From a bacterium (GTDB taxonomy: Bacteria; DRYD01): a DNA stretch of 50,621 nt. The notes under the pieces were generated by a model. It had not been told where the DNA came from and searched no databases. It was given only the letters and a program-made list of their open reading frames with translations. Where the stretch lies: positions 1 to 50,621 of the forward strand of contig JAOABG010000003.1 in assembly GCA_026418475.1 (NCBI GenBank). The letters run 5' to 3'. Shown in pieces: positions 1 through 50,621 of this stretch (its first letter is position 1; each line of letters begins with the position of its first letter). The position numbers were made by a program, and so were the translations under genes.

Positions 1-19
1 AGATGTGTATAAGAGACAG
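1..19. other. Nextera/Tn5 mosaic-end adapter remnant (AGATGTGTATAAGAGACAG), not genomic
   Basis: Exact 19-nt match to the Tn5 mosaic-end / Nextera read primer sequence at the very start of the contig. Confidence 0.9.
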
Positions 20-483
20 CTATAGGATTGTTCTAAAATTTCTTTAGCCTTTATCTGAGCCTCTTCTATGGCCTTTTTAATGATCATTTCTGCTTGTTTT
101 TGAGCTTCTGTTAAAACTGCTCCCTTCATGTTTTCTATTTCCTGAATTCTTAAGTTCTGTTCATTTATCTTTTGCTCAAGTTCCTCATTTAACTTCCTAT
201 ATTTATTTTTCTCCTCCTCAAGTTCAAATTCTATAGAAGATTTACCAACTATACTAACATCCTTAATCTCTTCAATAATTTCATTAACTGGTAAGGAAAC
301 ATCCTCTCTTTTTATTATTTTTTTGTTCAATTTTTCTTGATTTAACGAAATAGATACAATCTCCTTACCTAAAAAATCATGCTTAATAATATTACCCAAG
401 ATCTTTGAGGAAGTATAAGAATTATCTTTTTTCTCTTCAGAAAAATCCCTGTTATCAGATAAATTCTTTTTAATAATTCCCAT
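20..483 (-). CDS. Hypothetical coiled-coil protein, N-terminal part only (runs off the contig end)
   Basis: ATG at 483-481 opens a frame with no stop down to the contig start (my own translation: MGIIKKNLSDNRDFSEEKKD...EELEQKINEQNLRIQEIENMKGAVLTEAQKQAEMIIKKAIEEAQIKAKEILEQ). The charged heptad-like repeats resemble FliH, ATPase stalk or RNase Y-type coiled coils. The family is unresolved and the ORF is absent from the supplied track because it is truncated. Confidence 0.45.
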
Positions 484-550
484 AAACCTCTATTTTTTAT
501 TTTATAAAAATATAATATAAACTCCTACCAAACACAATTTATATTTTATT

Positions 551-589
551 TATTTAAAAAATTACTTTAAATTACTACCTTAAAGTAAT
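551..589 (-). terminator. Possible weak intrinsic terminator of alaS
   Basis: Perfect 10-bp inverted repeat ATTACTTTAA (561-570) / TTAAAGTAAT (580-589) with a 9-nt loop, followed on the minus strand by TTTTT. The stem is almost all A/T, so it is weak. It overlaps the alaS stop codon. Confidence 0.3.
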
Positions 590-3107
590 CTCCCAAAGGG
601 ATAAACCTAATTTTGTCTATTTTTACTAAATTCTTAAAATAATCGACAAAATCTTTGTGAAATACGGCTATCTTCTTATCTTTTAACCTGTAAAAAGCGA
701 AATACTTCTGCTTCAATTTTATAATGTCGTGAATAATAAAAATATCCTCTTCTTCTTCAACTTCAAATTCCAAAGGTTTGTTTTCAAAATTAAGTCCATC
801 AACATATTTCCTGTAAAATTTGATTTTCAAATCCCTGTTTTTCTTAGCCAATTCTTTGTTTTCATTCATTAACTTACCAACATAATTTATCAGATTATTT
901 TCCTCTTGTTTAGTAATAGTTTTCAATTGTGAATTCCTTTGTTCCAAAATTCTGGAAAATTCCAAGACTTTTAATGAGGTTATTGCTTCCAACCTCTTAA
1001 CTCCCATCTGTACAGAACCAGAACTAACTATTTTAAATATTCCAATAACAGAGGTATTTTTAACATGAGTTCCACCACAAAGCTCATAAGAAAATCCTCC
1101 AATCCTAACAGTCCTTACCAAATCAGGATATTTTTCTGCAAAAAGAGCAACAGCACCCTCATCCAAAGCAACTCTTAGAGGTTTGTAAGAAACCTCAACA
1201 TCAAATCCCTCCAATATTTTCTCATTTACCAAATCCTCTATATTCTTAACATCTAAATCCGAAAGATTATCAAAATGAGTAAAGTCAAACCTCAATTTAT
1301 CGTGATCAACTAAAGATCCAGCCTGGTAAACATGATGTCCCAAAATTTTTCTCAATGCGGAATGCAAAAGATGCGTAGCCGTATGATTTATAGCAGTCAA
1401 TTTTCTCCTATTTTTATCCACTGATAAATAAACATCATTTCCCAATCTGATAAAACCATTAACAATTCTACCTATGTGAAAAACAAAACCCTCTACATGT
1501 TTTTGGGTATCATCAACAATAAAAGTAAAATTTTCATTGAATATTTTCCCTTTATCACCAACTTGCCCTCCCGATTCAGGATAGAATGGAGTCTCCTGAA
1601 CTATAAGTATAACCTCATCATTACCTTCATAATAATCCAAAGAATTAAGCTTCCCATCTTCTCTTTTCAATATACCAATTACTTTGGATTGGTAATCCAG
1701 ATAATCATAACCCACAAAAGAAGTTGAGTACTTTTCCTTTATTGAAAATATTTTTATATCGACAGTTTTCTGACGTGACCTTTGCTTCTGAACCTCGAGT
1801 TCCTCATAAAACTCATTCAAATCAATAATAAAGTTCTGACTTTTAGATATTTCCAAAGTCAGTTCTATTGGAAACCCCAAAGTATCATATAAAAAGAAAG
1901 CATCTTTACCTGTAAGTTTTTTGAGATCAACTTTTGATAAATAATCCATACCTTTGGACAAATTCTTGGAAAATCCATTTTCCTCACTTTCTAACATCCG
2001 TTTTATATACTCTTTTCTGGAAGATATTTCAGGATAAACATCCCGATATATATACTCGACAATATTAGGTACTGTATTTAGATATGACACTTTTATTCCC
2101 AAAAGTCTGGAATAAAGCAGCGCTCTCCTGACAATTTTCCTGAGAACATACCCTCTCCCCTCATTAGAAGGAACAACACCATCTGCAAGTAAAAAAACCG
2201 AACCCCTTACATGATCAGCCACTATTCTTTTATAAATTTCTCTATTTTCCAGATATTTCTCATGATTGTATTTCATCTTTAACTCTTTATAAACTTCATC
2301 TACATCTTTATAGACCAATTCTTCCAATCTTGATATAATTGGTAAAAACAAATCTGTTTGATATTGATTTGGTTTTTCTTGGAGAATTTTGGTAAGTCTT
2401 TCTAATCCCATTCCCGTGTCTATGCTTTTTTGTGGAAGAGGAGAAAAACTTCCATCAGCTTCCTTGAAATACTGAGTAAAAACTATATTCCATATTTCTA
2501 TGAATCTTTCATTTTTTTCACATTCCTTACATTCATAACCAGGTTTACATGAAGGATTTGGACAGTTAAAATTTTCATAGAATATTTCACTTGATGGTCC
2601 ACAGGGGCCAGTTGGTCCCGCAGGCCCCCAAAAATTGTCTTCCAACCTAACTATTTTCTCTCTTTTTACTCCTAGACTCAGCCAAACTTCTTCCGCTTCA
2701 TCATCATTGGGATGACAACTGAAGTATAACTTTGAATGATCTATTTTGTAGACTTCTGTAAGAAGTTCATAGGCCCACTCAATAGATTCCCTTTTAAAAT
2801 AGTCTCCAAAAGAGAAATTTCCAAGCATCTCAAAAAAAGTATGATGTCTCAAAGTCAAACCAACATTATCTATATCATCCATTCTGAAACATTTTTGGCA
2901 AGTACTAACTCTTTTGTACTTTGGTTCAATTTTACCGGCAAATTCTGCTTTGAATGGAACCATACCAGCAGCGACAAATAAAAGAGAAGGGTCATTTTCT
3001 GGAATCAAACTGAAACTGTTAAGTACAACATGTCCCTTTTTCTCAAAGAAATTTAAGAAAGTGGTTCTTATTTGATTGTGGCTTAAAACTTGCTTCTGGT
3101 TCAACAT
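567..3107 (-). CDS. alaS: Alanine--tRNA ligase
   Basis: 851-aa ORF with AlaRS N-terminal signature (IRTTFLNFFEKKGH, AAGMVPFK), editing-domain motifs HTATHLLH and CGGTHV, and a C-terminal DHHA1-like tail. I moved the start from GTG 3122 to ATG 3107 because GGAGG lies 8 nt upstream of it. Confidence 0.95.
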   Translation of the reverse strand: MLNQKQVLSHNQIRTTFLNFFEKKGHVVLNSFSLIPENDPSLLFVAAGMVPFKAEFAGKIEPKYKRVSTCQKCFRMDDIDNVGLTLRHHTFFEMLGNFSFGDYFKRESIEWAYELLTEVYKIDHSKLYFSCHPNDDEAEEVWLSLGVKREKIVRLEDNFWGPAGPTGPCGPSSEIFYENFNCPNPSCKPGYECKECEKNERFIEIWNIVFTQYFKEADGSFSPLPQKSIDTGMGLERLTKILQEKPNQYQTDLFLPIISRLEELVYKDVDEVYKELKMKYNHEKYLENREIYKRIVADHVRGSVFLLADGVVPSNEGRGYVLRKIVRRALLYSRLLGIKVSYLNTVPNIVEYIYRDVYPEISSRKEYIKRMLESEENGFSKNLSKGMDYLSKVDLKKLTGKDAFFLYDTLGFPIELTLEISKSQNFIIDLNEFYEELEVQKQRSRQKTVDIKIFSIKEKYSTSFVGYDYLDYQSKVIGILKREDGKLNSLDYYEGNDEVILIVQETPFYPESGGQVGDKGKIFNENFTFIVDDTQKHVEGFVFHIGRIVNGFIRLGNDVYLSVDKNRRKLTAINHTATHLLHSALRKILGHHVYQAGSLVDHDKLRFDFTHFDNLSDLDVKNIEDLVNEKILEGFDVEVSYKPLRVALDEGAVALFAEKYPDLVRTVRIGGFSYELCGGTHVKNTSVIGIFKIVSSGSVQMGVKRLEAITSLKVLEFSRILEQRNSQLKTITKQEENNLINYVGKLMNENKELAKKNRDLKIKFYRKYVDGLNFENKPLEFEVEEEEDIFIIHDIIKLKQKYFAFYRLKDKKIAVFHKDFVDYFKNLVKIDKIRFIPLGDYFKVVI

Positions 3108-3280
3108 TTTGAAAACCTCCACTTGTTTTTAGCTTTCCATTTTAAGGAATTCTTGAGTGTAAAGTTTTTTACCTCTATAGAAAATTGATATAGATATTAA
3201 AACATAAATTTAAAAAATCTGTTCGTAGTTGTAATATACTACTATAATATATATTTATATAAAAGATAGTAGTAGTATAA

Positions 3281-3606
3281 TTATCCACATTTGTGGAAAA
3301 CTTTCATAATTTAAGTATTTGCAGGCTTTTACGATTTTGGGGGTATGTGGAAAAAGTGTGGAAAAAATGGGAAATGGGGTGGAAAAAAAAAGTTCTTTAA
3401 AAAAGTTTTCCACATGTTTTCCACATATTTGGGATATTTTTCCACATTTTAGGAAAAGTTTTCCACAAAAATACGATATTTTTTCCACATGTGGAAAAAA
3501 ATGTTAAAAATGTGGAAAAATGGGGGAAACGATGTGGAAAAATTTTTGGGGTATGTGGAAAACTATGTGGAAAAAATGTGGAAAAAGTCGAAAAAACGGT
3601 GGAAAA
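3281..3606. promoter_or_regulatory. Cluster of DnaA-box-type 9-mers: candidate oriC DnaA-assembly region or DnaA-titration locus
   Basis: TGTGGAAAA starts at 3292, 3346, 3357, 3490, 3511, 3533, 3554, 3566 and 3577. Its reverse complement TTTTCCACA starts at 3406, 3417, 3438, 3459 and 3481. A canonical TTATCCACA starts at 3281, and GGTGGAAAA variants start at 3378 and 3598. Spacings are about 11 or 21-22 bp. Confidence 0.7.
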
Positions 3607-4302
3607 ATGCCGATTTTAAATTATTACAAAAATGTAAATTAAATTAAAAATTTTTTAACAATTATTACAGAGTTATTACAAATATTACAGAAAAGTAAAA
3701 AATATTAAAAAATTTTTTGAATCCAAAAAACTAGTATTACCAACATAAAAAACATACAAATTTTGTAAAATATTTGTTAACTAAATGAAATTTTTGTTAA
3801 AAATAAAAAATTTAACAATTTTTGTTAAAAAAATATTATAAAATTATTAAAATTATTACAAAATTATTACAAATATTACAAAAAAATGAACATATAAAAT
3901 TTTTTACAAATTTAACATATTTTTTACAAATTTTACTTTGTTTTTACAAATTTAACATGAAAATTTTGTTAAAAATATGTTAAGTTATTGTTAAAAATGT
4001 TAAAAAAAATGATACAATTGTTACAAAATTATGTTGAATGTTAAAATTTTAGTGTAGCTTTTATTCTTACTCTACCAATAAATAAAAGATACAAAATTGT
4101 TAAATTTTTATGAAAAAAGTGTTACAATTGTTAAAATTTGTGCTACTTTGTTAAAAAATTATGACAAATATTACAAAAATATTGAAAAATTATTACAAAT
4201 CTTACAAAATTATTAACGAAATATTAATAAAATGTTAAAAAATTATTAAAATTTTGTTAAAAGTTGTAAGAAAATTACAATTTAAAAAATGACTAAATTT
4301 TA
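3607..4302. repeat. Extremely AT-rich field of phased short motifs (TTACAA/TTGTAA and TGTTAA/TTAACA families): candidate DNA-unwinding or accessory-protein binding region
   Basis: About 700 bp with no credible ORF. Nearly every C sits in a TTACA context and nearly every G in a TGTTA context. Palindromes ACAATTGT occur at 4014-4021 and 4124-4131, and the inverted repeat TTTAACAA-TTT-TTGTTAAA lies at 3811-3829. ATTATTACAAA-type units repeat about every 11 bp at 3852-3885. Confidence 0.55.
3901..3960 (+). repeat. Three tandem 20-bp repeats (TTTTTACAAATTTAACATAT / TTTTTACAAATTTTACTTTG / TTTTTACAAATTTAACATGA)
   Basis: Direct reading of 3901-3920, 3921-3940 and 3941-3960. Units 1 and 3 are identical over 18 nt. 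Confidence 0.8.
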
Positions 4303-5124
4303 CTAAATTTTTATATTTTCTATTTGCCTCTTGAATATGAAAAGGCTTAAAAATATCGCAATAAACGAAAGTATAAATGAAGCAGCTATAGCCGTGGGAA
4401 GATCAAAACTATGAAAAGCACGAGAATAAATATACATCATCAGGGTATACGTTGAAGTTCCTGGCCCCCCTTCAGTAACAATAAAAATCTCAGCAAAAAC
4501 TTTTAATGCCGCTAACATGGATAAAAAAGAAGCAAAATAGAAAGTACCTTTCAATAATGGTAAATAAATATACCACATTCTCTGAAAAAAACTCATCCCA
4601 TCCATAACAGAATTCTCTATTATCTCCTTTGATATTGAATACAAAGAAGATAAATAAATAACCACATAGTATCCTAAACCTTTCCAAAAAGTCAACATAA
4701 ACGCCACTAACATTGAATAATAGTAATTCGATAAAAATGGAATTTTCAATCCAAATATTTTTAATAAAAAGTCATTTACTGTTCCTTCATCATTGAACAT
4801 TATTTTGAATACAAAGCCAATACTTGCTATAGGAACAACTACAGGTAAATACAAGATAATCCTAAAGAATGATGCCCACCTATTTGATAAACTGTAAATA
4901 GTAAATGCTAAAAAAAAAGAGAACAATTGAAGTGGTATGACTATTAAACAGTATACAAATGAATTTTTCAATGAAATCCAAAATAATGGATCATTGAATA
5001 CAAATGAAAAACTTTCAGCTATCCCCACATTTTTGTAAACATATACAATACCCGAAATTATAGATAATACATTAAATACCAACCAAAAAATAATGAATGG
5101 AAAAATTAGATAAAAAAATCTCAT
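4303..5124 (-). CDS. Carbohydrate ABC transporter permease, MalF/UgpA type
   Basis: 273 aa and multi-TM, with an EAA-loop region followed by the TEGGPGTSTYTLMMYIY motif typical of the first permease of CUT1 sugar systems. Confidence 0.85.
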   Translation of the reverse strand: MRFFYLIFPFIIFWLVFNVLSIISGIVYVYKNVGIAESFSFVFNDPLFWISLKNSFVYCLIVIPLQLFSFFLAFTIYSLSNRWASFFRIILYLPVVVPIASIGFVFKIMFNDEGTVNDFLLKIFGLKIPFLSNYYYSMLVAFMLTFWKGLGYYVVIYLSSLYSISKEIIENSVMDGMSFFQRMWYIYLPLLKGTFYFASFLSMLAALKVFAEIFIVTEGGPGTSTYTLMMYIYSRAFHSFDLPTAIAASFILSFIAIFLSLFIFKRQIENIKI

Positions 5125-5519
5125 TCTCTGTTAAAAACTCTCATGTTTTCTCTTAACAATTCTATGTTGTTAATAATACAATTTAGAACTGTTCTTTGAA
5201 TTATTTTAACATCAACTTTCAAAGATTTGGGTAGTTTCAACTTTGTAGTTAAAAATAATAGTAATAATGAAAAATTTATACCATATAAAATTGGATAATT
5301 TATAATTTTTTTTAAATATTTCTTTTTTTCTCGTTTTTTTGTCAAATAGATCTTATAAAGTTCACTATCCAATTCAGAAAGTATTGAAAATATCCTAACT
5401 AAATTATTTAATATTTTGATATGTGCTTCGTATTTTGGGGATCTTGGAGATTTACAGATGTTTAGTAATGTCAATGCTGACTGTCTACAAATTAGGTTTA
5501 TTAATTTCCCACCATACAT
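5121..5519 (-). CDS. Hypothetical protein (Lys-rich, one hydrophobic segment)
   Basis: 132-aa ORF that exactly fills the gap between prfB and the permease, with 1-nt and 4-nt overlaps. I recognise no motif. Confidence 0.4.
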   Translation of the reverse strand: MYGGKLINLICRQSALTLLNICKSPRSPKYEAHIKILNNLVRIFSILSELDSELYKIYLTKKREKKKYLKKIINYPILYGINFSLLLLFLTTKLKLPKSLKVDVKIIQRTVLNCIINNIELLRENMRVFNRE

Positions 5520-6595
5520 TAGTTCTGTGTTTTTTGCATGTTATGGTAAAGTAGGTAATCTAAAATGAGTTTGTCTAAATCTCCATTCAAAACTTCATCA
5601 ACTTTGTAAATTTCAGTATTCGTCCGTAAATCTTTTATTAGTTTGTATGGATGTAATACATAGCTTCTTATTTGGTTTCCCCAAGCGGCCTGCTGTTTGG
5701 TTTTGAAACTGTCTACTTTTTGATTAATCCTATGTTTTTCCAAGTCATAGATTTTGCTTTTGAGTATTTTCATTGCTGTTTCTTTGTTTTGGTGTTGACT
5801 ACGTTCATTTGAACAGGTTACCACTATTCCTGTTGGGATATGTGTTATTCTGACTGCTGATTCATTTTTATTTACGTGTTGTCCTCCTGCTCCACCAGCT
5901 TTGAACGTTTCTATTTTCAAATCTTCTGGCTTGATCTCAACGTTAATGTTCTCATCTATTTTGGGAATAACTTCCACTAAAGCGAATGATGTGTGCCTTT
6001 TATTTTGTGCATTAAATGGAGAAGTTCTCACTAATCTGTGAACCCCTTTTTCTGATTTTAGGTATCCATAAGATGATTTGATTATTATTTCGCAGGATTT
6101 GATACCTGCTTCTTGACCATGTGTTATATCAGTTATGAAGTAGTTTAATTCATTTTTCTCTGCCCATTGTATATACATTCTCATTAGCATTTGAGCCCAA
6201 TCTTGTGCGTCTGTTCCTCCAGCACCTGAGGTTATTGTTAATATTGCATCATAATCATCATATTCTTCACTTAGAAGCAAGTCTATCGATAATTTTTCAA
6301 AATCTTGGATTATCTGTTTATATATGTTTTTTATATCCTCTAAGTCTTGGCTTTCATTACCGTAAGTTTTATATATATCTTCAAACTCATCAACTTCTTT
6401 ATAGAGGTTGTTATATTTTGATAATAATTCTGTTAACTTTTTCTTTTCTTTTATTTTTCTGAAATCTGGATTTAACTCGTTTGATAACTCTTTATCTATT
6501 TTCTCTGCTTTTAATAGTAGGTCGTCTATCAATGGCTTATACTCCATTAATTTATTCTTTATGTTTTTTATTTCTTTCAGATCTATTGTTACCAT
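5519..6595 (-). CDS. prfB: Peptide chain release factor 2
   Basis: SPF stop-codon recognition motif (RTSPFNAQ) and GGQ motif (GAGGQHVNK). It is a full-length single frame of 358 aa with no CTT TGA C frameshift site. Confidence 0.93.
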   Translation of the reverse strand: MVTIDLKEIKNIKNKLMEYKPLIDDLLLKAEKIDKELSNELNPDFRKIKEKKKLTELLSKYNNLYKEVDEFEDIYKTYGNESQDLEDIKNIYKQIIQDFEKLSIDLLLSEEYDDYDAILTITSGAGGTDAQDWAQMLMRMYIQWAEKNELNYFITDITHGQEAGIKSCEIIIKSSYGYLKSEKGVHRLVRTSPFNAQNKRHTSFALVEVIPKIDENINVEIKPEDLKIETFKAGGAGGQHVNKNESAVRITHIPTGIVVTCSNERSQHQNKETAMKILKSKIYDLEKHRINQKVDSFKTKQQAAWGNQIRSYVLHPYKLIKDLRTNTEIYKVDEVLNGDLDKLILDYLLYHNMQKTQN

Positions 6596-7062
6596 ACTCC
6601 CGTGTTTTGGTAAGTGTATATTTTATTGTTTCTTATGTCAATGTTAATTTTATATGATTTGTTGATTTTCTCCTCTTTTTTTAGATTTTTTATTATTGTA
6701 TCGTAACCTTCTATTTGCATTTTTTTCAGATTGATAATCGGATTTTTTTGTATATCTATGATAAATTCATTTGTATATATTTCCAAGGATTTTTCTGGCT
6801 TTACAATTAAGGTATTCAAATCTAAATACCCTTCTTCTATTTGAGTATACCCTTCTTTGAATACTATTTTCATTTCTTTAAATAATATCTGGTTGTTTTT
6901 GTATATACCTTGTTTTATTGAAAAGTATGTTTCTTCATTGATGTAATATTCAAGATTTTTAAATGAAAGTGAGTCTGGTTTGGTATTAATCTTTTTATTA
7001 CAACCCCAAAAACTTATTGTTATTATGAGTAATATTAGGCTAAGATTCAACAATTTCTCCAT
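6589..7062 (-). CDS. Putative small lipoprotein or secreted protein
   Basis: 157 aa with an N-terminal hydrophobic signal ending ...ISFWGC|NKK (lipobox-like Cys). No recognisable domain. Confidence 0.5.
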   Translation of the reverse strand: MEKLLNLSLILLIITISFWGCNKKINTKPDSLSFKNLEYYINEETYFSIKQGIYKNNQILFKEMKIVFKEGYTQIEEGYLDLNTLIVKPEKSLEIYTNEFIIDIQKNPIINLKKMQIEGYDTIIKNLKKEEKINKSYKINIDIRNNKIYTYQNTGVW

Positions 7063-9727
7063 TTATTATCTTTATTCTTATTTTTCGTTTTTTCCCTTTA
7101 TTTTTTATTCTATATTCTATCAATTTTAGGAGATTTAATGTTGGTTGTGGTAGGTTTTTGCCATATATGTCAATGATTTCTTTTTTTAGGATTTGAAGTT
7201 CTTGTAAATTTTTGGTTGTTAGTAGTTGCCTGTATAATTTATTTTTTATTGGGCTGTCAGGGAGGAAAGTGGGTGCATCACACTCTATCTCTGGTAAATC
7301 TTCTTCTTGATTCAAATATTGATTGATCATTTTTAAGAATTGGATTAGTCCTATCTGTTCAACGTTTCCAGATTGTTTTTTGGATAGTATCGATCCAGGA
7401 CCTCTTATATCCATATCTTTTTGTGCTATGTCTATATTGGAAAGATTATCATTTTCAAAGATGGATATCCTTTCAAATGTTGGTGTGTTGACAAAATTTT
7501 CTTGAATTAAGATATAACAGTAAGGTTTTTTGCTACCTCTTCCTACCCTTCCTCTGAGTTGATATAGTTGTGATATACCTAACATTTGGCTGTTATCTAT
7601 TATTATCACATCAAATTCGGGAGTGTCTACACCGGATTGAACTATTGTGGTGGAAAGTATTATGTCAAATTTACCTTCTATGAAATCCATAAATGTTTTT
7701 TGAATAGTTTTCGAATTTAGCTTTGCATGAATGATTGAGCTTTTTGCAATATTTCTGAAATAATACCATTTTTCATAAAGCTCGTCTATGTTATTGTTAA
7801 CATATATTATCTTCAGTGAGTAATTTAGAGATTTTCTTATTAATTTTTCTAATAGTAACAGTTTATGGGGGTTATCAGTAAATGTTAGAATAAATGTTTT
7901 TGGGGGTTTATATGTTGGTGGTGGAGTGTTAATAACTGAGATATCCAATATTCCAGCTTTTGCCATGAAATAGGTTCTTGGTATTGGTGTAGCTGAAGAG
8001 TATAAAAAATGAGCTTTTTTGAACATTCCTTTTAGAGTTTCTTTGAAAATTGTTCCCATTAAATGCTCCTCATCTATCACAACTAATCCTATGTTATCAC
8101 CACCGGTATTATATTTTGTTATATCAAATGGAGTGGATATTAACAAGTCTGTATTATTCTGGTACAGATCATTCAAACTTGCTGTTTTGTATAGAGAGGT
8201 GTTTATACCTATTCTAAAATCTTTTAATCTTTTTGTCATGTTCATATAATGCTGGTAAGCTAATATTGTTGTTGGAACAAATAATATGGATTTGTAGTTA
8301 TTTGACAAGCTTCTTACAATTGCTCTTATTATTACTTCCGTTTTACCGTAACCGGTGTCTGCAAGAATTAATCTGTTTGATGGGAAAGGTTTTTCTAAAT
8401 CGGCTAGAACCTCATTTATTACTTTTTCTTGATCTTCTGTTAATATGTAATCAAATGTTTCTTCAATGTATTTATCGTATTCGTTGGGTATCAATTTATG
8501 TGCTGGTGTTGAGTATCTTTCCGCATTGATTTGTATTATTTTTTGTCCAATGGTTTTAATATCCTCATATACTTTTTCAAGTTTTTTTTGCCATGATTTA
8601 AAAGAGGGTATTGAGAGTATCTTCTCTTTAATTTTTTCTGTTACCTTTTCTGAAGATAAATATTTATGTAGATTTACACTTTCTACAGAGAAGTGGATTT
8701 TTCTATTTTTTTTGAATTGTATTGTTACGAATTCTTTTTCTGGATAATGTGAGATCTTCAATTTTTGGATTCCCAAATATATTCCTATTCCGTATCCTTC
8801 AACTACTACTAAATCTCCCTCTCTAAATTCTTTTATTGAATCAACCACATTGGTATTATGAATAATCGGTTCTTCTTTTAGATCTCTCATGGTGATAAAT
8901 ATTTGGCGATTTTCGTGATCAACAAATCCAAATATTGAATCTACTTCAAGAATTTCGTAATTCGCAATATTGAATTCATCTATGCTCATTCTCTTTTTTT
9001 TACAGTATTCTATTATAAAATTGGTAAATTCTTCAAATGTTTCTTGATTGGAAAAGGTTATTCTATAGTCTCTATGATCTCTTATTAGTTTTGTTATTTC
9101 GTATTTTGTATTAATTTTTTTGAGGCTTTTTCTCGGAACTATATTTAATACGTTCCAATCCACGTCTATATATAGGTTTTCTAGTTCTTTTTGTATTAGA
9201 TTTTCTGCTATTTCCTTCTCTTCTAAGCTTAAGAAGAGAATTTTGAGATGACTTGTTAAATTTTTATCGTTTGGATTATTATTCCCATAAATTTTGGTGG
9301 AATTTATTTTTTTTATGCTCAATAGTGTTTGTGGATCAAAAGTTCTTATGGATTCTATTTTGCCATCTTCTATTTCTACCCTTACTGGTGTATTACAATT
9401 AATATCTACTATATTTCCTCTTATTTGATAAGAGTTTTTTTCTATTATGTCATTTGATTGTTTGTACCCCATTTTATTTAGAATCTCTATTAATGTTTCT
9501 TGACTAATATTTTGGTTTGTTCTTAGTTTAAGGGTATCAGTTTTGAGGATTTCCTTTATTACGTAATTTATATTTTTGTAGTTACAGATCGGTATATCTG
9601 CTTTGTTGAGTATTTCAAACTCTTCTGGATTGAGTTTTTCTTCAATAACAAAAATTACGTTATCATACGATGATAAATCAGTGGGTATATTATTGATATT
9701 TTCTTTGAGAACAAGGTTATAAAACAT
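7040..9727 (-). CDS. mfd: Transcription-repair coupling factor (Mfd), short N-terminus
   Basis: CarD/TRCF RNAP-interaction motif (FREGDLVVVEGYGIGIYLG), SF2 Walker A (ADTGYGKTE), DEEH box (VIDEEH), motif VI (QLRGRVGRG) and a C-terminal TRCF-like region. It is 895 aa, against about 1100-1200 aa for typical Mfd. Confidence 0.85.
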   Translation of the reverse strand: MFYNLVLKENINNIPTDLSSYDNVIFVIEEKLNPEEFEILNKADIPICNYKNINYVIKEILKTDTLKLRTNQNISQETLIEILNKMGYKQSNDIIEKNSYQIRGNIVDINCNTPVRVEIEDGKIESIRTFDPQTLLSIKKINSTKIYGNNNPNDKNLTSHLKILFLSLEEKEIAENLIQKELENLYIDVDWNVLNIVPRKSLKKINTKYEITKLIRDHRDYRITFSNQETFEEFTNFIIEYCKKKRMSIDEFNIANYEILEVDSIFGFVDHENRQIFITMRDLKEEPIIHNTNVVDSIKEFREGDLVVVEGYGIGIYLGIQKLKISHYPEKEFVTIQFKKNRKIHFSVESVNLHKYLSSEKVTEKIKEKILSIPSFKSWQKKLEKVYEDIKTIGQKIIQINAERYSTPAHKLIPNEYDKYIEETFDYILTEDQEKVINEVLADLEKPFPSNRLILADTGYGKTEVIIRAIVRSLSNNYKSILFVPTTILAYQHYMNMTKRLKDFRIGINTSLYKTASLNDLYQNNTDLLISTPFDITKYNTGGDNIGLVVIDEEHLMGTIFKETLKGMFKKAHFLYSSATPIPRTYFMAKAGILDISVINTPPPTYKPPKTFILTFTDNPHKLLLLEKLIRKSLNYSLKIIYVNNNIDELYEKWYYFRNIAKSSIIHAKLNSKTIQKTFMDFIEGKFDIILSTTIVQSGVDTPEFDVIIIDNSQMLGISQLYQLRGRVGRGSKKPYCYILIQENFVNTPTFERISIFENDNLSNIDIAQKDMDIRGPGSILSKKQSGNVEQIGLIQFLKMINQYLNQEEDLPEIECDAPTFLPDSPIKNKLYRQLLTTKNLQELQILKKEIIDIYGKNLPQPTLNLLKLIEYRIKNKGKKRKIRIKIINGEIVES

Positions 9728-9734
9728 TCGGTTA

Positions 9735-10541
9735 TCATTTTCCTGAAATACCTTTTACTAAGTATTCTTCTAAGAAAGAGACGATGATAATCAAGGGGAA
9801 TATTGAAATGAATACTCCTGCCATGATCATTCCCCAAGGTATCTCAAATATATCAGAACCACTTATCAGAGTTACCCCGACTGTCAAAGTCCTTTTTACA
9901 CTTTCATTTGTCAGGGTTAAAGCAAATATGAATTCATTCCAAAAACCTATGAATTGAAGAATCCAAACACTTATAAACGCTTGTTTTATCATTGGTAAGA
10001 CTATTAAAAACATTATTTGTAAATTGTTCATTCCTTCTACTATTCCTGCTTCTTCATAATCTTTTTTCAGATTACTTATAAACCTACTTAACAATATAAA
10101 AGAGAAAACGAAACCTAAAGAAGTGTAAACAATTATCAGTCCGACTAGTGTGTTGTAAACACCCATCTTTACAATTATTTCAAATATTGGAACTATTATT
10201 AAAACTCCTAGTACTAAAAAAGTGTTGAGTAGCAAAAAAATGTTCTCTAAAATATTTGAGAATGGTAACTTCTTTCTAACGACCGAGTATGCCAATATAA
10301 ATCCCAGAAAAGTGGTTATCGTTGCAGATATTGAAGAAACCACAACACTGTTATAAACATAATGTAAAATGTTAGGATCGCTCAAAATGTAAAGATAATT
10401 ACCCAGTGTCCATTCAGAAAATTTACCCTGAGATATTGACTTATTCGGCAAAAGGGAGTATATAAATGTTATCAATATTGGAAACAAGCTATATAAAACA
10501 ACAATTAATATTAGAATGTTATTAAGAATTCTCTGAACCAT
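9735..10541 (-). CDS. Carbohydrate ABC transporter permease, MalG/UgpE type
   Basis: 268 aa with six TM-like segments, an EAA loop (YEEAGIVEGMNNLQIMFLIVLPM) and the WNEFIFAL motif typical of the second CUT1 permease. Confidence 0.85.
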   Translation of the reverse strand: MVQRILNNILILIVVLYSLFPILITFIYSLLPNKSISQGKFSEWTLGNYLYILSDPNILHYVYNSVVVSSISATITTFLGFILAYSVVRKKLPFSNILENIFLLLNTFLVLGVLIIVPIFEIIVKMGVYNTLVGLIIVYTSLGFVFSFILLSRFISNLKKDYEEAGIVEGMNNLQIMFLIVLPMIKQAFISVWILQFIGFWNEFIFALTLTNESVKRTLTVGVTLISGSDIFEIPWGMIMAGVFISIFPLIIIVSFLEEYLVKGISGK

Positions 10542-10645
10542 CCTATTTTCTAAAAATTTTATTCTTTCATTTTTACCTTTAACCTTTTTACAGAATAAAT
10601 AGATTTATACAGGTTTGTTTAAGTTATTATCAAATAGATATTTTA

Positions 10646-12574
10646 ATGGAAAATACGTTTGGTAAATTTTTTTCGCTCTTTCTTTTATTTTTGAGGAACA
10701 TTTTAAGAGGAGTTTTTATGTTTTTCATATTTGTTTTTATTGTTTTTATGGATGTTTTTAATAGTAAATCTTTTGATTATTTTTACGAATACTTTGAAAG
10801 TAAAAAGGAAAGTGACAAACCAAAAATAATAGCCCTATATTTTTCTATTCCTACTTTTGAAAAATTGCAAAGAAGGTACATAAAAGAGTTTTACTTTTTG
10901 GAAAAGTTTTTTCATATGAATAAAGTAAGATACTTGATACTAACAGATAGGAATATTAATTTATTAGAAAAGGATATTGATCTATTAGTTGTTAGTGATG
11001 CCAGATTTGTTCCCATAAGTACCCTCTTGAAGTTCCAAGAGTATTCAAAAAACGGTAAAATAATATTCACTTATCAGAGTTTAATGTTCAATCAATTTGG
11101 TATGAAATACTCTCAGGAAATACTCAAAGATTTTGGTTTGTATGATATAGTTTTTGTCAATAGAAAATATGAAAATTTTAGCTTCAGACATTTTACTAAG
11201 ATTAAAATATCAAGGGGATATGGTGTTGAATATTATGCCAATGAGAATAATGTATTGGCCTGGAGTTCAAATAAAACTCCCTTTATTTTAAATTATAACA
11301 ATTATTACTTTATAGCTGAGAATACTTTTTGTATTGAAAATCTGTCTAATCCCTATATTTTTGATTTCAATGTGTATTTTCTGAATTATGTTCTACCAGA
11401 TTTGATTAGCGATCAGAATACTAAAGATAAGATAAAAAACAATGTTAGCAATATTGAAATTATATTTCCTATTGAATATATTTTAAATAATAATAAAACA
11501 AAGAGGTATTTCTATTATTCTAAAAAAATGAAACTAATTTTGGATGAGATTGATAGTCTACAAAAATTATCTAATTCGCAAAATTTTTCAACTCTAATTA
11601 GGGTAGGAGTTAATAAAATTAGACCTCAAGAATTTACCACAACCAAATTTGTGAATTATTTGGGTAAAAACTTTTACCTGCTTGTTAAAAAAGATTCTCA
11701 AGGAGGAATAGCTGAATACTATAGCTACAAGTTAAAAAGTGTAGTTTCTTACAATCCTTTTATCATAAGTGTTTACTTAGAGGATTATATATCTTCTGTG
11801 GTTTTGAGTGAGATGCCAGATTTTTTTGAGTTGGAAGCTCTCAAAGCTCAAGCTGTTGCAGCAAGAACTTACGCTATTAAAAATAGGAATAGACACCAGA
11901 ATTATGATCTGTGTGATAAACCTCATTGTCAAAATTTTGAAGGAGAAAAACAGGAAACATTTAAAAGCTATATATCAACTTTTTCTACATTTGGAAAGAT
12001 AATATTATATAATGGATTACCAATAGATGCTGTTTATCATTCAACATGTGGTGGATTAACAGCCAATTCCGAAGATGTATGGAATAAAAATGTTCCTTAT
12101 CTAAGGTCTGTAAAGGATTACAAAGAAAAAATTGATGATGCCTATTGTAAAGAATCAAGGTTATTCAAATGGAAAATAGAAATAAAAAAAGATCGTTTAG
12201 AAAAAATGCTTTCAAATACAGTTCCTCACATTCTTGGTACTGGATTTAATGGAAAGCTCAAAAATATAAAACTTCAAAAAAATAAGAGCGGAAGAATTGA
12301 AAAATTGACAATAATCACTACTAAAAGTACTTACTACACCTATAGAGATAACTCTATTTATCTTTTTTCAGAAGATTTATATTTCAGTTTGCTTCCATCA
12401 AATTTTATTGATGAAATAAAAATTAACAATGATGGTGTTGTTTTTTTTGGTAGAGGGTTTGGACATGGTGTCGGTATGTGCCAGTTTGGTGCCAACTACT
12501 TGGCAAAAAAATATAACTATATACAAATAATAAAGCATTACTATAGAAATGTTGAAATAGATCTAATAAAGTAG
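10646..12574 (+). CDS. SpoIID/LytB-domain protein with long N-terminal extension
   Basis: The C-terminal half carries SpoIID motifs (EALKAQAVAARTYAIKN, HSTCGGLTANSEDVW, GFGHGVGMCQFGANYLA). The first ~380 aa follow a TM segment and are unassigned. Confidence 0.85.
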   Translation: MENTFGKFFSLFLLFLRNILRGVFMFFIFVFIVFMDVFNSKSFDYFYEYFESKKESDKPKIIALYFSIPTFEKLQRRYIKEFYFLEKFFHMNKVRYLILTDRNINLLEKDIDLLVVSDARFVPISTLLKFQEYSKNGKIIFTYQSLMFNQFGMKYSQEILKDFGLYDIVFVNRKYENFSFRHFTKIKISRGYGVEYYANENNVLAWSSNKTPFILNYNNYYFIAENTFCIENLSNPYIFDFNVYFLNYVLPDLISDQNTKDKIKNNVSNIEIIFPIEYILNNNKTKRYFYYSKKMKLILDEIDSLQKLSNSQNFSTLIRVGVNKIRPQEFTTTKFVNYLGKNFYLLVKKDSQGGIAEYYSYKLKSVVSYNPFIISVYLEDYISSVVLSEMPDFFELEALKAQAVAARTYAIKNRNRHQNYDLCDKPHCQNFEGEKQETFKSYISTFSTFGKIILYNGLPIDAVYHSTCGGLTANSEDVWNKNVPYLRSVKDYKEKIDDAYCKESRLFKWKIEIKKDRLEKMLSNTVPHILGTGFNGKLKNIKLQKNKSGRIEKLTIITTKSTYYTYRDNSIYLFSEDLYFSLLPSNFIDEIKINNDGVVFFGRGFGHGVGMCQFGANYLAKKYNYIQIIKHYYRNVEIDLIK

Positions 12575-12610
12575 AAGGATTTTTAGTTTTTCCCCTTTAA
12601 TTTAAATAAT

Positions 12611-14326
12611 GTGATAAGATCTAGTATTATTTTTATTATTTTAATATTTAGCTTTTGTTTTGCAGGGATAGAACTGGTAAAAAAAGAGAAAAACAAAATT
12701 GTTCACTACTTTCTAAAATTTAACAATACTGAATATAGATTGATATATTTGCCCAAGAGTATGGATAATCCAAATATAATGAGAGTTCTTAAAAAAAATA
12801 TTTTTTCTGATTTACCAGTTAAATATAAAATAGCATTTAATGAATACAATGGTAACTATGGGGTTTACATTAATAATGATCTACTGTTTACTTTTGATAA
12901 ATACTGTGCTTATTCGCTTGGTTATTCGGATATAAATTCTCTGTTGCAGTCATACCACAATAATTTGTCGAATTTGAAGTATGTACCGGATGTTTTCTTT
13001 GAAAGCACCTATATAGAGGCTCTGGTTAATCAGACTAAAAGTATTAGAATATTTAATAAATCAAATCGAAGTTTTACGTTGAATATTCCGGAATATTGTT
13101 ATTATCAGGATGGTAAGCTTTACATAAAACATAGTAAACCAATATTGCAACAGACCATTACTGTTAGTTATGATAATATAACTGATAGTTCTTATATAAC
13201 CATAAAGATTCCAACTATAGAAGTTAGAGATTATCAGTATTCAATATATTATAGGAACCCTATTATATTTGAAAAGGTTAATTTATTTAAATCATTTATT
13301 TTACCAAATCTTGTCCAAAATGGAGATTATGAAATCAAGTATTCTGAAATGAGAACATCTAAAGGTAGGAGGTACCGAATTTGGACTCCCGAGGCTTTTT
13401 TCCCATATAAATCTGTTCAAAGAGAAGTTGAAATTGCATTAAAAAATGATAAAACTGTCCCAAATATGGGATTCGATTATCTTATTATGTCTAATAATCC
13501 TGAAAAAATTCAAAAAAAGGGAATTATATATGAAACTGATATTCTTGAAAAAAGTGGATACTGGATATGGTTTCACCACCAATTCATGTCCAATTTGAAC
13601 TATTGTATAGAAATAGAAAACTTGGAAGAGTATGGACAAGATGTTGTAGAAATTGAATTTTTTGGATCTTTCAATAAAAGTGATAGCGAAGTAGAAACGG
13701 GTATAAGAACATCTATTGATTTTTACGAATTCTTTAAAAATAAGGCAATAGCAAAGACTAAGGTATATCCAAATCAGAAAGTTAGACTGATATTTGAGAA
13801 AGTATTTGTTAACCAAGTTATAACTGGTTTTCTGTACTTGAATTCTAACAAAAAGTTAAAGTTGAGGATATTTACTTTTGATGGTGCCTTTCCTTCTGAA
13901 TATCTTCCTGAGGATGGAACTCCGAGATCCACAGGCAAGTTTCCAAAACCAATAATACATAAGGAATACCATTTTGAAACTGCTAAGAATTTTGATAGTT
14001 TTAGATTACCAGATAAAGAGATAATTTCCAATCAGGAAAAGCAAAATTACTCTAATTATGGTGTTCTATATAAACTGATATTTAAAATAACTAATAATAA
14101 GGAATATTTTCAGAAAGTTAGTATTTACTTTTCCTCTATTTCGGGTTATACTCCATTGATATTTATGAATAACTTGGATATTTATAGAGTAAGCAGTGGT
14201 TCTTATAAGAAGATTCTTGAGGTATCTTTGAAACCTTATGAAACAGTTGATTATCCTATAAGTTTTGTAATAACTCCTGGATTATCTTATCCTATAGAGT
14301 TTGAGATATCTACAAGTAATTTATAA
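12611..14326 (+). CDS. Hypothetical secreted protein
   Basis: 571-aa ORF with a GTG start and an N-terminal signal-like segment (IIFIILIFSFCFAG). It lies 36 nt downstream of the SpoIID-domain gene. No recognisable motif. Confidence 0.6.
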   Translation: MIRSSIIFIILIFSFCFAGIELVKKEKNKIVHYFLKFNNTEYRLIYLPKSMDNPNIMRVLKKNIFSDLPVKYKIAFNEYNGNYGVYINNDLLFTFDKYCAYSLGYSDINSLLQSYHNNLSNLKYVPDVFFESTYIEALVNQTKSIRIFNKSNRSFTLNIPEYCYYQDGKLYIKHSKPILQQTITVSYDNITDSSYITIKIPTIEVRDYQYSIYYRNPIIFEKVNLFKSFILPNLVQNGDYEIKYSEMRTSKGRRYRIWTPEAFFPYKSVQREVEIALKNDKTVPNMGFDYLIMSNNPEKIQKKGIIYETDILEKSGYWIWFHHQFMSNLNYCIEIENLEEYGQDVVEIEFFGSFNKSDSEVETGIRTSIDFYEFFKNKAIAKTKVYPNQKVRLIFEKVFVNQVITGFLYLNSNKKLKLRIFTFDGAFPSEYLPEDGTPRSTGKFPKPIIHKEYHFETAKNFDSFRLPDKEIISNQEKQNYSNYGVLYKLIFKITNNKEYFQKVSIYFSSISGYTPLIFMNNLDIYRVSSGSYKKILEVSLKPYETVDYPISFVITPGLSYPIEFEISTSNL

Positions 14327-14339
14327 GGGGGATCTTAAA

Positions 14340-15494
14340 ATGGATAGGGTCTATATTTTTGATACTACTCTTAGGGATGGGGATCAGACACCTGGTGTTA
14401 ACCTAAAACTGGAACAAAAAATAGAGATAGCCAAAGAATTAGAGAAGGCAAGAGTGGATGTGATAGAAGCCGGATTCGCAGCTTCCTCATCAGGGGAGTT
14501 TGAGAATGTTAAAACTATAGCTTCTATTGTTAAGGAATCCACTGTTGCTACACTTTGTAGAACTGTAAGTAAAGACATAGATATTGGTTGGGAAGCTGTT
14601 AAGAATGCTGCCAACCCAAGAATACATGTGTTTATATCTACATCCGATGTTCATTTACAGACAATGATGAAAAAAAGTAGAGATGAGGTGCTTGAGATTA
14701 CCGAGAACATGGTGAAATACGCAAAAAAATACTGTTCTGATATTGAATTTTCTGCACAGGATGCCACAAGATCCGATTGGGATTTCCTCATAAAAGTACT
14801 TCAAATAGCTGTAAAGAGTGGAGCAACAACAATAAATATACCAGATACTGTTGGATATACTATCCCCGAAGAATACTCTTCACTTATAAAGACAATACTT
14901 GAGAAGGTTGATGGTAAATATATTATTTCCACACATTGTCATGATGATTTGGGGTTGGCAGTTGCCAATAGTTTAGCTGCTGTCAAAGCTGGTGCTCGGC
15001 AGGTTGAAGGATGCATAAATGGAATAGGTGAGAGAGCAGGTAACACCGCTCTTGAAGAAGTGATTATGGCAATAAAAATAAGGAAAGATTTCTTTAACCT
15101 GTGGACTAATATAGACACAACCAGAATATATACCCTGAGCCAAATGGTTTCCATGTATTCAGGAATACCGATTCAACCTAACAAAGCCATAGTTGGATTG
15201 AACGCTTTTAGACATCAATCAGGAGTCCATCAACACGGAGTCGTATCCAATAGGATGAATTATGAGATTATAGATCCTCAGGATATAGGGTTACCAAAGG
15301 GAGGAATAATAGTGCTTAATAAAAATTCAGGTAGGCACGGGTTGAAAGCTAAATTAAATGAGCTTGGATTCCAACTGACTGAAGATCAAATAAATAAAGT
15401 TTTCGAAAAATTCAAAAGAATAGCAGACTCTAAAGGTGAAATAAAAGATGAGGAACTTGTTGATATAGTCAAAGAAGAAATAAAAAATTTTTAG
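14340..15494 (+). CDS. 2-isopropylmalate / citramalate / homocitrate synthase family enzyme (catalytic HMGL-like domain only)
   Basis: Motifs FDTTLRDGDQ and THCHDDLGLAVANSLAAV. AAGGGGGA lies 6-7 nt upstream of ATG 14340, so I trimmed the start from 14301. At 384 aa it lacks the C-terminal LeuA regulatory domain. Confidence 0.85.
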   Translation: MDRVYIFDTTLRDGDQTPGVNLKLEQKIEIAKELEKARVDVIEAGFAASSSGEFENVKTIASIVKESTVATLCRTVSKDIDIGWEAVKNAANPRIHVFISTSDVHLQTMMKKSRDEVLEITENMVKYAKKYCSDIEFSAQDATRSDWDFLIKVLQIAVKSGATTINIPDTVGYTIPEEYSSLIKTILEKVDGKYIISTHCHDDLGLAVANSLAAVKAGARQVEGCINGIGERAGNTALEEVIMAIKIRKDFFNLWTNIDTTRIYTLSQMVSMYSGIPIQPNKAIVGLNAFRHQSGVHQHGVVSNRMNYEIIDPQDIGLPKGGIIVLNKNSGRHGLKAKLNELGFQLTEDQINKVFEKFKRIADSKGEIKDEELVDIVKEEIKNF

Positions 15495-15530
15495 AAATTT
15501 TTCCAAAATTGAATTTGCAGTTTATTCTGA

Positions 15531-17003
15531 TTATATTATATTTAAAAGGAACTCTGACTTTGAGATTGGTATTTCACTGAATATCTTGCCATTTTTCAAT
15601 ATCCCACAACCTATTACCAATCCATTGAATTTCACTGCTACAAAGGGGTATGAGTTATCAATTTCTATTTGTTCAAAATGGTTAAGTTCAATTTCTTCTC
15701 TCATTAAAAATTTTTTTAAAAGATTAAGATCAAATCTTAGTTCTACGAAATTTTTGGTTATGTACTTTCCTATAATTGTCAGGAATGAGCTTGTTGGCTT
15801 GTAAGTTTTCATAGGTTTAAAGTATCTAAATGCTTTTAATCCAAAGTGTTCTACTTTTAATGGCCCCTTTTCTTTAACAAGAAAAAGATCTGTTGAACTT
15901 ACATATATATCTGAAATTTTTTCTTTGTCTTTGTGAAACCATATGAACCTGTTAACCATTTCATGTTGAATACCGAATTTATCTAAACAGCTAAGAACTA
16001 TCTCATTACTAATCTTTTGTATTATATGATTTTGGAAAATCGGTTTATCATCTAAATTGAGTATTTTTGCTGTTGATCCATTTTTTTCCTGTTCGTATTT
16101 TGTTGGCAAAATTTTGGATATGAACATTCCTTTCATATTTTCGGGATAGATTCTAAGGGTTTTGCTCAAGCTTTTATCGAATTCTATATCTTTGTAGTTT
16201 ACCAGCCCTTTGTGTATGTTGTTTAAGTTTTCTAAGTTGGGTAGTGTGGAAACAACAATTTTTTGTTCTTTTACCAGTTTATCAATTATGTATTCGTTTT
16301 CCATGGGGTTAAATGTACATGTTGAATATACTATTTCGGTGTTTTTGTTAGATATTTTTGTGGCCCTGTTCAATATTTCGTATTGTATTTTCGTTATGTA
16401 TTCAATGAAATTTCGGTGTTTTTGGGTGTTATAATTTTCATAGTTATCAAGGTTTGATTCTGCTGAGCATGGAGCATCTACTAATATGGAGTCAATCTCT
16501 TTATTTATTATAAAGGGGAAAAATCTGGCATTACATTGGGTAATCAGAACATTGAGTGAACCAATCCTTTGTACATTATGCACCAAGCTTTTTATTCTAT
16601 CCATATCATTTGCTATTATTAGGCTATTGGGGAAAATGGTTGATAGTAGTGTGGTTTTACCCCCTGGTGAGGCGCACATATCTATTATTAAAGAAGGATT
16701 TGTTTTTTTATTGAACATGTTAACTACAAGAGCTGATGATATATCTTGTATGTAGAGGTATCCGAATAGGTGCTCGGGTTTCTTACTTATATTACCTTTT
16801 TTAACAATGTAATAATTATCCAATGTTTTTATTTCTTCAAATTCGAGATCGGGGTATCTCTTGAGAGCACTTACAATTTTTTCCTTATCATGTTTTAAAA
16901 TGTTAATTCTGAAGTATGAAGGTTTGGGAGTGTTCAAATTTTTCCAAAATCTTTCTTTGTCTTCTATAAAATCGTATTCTTCTAATATTTCTCTGTAACT
17001 CAT
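15531..17003 (-). CDS. NOL1/NOP2/Sun-family RNA cytosine-C5 methyltransferase (RsmF/RsmB-like)
   Basis: SAM-binding motif DMCASPGGKTT, catalytic DAPCSAE and a TC motif (YSTCT). 490 aa with a C-terminal PUA-like extension. Confidence 0.8.
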   Translation of the reverse strand: MSYREILEEYDFIEDKERFWKNLNTPKPSYFRINILKHDKEKIVSALKRYPDLEFEEIKTLDNYYIVKKGNISKKPEHLFGYLYIQDISSALVVNMFNKKTNPSLIIDMCASPGGKTTLLSTIFPNSLIIANDMDRIKSLVHNVQRIGSLNVLITQCNARFFPFIINKEIDSILVDAPCSAESNLDNYENYNTQKHRNFIEYITKIQYEILNRATKISNKNTEIVYSTCTFNPMENEYIIDKLVKEQKIVVSTLPNLENLNNIHKGLVNYKDIEFDKSLSKTLRIYPENMKGMFISKILPTKYEQEKNGSTAKILNLDDKPIFQNHIIQKISNEIVLSCLDKFGIQHEMVNRFIWFHKDKEKISDIYVSSTDLFLVKEKGPLKVEHFGLKAFRYFKPMKTYKPTSSFLTIIGKYITKNFVELRFDLNLLKKFLMREEIELNHFEQIEIDNSYPFVAVKFNGLVIGCGILKNGKIFSEIPISKSEFLLNII

Positions 17004-18004
17004 TTACTTATTTGGAATACGACCGATTTTGAGGTTTTATTTTTTCTGTGGTTTTCTATTACTTCTTCAATTTTTTCTATTGGATACAAATCGATGTCTA
17101 TTTTTATTTTTTTTCTGTTCTTGTCATAAAGATTGTTGATAAGTTGGAATAACTTTTTTGCATCTTCTCTTGTGACATTGGCTACTGATCTAATAATTTT
17201 TTCATTCCATATCCATTCATACTTAAGTGGAGGTATTTCTGACATATGTATTCCAGCACAGACGATTGTTCCCCCTTTATTTGTATTTATTAAGGCCGTT
17301 TTTAATAATTCTCCAGCTGGTGCAAAAATTATACTACCTTGATGTTTAAACTCTATAATTTCATCACTGTAGTAGACATTGCATCCGAGATTTTCTGCTA
17401 AGTTTGCAGTTTTGAGATCATTACGTTTTATAAAAGCCATTACTTTTTTGCCTTGCCATATAGCTATTTGAGCTATAATATGTCCTGCAGAACCGAATCC
17501 ATATATACCAATAGTTTCACAACTTTCAACAAATGACAGTGCTCTGTATCCTATGATTCCTGCACATAATAAAGGAGCCAATTCGTGGTCCTCGTAAAAA
17601 CTGGGTATATTTACCGTGTAATCCCGTGAGATCTTTATGTATTGTTGAAAACCTCCATGAACAGTACAACCCGTAAAATTTGCATTGTCACATAGATTTT
17701 CCTTTCCAACTGAACAATAGTAACATTTACCACAACTTGAGTATAGCCAGTATATTCCCAATTTATCTCCAATCTCTGTGTTGGTGTTTATTCCTTTCTT
17801 TATCACCTTTCCTATTATTTGATGCCCAGGAATAATAGGGTATTTGGTAAATGAGATCTCTTCATCTATAACATGTAAATCTGTTTTGCATAAACCACAA
17901 AACATTATTTCGATCAATACTTCATTATCATGTAATTCTTGAATTTTGTTAATATCGAGGTATATTTTACCTTTATTTACAAAGTATCCTTGGCTTCTAT
18001 ACAT
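17000..18004 (-). CDS. Zinc-dependent alcohol dehydrogenase (MDR family)
   Basis: Catalytic Zn ligands (GLCKTDLH, PGHQIIGKV), a structural-zinc Cys cluster (CGKCYYCSVGKENLC) and a Rossmann GxGxxG (GFGSAGH). Confidence 0.85.
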   Translation of the reverse strand: MYRSQGYFVNKGKIYLDINKIQELHDNEVLIEIMFCGLCKTDLHVIDEEISFTKYPIIPGHQIIGKVIKKGINTNTEIGDKLGIYWLYSSCGKCYYCSVGKENLCDNANFTGCTVHGGFQQYIKISRDYTVNIPSFYEDHELAPLLCAGIIGYRALSFVESCETIGIYGFGSAGHIIAQIAIWQGKKVMAFIKRNDLKTANLAENLGCNVYYSDEIIEFKHQGSIIFAPAGELLKTALINTNKGGTIVCAGIHMSEIPPLKYEWIWNEKIIRSVANVTREDAKKLFQLINNLYDKNRKKIKIDIDLYPIEKIEEVIENHRKNKTSKSVVFQISK

Positions 18005-18624
18005 TACTTTGTATACTGGAAATTTTGAGTTGTTGGAAAGAATGAAGGTCTATTTTTTTCATACTCACTTATCTTATCTTCAAATCGTAGGACTAAATCT
18101 ATACTGTCCCAACCTTTAATTAATCTATCTTTTGATTCCTGGTCTATAATGAATGAAATTTTTATGTTTTCGTCGTCGTATATCAATTGATTGGGTAAAT
18201 CAACTGTAAGGTAATATTCACCTTTTTCTTTAACTTTTTGTATTAACAGTTTTACGTTATCATGTGTTACTGTGCATGGTAATAGCATGTTTTCAACGGC
18301 GTTGAAATAGAATATATCTGCGAAAGAGGGGGATATTACTACTCTGAAGCCGTATTCTTTTAATCCCCATACGGCATGTTCTCTTGATGAACCGCAGCCG
18401 AAGTTTGGACCCGTAATAAGTATTGTCGAATTAGGGTATTTGTTAAGTTCAAATTCCATATTTGGTGAACCGTCTTTTAAATATCTCCATTCATAGAATA
18501 CATACTGTCCGAATCCTGTTTTCTCTATTCTTTTTAAGAACTGTTTGGGCATGATTTGATCTGTATCAATATCAGCTCTATCTATATAAGTGGCTTTACC
18601 TTTATATATTGTTATACCTTTCAT
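18004..18624 (-). CDS. leuD: 3-isopropylmalate dehydratase small subunit
   Basis: Motif GPNFGCGSSREHAVW and an N-terminal IDTDQIMP. It lies directly downstream of leuC. Confidence 0.9.
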   Translation of the reverse strand: MKGITIYKGKATYIDRADIDTDQIMPKQFLKRIEKTGFGQYVFYEWRYLKDGSPNMEFELNKYPNSTILITGPNFGCGSSREHAVWGLKEYGFRVVISPSFADIFYFNAVENMLLPCTVTHDNVKLLIQKVKEKGEYYLTVDLPNQLIYDDENIKISFIIDQESKDRLIKGWDSIDLVLRFEDKISEYEKNRPSFFPTTQNFQYTK

Positions 18625-18636
18625 TTTTTTACCTCC

Positions 18637-20034
18637 TTACAGGATTTCTCTTACATCTATGAATTTTCCTGCTATTGCTGCTGCTGCTGCCATAGCTGGG
18701 CTAACTAAATGTGTTCTTCCTCCTTTACCCTGTCTGTTTTCAAAGTTTCTGTTGGAAGTTGAGGCACATCTTTGTCCTGGAGCTAATACATCTGGATTCA
18801 TCCCGAGACACATGGAGCAACCAGATTCTCTCCATTCAAATCCAGAATCTTTGAATATTTTATCCAACCCTTCTTTTTCGGCTTGTAGTTTTACCTGTGT
18901 TGATCCTGGAACTACCATTGCTCTGACTTTGGGATGAACTTTTTTACCTTTTATTACTTTCGCAGCTTCCCTTAAATCTTCAATTCTTGCATTGGTGCAT
19001 GAACCAATAAAGACCACATTTATCGGTATATCAGTAATTTTTATTCCTTCTTCTAATCCCATATAATTTAGTGCTTTTTTTGCTGAATTTCTCAGAAACT
19101 CATCTTCTATTTCATGAAGATATGGTATTCTACCTGTTATGGGTTGAACTTGGGATGGGTTTGTACCCCAAGTTACCATTGGCTCAAGATTACTAACATT
19201 CATAGTGACCACTTTATTGTATTTTGCTTGGGGATCAGATTTCAAAGTTTCCCAATATGAAAGTGCTTTTTCCCACTCTTTCCCCTTGGGAGCAAAAGGC
19301 TTACCTTCTAGATATTCGAATGTTTTTTCATCAGGAGAAATTATTCCCACTCTTGCACCAGCCTCTATGCTCATATTACATATGGTTAATCTACCCTCTA
19401 TGGATAAGTCGGTTATGAAATTACCTGTGTATTCCACAGCATATCCGTTTGCCCCTCCAACCCCTATTTTTCCTATTAGTGCAAGAATAACGTCTTTTGA
19501 ATATACACCTTTGCTTAACTTCCCTTCAAATCTTACTTCCATAGTTTTAGGTTTTTTTAGTTTAATTGTTTGTGTTGAGAGAACCAATTCTACTTCTGAG
19601 GTTCCTATTCCGAAAGCCATTGCTCCAAGTGCTCCGTGTGTTGATGTATGTGAATCACCACAAACTATTACCATACCTGGTTGAGTGATTCCAAGTTCTG
19701 GACCTATTACGTGAACTATTCCCTGATAAGGAGAGTTTATGTCAAAAAACAGGATACCCCATTTCTCAGTGTTTTTATATAAAGACTTTATTTGTTTTTC
19801 AGCTATAGGATCTGTTATTGGACTGTGATTGGGAGTTGTTGGAACATTATGATCAACTGTTGCTACTGTTAGATCAGGGCGCCTGACTTTTCTATTTGCT
19901 AACTCTAATCCTTCAAAAGCTTGAGGAGAGGTTACCTCATGTATGAAATGTAAATCCACGTACAAGCCGTGCCAACCATCAAACTCATAAATTATGTGGT
20001 TATCCCATATTTTTTCTATGATTGTTCTGCCCAT
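18637..20034 (-). CDS. leuC: 3-isopropylmalate dehydratase large subunit
   Basis: Aconitase-family Fe-S motifs (VCGDSHTSTHGA, GSCTNARIEDL, CSMCLGMN). 465 aa. Confidence 0.92.
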   Translation of the reverse strand: MGRTIIEKIWDNHIIYEFDGWHGLYVDLHFIHEVTSPQAFEGLELANRKVRRPDLTVATVDHNVPTTPNHSPITDPIAEKQIKSLYKNTEKWGILFFDINSPYQGIVHVIGPELGITQPGMVIVCGDSHTSTHGALGAMAFGIGTSEVELVLSTQTIKLKKPKTMEVRFEGKLSKGVYSKDVILALIGKIGVGGANGYAVEYTGNFITDLSIEGRLTICNMSIEAGARVGIISPDEKTFEYLEGKPFAPKGKEWEKALSYWETLKSDPQAKYNKVVTMNVSNLEPMVTWGTNPSQVQPITGRIPYLHEIEDEFLRNSAKKALNYMGLEEGIKITDIPINVVFIGSCTNARIEDLREAAKVIKGKKVHPKVRAMVVPGSTQVKLQAEKEGLDKIFKDSGFEWRESGCSMCLGMNPDVLAPGQRCASTSNRNFENRQGKGGRTHLVSPAMAAAAAIAGKFIDVREIL

Positions 20035-20047
20035 TATTTATCACCTC

Positions 20048-22149
20048 CTAATATTGTGGTATAAACTTTTTTGATTGATCTATACCAATATTTATTCCTA
20101 ATATTGGTAGTGCTTTTAGGTATGCATAAAAATAGAGCTGTTTTAATGAACTTCTATAAACTATATAATTTACCCAACAGTGGTTATCTTTTATAAGCAC
20201 TAAATCCACATAATCTATTTTTTTAGTAAAAGAATTATAGTTGAACCATGTTGTTAGACGTAGACTTTGGGATATATGCCAATCTATATTGGTATTTATG
20301 TTTGTGAATGAGTTTCTTTTTGTATCAAATGTTGTGAAAATACTTGCAGTAAATTTGTTATTAGGAAAATATTTAAAATTGACGCTTATTGGACTTATTG
20401 AACCAGTATTGAGATTATAGTTTGTTGATAAGTTTAGATCAAAAGTTCTGTTATTAAAAATGGAAAGGTTGGCTGAGAGGTTTTGATACTTTCCTGTAAA
20501 ATCAGCAAATATCGGAGCAAATCCTTTCCCAAAATTATAAGTGTAATTTATATTTAATTTGTAATTTTTTTTAATTAAACTGAAGTTTGAAGTGAATGAA
20601 TGAACATAAGAAGCATGAAAGTTCCTATCGGAATAGTATTTACCAGTATCAAAGAAATTCTGTTTAAAAATACCATTTGTTGTCCAATTTAAATCCTTAT
20701 CTTTTATGTGTTGAATATGGTAATTCAGAAATAGCTGATATTTAGTTGTGTTTCTGTTGAACCTTGGTTCTTTGTATTTACCCAGAAATATTGAAGGTGA
20801 TATTGTTATTCTATCTCTGAATTTTATGGGTTTGTTCAATTTTAATGTCAATTCAGGAAGTTTATTCACTCCAAAGAAACCATAGTTATTCGTTGTGTTA
20901 TCCAATAATAAAGATAATGTATATAAATCTTTTGAAAATGTATAATTTAAGTCCAATTTTACATTTTGACTTGTCTGAAAGTTATTGGTTATAAAGTAAT
21001 TGTTTTGTAGATCATTTAGATTAAAGTTAAAGTTGAAGTTCTTAAAATTACCTGATAACCTCAGGAATTGGTTAAGTGAAGAAAACTGTTTTTCTGTTGA
21101 TGTTTTACTGGAAGTATAACTTATATTTATTCCTTTTATATTTGTTGTGAATCCATAGGATATACTTTCTGTAAGTGGAGCCTTGAAATTTCTATATATT
21201 GATCTGTTACTTGAGTATCTGACAAAGATATTTAACTGATTTCCTGTTAAATTAAGGTTGGTGTTGATATTTCTGAAACTGTTACCAAACTTTTTATTGT
21301 TGTTAATGAATAAGTAGTTATCAAATTTAACATTTATTTTTCCTATTTGTTTGGTGTAGTAACTATTTACTCCATAGTATATTCCAGTGTATTGTCCATA
21401 TTTTGTTAATATCTTTCCATAGTTTGAATTGTTAAAAAAATAATCAAAGTTTTTAGTAATAAAGAAGCCATCTGTGTTGTTATATCCTATTTTTGGGAAT
21501 GCCGATGTATCTTCTTGTGGAAGTTGTGGGATTTTTTTCCGCTTTAAAGGTATTATTAATTTTTTGTATCCAAATATTTGATTTTTGTACAGAAACATTT
21601 TGGAATTGGAAAGTATCATTTTATCTTCGGGTATGACATCAACTTTTTGTGAATTGAGAATGTAATGCTTATCATCAAAATGATCATATTCGCATAAATT
21701 ACAGGTTGAAAATTTAACATCTTCAAAGGTGTATTTATTTGAAAAGAGATATATTTGTGAATACTCAAAGAATAGTTTATCTTTGAGTTTCAAAGGTTCT
21801 TCACCGAAGTTAGTGATGTAACCTGCTCCTCTTGCTCCATATATCTTTTCTATTTTACCTTCAGTGTTGTATTCAACTTCTAACTTTTCAGTTACAAATT
21901 CATCTTGAGTTTCTAAATTTTTGATGAATGTTTTTCCTGGTATCGTAATTTTTCTTTTTTCTTTGTCTATATTGGCGTTGGATGATTTCAACCAGTATTG
22001 ATTGGTATATATTTCTATAGTTTGGTTAATTTCTATTTTTTGGGGGTCTGATACTATTTGTGGGGTATAGAGAATTATATCTGTTTCTCTAGGATATGAT
22101 GGAAAGAACGTAATGAGTAGTAATGTTATTATGAAAAAAAAAACTTCAT
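20048..22149 (-). CDS. LptD/OstA-like outer-membrane beta-barrel protein; ATG is out of frame across a T10 tract
   Basis: About 700 aa, rich in N/Y/F beta-strand patterns, ending in an aromatic residue (..IPQY). It has an LptD-like central motif (VKFSTCNLC...HYILNSQKVDVIPEDKMILSNSKMFLYKNQIF). The tracked ORF start at 22204 reads through a tRNA. The only ATG downstream of the tRNA (22149) is 1 nt out of frame, separated from the long frame by a T10 run (22134-22143). Confidence 0.6.
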
Positions 22150-22157
22150 TTTTATTG

Positions 22158-22231
22158 CAGGGCGGAGAGGATTCGAACCCCCGACCAATGGATTTGGAGT
22201 CCACCGCTCTACCAAACTGAGCTACCGCCCT
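22158..22231 (-). tRNA. trnW: tRNA-Trp (anticodon CCA)
   Basis: Minus-strand sequence AGGGCGGTAGCTCAGTTTGGTAGAGCGGTGGACTCCAAATCCATTGGTCGGGGGTTCGAATCCTCTCCGCCCTG. It has a 7-bp acceptor stem (AGGGCGG/CCGCCCT), a D-arm GCTC/GAGC, an anticodon loop CTCCAAA and a TTCGAAT T-loop. Confidence 0.9.
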
Positions 22232-22269
22232 ATAGTTTTATCTTTTGACAATCCTATTTATATATCCTT

Positions 22270-22563
22270 CTATTCTATTCTGTTCTTTTTTATGTAGTTG
22301 GAATACCAAAATTTTAATATACTTTTCCAAATTAACCCACTGAATAGTAAATAAATTAAAAAACCTATACTGTAAAAATAGAAATTAGGGAATAACTTTA
22401 CAAATAGAAGTATTATTATAATAATCAGTGAAAATCTAAATAAGCTGTACATGAAGAAATCAGGCTTATATTTCATTAGTATGTAAAGGATTCTTGTGAA
22501 ACCATCAATGAAGACCAAAAGGAATATGATAAGGATAAAGATTATTAACTCTAAAAGATTCAT
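22270..22563 (-). CDS. Small integral membrane protein, hypothetical
   Basis: 97 aa with three hydrophobic segments and an ATGA overlap with the pilT stop codon. Confidence 0.5.
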   Translation of the reverse strand: MNLLELIIFILIIFLLVFIDGFTRILYILMKYKPDFFMYSLFRFSLIIIIILLFVKLFPNFYFYSIGFLIYLLFSGLIWKSILKFWYSNYIKKNRIE

Positions 22564-23609
22564 TCTATCATTCTTGCAATGACATCTTTGTTATTGGCAT
22601 ATCTGTAAGCAGTGTCTTTGGTTATTATTCCTTTTTTGTATAGTTCTGTTAGTCTTGCTTCTAACGATATCATTCCTGATTCTCTTCCGGTATATAGAAC
22701 GTTGTAGAGTTGATGATGTTCTCCTTTTCTTATTAAGTTTCTCACTGCTGCATTGGCAACTACTACTTCGTAGGCTACTATAAGATTACCATCAACTGTT
22801 GGGACTAATACCTGTGACATTGATCCGTTTAAAATATTGGCTAACTGAGTTCTCACTTGGTTTTGCTGTGAAGCTGGAAATACGTCAACTATCCTATCTA
22901 TTGTGTTGACTATTCCAAATGTATGTAGGGTTGAGAACACCAGGTGTCCTGTTTCAGCTGCCGTTAAAGCTAAGGATATGCTTTCCATATCTCTCATCTC
23001 TCCTATTAAAATAACATCAGGGTCCTGCCTTAAAACATGTCTCAGAGCTTCGTGGAATGAATGTGTATCTACACCAATTTCTCTCTGGTGTATCACTGAT
23101 TTTTTATTTATATGAACATATTCTATGGGATCCTCTATTGTTATAATATGTTTTGAAAAATTGTTATTTATATAGTCTATCATTGAGGCTAATGTTGTTG
23201 ATTTACCTACCCCGGTGGGACCAGTTACTAAAAAGAATCCTCTTTCAAATGAGGACATTTCTGCCAATATTGGTGGTAAACCCAATTCTTCCATATTTTT
23301 TATTTTAAATGGTATGGATCTTATTGCTGCAGCCATTGTCCCCTTTTGGAAGTATAGATTACCTCTAAACCTACCCGTATTTTCAAGAGAGTAGGAGAAA
23401 TCCAGTTCTCTGGATTTTTCAAACTCTTCGATTTGTTCTGATGTAAGAAGTGCAAATACCATACTCCTTATCATCTCATTTGTTAATGGGGGAAAATTGA
23501 GAGCTTTTAATTTCCCCTTTACTCTGAAAATTGGAGGAGACCCAACACCTAAATGTAAGTCACTCGCTTCTAATTTATGCATGTTTTCCAATAACTCAAA
23601 TATTAGCAT
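22560..23609 (-). CDS. pilT: Type IV pilus retraction ATPase PilT
   Basis: Walker A GPTGVGKSTT, Asp box, His box (TGHLVFSTLHT) and the PilT-specific AVRNLIRKGE motif. 349 aa. Confidence 0.9.
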   Translation of the reverse strand: MLIFELLENMHKLEASDLHLGVGSPPIFRVKGKLKALNFPPLTNEMIRSMVFALLTSEQIEEFEKSRELDFSYSLENTGRFRGNLYFQKGTMAAAIRSIPFKIKNMEELGLPPILAEMSSFERGFFLVTGPTGVGKSTTLASMIDYINNNFSKHIITIEDPIEYVHINKKSVIHQREIGVDTHSFHEALRHVLRQDPDVILIGEMRDMESISLALTAAETGHLVFSTLHTFGIVNTIDRIVDVFPASQQNQVRTQLANILNGSMSQVLVPTVDGNLIVAYEVVVANAAVRNLIRKGEHHQLYNVLYTGRESGMISLEARLTELYKKGIITKDTAYRYANNKDVIARMIE

Positions 23610-24795
23610 TTTCTAACCACCTTCCAAGATCAATTATTTCAACATTTTTATAATAATATTTTATAATATCCTGATAATTGAAACCGTTTTTAGCCAAAGT
23701 GTTGGCTCCGAATTGACAGAGACCTACACCATGACCAAATCCAGTACCTTCGAATACTACATGTTCTCCTTCTATACTCAGTTTGTTTATATATGGACTT
23801 CTTATAACATTGTATCCTATTAATTTTCTTATCTCCCAATTATATAAACTGTATATTGAGTTTTTATTATAAACAATATAGGTTCTAAAATTGTTTGTAT
23901 AAATGTTTTCTATTGAATAGATGCTAACTTTCATTGATTTTTCAAGATTTTTTTTAATCGTATAGAGTTCTACTTTATTTTCCCACTTTTTCCCACTATA
24001 CTGACATTTAACTGATGATAAATACTGGTGCGTTGGATCTAACCTTTTTGGAAAAACCATCCTTCCGTCTATGGTTTGACCTCCACAATTGGAGTGATAA
24101 AGTGCCCAGATTGGTTGGTTATCGTAGACAATGATAAGATCTTTAGTTCTTTCAACAGCCTCATCGGTTCTAGGATTTTCTTTATCTATTCCATAGTAAG
24201 CTTGATCTAAAACTGTTGAATAGAGATCAAAAACTTCTCCTTTTTTTCTTCGTTCAATTGTTACCTTAATGGCATAAGTTCTTGCTGCTATTGCTTGAGC
24301 TTTTAGTGCTTCAATATCCCAACTTGATGGCATTTCCGAAGGAACAACAGATTTTAAATACTCATTTATCTCCACTAAGTTTACCAAGTAGTACTTTTTA
24401 TCTTTGTTAACAATAAAAAATTTTCCCCTGTATTTCCTATTTTTGTACTCCAAATAATTTGATGATAGTATCATAATATCTTTGTATTCAGGTATTTCAT
24501 CAGTTTTATCATAGTTATGATCATAGAAAAATTTTAGTGCTGGGTTGAGATTAAGTATGGTTATTTGATTTGCTAAATAAAAACCTCCCTGATAAATTGA
24601 TGGAAACTGCTGGGTTGAATACCTCAAACTTATGTTATTGCCCTTAACCACTAGGTTTGTCCTTTCAGAATCTATACTATCTATTAGGATTCTGAGATTT
24701 TCAAAATCGGTCTTTAGGAGCTTTGTGGAATTAGCTGCCGAAATTGTAATTATAAAGTAGCATATAAATAAAAGTATTATAATATATTTCTTCAT
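23596..24795 (-). CDS. SpoIID/LytB-domain protein (second paralogue)
   Basis: Signal peptide plus SpoIID motifs EALKAQAIAARTYAIK, HSNCGGQTIDG and GFGHGVGLCQFGANTLA. Confidence 0.85.
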   Translation of the reverse strand: MKKYIIILLFICYFIITISAANSTKLLKTDFENLRILIDSIDSERTNLVVKGNNISLRYSTQQFPSIYQGGFYLANQITILNLNPALKFFYDHNYDKTDEIPEYKDIMILSSNYLEYKNRKYRGKFFIVNKDKKYYLVNLVEINEYLKSVVPSEMPSSWDIEALKAQAIAARTYAIKVTIERRKKGEVFDLYSTVLDQAYYGIDKENPRTDEAVERTKDLIIVYDNQPIWALYHSNCGGQTIDGRMVFPKRLDPTHQYLSSVKCQYSGKKWENKVELYTIKKNLEKSMKVSIYSIENIYTNNFRTYIVYNKNSIYSLYNWEIRKLIGYNVIRSPYINKLSIEGEHVVFEGTGFGHGVGLCQFGANTLAKNGFNYQDIIKYYYKNVEIIDLGRWLENANI

Positions 24796-25649
24796 GTTCT
24801 ATATTTTGTTATCAGCTTGTAAAGATTTATAATTGTTGATAAATTACAGAGTAATCCTATTCCACCTGGTACAATAGATACTGCTTTTGCTATCCCTTTT
24901 ACATTATCTATATCTACATCTCCTTTTATTTTCCCATTAACAACTTCAAAACCGACATCTATTACTACGGAGTTTTCGTTAACAAATTCTCGATTTATTA
25001 GGTTAACTTTACCTGTGGCTGAGATTATTATATCAGCGTTTTTACATTTATGCTTTAAATCCTTTGAATATTCATTCAGGATTTGAACTGTTGAGTTGAA
25101 TTTTATTAGAATATGAGCTATTGCTAAACCTGTGTACAAACTCCTACCTAAAATTACGATATCTTTCTTTTCAAATTCTATATTGTAATGTCTCATCATT
25201 AGTATCACTGCATTAGCAACTGACGGTGTAATGGTGTTTTCTATGTTACCGATTGTCATAAAATTGAAGTAATTGACCGGATTCAGGCAATCAAGATCTT
25301 TATCAACTGGAATTTCATATAAACATGAAATATCAAAATTTTTAGGTAAAGGTAACTCCACATTTATTCCCACTGTTTTTTCATCGGAAGAATATTGTTT
25401 TATTAAACCTATGAATTCTTTTTGGGTCTTGGTAAATATTGATTCCACTTTTAAACCTATACTTTCAAATATTTTTTTTTGATTAATTGAAAAATAATTA
25501 TTGTTTTTGGTTTTGAAATAGAATATAGCAATTCTGTATTTACTAAGGTCCCCAAGTTTTGATATTATTTTTTGTTTATATTCATCTAATATTTCTTTGT
25601 AGAAGTTTCCTTTTAGTAGTATTGTTTCCGTTTTATTTTTCATTATCAT
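24792..25649 (-). CDS. folD: Bifunctional methylenetetrahydrofolate dehydrogenase/cyclohydrolase
   Basis: 285 aa with FolD architecture, a Rossmann motif (ILGRSLYTGLAIAHIL) and a C-terminal VPGGIGLL motif. Confidence 0.85.
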   Translation of the reverse strand: MIMKNKTETILLKGNFYKEILDEYKQKIISKLGDLSKYRIAIFYFKTKNNNYFSINQKKIFESIGLKVESIFTKTQKEFIGLIKQYSSDEKTVGINVELPLPKNFDISCLYEIPVDKDLDCLNPVNYFNFMTIGNIENTITPSVANAVILMMRHYNIEFEKKDIVILGRSLYTGLAIAHILIKFNSTVQILNEYSKDLKHKCKNADIIISATGKVNLINREFVNENSVVIDVGFEVVNGKIKGDVDIDNVKGIAKAVSIVPGGIGLLCNLSTIINLYKLITKYRT

Positions 25650-26305
25650 TGCCTTTTTTCAAATGGATTTGAAAGAATTCTTATTCTGTTTGGTGGGAAT
25701 ATTATAATAAGAGCTTTGGCTTTGATTTCTTTTTTATTAACGAATGGTTCTGGCCATAAGTGACTATCATAACTGTTTGGTCTATTGTCACCTAAGAAAA
25801 AATAGTTTTCCTGTGGAACTTTTATAGGTCCATAATCATAATAATCTTTGTTGTAAATATAATCCTCTTTCACATAGTTATCATTGATGTATAGGTTTCC
25901 TGATATAATCATCAGTTTTTCATTCGGTAAGCCTATTAATCTTTTGATATACAATTTATTATCTACAGGAGGTTTGAAAATTATGATATCACCTCTTTTT
26001 ATGTTCAGTTCTTCTTTTTTATTGAACCAAATTTTGTTTATTCCCAATACAATATCTCCAGGTTTTAGTGTTGGTTCCATGGAAGATGAGGGGATAATAT
26101 ATAGTCTTCCAATTAAGATAATAAATACCAAAGCGAAGATTCCAGCTGTCAGTGCACTGTCTATCCACTCTAAAACTCCCTTTTTTGTTACTTTTTTCAA
26201 GAAGGCTGGTAACCAAAACTTGGGAAAAGAAAAAACATCATTAGTAATCCCCAAACGTATAAGAAAAAGGATTAAAATAAGAAAAAGAAGTGTCCACTCA
26301 CTCAT
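25646..26305 (-). CDS. lepB: Signal peptidase I
   Basis: Catalytic Ser box (IPSSSMEPTL), Lys box (YIKRLIGLP) and GDNRPNSYDSH. Confidence 0.9.
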   Translation of the reverse strand: MSEWTLLFLILILFLIRLGITNDVFSFPKFWLPAFLKKVTKKGVLEWIDSALTAGIFALVFIILIGRLYIIPSSSMEPTLKPGDIVLGINKIWFNKKEELNIKRGDIIIFKPPVDNKLYIKRLIGLPNEKLMIISGNLYINDNYVKEDYIYNKDYYDYGPIKVPQENYFFLGDNRPNSYDSHLWPEPFVNKKEIKAKALIIIFPPNRIRILSNPFEKRQ

Positions 26306-26375
26306 AATAATATATTCTTATCAAATCTTTTACTGTCCTTCAAAAAGAAGAAATTAATTTATTTGCCAATATTCT

Positions 26376-27194
26376 TTATAGTTTTGATTTTTCTTTTAGG
26401 ATTTCTTCGTAATCCTTGATATCTTGTTGATTATCTATATTGAAAGCCAAATTGGCAAAATTGGTTAGCATTCCCTGGGCCTTGATTTGAAATATTGAAT
26501 TTATCTTTTTTTCTAATTCTAATACTGTATATCCTCCTGTCATAATTTTTATTATTGTTATTGGATCTAAATTGAGGAGTTTGGCTATTTGGTAGGGGTT
26601 TTTCCTATTTTCCAAAATTTTTTTGATTTTTCCCCACAGATTGAATAGTATTCCTTTTTTTATTATCACTATTCCTGTTCCACAAAAGCTATCTTTTTTT
26701 AACTTTATGAAGGTTCTATTTTTTGCCATTTTCTCTCCAAATTTAACTCTGTATACTTCTTTGCTTACAAAGGGATAGAAAACGTCTCCATCTAACAGAG
26801 AAAATCTTTTTATTATGTCATCGACACTTTCATAATTGATCAGTGGTGTATCTGTTGAAATAAAACAGATGAATGTGTTATCTTCTATTTTTTTGTTTTC
26901 TGTGAAGACAATTACATTGTTAATTGTTTCTTGTAATGTTTCTCCTCCTTCCAAGAACTCTATGTTTATCTCAGTTTTCTCAAAAAGTTTTGTAAATTCT
27001 ACTTTTTCATAATTTTTGGGATATAGAATAATTGTGTTTTCCAATTCTATATTGTATTCATTATAATATATTTTGTTAAAAATTTCAAATTCTTCCTCAA
27101 GGATGGTTTTGTTATTTGGGGTTTTTATAAAGCATTTGGGTTGATTGTCTATTTTTCCCCCAGCTAAGAAACATAATATTAATTTTCTTTTCAT
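26376..27194 (-). CDS. MobA-like nucleotidyltransferase-fold protein (function unresolved)
   Basis: N-terminal LILCFLAGGK...K.P loop resembling NTP_transf_3 proteins. I placed the start at ATG 27194, which forms an ATGA overlap with the prmA stop, rather than at 27224. Confidence 0.5.
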   Translation of the reverse strand: MKRKLILCFLAGGKIDNQPKCFIKTPNNKTILEEEFEIFNKIYYNEYNIELENTIILYPKNYEKVEFTKLFEKTEINIEFLEGGETLQETINNVIVFTENKKIEDNTFICFISTDTPLINYESVDDIIKRFSLLDGDVFYPFVSKEVYRVKFGEKMAKNRTFIKLKKDSFCGTGIVIIKKGILFNLWGKIKKILENRKNPYQIAKLLNLDPITIIKIMTGGYTVLELEKKINSIFQIKAQGMLTNFANLAFNIDNQQDIKDYEEILKEKSKL

Positions 27195-28084
27195 TTTATT
27201 TTTTCTCCAATTATCATTATCCAATCTTTTAGAGTGTATGTTTCAGTTTTATAGTTTATCAGATAATTATCAAAATTTTCTTTATCAATTTTTTGAATAA
27301 ATAAATCTAGTTCTCCATGTTTTGGTTTTTTTATTCCTGATAATAAAATGATATCAAAGTAGAAATTACTTTTTTTTAGGTATTTTATAGATGTTTCCAA
27401 TACATTTAGTGGAACGTTTATAATTAGAATACGGGTGTTAAAGTTTTGGATTATTTTTGCGAAGTTTATGATTTTTATATTGCTTGATAAACAGGGATAT
27501 ATTTCTGTTTGGTTTATTTTGTAGTTTTGAATAGCTTCTAAAAGGCTTTTAAAGTTTATTTCTATTGATATAACTTTGGAGTTGGGTAATATTTTTTTTA
27601 CTGCTATAGACAGGATACCACTTCCAGAACCGTAATCTATTACCAGTGTTTTGGAATTTAGCTTTTCAGTAATGGGTTTGAGGTTATCCAATATCATTCT
27701 GGTTGTTGGATGTGCTCCTGTCCCCTCAGCGAAATTTACGGACTTTATATATATCGGTATTTTATCATAATGCCCTTTCCTGGGAGTTATTATAAAATCT
27801 TTTGTTTCTATATCTTCTGTATAGTCTATCACGATTTTTTCATACTCTTCTTGGGTTATGTAAGTGTTGTAAATGTATAGATGGGAATATTTTAAATTTT
27901 CAAAAAAATATGAATAAATTTTACTTAGAAAAATGCTGTATTTTTCATCTGTGATCACGGTTAAAGTTGGTGGAGTAAATGTTTTGAAAGCGATCAGTTT
28001 TGTATTAATTAGCGAAAGAAAAGTTATGAGTTTTTTTGAAACTCCCAAGTCACTGAAACAAATGTTTATAACATTGTGCATCAT
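27191..28084 (-). CDS. prmA: Ribosomal protein L11 methyltransferase
   Basis: Motifs GTGAHPTTRM and VIDYGSGSGILSIA. 297 aa. Confidence 0.8.
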   Translation of the reverse strand: MMHNVINICFSDLGVSKKLITFLSLINTKLIAFKTFTPPTLTVITDEKYSIFLSKIYSYFFENLKYSHLYIYNTYITQEEYEKIVIDYTEDIETKDFIITPRKGHYDKIPIYIKSVNFAEGTGAHPTTRMILDNLKPITEKLNSKTLVIDYGSGSGILSIAVKKILPNSKVISIEINFKSLLEAIQNYKINQTEIYPCLSSNIKIINFAKIIQNFNTRILIINVPLNVLETSIKYLKKSNFYFDIILLSGIKKPKHGELDLFIQKIDKENFDNYLINYKTETYTLKDWIMIIGEKIK

Positions 28085-28171
28085 ATTCCTATTTCTTCAA
28101 TCGTAATTCTTTACCTTTACTTAAATCTAATTAGAGTAAAATAATCAATAAAAGAGGATGATATATAATAA

Positions 28172-28726
28172 ATGATCAATAATTTAAAAAGGATGAATAG
28201 AAACTCTTTTTCAAAAAGAGCTTTTACCTTGGCTGAGGTTTTAGTGGGTATTGCCATAGTTTCCTTTATACTCACTGCTGTTGTTCAATTTATCATCTTT
28301 TATAATCATTTGAAAAGAGCTATTGAAAGAATATCTGATATTACTACACAAGCAGATTTGATATCTAAAAAAATAAATAACATTTTATATGAAATACCAA
28401 GTTTAAACAATACAAAAATAGAGTTTCAAGAAAGTGGAAATATTATAATTAAGAAGCTGGTAATCAGTGGAACCCAGAAAACAACAATATCTGCTATAGG
28501 TTTCTATGATTTACATAACAATGGAAGATATTGGGTAAATGAAACTTTCATAAACAACAAAAAATATATTCATCGGATACCAGACAGTATATATCCGGAG
28601 TACAGAAAGTACAACAATTTTGTTATTCTAACGATTTATGCTGAGTTGTATTCAACAATAGTTCCTCTAAAAATAAGCAAACCAAAAAAGGTGTCATTCG
28701 GTACATTTTTTATCCTCCTGGATTGA
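28172..28726 (+). CDS. Prepilin-type N-terminal cleavage/methylation-domain protein (pseudopilin), triad A
   Basis: Class III signal KRA|FTLAEVLVGIAIVSFIL with the conserved Glu at +5. Confidence 0.75.
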   Translation: MINNLKRMNRNSFSKRAFTLAEVLVGIAIVSFILTAVVQFIIFYNHLKRAIERISDITTQADLISKKINNILYEIPSLNNTKIEFQESGNIIIKKLVISGTQKTTISAIGFYDLHNNGRYWVNETFINNKKYIHRIPDSIYPEYRKYNNFVILTIYAELYSTIVPLKISKPKKVSFGTFFILLD

Positions 28727-28770
28727 GGAATTTTTTATACTTTTGTATAAAATTATATAAGGGATTTGAA

Positions 28771-29262
28771 ATGAGCAACTCTAAAGGTTTTACGTTGGTA
28801 GAGGTCCTTATTTCTCTGGGAATAGTTGCTATAATAATAGTTTCAATATACTCTTTCAAAATATTTATTAGTAGATACATTGAAAGTCAGGTACTAAAAA
28901 ATAACACCAAAAGTTTTGCAGCACAGATGTACTATAAAACACTCATAACTATGGAATATGATAATTTGTTGGAATACTTAAAAGGAAACCAAGGAAATTG
29001 GGAATTTAATACAGGTAATACCATAATCAAATATAGCAATTATTCTATGAGTACTGTTGAGCATAAAAATAAGGATGATTCAATATCGATTTGTAGGATA
29101 AGACTTGAAAAATGTGAAATATTAGCAAAATATAGAAAAAAACAAATAAAATATGTCTTCTATATTCCATTTATTACCTATGGTTTTAAAAATATAAGAA
29201 GGGAAGGTTTACCTTCTATAGGTCCAGTAGATCAAACATTTATCTACTCCAGGAGTTTTTGA
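28771..29262 (+). CDS. Prepilin-type pseudopilin, triad A
   Basis: MSNSKG|FTLVEVLISLGIVAIIIV. An AAGGGA Shine-Dalgarno lies 6 nt before ATG 28771, so I trimmed the start from TTG 28723. Confidence 0.75.
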   Translation: MSNSKGFTLVEVLISLGIVAIIIVSIYSFKIFISRYIESQVLKNNTKSFAAQMYYKTLITMEYDNLLEYLKGNQGNWEFNTGNTIIKYSNYSMSTVEHKNKDDSISICRIRLEKCEILAKYRKKQIKYVFYIPFITYGFKNIRREGLPSIGPVDQTFIYSRSF

Positions 29263-29265
29263 AAC

Positions 29266-30174
29266 ATGAAAATTTTTTATAGAAAAGGTACAATACTTCT
29301 GTTAAGCCTATTTCTTATTATTTTTGCAATTGCTATATTTGGGATAGGTTACCTTTATGTGAGAAATTCTGGTGAGCAGATGCAAATTACCAATTTCAAA
29401 TCATCGCTTATACCAATGTATGAAATATATAATATGAAACTTGTTGAAATGGTTAATAAACATGTTTATCAAATTTCTGACCCTCCAACTTTTTTGGACA
29501 AAATTAATTTCATTTTTATCGAATCGGATTTGAATGCAAATTATGTTTTTGATAACTTGTCTGATAATGATGGAACATTTGATGGGTATCAAATTATTGA
29601 TAAAGATCAAGTTTCAAGTATTTCAAGATTTTTAGGAGCTACAAGAATTGTAGACATCGGTAACCTTGATTCTAATAATAAATGTGTGGTATCTCTGTGT
29701 GATGAGGACTCAAATGTTTTGGCACAATTTGATGTTGATTTGTCACCTTTCATTAATAGGAGAAAAGAGTTTTTATCTGATTTTAGTATTACTGAACCAG
29801 AAATAAGAAATAAAGTAAAAGGATACATTAATTATTTTGTGGGGGACTCTCTGAGAGATTTTATTAACGGTTTTAAGGAATATGAAAATGGGAAACTTGT
29901 TTCTAATGTGATTGTAAACCCTTCTAATTTTAATGTTAACAGTTTTGCTAATTCTTGGGAAGTCTATGTTCCATACTCCATTGAATATAAACTTAAAACA
30001 TCAAAAAAATATCATACTTTGATCAATAATCATAAAAATATTTTGTATCTGAAACCTTACTATATTGTTAATCTCATTGTTGAGGTTGGAACTGTTAGTG
30101 GAGAGGATTTATTGAGAATAAGAATAATAGGTTCATCAGCACTCAGTGTTTATAAGGTTATAAGAAAATATTGA
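29266..30174 (+). CDS. PilX/GspK-like minor-pilin-associated protein, triad A
   Basis: N-terminal RKGTILLLSLFLIIFAIAIFG anchor without Glu5 (PilX_N-like). The rest is unassigned. Its N-terminus is paralogous to that of 34038-34922. Confidence 0.55.
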   Translation: MKIFYRKGTILLLSLFLIIFAIAIFGIGYLYVRNSGEQMQITNFKSSLIPMYEIYNMKLVEMVNKHVYQISDPPTFLDKINFIFIESDLNANYVFDNLSDNDGTFDGYQIIDKDQVSSISRFLGATRIVDIGNLDSNNKCVVSLCDEDSNVLAQFDVDLSPFINRRKEFLSDFSITEPEIRNKVKGYINYFVGDSLRDFINGFKEYENGKLVSNVIVNPSNFNVNSFANSWEVYVPYSIEYKLKTSKKYHTLINNHKNILYLKPYYIVNLIVEVGTVSGEDLLRIRIIGSSALSVYKVIRKY

Positions 30175-30179
30175 TAAAT

Positions 30180-30671
30180 TCAGTTTTCTGATAATTTCTT
30201 TGCTAATTTTCTAACTGCTCTATTGAATTTTGATATTACAGTGTTTATGTTAATGTTTAACATTTCTGATATTTCTTTAAAGGTTAAGTTATCAACTATT
30301 TTCATTCTTATGATTATTTTTTCATCATTGTTTAATTTTGAAATAATTCTTTCGAATTCTATTTCATCTTCAATTTTTTGTTCTAAGTTTTTCTCGGAGT
30401 TTTCGGAGTTTTTGGTTTTTCCTAAGTCTTTACTTAGTAGGTAGTTTTTATTTTTGTTTCTTAATGTGTCAATAACCAAATTTTGTGCTATTTTAAAAAT
30501 ATATGATGGAGCTTTGTGAATATATTTCAAATTCTGAATATTTTCAATGAGATTTTTAAAGGTTTGTTGAACTAAATCTTCGGATTCATTTTTGAGGGAT
30601 CTTTTTATGAAAAAGTTTTTGAGTTTTTTGTAGTTTTCTTTGTATAAGTTTTCTATATCAATTTTTATCAT
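30180..30671 (-). CDS. ECF-type RNA polymerase sigma factor
   Basis: 163 aa with sigma-70 region 2 (DLVQQTFKNLIENI...IAQNLVIDTLRNK) and a region 4 HTH (LTFKEISEMLNININTVISKFNRAVRKL). Confidence 0.85.
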   Translation of the reverse strand: MIKIDIENLYKENYKKLKNFFIKRSLKNESEDLVQQTFKNLIENIQNLKYIHKAPSYIFKIAQNLVIDTLRNKNKNYLLSKDLGKTKNSENSEKNLEQKIEDEIEFERIISKLNNDEKIIIRMKIVDNLTFKEISEMLNININTVISKFNRAVRKLAKKLSEN

Positions 30672-30682
30672 TTTTTATTTTT

Positions 30683-30700
30683 GGGGGACTAAAGTCCCCC
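30683..30700. other. GC-rich hairpin GGGGGAC-TAAA-GTCCCCC between the secreted-protein gene and the sigma-factor gene
   Basis: A 7-bp G/C-rich stem, conspicuous in AT-rich DNA. On the transcribed minus strand it is followed by A-rich rather than U-rich sequence. Confidence 0.5.
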
Positions 30701-30733
30701 TTCTTAATTTTTGAACCTTTGTTTCTTTTTATC

Positions 30734-31348
30734 CTATTTTTCGCCTTTTTTTTCAAATTCTTTTATTTCTTTTTTGATTCTTTTTAGCATTTCTTCTACT
30801 TTTTGTTCTTTCCTATTTTTAAGTTCTTCCAATTTTATTTCCATTATTCTAATATTGTTATCATGAATTTTTGTTAAGATTTGTTTTGCTTGGGTATCGA
30901 ATTCAACTTCTTTAATTTTACCTTCTTTATGATTTATTATTAATTGGGTAAGTTTGGTTTGGTTATTTATTTGGTCTGCAAAAATACTCTTAAGTTCTTT
31001 GTTTTCTGTTTCTTTGATTTTTATGTACATCCTACCTGTCATTCTAAGTAATCTTTTGTACAGTTTTGCTTGTTTGTCTTTAATGGAGTTAAGCAGATTA
31101 TATGTTTCGGGATGATTTGTTTTCAAATAATTCCAAAATTCTTGATTATTTTCTATGTTTTTTATGTCTTTAAAGTTTTTAACATGATCCATATTTTTTT
31201 CTTTAATTTCTTTTGAGTATTGCTTGCTGGTGTCATTGGCTAAAGCTTGAGTGTTAGGGTTATTACTATATATCATAAACGATAGTATTAGTATTAATAT
31301 TGAAGAAAGTATTATAAGATTAATCCTTTTATTATTCATGTTCATCAC
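30734..31348 (-). CDS. Secreted helical/coiled-coil protein, hypothetical
   Basis: 204 aa with an N-terminal signal or anchor (INLIILSSILILILSFMIY) and a Lys/Glu-rich helical remainder. It sits between the anti-sigma and sigma genes. Confidence 0.6.
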   Translation of the reverse strand: MMNMNNKRINLIILSSILILILSFMIYSNNPNTQALANDTSKQYSKEIKEKNMDHVKNFKDIKNIENNQEFWNYLKTNHPETYNLLNSIKDKQAKLYKRLLRMTGRMYIKIKETENKELKSIFADQINNQTKLTQLIINHKEGKIKEVEFDTQAKQILTKIHDNNIRIMEIKLEELKNRKEQKVEEMLKRIKKEIKEFEKKGEK

Positions 31349-31772
31349 CTCCTGTTAGAACTTGCTCTATATTTTCAAAGTATAATAATTCCTCTTCCAA
31401 AAGATAAAATATATCACCGTTTTTATTATTATCATTTAATGGTAAAATTTGGTGGATAATAAAGTTGATATTAATTAAAATTATTATTATGCTAATGGCG
31501 AAAGTCATTTTAAAAATTTTTGTGTTTATGGAATTTTGGGAAATTTTATTAGAAATTTTATTTGTGTATTTCTCTATTATTTGTTTGTTATTCTCTAATT
31601 TGCTTACTGATTTGCTATAGTATTCAAATTTATTTTTGCATTTATTACAATATGTTATATGTAGAAGTAGGTTTTTTTTCTGTTCGGGTTCTAATTCATC
31701 AAATTTTAATAGCGCCATTTCTATTTCATTTAGACATTTGTTTGTTGGGCGTTTATTTTTTATATCTTTCAT
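31332..31772 (-). CDS. Zinc-binding (ZAS, H-x3-C-x2-C) membrane anti-sigma factor
   Basis: The segment C-LNEIEMALL...LLLH-ITY-C-NK-C matches the zf-HC2 motif. A single TM segment (MTFAISIIIILININFII) follows. Confidence 0.7.
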   Translation of the reverse strand: MKDIKNKRPTNKCLNEIEMALLKFDELEPEQKKNLLLHITYCNKCKNKFEYYSKSVSKLENNKQIIEKYTNKISNKISQNSINTKIFKMTFAISIIIILININFIIHQILPLNDNNKNGDIFYLLEEELLYFENIEQVLTGGDEHE

Positions 31773-31893
31773 TAATTTTCTCCTAATTTTTCATTACTTT
31801 CTTATATTATGGACGGAAATGAGAGGTTTTTTATTGCATTTTTAGAAAAATTTTTTAAAGAAGAATGATTGAAATGATATTTGGGGGGATAGG

Positions 31894-32868
31894 ATGAAAG
31901 TAGGTATTTTAACAAGCGGTGGAGACAGCTCAGGAATGAATGCTGCCATAAGGTCGGCTGTCAGAACAGCTAAAGATAAGAATATACAGATTATTGGATT
32001 TATTCAGGGATTAAAAGGGATACTTGATGATAAGTTTGTTGAACTTGATGACAGGAGTGTCAGTGGAATAATAGAAAAAGGTGGGACTTTCTTACAGTCA
32101 TCGCGTGAACCACGATTTTTCGACTATCAATACAGAAAGATTGCTTACCAAAAACTTAACCAAAACGGTATAGATTGGTTAATAATAATTGGTGGGAATG
32201 GTAGTTTTAACGCAGCACACAAATTCATTACAGAATCCAATATAAAAGTTGTTGGAATAACAGGAACAATAGATAATGATATATATGGAACTGAGTATAC
32301 ACTTGGTTATGATACTGCTCTAAATACCGCTACTCAGGCAATCGATAAAATAAGAGATACTGCTTACTCTTTCGGGAGAATATTTATTGTTGAAGTTATG
32401 GGAAGAGATTATGGGTTGCTTCCTTTGGATATTGCTTTTGCAACGGGTAGTGAACTGGTCTTGATACCAGAGTATAAGATACCAACAAAAACTATTGCAC
32501 AGAAAGTACATTTATATAAAAGCAAAGGGAAAAAGCATGTTATAATAGTTCTTTCTGAAGGTTATTGTAGTGCTTTTGAATTGGAAAAAGAATTGTCTCC
32601 TTTATTAAAGGGATACAGTCAAGAATATGAATTGAAGATTTGTGTTTTAGGACACATACAACGTGGTGGAGCACCAACTTCTTATGACAGAATTTTTGGA
32701 ACCCTAAGTGGACAAAAAGCTATAGAGTTGATAGTCGAAGATAAAAATGGTTATTTTATCGGCCTTAAAAACAATAAAATCCAACCTATAGAGATTGAAT
32801 TGGCTGTGAAAAATAAGAAAAGTTTAGAACATAGCTTGGTTAGCCTACTTGAAGAGATATCCATTTGA
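31894..32868 (+). CDS. pfkA: ATP-dependent 6-phosphofructokinase
   Basis: Motifs GILTSGGDSSGMNAAIR, GGNGS, TIDNDI, MGRDYG and GHIQRGG. 324 aa. Confidence 0.92.
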   Translation: MKVGILTSGGDSSGMNAAIRSAVRTAKDKNIQIIGFIQGLKGILDDKFVELDDRSVSGIIEKGGTFLQSSREPRFFDYQYRKIAYQKLNQNGIDWLIIIGGNGSFNAAHKFITESNIKVVGITGTIDNDIYGTEYTLGYDTALNTATQAIDKIRDTAYSFGRIFIVEVMGRDYGLLPLDIAFATGSELVLIPEYKIPTKTIAQKVHLYKSKGKKHVIIVLSEGYCSAFELEKELSPLLKGYSQEYELKICVLGHIQRGGAPTSYDRIFGTLSGQKAIELIVEDKNGYFIGLKNNKIQPIEIELAVKNKKSLEHSLVSLLEEISI

Positions 32869-32897
32869 AAAAATGTGTTTAGCAATTATACAAACAA

Positions 32898-33428
32898 TTA
32901 AAAATCATACAAGCGATGTATTACAATGAAATAAACAAGTTTTCTAGAATTTTGATCCCTGTACTTTTTTGCATACCTGTTATATATATAGAAAGAGATA
33001 TCATATATATACATAAAACTATATTGGTTATAACCTATTTTCCAATATATCTCATCTTTTATATTCTTTGTTTTTTGTTTATCAATAGTTAAGTATGGAG
33101 TTGTGTAGTTAATCTGTATGATTTTTTTGGGAGGATTTTTGTAGAGTTTATAAACAGTTTTGTCCAATATTATGGTGTCTCTGTTGACATTTTGTGAAAT
33201 TTTGATATTGGATGATGTGATAATGTCTGTTTCTATTTGTGTTGCTATTTCTTTGGTGTCTAAAGCTGTGGAACTTAAAAATCCCCACTCTCTACTGAAT
33301 CTATGGTAAAGTAATATTATTTGAACTATTATTCCTATCAAAATAGAAATTATAGATATAGCAAGAATAAGCTCAACTAAAGAAAAACCTTTATACAAAT
33401 TTTTTATTTTGTTTGAAATTAAAAACAT
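32898..33428 (-). CDS. Prepilin-type pseudopilin, triad B
   Basis: LYKG|FSLVELILAISIISILIGIIV. Confidence 0.7.
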   Translation of the reverse strand: MFLISNKIKNLYKGFSLVELILAISIISILIGIIVQIILLYHRFSREWGFLSSTALDTKEIATQIETDIITSSNIKISQNVNRDTIILDKTVYKLYKNPPKKIIQINYTTPYLTIDKQKTKNIKDEIYWKIGYNQYSFMYIYDISFYIYNRYAKKYRDQNSRKLVYFIVIHRLYDF

Positions 33429-33448
33429 AATTTGTATTTAATTTGTAT

Positions 33449-34027
33449 TTAAAAACTATAAGATGATTCTAGAGATGTTGTTTCACTTCCAGTTGACTCG
33501 GAGCCACCTGATGGAGGGTTATGCGGTAAGTTCTTTACTAAAAATAGTGGTATTTGAATAGAAGTGCGTGAGTTTTTATTAGATTTTATAATCAGATAAT
33601 CTAAGTCTATAGAAAAGTAATATTTGAATATATTTTTATTATTATGAAGATTATAATCATTACCGTTTCCATATATGGCAATATTTTGTAAATATATATC
33701 TCTAACGTTTTCTTCTGGTACTATAGATATAGAAACATTATTAATTTTTATATCTCTTAGATCATTATCTGTTTCTATTCCATTCAATATAGTACTTTCA
33801 ATTAAACTTTTCAAGCTATCTGGATTTTCATGGGTTCTATAGTTTTCTATAATTGTCAGAATGTTTTTCATGATATAGAACTCTGCTTTTTTTGCTACTA
33901 TTTGCCCGAAAATTTGCTTAGATTGCATTAATTGTATATTATATATAACCAGCAATAATGATACAATAACTAACCCTATTACTCCTATTGATACTATAAT
34001 TTCAACTAGTGTAAACCCTTTTTTCAT
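33449..34027 (-). CDS. Prepilin-type pseudopilin with Ser/Thr/Gly-rich C-terminal tail, triad B
   Basis: MKKG|FTLVEIIVSIGVIGLVIV. GGAAGA lies 5 nt before ATG 34027, so I trimmed the start from 34057. The C-terminal tail is PPSGGSESTGSETTSLESS. Confidence 0.75.
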   Translation of the reverse strand: MKKGFTLVEIIVSIGVIGLVIVSLLLVIYNIQLMQSKQIFGQIVAKKAEFYIMKNILTIIENYRTHENPDSLKSLIESTILNGIETDNDLRDIKINNVSISIVPEENVRDIYLQNIAIYGNGNDYNLHNNKNIFKYYFSIDLDYLIIKSNKNSRTSIQIPLFLVKNLPHNPPSGGSESTGSETTSLESSYSF

Positions 34028-34037
34028 TAATATCTTC

Positions 34038-34922
34038 CTATATTTGTTTAATTTCAAGCTTTTTGAGTTCTATTCTTGTGAAATTACTTGTGTTTATGGT
34101 AAAGTTAATAGTTTTGTTGAAGTAATACTTGTTTTCAGTTATATAGCCTAATTCTGGGTCATAAATTGTCCTTGTATCTGCTATTCCTGATTGTGTTATG
34201 GTTTCAGAGGATCCTGAAATAGAACATTTCATTTCAAATGATACTGATACATTGTATTCTGCTCTTACTATAAATTTTCTATTGATTTTTTTCTTACCTT
34301 TTTTTGTTTGGTTTATAGTAACTTGATATTCAAGTATGTATGTTCCAGCAGAATTATTTTCATCTATTCCTGGTAGACCTTCATGGATTAGTTCTATTTG
34401 TTTTTCAAAACCCTGATATAGGTTACTTATGTATTCTTCTAGTGTGCTTTTAATAAGTGCTCTTTTTTGTCCAAAATAATTGTACCTATCTGATTTAATT
34501 GCATTTACATATGACGATATATCTTGAGAACCTGTACTCATTGAACCATCTATATTTGATTGTAGTACTACTTGAGTTTCATCTATTGTTAATCCTGTTG
34601 GTGTTATGATTGAAGTTGTTTGTTCCCAATTTCCTGTCCAATTGAAAGGAATTGATACTCCTAATATAGAAACTGATCCTATGTGAGAACTGAAAGAATG
34701 TATGTTTAATCCTTCTATTGTGAATCCGTTTCTGAATTTATCTAAGATATAGATATTAAGAAAAGCTTCTCTAATTAGCATGTTTGTTTTTTGGTAATTA
34801 TCTCTTTCTTGTTTAGAGATCAATAGGATTCTTTTATTATATGAATAAATAAGCCCTATTATTGATACTGTGAAAGCAAGTAGAAAAAGAGATAAAAGAA
34901 GAACATTACCTTTTTTCATCAT
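34038..34922 (-). CDS. PilX/GspK-like minor-pilin-associated protein, triad B
   Basis: The N-terminal KKGNVLLLSLFLLAFTVSIIG closely parallels the N-terminus of 29266-30174. Confidence 0.55.
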   Translation of the reverse strand: MMKKGNVLLLSLFLLAFTVSIIGLIYSYNKRILLISKQERDNYQKTNMLIREAFLNIYILDKFRNGFTIEGLNIHSFSSHIGSVSILGVSIPFNWTGNWEQTTSIITPTGLTIDETQVVLQSNIDGSMSTGSQDISSYVNAIKSDRYNYFGQKRALIKSTLEEYISNLYQGFEKQIELIHEGLPGIDENNSAGTYILEYQVTINQTKKGKKKINRKFIVRAEYNVSVSFEMKCSISGSSETITQSGIADTRTIYDPELGYITENKYYFNKTINFTINTSNFTRIELKKLEIKQI

Positions 34923-35025
34923 TATCCCATAATTATTTTATATTATTTTATAGTGTATTCTATTTTAAAGTCAAGTGTTTTATATATTTTTTTACATTAT
35001 TTTAACAAATTATTATAAATTATTT

Positions 35026-35367
35026 TTACAATTTTTTAATAATAAAAGTAAAAATGAAAGAACCAGAAGATGGAATTTTATCCTGCACTTTAAGTATCTT
35101 TATAATGGTTTCCCTTATTTTTCTTTTCAGATGATTTCTTATTACCGCTTTTCCCACTTTTTTAGAAATAATTATTCCATACTTTAGTGTTAAAATTTTT
35201 GTATCAAAATGGTAGACTTTGATATTTAGTATTAAAGAATCTTCAAAGAGTTTTATTGAGTACTTTCTTATGTAATGATATTTTTTATCAAATACTTCTT
35301 GTATTTCTTTTCTTTTTAGTGATGATAATTTTATTTTTGTGAATTTGGTTCTTATTTGGTGTTCCAA
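35026..35367 (-). CDS. rnpA: Ribonuclease P protein component
   Basis: 113 aa, basic, with an RNR-like motif (ISKKVGKAVIRNHLKRKIRE). Confidence 0.8.
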   Translation of the reverse strand: MEHQIRTKFTKIKLSSLKRKEIQEVFDKKYHYIRKYSIKLFEDSLILNIKVYHFDTKILTLKYGIIISKKVGKAVIRNHLKRKIRETIIKILKVQDKIPSSGSFIFTFIIKKL

Positions 35368-36410
35368 AGTATCTTATTTCCTTCTTCTTCTGAAGCATAA
35401 ATGTCAAAATTTTCAGGTATTGATAGGTGTTTTTTTGATAAGTAGATAAATATTGTACTTATTGCTATCATCACAGCGTTATCTGTACAGAGTTTTATTT
35501 GGGGTATAAGTATTTCCAAGTTATATTTATTTTTGAGTTTTTGAAGTTCTTCTCTTAGGAAAGAGTTAGCGGCTACACCACCACCTATAAGGATGTTACT
35601 TATGTTAAAATCAACGATCATTTTCTCAAGTTTTTGTATTATATGTTTAATTGCTGATAACTGAAAATGATAACAAATTTCCTCTACATCAAAATTGGGA
35701 TTATTTTTTATAAACCTTCTGACAGCGGTTTTTAAACCACTGTAGCTGAAATCGTAATTTTGTGGATTTGGGACCGGAAATAAGGGTTTGAATTTTTCTG
35801 GGACTACCCTTTTTTTATAGTTCTGTGCGAGTTTGTCTATTATTGGGCCACCAGGAAAACCCAAATTTAGCATTCTTGCAACTTTATCAAATGATTCTCC
35901 CACAGCATCATCTAAGGTTTTCGAAATATTATTTATCTTTAACGGTATTACACTTTCTATCATATAACTACTTGTGTGGCCTCCAGAGATAACTATACCA
36001 AGATATTTTTTATTGATGTTTGATTTTTCTATTGGCTGATAATTGTAAAAATTCACAAGTAAGTGTGCCCATAAGTGATTTATTGGTATGACCGGTCTAT
36101 TGATTATTTTTCCTATTGTTTTGGCAGTTGCTACTCCTGTTGCTAAGGCCCCTAGGAGACCTGGGTAAGCGCTAACGCCTATTAAATCAATTTCTTTAAA
36201 ATTCATAATGGGTTTGGATGCTTCCCTGAGAACGTATATAATATTTTCTTGATGTTTTCTGAAGGCTTGTTCTGGTAGAACCCCTCCAAAAATATTATGT
36301 ATCTCTTGAGATAGAACTATGTTTGAGAGTATCTCTATTTTGTTGTTTTCAAATTTTATCAGTCCTGCTGATGTTTCGTCGCATGTTGTTTCTATTCCTA
36401 AGACTATCAT
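35352..36410 (-). CDS. tsaD: tRNA N6-adenosine threonylcarbamoyltransferase TsaD (Kae1/Gcp family)
   Basis: Motifs LGIETTCDETSAG, an HxxxH metal site (NHLWAHLL), SGGHT and GGGVAAN. Confidence 0.9.
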   Translation of the reverse strand: MIVLGIETTCDETSAGLIKFENNKIEILSNIVLSQEIHNIFGGVLPEQAFRKHQENIIYVLREASKPIMNFKEIDLIGVSAYPGLLGALATGVATAKTIGKIINRPVIPINHLWAHLLVNFYNYQPIEKSNINKKYLGIVISGGHTSSYMIESVIPLKINNISKTLDDAVGESFDKVARMLNLGFPGGPIIDKLAQNYKKRVVPEKFKPLFPVPNPQNYDFSYSGLKTAVRRFIKNNPNFDVEEICYHFQLSAIKHIIQKLEKMIVDFNISNILIGGGVAANSFLREELQKLKNKYNLEILIPQIKLCTDNAVMIAISTIFIYLSKKHLSIPENFDIYASEEEGNKILWNTK

Positions 36411-37039
36411 TATCCTATGAATTCATTTTTCATTCTTATTATTTGAAGGAATTCTTCTCTGGTTTTATGGTCAGTTTTAAATACACCGAGTAGTGTACTT
36501 GTGATGGTGTGTGAATTTTGTTTTTCTACTCCTCTCATCATCATGCATAGATGGTATCCATCTAATATTACTGCTACTCCTTGTGGATTTAGAACTTCTT
36601 GGATTGACATTGCTATTTGATTCGTTAATCTTTCTTGGACTTGTAGCCTTCTGGAGTACATTTCGACTATTTTTGCAAATTTTGATAATCCCAATATTTT
36701 TTTGTCAGGTATATATGCTATATGTGCAACTCCAAAGAAGGGTAATAAATGATGTTCACACATTGAATAAAACTCAACGTTTTTTATTACTATCATGTTA
36801 CTGTTTTCTGAGTTAAATATTGCATCGTTGATAATATCTTCTAAATTTTCTGAGTATCCTTTTAGCAGGAAGGCCCATGATTTTGAAACTCTATAGGGGG
36901 TTTTTTTCAAACCTTCTCTGTTTATATCTTCTCCTATTGTAATTAAGAAATCTCTGAATAGAGATTCTATTTTTTCTGATTCTATTGTGGTGTTGTACTC
37001 AATATTCATCTCTTCATCGATAATTTTTTTTATTTTCAT
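36410..37039 (-). CDS. folE: GTP cyclohydrolase I
   Basis: Motifs [23 protein letters not shown] and QVQERLT. Confidence 0.9.
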
Positions 37040-37169
37040 CTTCTTTTAAAAATATTCTTTTTAATTTTGTTTTTATCCTTTTTTACATTTTTTTTACAAT
37101 TTAGATGTTTTATTTTTTATTTTGGGAGGCAAAAAATAGATGAAAAAATTAAAAGGAGGTTAAAATATT

Positions 37170-38402
37170 ATGTTGGACAGGGTTGGTTTGAAGCTTTCAA
37201 ATGAATATGGAATTATTCAAAGAAATAGCGTTGAAAATAAAGAAAAATCTGATGTAAGTCAAGTTAATGATAATTTTAATCCCGAGCAACCTGGGGATGC
37301 TGAACATAAAAAATGGTTAGTTATACTTTATTCTGCAGGAGATAATAACCTTTACAGTTATCTTTTTGATGATTTGGATGAATTGGAAACTGTGGGATCT
37401 GATAAGAATACACATATAGTTTCTGTGGCTGACCAAGGAAAATATGGAACTAAATTCAAAGGTGCAAAAGTATTTTACCTTACTCAAGACCAAGAAAAAG
37501 GGAAAATAAATTCTGCTGTTTTGGAGGATTTGGGGCAGGTGAATATGGCTGACCCCAATTTTATGGGACAAAAAATAGGGGAACTGATGAAAAAGTATCC
37601 TTCTACTTATGTCACTGTCATTATTTCTGATCATGGTGCTGGGTGGGAAGGAGCTGTTGAAGATGATAGTCCATTCTATAAATTTATGAAGCTTTCTGAG
37701 GTAAAACAGGCTCTCCAAAAAGCTGTTGAAATTGGAGGCAAAAAGATAGATGTTCTTGGTTGGGATGCTTGTCTAATGGCCATGGCAGAAGTCGGATATG
37801 AATTAAAAGATGTTGCAAAGTATATGGTTGCAAGTGAGCAGTTGGAAGGTGCTGATGGCTGGCCTTATGGAACCATATTCTCTTCCACTCTGAGAGATGT
37901 TCTCAAAGTTGCTCAACAAATGATGCTGGTAAATATTGATGTTGAACCTAAGGATTTTGCCACGATGATTGTTAAAGCTTCTCAGAATTTTACACATTCA
38001 ATTAAGACTCTGTCTGCTGTGGATTTGGAAAAAGCTCAGGAATTAGCAAATAAAACTGACGAACTTGCAAAGGCGATACTTAATAACCCAGATTCATTCA
38101 GTAAGATAAAGGATGCATTGAGAAAAACTGAGAAGTTTTATGGGAGCTTTAGAGATCTTGGCCATTTTGCCAAGATATTACAATCAATTGAAGTTAGTGA
38201 TGAAATAAAGCAGAAGGCTGTTGAACTTGAAAAAACCCTCAATGAATATGTTGTAAAGGAATTCCATACTGATGCTCACCCAAATGCCACTGGAGTTTCT
38301 GTGGAAATGCCAACATACTATGGAACATCAAGCTCTTATAAACAAACAGATTTCGCAAAGAACACTTCTTGGGATGAGATGCTTGATAAAGTTGTAAAAT
38401 AA
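37170..38402 (+). CDS. Clostripain-like cysteine peptidase (family C11), no signal peptide
   Basis: The segment WLVILYSAGDNNL, the catalytic His (ISDHGAGWEG) and the catalytic Cys (LGWDACLMAMAEVG). AAGGAGG lies before ATG 37170. Confidence 0.75.
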   Translation: MLDRVGLKLSNEYGIIQRNSVENKEKSDVSQVNDNFNPEQPGDAEHKKWLVILYSAGDNNLYSYLFDDLDELETVGSDKNTHIVSVADQGKYGTKFKGAKVFYLTQDQEKGKINSAVLEDLGQVNMADPNFMGQKIGELMKKYPSTYVTVIISDHGAGWEGAVEDDSPFYKFMKLSEVKQALQKAVEIGGKKIDVLGWDACLMAMAEVGYELKDVAKYMVASEQLEGADGWPYGTIFSSTLRDVLKVAQQMMLVNIDVEPKDFATMIVKASQNFTHSIKTLSAVDLEKAQELANKTDELAKAILNNPDSFSKIKDALRKTEKFYGSFRDLGHFAKILQSIEVSDEIKQKAVELEKTLNEYVVKEFHTDAHPNATGVSVEMPTYYGTSSSYKQTDFAKNTSWDEMLDKVVK

Positions 38403-38426
38403 AATGTTGAGCAAAAATTGGTTAAC

Positions 38427-38453
38427 AAAGGGGGTTGCTGAAAGACCCCCTTT
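38427..38453. terminator. Bidirectional intrinsic terminator
   Basis: AAAGGGGGT (38427-38435) pairs with ACCCCCTTT (38445-38453) across a 9-nt loop. A/T tracts lie on both sides, and it sits between convergent genes. Confidence 0.8.
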
Positions 38454-38457
38454 GTTA

Positions 38458-38769
38458 TTAATAGGAGCCTAACATTGAACATACACATATCATTCCCGAA
38501 CAAAAACATGTTAAACCTATTACCACACCAATAATAATAAAAATTAAATTTTGATCTTGTTTGTTAGTTTGTGAAGGATTTGTCTGATTAGTGGTCTGAT
38601 ATCCCATTTGTGGATGTTGATATGGTTGTTGAGGTGGTGGAGGATAAGGAGGGTGATGGTATTGTTGTTGGGGATATTGCTGTGGAGCCTGCTTTAGGTT
38701 GAAACCACAGTAAGGGCAGATATTTGATTGGGGTTCAATATAATTTTTGCACTGTGGGCACTGAAACAT
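38458..38769 (-). CDS. Zinc-ribbon protein with Pro/Gln-rich linker and C-terminal TM anchor
   Basis: N-terminal CPQC...CPYC ribbon, a PQQYPQQQYHHPPYPPPPQQPYQHPQ low-complexity segment and a C-terminal hydrophobic helix. Confidence 0.65.
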   Translation of the reverse strand: MFQCPQCKNYIEPQSNICPYCGFNLKQAPQQYPQQQYHHPPYPPPPQQPYQHPQMGYQTTNQTNPSQTNKQDQNLIFIIIGVVIGLTCFCSGMICVCSMLGSY

Positions 38770-38780
38770 TTTTTACCTCC

Positions 38781-39635
38781 TTATAAGGATTGTGGGATCC
38801 ACACTGTTTTAATTTCTATGAATTTTTCTATCCAATACAGTCCTTCGGATTTATAGTCATCAAAAAAATCTTGGGGATCTAAGTTTTGTGTCCTAATTCT
38901 TTTTACGTTTATTGACGACCCTTCAAATATTTTATCAATTATTTGTTTATCGTTTCCTATATAATCAATAAGGTTTATATCAAAATGTTTTACAATATGG
39001 TCTATTAGTTCGTTGTTATGTTGGGTTAAGATATTAATAACCCCTGGTGGTAAATCTGAAGCTTTTAATATCTCAGCAAAGGTTAATATTGGTAATGGGT
39101 TTTCATTTATGATTGATACTACTGTATTACCAGCAACTATTGCTGGAATAACTTGAGTTATGAATGAAAGTAGGGGAGGATTGGGGAGTGTTATACATGC
39201 AACAACGCCTACGTATTCTGGAACCGAGTAGTTGATGAATGAAGAGGTAACCGTATTAACTGTTCCTAAAATGTGGGAGTATTTGTCAGTCCATCCTGCA
39301 TAGTGTATTAGCCTATCTACGGATTTCTGGACTTCGTTATATGGGTTATCTATATTATGTTTTTTAAGCTCATTTATTATCTCATATTTTCTATTTTCCA
39401 ATTCTTCTGCCATTCTGTATATTATTTGGCCTTTGTTATAATTGGATTTATTATTCCATGATTTTAGAGCGTTTTTGGAGTATCTTACAGCGTCTCTCAA
39501 GTCTTTCTTTGAGCTTCTTGGAATATTGGCTAAAAAGTTGCCATTTTTATCAAAGATTTTATAACTCCTTCCACTTTCGCTTCTGACGAATTCATTATTT
39601 ACGAACATTTTATAAGTTTTATAAACTTCTACCAT
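38781..39635 (-). CDS. Aldehyde-dehydrogenase-family protein lacking the catalytic domain
   Basis: The ALDH N-terminal and cofactor-domain pattern is present (FVNNEFV...DLRDAVRYSKNALKSW, GNTVVSIINENPLP, LPPGVINIL), as is an ALDH-like C-terminal tail (IEIKTVWI). It is only 284 aa, so the region that normally carries the catalytic Glu and Cys is absent. Confidence 0.65.
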   Translation of the reverse strand: MVEVYKTYKMFVNNEFVRSESGRSYKIFDKNGNFLANIPRSSKKDLRDAVRYSKNALKSWNNKSNYNKGQIIYRMAEELENRKYEIINELKKHNIDNPYNEVQKSVDRLIHYAGWTDKYSHILGTVNTVTSSFINYSVPEYVGVVACITLPNPPLLSFITQVIPAIVAGNTVVSIINENPLPILTFAEILKASDLPPGVINILTQHNNELIDHIVKHFDINLIDYIGNDKQIIDKIFEGSSINVKRIRTQNLDPQDFFDDYKSEGLYWIEKFIEIKTVWIPQSL

Positions 39636-39708
39636 TTTTTATTCCTCCCTGAAACTGGGATAATTTCTCTAAATCTTATTTCTTTACAAAAATCTTAAAC
39701 CCTCTATT

Positions 39709-40515
39709 TTGTTCTCTGGAATGGAGGTTTGGAATTCAATTTTTAGAAATAAACTAAAAAGGATGTCCAAAATTGAGATATCATACTGTTATAAAAATGA
39801 TATTCACAATGATGATAGTTATTTTATCCAGGATTTGGGTTTTAGCTTTTTTATTGGGATTTCCGATGGAGTATCTTCTAATAAACTTGGAAAAGTATGT
39901 TCGTTCCTAACTCTTGATAAAATTCAATTTAATATTAACAATAAATTGTTTATTGAAAATCTAAAAAAGGATATAGAAGAAGGGAAAGATCTTAAAATGG
40001 TTCTGAAAAGTTTAGTTGAGATTAGCTTCAGAGATATAATGGATGATTACAAAGAGAAGAAAATACCTAAGCATTTTAAGGAAATGATAAAAAAGGATTC
40101 TGATGATCCCAAAGCAACAGTATTAATTGGATTAATTGATCTTGTTAATATGGTACTTTATACTTATTCTTTGGGAGATAGTGAATGTTGGATAATAAGA
40201 AATGGTTGTCTTTACAGCCATTGTGGGTTTTCTATTAACTCAGACCATGTTTTGATAAGCCACTTCAGCTTATTAACAGGTATCAATGGGTTTCCCGATA
40301 TATTGTCTAGGAAAGTTTATATTGGGGATATTATTGTGTTTAATACCGATGGTGCTAAAGTGACTTGGACCTCTAAATTTGGTATCCCTGGAATACCATT
40401 CTTGAGACATTTATCACAAGATTTTACTAATAGTGCTTACAGATGGATAAATTTTTTGGAAACTAATAAACTTCTTGCTGACGACTCAACCTTAGTAATA
40501 TCCAAAATAGTATAA
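39709..40515 (+). CDS. PP2C/PPM-family Ser/Thr phosphatase
   Basis: Metal-binding motifs ISDGVSS, GDSECW, NTDGA and DDSTLV. The true start may be an internal Met at 39721 or 39766. Confidence 0.7.
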   Translation: MFSGMEVWNSIFRNKLKRMSKIEISYCYKNDIHNDDSYFIQDLGFSFFIGISDGVSSNKLGKVCSFLTLDKIQFNINNKLFIENLKKDIEEGKDLKMVLKSLVEISFRDIMDDYKEKKIPKHFKEMIKKDSDDPKATVLIGLIDLVNMVLYTYSLGDSECWIIRNGCLYSHCGFSINSDHVLISHFSLLTGINGFPDILSRKVYIGDIIVFNTDGAKVTWTSKFGIPGIPFLRHLSQDFTNSAYRWINFLETNKLLADDSTLVISKIV

Positions 40516-40518
40516 AAT

Positions 40519-41781
40519 ATGAAAAAAATTTCATGGTGGTTGAAGATTTTCATCTTTTCATTTATTTCCTACTTTTCAGCAATACTCATTATTTTTGTAA
40601 TTAATGAATTTCAGAGTATTAACAAGTTAATAAAAGATGATAATAAAAAACTGAGTAATTATAACTATATAAATTACTATTCTATTTTGGATTTATATGA
40701 TTCTAAGGTTTCAGGAATTACTAAATTTATCAGTAATTATGTTTTCGCATCTTTTAAAAATCAGAATAAAATGTATCTTTTAAAGATTGATTTGTATGGA
40801 AACATAATTAATAGCTTTGGTACTAAAGATATCAAGTTTAAGTCAATTTCATTGGATGAGTTGAAGATGTATGCCAGATTAATTGCTGATTCTCAAGAAA
40901 GTATATACTCTATAATTCTTGATTATAATCTAAATAAACTTGGTTGTCAGAAGATTGTATTTGATAAATATTATAAAAATGACCTAATATATTTGGATAC
41001 TCAGAAAATTGGCTTTCTTTTGGAGGATGAAAAAAAGTACATAGTTTTTTGTAGCTTTGAGCATACTGGTATTAAGAAAAACTTGGAGTTCTTGTCAAAT
41101 AAAAGTTTGATTAACGTGGGATTTGACAATAATTTTATTATTTTTAACTTGGCTTCTGAAAATAAAAATTTACCTCTTCTTATAGATGTCAATAATTTTG
41201 AACAATATATTATAAATCAAAATTCGTACGTTGATAGCTTTTCTACTAATGATGGATACATTTTTTTGATTCTCAGGAAAGAGAATAATTCACAATTTTT
41301 GTTGAAGATATCTAAAAAAAATAAGAAAATAATTTCTTGTTTTGAAATACAATCTGGTATTTTATTAAGTGTTAAGGTATCTGTTTTAAATGACTATTTA
41401 GTTTTATATTTTGATTATAACAATGAGCCGTATTTGGTTTTTGTTAATGATAACGGAAGGATTGATAAGGTAAGAAAAATTAATGGTATTCATGGAGAGT
41501 ACAGTTTGTTTGCAAATCCTTTGGGTTTGTTTTTAGTGTTTTATTATCAAGGTTTCCCATTTGTTATTAGATTTGATGATAGAATTGAAAGTTCGTATGG
41601 TTCTTATTTTTCAATAAGTGAAGCTTCAGATTTTTCCTTAGTTCTGAGAGATGTAAGTGGATTTTCCGTAGACCAGTTGGATTTTCTAACAAAGTCAAAT
41701 AATGTACAAGTGTATTTAGAAAAAACAGATTTGAAATTTGAAAGGGAAGATGTATTTTTGAAAGCCTACAGTACCTTTTGA
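40519..41781 (+). CDS. Hypothetical membrane-anchored protein
   Basis: 420 aa with an N-terminal TM segment (WWLKIFIFSFISYFSAILIIFVI). It starts 3 nt after the phosphatase gene. No recognisable motif. Confidence 0.55.
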   Translation: MKKISWWLKIFIFSFISYFSAILIIFVINEFQSINKLIKDDNKKLSNYNYINYYSILDLYDSKVSGITKFISNYVFASFKNQNKMYLLKIDLYGNIINSFGTKDIKFKSISLDELKMYARLIADSQESIYSIILDYNLNKLGCQKIVFDKYYKNDLIYLDTQKIGFLLEDEKKYIVFCSFEHTGIKKNLEFLSNKSLINVGFDNNFIIFNLASENKNLPLLIDVNNFEQYIINQNSYVDSFSTNDGYIFLILRKENNSQFLLKISKKNKKIISCFEIQSGILLSVKVSVLNDYLVLYFDYNNEPYLVFVNDNGRIDKVRKINGIHGEYSLFANPLGLFLVFYYQGFPFVIRFDDRIESSYGSYFSISEASDFSLVLRDVSGFSVDQLDFLTKSNNVQVYLEKTDLKFEREDVFLKAYSTF

Positions 41782-41785
41782 ATGA

Positions 41786-42937
41786 TTATCTTACTATTTT
41801 ATTTTTTTCCATAAATACGAAGTTTGGCTTTCCTCTTAGGTTGTAATCTGATATCATAACTTCTCCATATGCTCCGGCGCTTCTTATTGCTATATGGTCT
41901 CCTCTGTTGGTTAATGGAAGTAAAACATTTTTTGCGAAACAATCTGTGCTTTCACATATTGGACCATGTATATCATATATGTTTGTAGGCTTTTCATGTA
42001 TTTTGGTTAAGTTTTGTATCATATGGAAAGCCTCATAGAGTGCTGGCCTTATTAGGTGGTTCATACCACTGTCTAATATCAATAATTCCTTATTGGCGAA
42101 TTCTTTTTTGAATAGGACTTTAGATATCAGTGTTCCACATTGTCCCACTACTGATCTTCCAGGTTCTACACAGACTTTAACATTTTTGGGTTTTGATAAA
42201 AATTTTCTAAGTGTGTCAAAATATTCTTTGAAATTTGGAATATTGTTTGGATTGTGGTAGTCTATTCCCAATCCACCTCCCAGATTCAACATTTTTAAAT
42301 TAAATTTTCTTTCTAACACAAACTCTATTATTTCGTTTACCCTTATACATAAGTTTTTAAATACTGACATGTCTGTTATTTGTGATCCTATGTGGAAGTG
42401 GAGTCCTATGAATTCTATAGAGGAAGATTTTTTTATTTTATCAAGTGCTGAACCCAAGTATTCAAAATTTATCCCAAATTTGTTTTCAGATAGGCCGGTT
42501 GTTATAGCTTTGTGTGTGAGAGGGTCAACATTGGGATTAACTCTCAAAGAAACTCTGGCCGTTTTATTTAACTCTTGAGATATTTGATCTACTACTTCTA
42601 TCTCTTGTATGCTTTCAATATTTATTGATTCTATATCGTTTATAATTGCCAATTTTATTTGTTCATCTGTTTTTCCAACACCTGACATCACTATGTTTTT
42701 GAACCCGAATTCTAAAGCTAATTTTAGCTCTCCTATGCTTACCACCTCTGCTCCTAACCCTTTTTTTCTTATTACTTCCAAAATTTTGGGATTAGAATTT
42801 GCTTTTAATGAATAAAAGATTAAAAAATCTTTACTGTTTGATAACAGATTGTCTGTTGTTTTCTCTAAAATATCAATGTCATAGAAGTAAGATGGAGTGG
42901 GAATTTCTGTTAAAAGATCCTTGATCTTTTCTATCAT
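41786..42937 (-). CDS. lysA: Diaminopimelate decarboxylase
   Basis: PLP-Lys motif (YSLKANSNP), GGGLGIDY, EPGRSVVG, CESTDCF and GAYG. It overlaps the upstream aspartokinase gene. Confidence 0.85.
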   Translation of the reverse strand: MIEKIKDLLTEIPTPSYFYDIDILEKTTDNLLSNSKDFLIFYSLKANSNPKILEVIRKKGLGAEVVSIGELKLALEFGFKNIVMSGVGKTDEQIKLAIINDIESINIESIQEIEVVDQISQELNKTARVSLRVNPNVDPLTHKAITTGLSENKFGINFEYLGSALDKIKKSSSIEFIGLHFHIGSQITDMSVFKNLCIRVNEIIEFVLERKFNLKMLNLGGGLGIDYHNPNNIPNFKEYFDTLRKFLSKPKNVKVCVEPGRSVVGQCGTLISKVLFKKEFANKELLILDSGMNHLIRPALYEAFHMIQNLTKIHEKPTNIYDIHGPICESTDCFAKNVLLPLTNRGDHIAIRSAGAYGEVMISDYNLRGKPNFVFMEKNKIVR

Positions 42938-44247
42938 ATGAATAACTCGTTTAACTTGTTAAGTGCTTCTTTTTTGTAAGCTGTATCTATTACGAATGTT
43001 ATATTGTAATCGCTGCTTCCATATGATAACATTCTTATTGGTATTTTTTCAAGTGAGGTTAGAACTTTTTGTAGGTAGCCTGGCTTATTTTTGGGAATGT
43101 ATCCCACACAAGCAATTACTGTATTGTTTTTAATTACTTCTATATTTGCAAATGTTGATAATTCATCTACTATTTCGCTTAAATGAGTGTCATCATCTAT
43201 TGTTAATGATACTGATATTTCTGAAGTTGTAATAACATCAACTGGGACTTTGAATCTTTCAAATGTTTCAAATATTTTTCGTAGGAATCCATAAGCCATG
43301 AGCATCCTGTAGCTTTTTATTTGAATAATTGTTATGTTATCTTTGGCTGCTATTGCTTTGAAACCTTCTGATAGTATTAAGTTAGTTATAACTGTGCCTG
43401 CTGCAAATGGATTAAAGGTGTTTTTTAAGATTACAGGAATTGAGTTCTTTTGTGCAGGTAAAACTGTGGATGGATGTAGAACTTTTGCTCCAAAATATGC
43501 TAACTCTGCTGCTTCATCGAAAGTGAGATAGTTAACAGGATAGGTGTTTTCTACAAACCGAGGATCGTTATTGTATACCCCACTTACATCAGACCATATC
43601 TGAATCTCTTTTGCCTTCAATACATATCCTATTATTGAAGCGGTGTAATCACTACCACCTCTGCCCAAGTTATCTATTTCACCTAAGTGATTCCTGCAAA
43701 TATATCCCTGAGTTATGTATAAACTTTTTGAAGAAAAAATATTTGAGGCTACTGAATTGATATATTCATAATCTGGTTCTCTTTCTTCATTAATTTTGAT
43801 GAAATCCAAGGCATTAACGAATAAATTTTCCACTCCTTCTTGTAAAAGAAAGTTGTGAAAAATAAAAGATGTTATTAATTCACCCTGTGCAACTATTATT
43901 CTTTCTTCCCTCTTTGTCAAATTATTGCTCTCATTCTTTACATTAGTAATAGTATTTATTGTTTCTTCTAAAAATATTGTACATGTATCTTTAAATCTGT
44001 CGTACAGTAGTTCTTCTATTATGTTCAAAAATTTTTCTCTGAAGGTTTTTATTTCTGAATCTATACTTTGCTTGTTTTTCAAGTTATCACAAATTTTGAA
44101 CAATAAGTTAGTGATTCCGAAAACTGCTGATAAAACAATTACCAGATCTTTACCATTAGAGTTTATTTCGTTTATTATTATGTTTTTAACTTTTCTTATG
44201 TTAGTTGGGTTTGCCAAACTACTTCCGCCAAATTTGAATACTTTCAT
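42934..44247 (-). CDS. lysC: Aspartate kinase
   Basis: N-terminal VFKFGGSSLANP, the nucleotide site GRGGSDYTAS and C-terminal ACT-like repeats. Confidence 0.88.
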   Translation of the reverse strand: MKVFKFGGSSLANPTNIRKVKNIIINEINSNGKDLVIVLSAVFGITNLLFKICDNLKNKQSIDSEIKTFREKFLNIIEELLYDRFKDTCTIFLEETINTITNVKNESNNLTKREERIIVAQGELITSFIFHNFLLQEGVENLFVNALDFIKINEEREPDYEYINSVASNIFSSKSLYITQGYICRNHLGEIDNLGRGGSDYTASIIGYVLKAKEIQIWSDVSGVYNNDPRFVENTYPVNYLTFDEAAELAYFGAKVLHPSTVLPAQKNSIPVILKNTFNPFAAGTVITNLILSEGFKAIAAKDNITIIQIKSYRMLMAYGFLRKIFETFERFKVPVDVITTSEISVSLTIDDDTHLSEIVDELSTFANIEVIKNNTVIACVGYIPKNKPGYLQKVLTSLEKIPIRMLSYGSSDYNITFVIDTAYKKEALNKLNELFI

Positions 44248-44271
44248 AGTATTCCTCCTATTTCTAAAAAT

Positions 44272-45402
44272 TTAGCTAATATATTGTAAGACTTTGGCTA
44301 ATATATTTTTTTCATCTATGTTCTCCAAATCTACTTTTTCCACTAGAGATCCTTTACTTAAAGAGGGAACAAGATAAATTAATAATTCTTGTTGATTGAA
44401 GATGAAAAATATTGATATCTCATTTATATCGAAAATTTTTATTATCATCATATCAACAGATTTTTGTATTTCATATCCCATGAAATTTTTAGCAAATGTA
44501 TCTTGAAAAATTTTTTCAATATTTTTTGAAATCATTTCAACCTTTTCTATGTATTTATTGAATTCTATTAAGTAGGTATTATCAATTTTCAGGTTATCTT
44601 TATTTAGAGTTGAGATTATTTCGGATATTGTTTGAAACCTTTTTGAGGGATCTAACTCAACGCACTTTAGTAGTACTTTTAGAAACATATCTGATATTTT
44701 TTCTTTAGATTTCTCTGTTGCTTTCTCAAGATAGCTTTTGTGGAGTTCCTTATCAAAATTGGATTTTTGTTCAAATGGTTTAATGTTAGATATAATTTCT
44801 AAAAAAGTCATTCCCAATGAAAATATATCGTTGTACGGTTGTGGTGGTAGTTTCTGATATTGCTCTGGAGGTGAATATCCTGGACTGACAAAAACAATAT
44901 TGTTGTTCAAAAAATTGGATATCCCAAAATCTATTATCTTCACACTGTCGTTTTGGAAATCCACCATTATGTTTGAAGGTTTTATGTCTCTATGTATAAT
45001 TGATTTTGAATGAAGATAATCTATTGCGTTGAGTGACATTATGAAGTACTTAAGGATTTTTTCTTCTGGTAAATCATTGTTCTTTCTAAAATATGTTTTT
45101 ATATCTTCTCCTTCTATGAATTCCATAACATAAAAAAAGTTGTTATTAAAATAAAAACTATCGTAAAATTTTGATATATTTGGATATTTTATGAGTCTTA
45201 AAATGGAAATTTCTGAGATAAAACTTTCTATGAACAGGTTTTTGTAATGTTCTAATTTCAACTGTTTGATTGCAAAAATTTTGGGTATTTTTAAATGTCT
45301 GACTTTATAGACATTACCCATTCCACCAGAGTTAAGTAGTTCCAAAATTTCATAGGTATTGAATATTATTTCTCCTGTATTGAAAACTTTCATTAGCTTC
45401 AC
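44272..45402 (-). CDS. Hanks-type Ser/Thr protein kinase with unassigned C-terminal domain
   Basis: Glycine loop (LNSGGMGNVYK), the catalytic Lys (AIKQ), HRDIKPSNIMV, DFGIS and SPGYSPPE. The C-terminal ~110 aa are unassigned, with no TM segment or PASTA domain. Confidence 0.85.
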   Translation of the reverse strand: MKLMKVFNTGEIIFNTYEILELLNSGGMGNVYKVRHLKIPKIFAIKQLKLEHYKNLFIESFISEISILRLIKYPNISKFYDSFYFNNNFFYVMEFIEGEDIKTYFRKNNDLPEEKILKYFIMSLNAIDYLHSKSIIHRDIKPSNIMVDFQNDSVKIIDFGISNFLNNNIVFVSPGYSPPEQYQKLPPQPYNDIFSLGMTFLEIISNIKPFEQKSNFDKELHKSYLEKATEKSKEKISDMFLKVLLKCVELDPSKRFQTISEIISTLNKDNLKIDNTYLIEFNKYIEKVEMISKNIEKIFQDTFAKNFMGYEIQKSVDMMIIKIFDINEISIFFIFNQQELLIYLVPSLSKGSLVEKVDLENIDEKNILAKVLQYIS

Positions 45403-45449
45403 CTTGTCTTACTCCTATTTTAAATTCTCCTTTTGAGATGTTGTTACCT

Positions 45450-46964
45450 TTATTCCAAGTATCTGTTTATGGAAAGTTTATAGGCGTTTAATATTGAGTT
45501 TTCTGTTATTTGGTCTTGTAGGTTTATGTCTGCTATTGTCCTCGAAATTTTGAGTATCTTATGAAATTTCCTTATTGATAGTTTTTGTTTTTCGTATATT
45601 TTTTCTATGATTCCTTTTGCTTGAGACGTTAATTTTGCTAAACAATATTCATTTATCTCTTCTATTGATAGTTCTGAGTTAGATTTAGTTTGGTTTCTTT
45701 TTTCTCTGTTTTTATAAGAGTTATATATCAAGTTTAGATAGTATTGATGTGTTGTATTTTTTTCTCTCGAAGCTTCCTCAAAAGATATATTGCTTACTTC
45801 TATGAAAATGTCTATTCTATCAATAATTGGGCCTGATATTTTGGACCAGTATTTTGATATTTGGCTACTGTAGCATGTGCATTCTTTGATATTTGTCTTG
45901 TAGTATCCACATGGACAGGGATTCATGGCTGCTATCAATAAAAAATCACATGGGTATTCTGCTTTTGATTCAACTCTCGAAATAACTATTTTTTTGGTTT
46001 CTAAAGGTTCTCTTAGGGATTCTATAACGCTCCTGTTAAATTCTGGAAATTCGTCTAAAAAAAGTACCCCTTTGTGAGCAAGTGTTACCTCTCCCAATTT
46101 GGCATCTTTTGAACCTCCTACTATTGAGGCATATGACGAAGTGTGATGAGGGTTCCTATATGGCCTTACTTTTTTAAATTTTATCCAATAGTTGAAGTCA
46201 TATCCAGCTAAGTTGTATATTTGAGCAATTTCTATGAATTCTCTTTCTGTTGGAGGAGGAAAAAGACAAAGAGCAGATTTGGATAAAATTGATTTACCAG
46301 TTCCAGGTGGACCTATCATCAGAACGTTATGTTTTCCGCTTACCGAAACCGCAAGAGCATACTTGGCTAAATCTTGACCCCTTATATCATTAAATAAATC
46401 TGATAATTCCTCATTGGATATTTGAATTTTCTCTTCTTCAAAGTCGTTACAAATACTTATCTTTTCTATATTAAATATTTCTGACAGTGATGAAATGAAC
46501 TTTATCTTAAGTGGCAAGTAATTTTTTAGTATGGATATTTCATCTTTGTTGGCTAGTGGTAAAATTAAGAAACTGTAATTTGATAAAAAATCTCTTAAAT
46601 TTAGTATATAGTTTAGTATTCCTCTTACTGGTAGTATTGAGCCACTTAATGATATTTCTCCAGCTAAAATTATATTGTCTTCAAGTTTCAAGTAATCCAT
46701 GGCTTTGAGAATAGAAACTGCTATAGGTAGATCAAAATGGTTACCCTGTTTGGTTACATCTACCGGGTTGAGATTTATGGTAATCTTTTTGGGAGGTAGT
46801 GTGATACCCACTGAGTTTAGTGCACTTTTTATCCTATCTTTTGATTCTTGTATAGATTTTGAAGGTAGCCCTATTATGTTAAAGGAAGGGACACCTTTGG
46901 AAATGTGACACTCGGTTACTATGAATGGGGGTTTTGAGAAGAAAGTGAAAGTTTTAGAATACAT
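45450..46964 (-). CDS. comM: YifB/ComM-family Mg-chelatase-like AAA+ ATPase
   Basis: N-terminal Lon-protease-like fold pattern (GLPSKSIQESKDRIKSAL), Walker A GPPGTGKS, Walker B LFLDEFPEF and MNPCPCGY. Confidence 0.85.
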   Translation of the reverse strand: MYSKTFTFFSKPPFIVTECHISKGVPSFNIIGLPSKSIQESKDRIKSALNSVGITLPPKKITINLNPVDVTKQGNHFDLPIAVSILKAMDYLKLEDNIILAGEISLSGSILPVRGILNYILNLRDFLSNYSFLILPLANKDEISILKNYLPLKIKFISSLSEIFNIEKISICNDFEEEKIQISNEELSDLFNDIRGQDLAKYALAVSVSGKHNVLMIGPPGTGKSILSKSALCLFPPPTEREFIEIAQIYNLAGYDFNYWIKFKKVRPYRNPHHTSSYASIVGGSKDAKLGEVTLAHKGVLFLDEFPEFNRSVIESLREPLETKKIVISRVESKAEYPCDFLLIAAMNPCPCGYYKTNIKECTCYSSQISKYWSKISGPIIDRIDIFIEVSNISFEEASREKNTTHQYYLNLIYNSYKNREKRNQTKSNSELSIEEINEYCLAKLTSQAKGIIEKIYEKQKLSIRKFHKILKISRTIADINLQDQITENSILNAYKLSINRYLE

Positions 46965-47525
46965 TCATACATAATAACCTGCACCAAAATCTTCTTCTTT
47001 CCACTTTGACATATTTTCAATCGCCATATCAAGAGCGATGTTCAAATGTTCTGTGGCTTCAGCTGCTAAATTTAACGACTGCTCCTTAATTTTATCTATC
47101 TCTTGAAATAGGTTTTCTTTTACTTCTTCACTCTGAGCGTTATTTAATTCTTCCAATAATTCGGGGAGAACCTTCAATTCATTGATTGCCTGAAGAAACA
47201 TATCTATACCTGTCAATCCTATTTCTATTTGCTCTTTGAAGTATGGCAATAAATCTTCTGGTATTTCCATGTTGCTTACTAGGTTCCCAGCTTCTTCTAT
47301 TTTGTAATACATGTTATCCAAGATTTCATAATATTCTTCATAGGATATTTCATAGGATAAAAGTTGTTCAACTTTCAATCTTATTGTGTCGTAGTTTTTT
47401 GTAACTTTGACTCTTGCGGGTCTAGCAACTGCCTGAGATATTTTGGGAAGAGGAGAACCACATTTCAAACAGTAATTTTCGGAATCTGGATTACTGTTTC
47501 CACATTTAATACAAATCATACTCAC
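46965..47525 (-). CDS. Zinc-ribbon protein with helical C-terminal domain, hypothetical
   Basis: N-terminal CIKCGN...CLKCG ribbon with an acidic helical remainder. It abuts the comM start codon. Confidence 0.6.
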   Translation of the reverse strand: MSMICIKCGNSNPDSENYCLKCGSPLPKISQAVARPARVKVTKNYDTIRLKVEQLLSYEISYEEYYEILDNMYYKIEEAGNLVSNMEIPEDLLPYFKEQIEIGLTGIDMFLQAINELKVLPELLEELNNAQSEEVKENLFQEIDKIKEQSLNLAAEATEHLNIALDMAIENMSKWKEEDFGAGYYV

Positions 47526-47610
47526 TTTGAAAACCCCAAAAATAACATTTTTTCATAATTTAGAATTCTATTTACAAAAATTTCTTCCTTCTAATAATGA
47601 TTTTCAATTT

Positions 47611-48057
47611 TTATGCAATATTCATTCTCATTTTTATCCATTTATTTGTTTTATGTTGTATGGTGAATCCCAAATTGGTATAGAGTTTAAGAGCTTTTTG
47701 ATTGTTTTTACCTACCCACAGTATAACTCCATTAACTTTTTTATTTTTTTCTTTATTTTTTTGCTTTGACCTATTTATAAATTCATATATCAGTTGTGTG
47801 GCTATACCCAACCCTCTGAATTCTTTTTTTACTACTAACTCATGTATATTCATTACGTAGTTTGATGAATCTTTGTCATAATAGTAAGTATCTCCTGCTA
47901 TGAATCCTATAATTTCATTGTCTTTAGTAGCCAATATTACCAATGAACTGTCTTTGTTATGATTGTATAGCCACTCTATATAGTTAACTACGTCATTTCT
48001 ATTTTTGTAGTAATAATCGTCCAAATCTTCGTAGGCTTTTTGATAAAGCTCGGCCAT
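47611..48057 (-). CDS. GNAT-family N-acetyltransferase (N-terminus probably extends upstream)
   Basis: Acetyl-CoA motif (EFRGLGIATQLI) and NQKALKLYTNLGF. The frame stays open and GNAT-like for 21 codons upstream of ATG 48057. Confidence 0.8.
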   Translation of the reverse strand: MAELYQKAYEDLDDYYYKNRNDVVNYIEWLYNHNKDSSLVILATKDNEIIGFIAGDTYYYDKDSSNYVMNIHELVVKKEFRGLGIATQLIYEFINRSKQKNKEKNKKVNGVILWVGKNNQKALKLYTNLGFTIQHKTNKWIKMRMNIA

Positions 48058-48202
48058 TTCTTCTTGGACTTTCAGGAAATCTTGATTATCTTCAATTTCG
48101 AAGAACTTTATTAAGTTTCAGGTGAAATTATCCTTGGAATATAAAGTTTTCCTACTTACTATTAGCATAACTTACCACCTTCCCTACTTTATATTTATTG
48201 AA

Positions 48203-49018
48203 TTATTTAGAAAATCCCTTATTTTTTGACAAAAAAAATGCCAATATTGAATGGGTTGCGAATACATTTAAGCTTTCTATTCTAACCTCTATCTTTATTG
48301 ATTTACTTTTTTTTAAAACTCTCTTAACTTCTTGGTTTATCCCGGTTTCTTCGTTACCAAGTATGAAGAAAGAGATTTTTTGAGTTAATTCTAAATCATT
48401 TATATTTTCAGATGCTTCCTTGTTTTCTAATAAGAAAACTTCTATTTCTTCTTCCAAATTACTCAATATCTGTTTAAATTCATTTATATTAAATATCTTT
48501 ATATTTTGTTCGAAAACGTATCCTTTTGATGCTCTTATAACCCTGGGGTTAAGGGGAAAAACAGAGTTACCCAATAGTATAACGCTGAAAATGTTGAAAG
48601 CGGAGTTTGTCCTTAGTATACCACCCAAATTCCATGGATTTTGTATGGAATCTAAAACTATACATATCCCATTTTTCCTCAGCAAGTCAACAAAGTTATC
48701 AGAGTAATTGTATATGTTTTCTGGAATCCTTATCAATACACATATTTGAGGGTTGTCAATATTTAGTATTTTCTTTAGAGTTTCCTCCTCTATGAACTCT
48801 ATATCATTTTTAAAATTTCCAAAATGGATATCTATTTGTAGTTTATCTAAATCGATTCTTGAGTTTGTGAAGATTTTCTCTATTGGAAATTTGTAATACG
48901 ATTTCAATTTCAGAAATGTTTTAAATGTTTCTAAATCATCAATTATCGTTAGTTTTTTTTTCTTTGCAAACTTTGAATCAGCTTTTATCCTCTGTATTAG
49001 ACTAAGAAGTTTCATCAA
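48203..49018 (-). CDS. TrmH/SpoU-family RNA 2'-O-methyltransferase (RlmB-like)
   Basis: SpoU motifs (LDSIQNPWNLGGILRTNSAFN, FILGNEETGI and a C-terminal IESLNV). Confidence 0.8.
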   Translation of the reverse strand: MMKLLSLIQRIKADSKFAKKKKLTIIDDLETFKTFLKLKSYYKFPIEKIFTNSRIDLDKLQIDIHFGNFKNDIEFIEEETLKKILNIDNPQICVLIRIPENIYNYSDNFVDLLRKNGICIVLDSIQNPWNLGGILRTNSAFNIFSVILLGNSVFPLNPRVIRASKGYVFEQNIKIFNINEFKQILSNLEEEIEVFLLENKEASENINDLELTQKISFFILGNEETGINQEVKRVLKKSKSIKIEVRIESLNVFATHSILAFFLSKNKGFSK

Positions 49019-49703
49019 AAGTTATTTCATTCGGTATTTTATTCCATATTTCTTCTGGGAACACGAATATTTTTGGTAACTGTGGTAAAGTTTGAATAGT
49101 TATTTCATAATCCTGGAAAATTTCTTTTCCTGGATAATTTATTTCATCAACTGATGAACTGATCCATGTTGTAAAGGAGGTTTTATAATGAATGGGTATG
49201 GAGATCATTGATTTTAGCTGTTCCATAACAACCAAGAATTCTTTGGGCCCTAACGTATATCCTCCTCCACCTACTGGTGCTATCATGACATCAACAATAC
49301 CTATTTCTTTGATATGGTTTTCTTTTAGTGTATGCCCCAGATCTCCACAATGACTTACTTTTATGCCATCAATGTTGAATACCCATATAGTATTAGGGCC
49401 AAATTTTTTACCTTCGAAACTGTCATGAAAAGTCGGTAATGCTAAGAACTCTATTGTTTCATTTTTTTGTGTTTTTATTTCAAAGGAGGATAAAAAATTT
49501 GATGTTCTCCTGAGAATTTTGGGGTTTCCTTTTACGAGAAAACCCCCATTGTGGTCAGGGTGATCATGAGATATTAAAACTATATCAGCTTCTAATGAGG
49601 GAAATTTTCTATTTACCTTGAGATTATATGGGTCAATGACTATCCTTGAACCCTTACGTGTTATTATTAGTATGGAAGAATGCCCTAAATACATTAACCT
49701 CAT
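49002..49703 (-). CDS. MBL-fold metallo-hydrolase
   Basis: HxHxDH motif (ISHDHPDHNG). 233 aa. Confidence 0.8.
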   Translation of the reverse strand: MRLMYLGHSSILIITRKGSRIVIDPYNLKVNRKFPSLEADIVLISHDHPDHNGGFLVKGNPKILRRTSNFLSSFEIKTQKNETIEFLALPTFHDSFEGKKFGPNTIWVFNIDGIKVSHCGDLGHTLKENHIKEIGIVDVMIAPVGGGGYTLGPKEFLVVMEQLKSMISIPIHYKTSFTTWISSSVDEINYPGKEIFQDYEITIQTLPQLPKIFVFPEEIWNKIPNEITFDETS

Positions 49704-49704
49704 A

Positions 49705-50334
49705 TTATATCTTAATTATTTTCCCCTTTATAAGAATTATTGTATAAATTGAAATAATTAGCATCCAGGTCCAGTATTCTGTTCTCAAGATTGGTGTTAA
49801 CCTGAATCTACCTTGTTGAGGGATTTTCTTTAAATTTATTAGCCATCTTGGGACAGAACTTTTATACTTTAGATAACTTTCTCCAAACTTTTCTTCGAGA
49901 AACTTTTCTTCTGCAGGTATAACGAAAAAATTGTAAAACGCTATATAAATACTAATTGTTATTATTGTAATGATTATCGTTATTACTATTCCGTATCCTC
50001 CAAAAGCAAAGATTACCAATCCACTTGCTATCAGTGTATTAGCTATATATACGGGATTTCTGGTGTATCTGTAAGGCCCTGCGGTTATTAAATTTGCAAT
50101 ATTTGGGGTTTCATCTCTGCTTTTAACTCCTAAATAACCTAAACAGATTGTTCTTAATATTGCTCCAATTAGTATTAGAATTGTCCCTGTTATTAAGGAA
50201 CTTATGTTTGGGTTTGCTAAAATGATTGTAATTATTGCTAGAGGTATTGGGAATAGAGCCCTGTATCTGAAACCTAATGTTGAAACATCTTTCACTTTCT
50301 TGTAATTGGACAAAAATTGCAACCCTTCCTTCAA
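49705..50334 (-). CDS. Isoprenylcysteine carboxyl / phospholipid methyltransferase-family membrane protein
   Basis: Multi-TM protein with GPYRYTRNPVYIAN and EEKFLEEKFGESY motifs. Confidence 0.75.
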   Translation of the reverse strand: MKEGLQFLSNYKKVKDVSTLGFRYRALFPIPLAIITIILANPNISSLITGTILILIGAILRTICLGYLGVKSRDETPNIANLITAGPYRYTRNPVYIANTLIASGLVIFAFGGYGIVITIIITIITISIYIAFYNFFVIPAEEKFLEEKFGESYLKYKSSVPRWLINLKKIPQQGRFRLTPILRTEYWTWMLIISIYTIILIKGKIIKI

Positions 50335-50361
50335 TATGTAATTTTTTTAGATATCTACGGT

Positions 50362-50621
50362 TTACTGAAACTTATTCATTGTTATAACAAAGAGGGAAGC
50401 TCCTACTGTTTGGTTTGTGTTTTCTCCTACAGTTCTTTTTAGAAAATTCATTTTTATTGACACCGAACGATTCGAAGTGTTTGTTCTTACCTCAAAAACA
50501 TAGATGTTATTTGATAATAGAACTATACTTCTGCTTGCTCTTGGACTTAAATTTATACCGTTTATTGTTAATGTGTTAATGTTATTTCTTGTTATCTGGT
50601 CTATTGGATCTGAATGAAGTG
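50362..50621 (-). CDS. Hypothetical protein, C-terminal 85 codons (5' end lies beyond the contig)
   Basis: My own translation of the minus strand from 50619 is ...LHSDPIDQITRNNINTLTINGINLSPRASRSIVLLSNN...LFVITMNKFQ, with a TAA stop at 50364-50362. It is not in the supplied track because it is truncated. Confidence 0.4.
   Translation of the reverse strand, partial: LHSDPIDQITRNNINTLTINGINLSPRASRSIVLLSNNIYVFEVRTNTSNRSVSIKMNFLKRTVGENTNQTVGASLFVITMNKFQ

Follow-up and report, generated by a model that had tools for sequence, protein, structure and literature searches.

A conserved, helically phased array of DnaA boxes beside alaS is probably the chromosomal replication origin of Candidatus Calescibacterium

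The intergenic gap between alaS and an ABC-transporter permease gene, found in a 50.6-kb stretch of bacterial DNA (hereafter the window, meaning the whole stretch that was analysed), is very probably the chromosomal replication origin, oriC, of Candidatus Calescibacterium species. Judging from sequence, we put the probability of this reading, over that of a DnaA titration site of the datA type, at roughly 0.85. The preliminary description of this DNA had offered both options, and we favour oriC because the DnaA boxes are conserved among relatives, a module of TAG repeats and A+T-only DNA adjoins them, and strand-composition skew flips nearby in the sense of an origin. No described origin for Calescamantes / Calescibacterota was found in the literature searched.

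The source organism was placed as Candidatus Calescibacterium (Calescamantes) by the relatives of its alanine--tRNA ligase (AlaRS); the habitat of Candidatus Calescibacterium is springs at roughly 80 °C. The gap spans positions 3108-4302 (1.2 kb) and, already noted as a large gene-free one, proved to be the largest intergenic stretch of the window. On one side it is bounded by alaS (567-3107, minus strand; TIGR00344 match with E 7e-243), which reads away from the array and has a likely start at ATG 3107 with GGAGG ahead of it, the mechanical open reading frame starting at GTG 3122. On the other side lies a gene for a sugar-type ABC-transporter permease (4303-5124, likewise on the minus strand), the end gene of a run reading towards the array. 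The preliminary description was right that these two genes are the flanks and that no dnaA lies nearby, and also that rnpA (35026-35367) occurs in the window without rpmH and that most genes to the right of the array are on the minus strand (37 of 47). If the array is the origin, these 37 genes would be head-on to the replication fork, an atypical arrangement, and gene-strand bias varies between phyla.

Proximity to dnaA, dnaN or rpmH is frequent at oriC and does not define it, being absent from many accepted origins, and it was found neither in the window nor within 10-12 kb in relatives. Since the window and the 10-12 kb retrieved around the relatives' loci contain neither dnaA nor dnaN, the decision between an origin and a titration site rests on composition. 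Several searches for the organism's own DnaA gave candidates that were rejected: a regular-expression scan of all loci returned only high-GC DnaA-like reading frames, the Aquifex DnaA, reconstructed from a PDB alignment and used as query, returned Aquificota, and the most AT-biased DnaA match, P0119, lies on a contig of 35% G+C without boxes. An exact-sequence index held no record for the permease of the window or for its AlaRS with either of two alternative starts, and Rfam gave no match near any gathering score.

The array itself occupies positions 3281-3606 (326 bp) and holds 17 sites, namely 14 exact copies of TGTGGAAAA/TTTTCCACA, one TTATCCACA and two GGTGGAAAA. Its first element is a head-to-head pair at 3281-3300, made of TTATCCACA (3281-3289), the dinucleotide TT and TGTGGAAAA (3292-3300), which is invariant in all lineages. 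It is followed on the plus strand by forward block 1 (3346-3386), with TGTGGAAAA at 3346 and 3357 and GGTGGAAAA at 3378, and then by a reverse block (3406-3489) in which five copies of TTTTCCACA, that is TGTGGAAAA on the minus strand, start at 3406, 3417, 3438, 3459 and 3481. Forward block 2 (3490-3606, plus strand) completes the array with TGTGGAAAA at 3490, 3511, 3533, 3554, 3566 and 3577 and GGTGGAAAA at 3598, which brings the plus-strand copies of TGTGGAAAA to nine, and it includes at 3502 an invariant, in-phase site, TGTTAAAAA, with two mismatches. The sites consequently run as one reverse/forward pair, then three forward and five reverse sites, and last eight forward ones when this weak site is counted, and an 18-bp palindrome at 3481-3498 forms the junction of the reverse block with forward block 2. 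All box and palindrome coordinates in the preliminary description held when we re-read the sequence and searched it for exact matches, and so did the spacings of 11, 21, 21 and 22 bp in the reverse block and 21, 22, 21, 12, 11 and 21 bp in forward block 2.

The 50.6-kb window has no exact copy outside 3292-3585, where all 14 lie; dinucleotide shuffles of it contain 1.0 copies on average and 3 at most, and no second cluster of boxes was found in the window when one mismatch was allowed. The helical phasing claimed earlier was also borne out: the centres of the 17 sites follow a 10.5-bp period with a mean resultant of 0.74, a value matched by 1 of 2000 random placements, and the arrays of the relatives give 0.76-0.84 in the same test. 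Within these 326 bp, 15 of the 17 sites fit the classical DnaA-box consensus TTWTNCACA exactly, the other two being the GGTGGAAAA copies, and by this match the motif of the array is a DnaA box. TTTTCCACA, which fits the consensus, is known as the 'species-specific' box of Synechococcus and Chlamydiae, where origins also lie away from dnaA. The present locus shares the dominant 9-mer and the position away from dnaA with the TTTTCCACA-box origins of Synechococcus and other cyanobacteria, and with those proposed for Chlamydiae, and differs from them in phylum, neighbours, number of boxes and block layout; no sequence homology is implied.

Whether the arrangement of alaS, gap and permease and the 9-mer are conserved in relatives had been put forward as a check, and we found both to be kept: the layout of alaS, array and ABC permease, and with it the position of the candidate origin, is the same in four lineages, whose AlaRS proteins are 94-66% identical and whose alaS genes each adjoin the same array. 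The closest of these, L001 (from the metagenome-assembled genome SKYB25), has an AlaRS 94% identical and 14 exact boxes upstream of alaS; L003 and L123 (69% identical) have 16 boxes in this position, and L132 (66%) has 15. Common to all is the block order of a reverse-forward pair, three forward sites, five reverse sites and five to eight forward sites. Forward block 1 is found in L001, L003, L123 and L132, the reverse block has an equal number of boxes with equal spacing in every lineage, and the palindrome, the block order and the spacing are kept in L001, L003/L123 and L132. In L002 (AlaRS 67%) the contig starts inside the array, with the terminal module kept, and a partial alaS, 99% identical, is found on a contig of 2.1 kb; together these two cases suggest that assemblies tend to break at the array. 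In the more distant L133 and L134 (AlaRS 57%, 23% G+C) the array was not found beside alaS, which indicates that the linkage to alaS is specific to this clade.

When the window was aligned with L003, the boxes were identical at 151 of 153 positions (99%) and the spacers at 100 of 173 (58%), and the single length change between the two was the insertion of one whole extra box. This contrast between boxes and spacers, together with the whole-box indel, is the mark of selection that acts on the binding sites of a protein and preserves their helical register. The diverging spacers and the 11-bp, box-sized indel also rule out the small open reading frames drawn across the array as genes. Similarly, the origin of a prophage or plasmid is ruled out by the synteny of housekeeping genes across lineages and by the absence of a rep or mobile gene beside the array in the window. 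A separate scan of metagenomes with the 18-bp palindrome returned mostly unrelated organisms with one pair only, and L123 was the sole orthologue; two other matches, L127 and L130, were rejected as orthologues, being a different element. L130, an unrelated metagenomic element, has DnaA boxes directly beside a distinct set of iterons.

Two parts of the gap had been overlooked in the preliminary description, a module of TAG trios on the alaS side of the boxes and a second, AT-rich array at 3607-4302. The module, a candidate DNA-unwinding element, lies at 3236-3280 between the alaS leader and the first boxes. It consists of a left arm, ATACTACTAT (3236-3245), a core of 20 nt (3246-3265) that is A/T-only but for one G at its right end, and a right arm, ATAGTAGTAGTAT (3266-3278), and it provides an A/T-only run of 22 bp (3243-3264) beside the boxes. 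On the plus strand, directly 5' of the first boxes, the sequence thereby reads TAG-TAG-TAG (3267-3275) and then TAT-AAT. The arms form an inverted repeat (DNA fold z = -3.15), in which TAC repeats mirror the TAG repeats across the A/T core and each strand presents 5'-TAGTAG at one end of the core. The module is essentially invariant in four lineages; the adjoining alaS leader and promoter region (3108-3235, minus strand) is poorly conserved, and in the alignment conservation falls sharply past the module.

In the DNA-unwinding element (DUE) of Thermotoga maritima, the part that DnaA binds and that is essential for unwinding and for the binding of single-stranded DNA consists of three 5'-TAG repeats, and the DnaA-trios of Bacillus subtilis and Helicobacter pylori are likewise TAG-rich. 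The rule given for the basal unwinding system (BUS) is a DnaA box with at most two mismatches and at least three NAN trios (5'-TAG / 3'-GAT) within 16 bp (PMC8287927). Here TAG-TAG-TAG-TAT-AAT (3267-3281) abuts TTATCCACA at 3281 and lies 7-16 bp from TGTGGAAAA at 3292, in agreement with this rule. By the orientation rule, which draws in part on the E. coli sequence and has the TAG strand run 5'->3' into TGTGGATAA, usually in a tandem pair of boxes, the box at 3292, the second one, and those of forward block 1 are oriented in this way, and the nearest box (3281) is inverted. The R1 box of E. coli has the orientation opposite to that of the box nearest the TAG repeats here. In T. maritima box direction is not strictly required. 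On its sequence, then, the module appears to be a partial fit to the BUS geometry.

In its tandem 5'-TAG repeats beside boxes and an A/T-only stretch, the locus resembles both the DUE of T. maritima and the BUS at the oriC of B. subtilis; the three exact TAG repeats are also found in the eTrio of T. maritima, in which an AAA-TAA-TA trio is comparable with the TAT-AAT here. It differs from these systems in having no GC-rich spacer, in its inverted nearest box, which makes a head-to-head instead of a tandem pair, in the mirroring of the trios by TAC repeats beyond the A/T core, and in having 17 boxes instead of 5-7. One may speculate that the mirrored TAC/TAG arms could let DnaA capture either strand and so serve loading on both.

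Strand-composition skews were computed per gene on the plus strand, at third codon positions and at four-fold degenerate sites, the latter being free of the G that the codons ATG and TGG impose. Beyond about 5.5 kb, on the right, the GC3 skew is +0.15 in the 10 plus-strand genes and +0.21 in the 37 minus-strand genes, with T in excess of A (AT4 skew -0.21 and -0.26, respectively), and alaS has values of the other sign (GC3 -0.30, AT3 +0.13, AT4 +0.30). In L001 the four-fold A/T skew is +0.34 in the six alaS-side genes pooled and -0.29 in the far-side genes, and in L003 it is +0.18 and -0.16 on the two sides, with genes of opposite orientation included. L132 has all of its 16 genes on one strand, which removes the confounding effect of orientation; its four-fold G:C counts are 51:89 in the five farthest permease-side genes and 136:110 on the alaS side, and its A/T skew does not flip. 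A local change of sign is therefore seen in the window, L001 and L003, and for G/C alone in L132. Going away from the locus both sides are G- and T-rich, which is the polarity of an origin and not of a terminus.

The skew test suggested in the preliminary description was thus borne out in part: GC3 and four-fold skews do flip locally, within about 2 kb, but the switch does not fall sharply at the boxes. In every lineage the permease gene carries the skew of the alaS side, which moves the apparent switch to about 5.1-5.5 kb. This gene shows an extreme G excess on its coding strand, with four-fold G:C counts of 16:5, 18:2, 18:1 and 21:0 in the four lineages. The extreme G/T excess of this strand could conceivably reflect persistent single-strandedness next to the origin, through R-loops or head-on conflict. 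The change of polarity is placed only to about 3.1-5.5 kb, within about 2 kb of the array, with just 3-12 kb of sequence available on the alaS side.

The rest of the gap is filled by the second array (3607-4302, plus strand), a tract of 696 bp with 13.6% G+C that contains about 27 short, strand-biased repeats of the types (A)TTACAAA and TGTTAAA(AA), so that, together with the 22-bp run of the module, AT-rich sequence of the kind expected of an unwinding element adjoins the boxes. The repeats are spaced by 9-11 or 20-22 bp, the two motif types stand in alternating blocks, and tandem units of 11 and 20 nt are present. There are 12 copies of TTACAAA, where dinucleotide shuffles give 1.1, and one of its reverse complement; the corresponding figures for TGTTAAA are 11, 1.4 and 4. 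Enrichment and strand bias are similar in L001 and L003, and L132 shows the same bias for TTACAAA (5 copies versus 0) with fewer copies, the enrichment figures covering the window, L001 and L003. Across lineages the tract measures 524-928 bp with 13-18% GC, and the window and L003 can be aligned only weakly along it (z = 6). AAAA periodicity in the tract, as a sign of A-tract curvature, was not above that of shuffles. The idea that TTACAAA is a decayed reverse DnaA box found no support, most copies reading ATTATTACA, with at least three mismatches. Of the 12 plus-strand copies of TGTTAAAAA in the window, 8 lie within 3490-4302, and by its sequence TGTTAAAAA is possibly a weak DnaA box.

Tentatively, and against the odds as we see them, the second array may be a functional component of the origin without a described counterpart, be it a giant zone of unwinding and helicase loading adapted to about 80 °C, a set of weak DnaA sites, dozens in number, that prolongs the array of strong ones, or a platform for an unknown origin protein. 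In the main rival to our reading the gap is oriC and opening and helicase loading take place within 3607-4302, as in an oversized DUE of tandem 11-mers comparable to the 13-mers of E. coli, the TAG/TAC module being an accessory element or part of the alaS promoter. The second array is the least stable DNA of the gap, its longest A/T-only run measuring 34 bp and that of the module 22 bp; it is built of tandem units of 10-11 nt with one T-rich strand, it is kept as a feature in four lineages, and the skew transition lies on its side of the boxes and not on that of alaS. However, the adjoining forward block 2 is wrongly oriented for the geometry of box and trio, no trios of the TAG type adjoin, and a length varying over 524-928 bp and a drifting sequence contrast with the invariant TAG module, for which reasons we regard opening in the second array as possible and rather unlikely.

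More doubtful is the proposal that the second array is an iteron-like field bound, beside DnaA, by a second, lineage-specific origin protein, such as an initiator cofactor, a nucleoid protein or a regulator. Two motif families about 10-fold over shuffles in the three lineages tested, and repeats nearly all in one orientation, set in blocks and one or two helical turns apart, are what such a field would contain, and L130 gives a precedent for DnaA boxes beside distinct iterons. Nevertheless, no DNA-binding gene is linked to the array (of the conserved small reading frames at 5121-5519 and 6589-7062, neither has a family match or looks like a DNA-binding protein), the repeats are short, degenerate and of low information in DNA of 13% G+C, and TGTTAAAAA, a two-mismatch DnaA box that stands in phase within the DnaA array, suggests that the ligand may be DnaA itself. 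A two-part structure, with DnaA boxes next to oriented and phased direct repeats of another kind in AT-rich DNA, does occur in the origins of plasmids and of Vibrio chromosome 2 (compare L130); those origins differ from the present locus in having iterons of 17-22 nt, where the repeats here are of 7-11 nt and degenerate, and a linked gene of the Rep/RctB type. No rep-like gene was found in the window or in relatives, and this locus is chromosomal, lying among housekeeping genes and syntenic across lineages.

That the array is a DnaA titration or regulatory site like datA, DARS or the DnaA-box clusters of B. subtilis, with the true oriC elsewhere and probably beside dnaA, is very improbable: there is indeed no dnaA or dnaN within 47 kb, the genes on the two sides do not change orientation, and dense box clusters exist outside oriC in E. 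coli and also in B. subtilis, but the boxes of datA, 2 consensus and 4 with one misfit, are grouped about an IHF site that is essential, against 17 phased sites here, the invariant TAG-trio / A+T core and the 0.7-kb AT-rich tract are features of unwinding regions, and a nearby change of skew in the origin sense is not expected on a replichore arm. The likeness to E. coli datA is that of an intergenic DnaA-box cluster away from dnaA, whereas datA has few boxes, depends on IHF, contains no trio/AT-core module and does not lie at a skew switch. Neither few boxes around an IHF site (judged by eye), nor a lack of an unwinding element, nor a place on a replichore arm, which would characterize a datA-type locus, was observed.

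Taking the gap as oriC, the following course of initiation may be proposed. Domain IV of DnaA would bind the identical boxes, all on one face of the helix, and an oligomer of ATP-DnaA would grow along the blocks. With the 3281/3292 pair and forward block 1 as its anchor, this oligomer would capture the single-stranded 5'-TAG-TAG-TAG, and capture of the TAG strand would melt the A/T core (about 3243-3265) in the manner of the basal unwinding system of B. subtilis and T. maritima; 5'-TAGTAGTAG and the strand of the complementary arm are the candidate single-stranded targets of DnaA. Loading of the helicase would come next, and forks would then leave in both directions. The second array would most likely help in opening or in expansion of the bubble, or may hold many weak DnaA sites of the type TGTTAAAAA, which is a guess. 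Transcription would enter from the permease side and exit through alaS, comparable to mioC and gidA at the oriC of E. coli.

In E. coli, mioC reads into oriC and gidA reads out, and the arrangement gidA-oriC-mioC is like the present one in this pairing of an inward-reading with an outward-reading neighbour, in its distance from dnaA, and in its phased boxes in opposed blocks with weak sites interspersed. The two differ in that the strong sites here are all identical 9-mers (14 versus 3), in the number of blocks (three versus two), in the absence of any GATC site from the gap, and hence of sites for control of the Dam type, in the lack of an IHF or Fis consensus recognised by eye, and in the 0.7-kb AT-rich repeat tract, which has no counterpart in E. 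coli. The features that the preliminary description called unusual are real, although less exceptional than it held, as there are precedents for the TTTTCCACA box, for the distance from dnaA and for the arrangement in orientation blocks. High box numbers are known as well, with 13 at the origin of Thermus and 19 at that of Streptomyces. The locus is therefore a neat and conserved case of an element of known kind and leaves current concepts unchanged, and only two of its features lack a clear precedent, the tract of AT-rich repeats and the genes that run head-on to the fork.

Its design is very regular, with 14 identical boxes, three orientation blocks, a mirrored exact (TAG)3 and a long AT-rich tract, and it may provide a clean substrate on which to study DnaA oligomers on opposed blocks and the start of unwinding in a hyperthermophile. 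At the probability given above, the result would amount to a confident assignment of the replication origin in the candidate phylum Calescamantes / Calescibacterota, which has no cultured member, and it would be of use for orienting replichores, for estimating growth rates from peak-to-trough ratios in hot-spring metagenomes, and for finishing genomes.

Most genes to the right of the DnaA-box array, which we read as the chromosomal origin, oriC, with a probability of roughly 0.85, lie on the minus strand (37 of 47, window 4303-50334), and a rightward fork would meet these 37 head-on. The third-position skew of the genes on this side nevertheless marks the plus strand as the leading strand, despite the minus-strand majority. 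In L132, a relative's locus with AlaRS 66% identical, all eight genes on the permease side (1-8943) are also directed into the array. Similar read-through transcription into the origin occurs at E. coli oriC, from mioC, but its reach here, at least 47 kb, is unusual.

The permease gene adjoining the AT-rich array (window 4303-5124; 3989-4810, 3612-4436 and 8122-8943 in the relatives' loci L001, L003 and L132) has, at four-fold sites of its coding strand, G to C ratios of 16:5, 18:2, 18:1 and 21:0, respectively, so that the excess is present in all four lineages. This excess is extreme, no other gene comes near it, and it is absent from a second permease gene (window 9735-10541). Strand-specific damage near the origin is one possible cause.

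Elsewhere in the window, a tRNA-Trp (CCA) gene at 22157-22231 overlaps the 5' end of a mechanically listed ORF of 718 aa (20048-22204), and consequently the GTG start of this ORF is probably over-extended; its product has no Pfam match.

The gap of L003/L123 contains an additional segment of about 260 bp (L003 4437-4700), not AT-rich and adjoining the permease, that is missing from the window. Beyond alaS, L003, of the Tibetan lineage, carries genes for an ankyrin-repeat protein and adk, where L001 and L132 instead carry fliH-fliI-fliJ, and a TnpB/IS605-OrfB-like fragment lies 4.4 kb past alaS (L003 10360-10968). The box array is a breakpoint of short-read assemblies in the clade to which the window belongs: the contig of L002 starts within the terminal box pair (1-70), and an alaS 99% identical (protein P0122) is cut off on a contig of 2,097 bp.

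DnaA boxes were also observed in an unrelated metagenomic element of about 37-39% G+C (L130 1690-2180 on contig AUXO013000845.1, and also represented by L127), with 15 boxes in 190 bp, mixed TTATCCACA and TTTTCCACA and for the most part in palindromic pairs. Iteron-like repeats, TAACTAACT and AGTTAGTTAG, immediately adjoin them and small ORFs are close by; the element resembles the origin of a plasmid or of a phage.

In a relative further removed, with 57% AlaRS identity and a G+C content of about 23%, the 645-bp gap upstream of alaS (L133 9356-10000; L134 2316-2960) contains no DnaA-box array, and therefore the linkage of the origin to alaS is limited to the clade whose AlaRS is at least 66% identical.

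Follow-up and report, generated by a model that had tools for sequence, protein, structure and literature searches.

A bacterial replication origin is commonly taken to consist of DnaA boxes and an unwinding element, and to our knowledge further regulators that bind the origin have been described in only a handful of model species. The basal unwinding module (BUS) of B. subtilis has the same orientation of box and unwinding element as E. coli. In E. coli oriC the weak DnaA sites are set in 11-bp (9 + 2) steps, and parC of plasmid R1 is built of 11-bp direct repeats. Among the regulators that bind origins at short or directly repeated sites are CtrA, MtrA, ArcA and HP1021, the last of which binds the H. 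pylori oriC and blocks its unwinding (PMC4285127). The sites of ArcA consist of two to five direct repeats 11 bp apart (PMC3798270). In a BUS, a DnaA box with at most two mismatches lies 0–16 bp from the DnaA-trios (PMC8287927).

Here we describe an A+T-rich repeat array at 3607..4302 of a 50,621-nucleotide stretch of DNA (the window) from a Calescibacterota-like bacterium. It holds about 26 copies (PWM score of at least 9 bits) of the 9-mer TTGTAACAA, about 22 of them head-to-tail on the minus strand, on a lattice of 9- and 11-bp steps. The same kind of short asymmetric head-to-tail site is found for CtrA at the Caulobacter Cori (TTAA-N7-TTAA), for MtrA at the M. tuberculosis oriC (paired direct repeats) and for ArcA-P at E. 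coli oriC. As in the array, their repeats are about one helical turn apart in or beside the DnaA-box region, and the sites are degenerate and variable in number (PMC4285127, PMC3798270). Asymmetric half-sites that follow each other head-to-tail at about 10–11 bp, as in targets of the OmpR/PhoB/CtrA type, are present in the array; TTAA-N7-TTAA itself occurs seven times against about one expected, and TT[ATC]ACA pairs are also enriched. On the other hand, the array comprises about 16–26 sites over 360–700 bp, depending on the species, whereas these regulators have two to five repeats per site or four to five sites per origin. It lies outside the box cluster, whereas the CtrA, MtrA and ArcA sites overlap or lie among DnaA boxes. 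Finally, its consensus is unlike theirs and the lineage is unrelated.

The HP1021 box of the Helicobacter pylori oriC, 5'-TGTT[TA]C[TA]-3', invites comparison, as the plus-strand consensus of the array, TTGTTACAA, contains TGTTACA. However, the pattern is not enriched in the array (2 matches versus 1.2 ± 1.1 expected), since one of the two letters, the G or the C, is missing from most copies, and HP1021 is specific to Campylobacterota, unlike the lineage studied here. HP1021, IHF, Spo0A, GATC and 13-mer motifs were all considered and rejected by motif counts, the E. coli-type 13-mer GATCTnTTnTTTT and GATC having no match in the array. Theta-plasmid iterons likewise form 20–22-bp units (two helical turns) beside DnaA boxes and A+T-rich DNA, and the 3 x 20-bp unit and the lattice of the array fit this scheme. 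An iteron origin of the plasmid type would combine tandem direct repeats of 17–22 bp with an adjacent rep gene. The array lies in the chromosome, in syntenic position in five species, and a Pfam search found no rep-like gene in the window.

DnaA boxes and DnaA-trios beside the array

Judged by its boxes and trios, the locus is likely a chromosomal replication origin, which supports the original prediction of an origin-type region with DnaA boxes. The whole window contains 21 perfect TTWTNCACA boxes against 8.7 ± 2.9 expected, and 15 of them (3281–3585), together with degenerate ones, make up a cluster at 3281..3606 that is arranged in orientation blocks. Across four genomes the boxes are invariant and the spacers variable. 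The GC skew across the locus is inconsistent in sign between the relatives. At the border to the array, the predicted GGTGGAAAA (3598–3606) and GCCG (3609–3612) were both located.

A basal-unwinding-type module occupies the flank opposite the array (3236..3300, plus strand). We took at least three consecutive DnaA-trios (3'-GAT-5' type) as a trio element and, for the BUS orientation, trios located 3' of the strand that reads TTATCCACA. The module has the trios TAGTAGTAG at 3267–3275, followed by TAT AAT, the boxes TTATCCACA (3281–3289) and TGTGGAAAA (3292–3300), a spacer of 100% A+T and an inverted trio copy, TACTACTAT, at about 3239–3247. Its trios lie no more than 16 nt from a correctly oriented box and are followed by pure A+T DNA. 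The stretch ATGTGGATAATTATACTACTACT is invariant in the relatives, and the hairpin potential of the trio module has z = -3.15. The contigs of four relatives end within the trio/box region. Thus, it is this module, and not the array, that matches the BUS of B. subtilis and many other bacteria. It differs in its trios, which occur twice as an inverted repeat, and in the inversion of the box closest to them (TTATCCACA-TT-TGTGGAAAA).

The side facing the array is organised differently. The boxes at 3490–3606 read TGTGGAAAA on the plus strand and have the array on their 3' side; therefore, they point away from it. As a test of the orientation rule we examined E. coli oriC, in which the unwinding element is 5' of TGTGGATAA. 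Within 3607–4302 there is neither a perfect TTWTNCACA box nor a DnaA-trio (no TAGTAG, no CTACTA). Hence the BUS box orientation is seen at 3267–3300 and not at the array, which shows the A+T instability of such an element (13.6% G+C, top predicted stress-melting site). The order of box, GC cluster and A+T-rich DNA had been likened to the basal unwinding layout, a comparison that is not supported, as the array-side boxes point away. With the trio module on the opposite flank and the boxes facing away, the array is probably an accessory protein-binding module, and most likely not the primary unwinding element of the origin.

The original prediction had nevertheless regarded this DNA as the unwinding element, and the physical properties agree with it in part. 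An unwinding and helicase-loading zone would melt under superhelical or thermal stress, and its words would be strand-specific single-strand contacts of DnaA or the loader. The G+C content of the array is the lowest in the window, its T-rich/A-rich strand asymmetry is conserved, and the three 20-bp repeats recall the 13-mer repeats of other origins. In a single-bubble stress-melting model the array is the easiest-opening DNA of the first 8 kb, with an opening at about 3770–3940 under a number of conditions but at the trio side under none, though the model is crude, with one bubble, copolymer energetics and the supercoiling state of the thermophile not given. The same energetics make A-T pairs slightly unstable at 80 °C in 0.2 M salt, which may put the array near its melting point in the absence of stabilisers. 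However, the adjoining boxes point away, opposite to the arrangement of R1 and the unwinding element in E. coli, and a perfect invariant trio module is present on the other flank, while the array has no trios. With 360–700 bp the array is also several times longer than known unwinding elements, and selection on specific 9-mers with exact 9/11-bp spacing is not needed for simple helical instability. We thus consider an unwinding zone unlikely.

One 9-mer on a 9/11-bp lattice

As predicted, the G+C content of 3607–4302 is very low, with 13.6% (A337 T264 G48 C47) compared to 29.6% for the whole window, and the lowest-G+C 700-bp windows of the 50 kb fall within this region. TTACAA occurs 14 times (1.8 ± 1.3 expected under a dinucleotide Markov model) and TGTTAA 13 times (2.2 ± 1.5), i.e. 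6–8 times over expectation, and the two words are 44 and 18 times denser, respectively, than in the other 49.9 kb. That C and G occur nearly only in these hexamers was overstated, since 16 of the 47 C are in TTACA[AG] and 13 of the 48 G in TGTTAA. The predicted positions were exact or off by 1 for TGTTAA, but off by 1–3 for TTACA. Reverse-complement forms, which had suggested two reciprocal families, do exist but are rare (TTGTAA, n = 2; TTAACA, n = 4), so that the hexamers are strongly strand-biased.

Both hexamer families are one-mismatch variants of TTGTTACAA on the plus strand and appear to be better described as a single 9-mer, TT[G/A]TTA[C/A]AA. The consensus is an asymmetric 9-bp site that reads TTGTAACAA on the minus and TTGTTACAA on the plus strand; of its G and its C, most copies retain just one. 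The sole perfect copy of TTGTAACAA is at 4018–4026. With at most one mismatch, the array contains 17 forward and 3 reverse copies (1.2 ± 1.0 in shuffles), compared to 31 on both strands of the other 49.4 kb; at 9 bits or more in the PWM there are 26 matches versus 7 in the rest of the window. The resulting density is about 37 sites per kb, while the other intergenic DNA of the window has about 0.6; this bears out a specific site array, whereas plain compositional bias would have given the same frequency in both.

The dyads from which a dimeric protein on inverted half sites had been deduced are present, with ACAATTGT at 4014–4021 and 4124–4131 and TTTAACAA-TTT-TTGTTAAA at 3811–3829, but they are few and not conserved in more distant relatives. 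Since ACAATTGT is not conserved, we dropped the inverted-dyad reading, which also fits poorly with sites that form direct repeats in one orientation. A coding role was likewise rejected, as all open reading frames in the array are of low complexity and about 50 aa long.

Distances between consecutive sites are quantised at 9, 11, 20, 22 and 31 bp, and steps of 10 or 12 bp are almost absent, even when sites are defined by their core alone. With steps of exactly 9 or 11 bp, the sites share a face of the helix and form units of about 20–22 bp. The predicted repetition every 10–11 bp was thus borne out, with a period of about 10.5 bp: the top Fourier period is 10.25–10.75 bp in all five genomes, and in four of them, L016 being the exception, it equals or exceeds the most extreme of 200 shuffles in at least one track. 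Intrinsic A-tract curvature, however, was not relied on as a function, because the bending of A-tracts dwindles already at temperatures far below 80 °C.

The most conserved core of the array (3897..3962, minus strand) consists of three 20-bp units, (T/A)GT(T/A)AAATTTGTAAAAA, each with two sub-sites 9 bp apart and the first sub-site of the next unit another 11 bp on. Tandem Repeats Finder confirmed this predicted repeat (3899–3958, period 20, 3.0 copies, 85% matches) and reported several period-11 arrays. The core is a near-invariant block in the four-genome alignment, and its exact 20/20 spacing is found in the window and in the relatives L001, L003 and L011, 306–331 bp from the first DnaA box, but not in L016. 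Three further minus-strand sub-arrays surround it. At 3853..3881 the sites TTGTAATAA, TTGTAATAA and TTGTAATAT abut with spacings of 11 and 9 bp; 3966..4026 contains TTTTAACAA, TTTTAACAA, TTTTAACAT and TTGTAACAA; and the distal sub-array at 4119..4251 has nine sites spaced 9, 20, 11, 9, 22, 9, 33 and 11 bp. A less A+T-rich island (4045..4085, no strand assigned) breaks up the array and is kept only in L001, the closest relative.

The lattice is also tied to the DnaA boxes. The box-proximal site TTGTAATAA (3621..3629, minus strand) stands in a fixed register with the outermost DnaA-type box even though the intervening sequence is not conserved: from start to start the distance is 23 bp in the window and in L001, L003 and L011, and in L016 it is 33 bp. 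Another array-type site, TTTTAACAT, lies between two perfect DnaA boxes (3501..3509, minus strand) and is kept in L001 and L003, but not in L011 and L016.

This coupling raises the question of whether the array is an extension of the strong cluster by low-affinity DnaA boxes, along which DnaA-ATP would polymerise outwards as a titration reservoir or cooperative oligomer. The variants TTTTTAACA and TTTTTTACA depart from TTWTNCACA at position 6 only and are co-oriented with the neighbouring boxes; with TTTTTAACA, about half of the array sites are one mismatch away from the box consensus. The fixed register, the array-type copy in phase between perfect boxes and the 11-bp steps, which equal 9 + 2 bp as in the 2-bp-spaced weak sites of E. 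coli oriC, would suit such an extension as well. However, the array sites are not box-like beyond chance. Near-boxes are hardly enriched at one mismatch or fewer (9 versus 4.5 ± 2.3 expected) and not at two or fewer, compared to 17 versus 1.2 for the TTGTAACAA family. Of the one-mismatch near-boxes, 22 of 27 lack the C at position 6 of the box consensus, the commonest variant, TTGTAATAA, has three mismatches to it in register (aligned by eye), and the number of perfect boxes is zero. An array of weak DnaA boxes is therefore quite unlikely.

Conservation and divergence of the array

The same array is found at the same place in four other Calescibacterium-like species (L001, L003, L011 and L016), with the shared gene order permease, array, DnaA boxes, trio element and alaS. 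This architecture is common to the five species down to 66% AlaS identity, and in each of them a single strand dominates for the sites. Relatives with 56–57% AlaS identity have no origin adjoining alaS, and in a relative with 24–25% G+C the array is absent, with only two to four motif matches. A metagenome scan with the box palindrome yielded 120 loci and proved to be generic: only L131, the same species as L003, was related, and the other 119 served as negative controls, none of which has the array (0–1 matches per 700 bp). A scan with the invariant trio/box 23-mer gave no match.

Between the window and L001, the array diverges by 7.0% compared to 22–24% at four-fold sites. The difference persists when the state of the site is considered, with 4.3% versus 15.4% for A/T and 23% versus 49.5% for G/C. 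Within the array, motif cores differ by 1.4% and the remainder by 9.3% (Fisher p = 5e-5). From these divergences we conclude that the array is under purifying selection. A functionless A+T-rich satellite, grown by tandem duplication and mutation bias, would agree with the A+T-rich genome and with the many overlapping short-period arrays reported by Tandem Repeats Finder. It is hardly credible in view of a divergence 2–3.6 times below that of state-matched four-fold sites, with cores about 7 times below the rest of the array, of an architecture and strand bias kept down to 66% AlaS identity, and of the rarity of the motif in other intergenic DNA and in the 24% G+C relative.

The variants seen across species, TTGTCA, TTGGCA, TTAACA and TTTACA, are one or two mismatches from TTGACA. 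A dense promoter cluster or transcribed non-coding region, in which TTGTAA, TTAACA and TTGTCA would act as -35-like hexamers directed toward the origin and alaS, must thus be weighed, even more so as promoter-like matches are in excess (28 versus 11.2 ± 4.4 in shuffles), mostly on the minus strand, and no terminator is predicted downstream of the permease gene. But all of these matches are weak (9–10 of 12 positions), and good -10 hexamers follow at spacers of 16–18 bp after 0–6% of the sites, irrelevant spacers scoring no lower. The conservation of 9 bp with exact spacing exceeds the needs of a -35 element. Regarding a non-coding RNA, no Rfam family matched the array at gathering scores, and at E <= 1 there were only hairpin artefacts over the DnaA-box palindromes. 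Altogether, transcription is a very improbable explanation.

A candidate docking array

The reading that we prefer, with a probability of roughly 45%, is that the array may be an accessory origin module, a cooperative docking array on which a putative sequence-specific protein, probably other than DnaA, would bind double-stranded DNA. In its favour, besides the single motif with its spacing, conservation and selection and the precedent of the direct-repeat regulators, are the coupling to the boxes, through the 23-bp fixed register and the site embedded between them, and the presence of the box-plus-trio module at 3236–3300, which already provides for unwinding. That the array is the dominant predicted stress-melting site counts against it, as this also fits an unwinding role, and so does the closeness of about half of its sites to the DnaA-box consensus. 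The protomers would bind as head-to-tail tandem pairs and then polymerise along the array, as modelled on winged-helix response regulators on direct repeats, and would thereby coat DNA that is otherwise the most meltable in the region. Initiation could be modulated, for example, by holding the weak duplex closed or wrapped, with DnaA opening the trio module on the other flank, or alternatively by gating DnaA oligomerisation on the adjacent boxes. Among all 46 large ORFs of the 50-kb window, Pfam revealed no response regulator, ParB, DnaA or other candidate binder.

The site grammar would be equally appropriate for a centromere-like partition or origin-positioning site, on which a small adaptor binds phased direct repeats as in type Ib and type II plasmid centromeres; the 11-bp direct repeats of R1 parC offer a parallel. 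The array is unique within the sampled DNA and there is no canonical parS in the 50 kb beside the origin, the palindrome TGTTNCACGTGAAACA giving only chance matches with three mismatches elsewhere in the window. Nonetheless, partition genes are absent from the window, and the DnaA-box register and the embedded site suggest initiation rather than segregation, which makes a centromere decidedly improbable.

In a bolder version of the docking array, which we regard as doubtful, a putative protein would form a filament on the about 25 sites of the strict 9/11-bp lattice and so clamp 0.7 kb of DNA whose strands would melt at growth temperature if left bare. When and where the origin opens would then be decided by the loading or release of the filament, and not by the availability of DnaA alone.

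What sequence comparison alone has brought to light is a large second array of sites, highly ordered and selectively maintained, at the likely replication origin of hot-spring bacteria not yet in culture. Since its consensus, its orientation, its lattice and its register with the DnaA boxes are all defined, it can serve as a concrete bait in the search for a further protein that binds origins. How a bacterium living near 80 °C manages 14% G+C DNA beside its origin can be studied on it as well, and it warns that the most A+T-rich DNA next to a box cluster is not necessarily the unwinding element. If true, the filament-clamped lattice would be a previously undescribed origin module in a deep-branching lineage of thermophiles.

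Genomic setting of the array

The window derives from a Candidatus Calescibacterium-like genome; its AlaS and the one encoded by the MAG SKYB25 (L001) share 94% identity. Its sole long non-coding gap (3123-4302, 1180 bp) contains the array and is bordered on one side by the start of alaS (567-3122) and on the other by the stop of a gene for an ABC-transporter permease (4303-5124), both genes being on the minus strand. Fifteen perfect DnaA boxes (TTWTNCACA) lie at 3281-3585, in the left third of the gap; 8.7 ± 2.9 would be expected in the entire 50 kb, which contain 21. Boxes and trios together point to a putative chromosomal origin; the sign of the GC skew at the locus differs between relatives. 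No dnaA, dnaN, parAB or response-regulator genes were found in the 50-kb window, and the box cluster thus stands without linkage to dnaA or dnaN over this distance. Since the boxes are absent upstream of alaS in relatives with 56-57% AlaS identity (L013/L014), the origin or alaS appears to have been relocated within the phylum.

Two perfect boxes abut head-to-head at 3481-3498 (TTTTCCACATGTGGAAAA), which marks the switch between orientation blocks. This pair is invariant across all relatives, and the 18-mer also occurs in >120 unrelated metagenome contigs. Elsewhere, positions 1-19 (AGATGTGTATAAGAGACAG) correspond to the Nextera/Tn5 mosaic-end adapter, i.e. untrimmed library sequence at the contig end. 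An ORF of 718 aa at 20048-22204 (minus strand), for which Pfam gave no match, shares about 48 bp with tRNA-Trp (22157-22231, minus strand), and its start has probably been placed too far upstream.

A strand-biased, helically spaced motif

With 13.6% G+C, the array (3607-4302) has the lowest value in the window. Several period-11 arrays, the 3x20-bp repeat (3899-3958) and the dyads lie at the positions originally given for them. The proposed periodicity of about 10-11 bp was recovered as the top Fourier peak (10.25-10.75 bp) in all five genomes examined. TTACAA (14 copies) and TGTTAA (13) are indeed enriched: they exceed a dinucleotide model 6-8 times, and their density is 18-44 times that in the rest of the window. 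Two claims were overstated. The reverse-complement forms are rare (2 and 4 copies), and C and G do not occur nearly only in these hexamers, which account for 16 of the 47 C and 13 of the 48 G.

Strand-specific k-mer enrichment in four distinct species yielded TTTGTAA(T/C)A and TTTAACAA, both on the same strand, which overlap in TTGTAACAA (= TTGTTACAA on the plus strand); ATTATTACAAA and TTGTTAAAA each deviate from it by one mismatch. Allowing at most one mismatch, the array holds 17 forward and 3 reverse copies (shuffles, 1.2 ± 1.0), and in the other 49.4 kb the two strands combined hold 31. With a PWM refined across four species and a cut-off of at least 9 bits, the array has 26 sites (22 on the minus strand) and the remainder of the window 7. 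Neighbouring sites stand at discrete distances of 9, 11, 20, 22 and 31 bp, followed by 40/42, 51 and 62 bp; distances of 10 or 12 bp are almost absent, even when sites are defined by the core alone. A block of two sites, 20-22 bp long, therefore seems to be the basic unit, and the 3x20-bp repeat is made of such blocks.

Of the known patterns, those of IHF, Spo0A, GATC, the 13-mer and HP1021 do not occur or do not exceed chance frequency; CtrA- and PhoP-type direct-repeat patterns are strongly enriched because of the lattice, and no parS motif was found in the window. A field of weak DnaA boxes seems improbable: TTTTTAACA-type 9-mers differ from the consensus by one mismatch (position 6) and are co-oriented with the neighbouring boxes, but their enrichment is marginal (9 versus 4.5 ± 2.3), and the TTGTAATAA type, which is commoner, does not resemble a box. 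A centromere-like site we regard as distinctly improbable. That the array comprises promoters or a transcript is very unlikely, since -10 hexamers are not placed 16-18 bp after the sites, although weak promoter consensus matches are enriched (28 versus 11.2); an Rfam search returned no RNA family match.

Conservation and selection

Five species have the permease, the array, the DnaA boxes, the trio element and alaS in this same order: the window, L001 (94% AlaS identity), L003 = L015 = L131 (69%), L011 (66%) and L016 (66%). Their arrays are 360-700 bp long with 16-26 sites. Individual sites turn over, but the strand bias persists, and so do the 3x20 core, which in four of the five species keeps its exact 20/20 spacing at a distance of 306-331 bp from the boxes, and the register of the last array site to the outermost box, 23 bp (33 bp in L016). 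Two perfect DnaA boxes flank a single array-type site (3501-3509, TTTTAACAT, minus strand), with spacings of 12 and 9 bp to it; L001 and L003 conserve this site, L011 and L016 do not. In one species (L003 4437-4700 = L015 2513-2780, L131 about 3300-3570) about 270 bp of additional DNA, not rich in A+T, separate the permease stop from the array; the other species lack it.

Among 120 metagenome loci with the palindrome TTTTCCACATGTGGAAAA, the related L131 alone has an array (23 hits per 700 bp); the remaining loci have 0-1 motif hits per 700 bp. A 24-25% G+C relative from the clade with 57% AlaS identity has 2-4 scattered hits across 11-13 kb. The motifs are therefore not equally frequent in other intergenic DNA, in keeping with specific sites rather than compositional bias. 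In four relatives the contig ends 160-205 bp upstream of alaS (L002 1-60, L012 1-70, L017 1-158, L018 1-161), in L002 and L012 at the trio/DnaA-box element. Since assemblies of this lineage repeatedly break at the locus, origin arrays would be under-represented in MAGs.

Between the window and L001, four-fold degenerate sites differ by 22-24% (A/T-state 15.4%, G/C-state 49.5%) and the array by 7.0% (4.3% and 23.3%). Motif cores are 1.4% divergent versus 9.3% outside them (Fisher p = 5e-5); selection thus acts on the array, and neutral satellite DNA is scarcely credible. At 11.1% divergence, the DnaA-box cluster as a whole is less conserved than the array.

A separate trio module and the proposed role of the array

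By published criteria, a basal unwinding system has a DnaA box 0-16 bp from at least three trios (consensus 3'-GAT-5'), which a 5' tail carries (PMC8287927). A canonical-looking module of this kind, TAGTAGTAG beside TTATCCACA-TT-TGTGGAAAA, occupies 3236-3300, on that flank of the box cluster which faces alaS. Its plus strand reads TAG TAG TAG TAT AA-TTATCCACA-TT-TGTGGAAAA at 3267-3300, with 24 bp of pure A+T and an inverted TACTACTAT in front of it; the inverted trio copy allows a stem of 11 bp (DNA fold z = -3.15). L001, L002, L003 and L011 share the 23-mer ATGTGGATAATTATACTACTACT without change, and L012 and L016 have it almost unaltered. Relative to the B. subtilis arrangement the nearest box is inverted; trios occur on both strands. 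In E. coli oriC (sequence matching 5,425 genomes), taken as an orientation check, the 13-mers lie 5' of TGTGGATAA on one strand. The trio side shows the same box orientation, whereas it is opposite on the array side, 3' of the plus-strand boxes reading TGTGGAAAA (3490-3606).

The array had been proposed as the unwinding element of the origin. A crude single-bubble stress-melting model does open preferentially at about 3770-3940, never on the trio side. At 80 °C and 0.2 M salt, these energetics make A-T pairs marginally unstable, so that the array would be near melting there without stabilising factors. However, the adjoining boxes face the opposite way, and neither trios nor a perfect DnaA box occur within the array. 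Thermodynamically it is thus the weakest DNA, yet judged by its architecture it is not the DnaA-guided opening site, and an unwinding zone is unlikely.

The best fit, to which we tentatively assign a probability of roughly 45%, is that the array serves the origin as an accessory module, its head-to-tail, helically phased sites being bound by a sequence-specific protein and set in register with the DnaA boxes. The sequences show the motif, its grammar, its conservation, the selection on it and its placement apart from the trio module; the protein, how it binds and what it regulates are inferred. Bound in this mode, the array would act much as the direct repeats do to which response regulators attach at other origins (PMC4285127, PMC3798270), from which it differs in its far larger size and new consensus.
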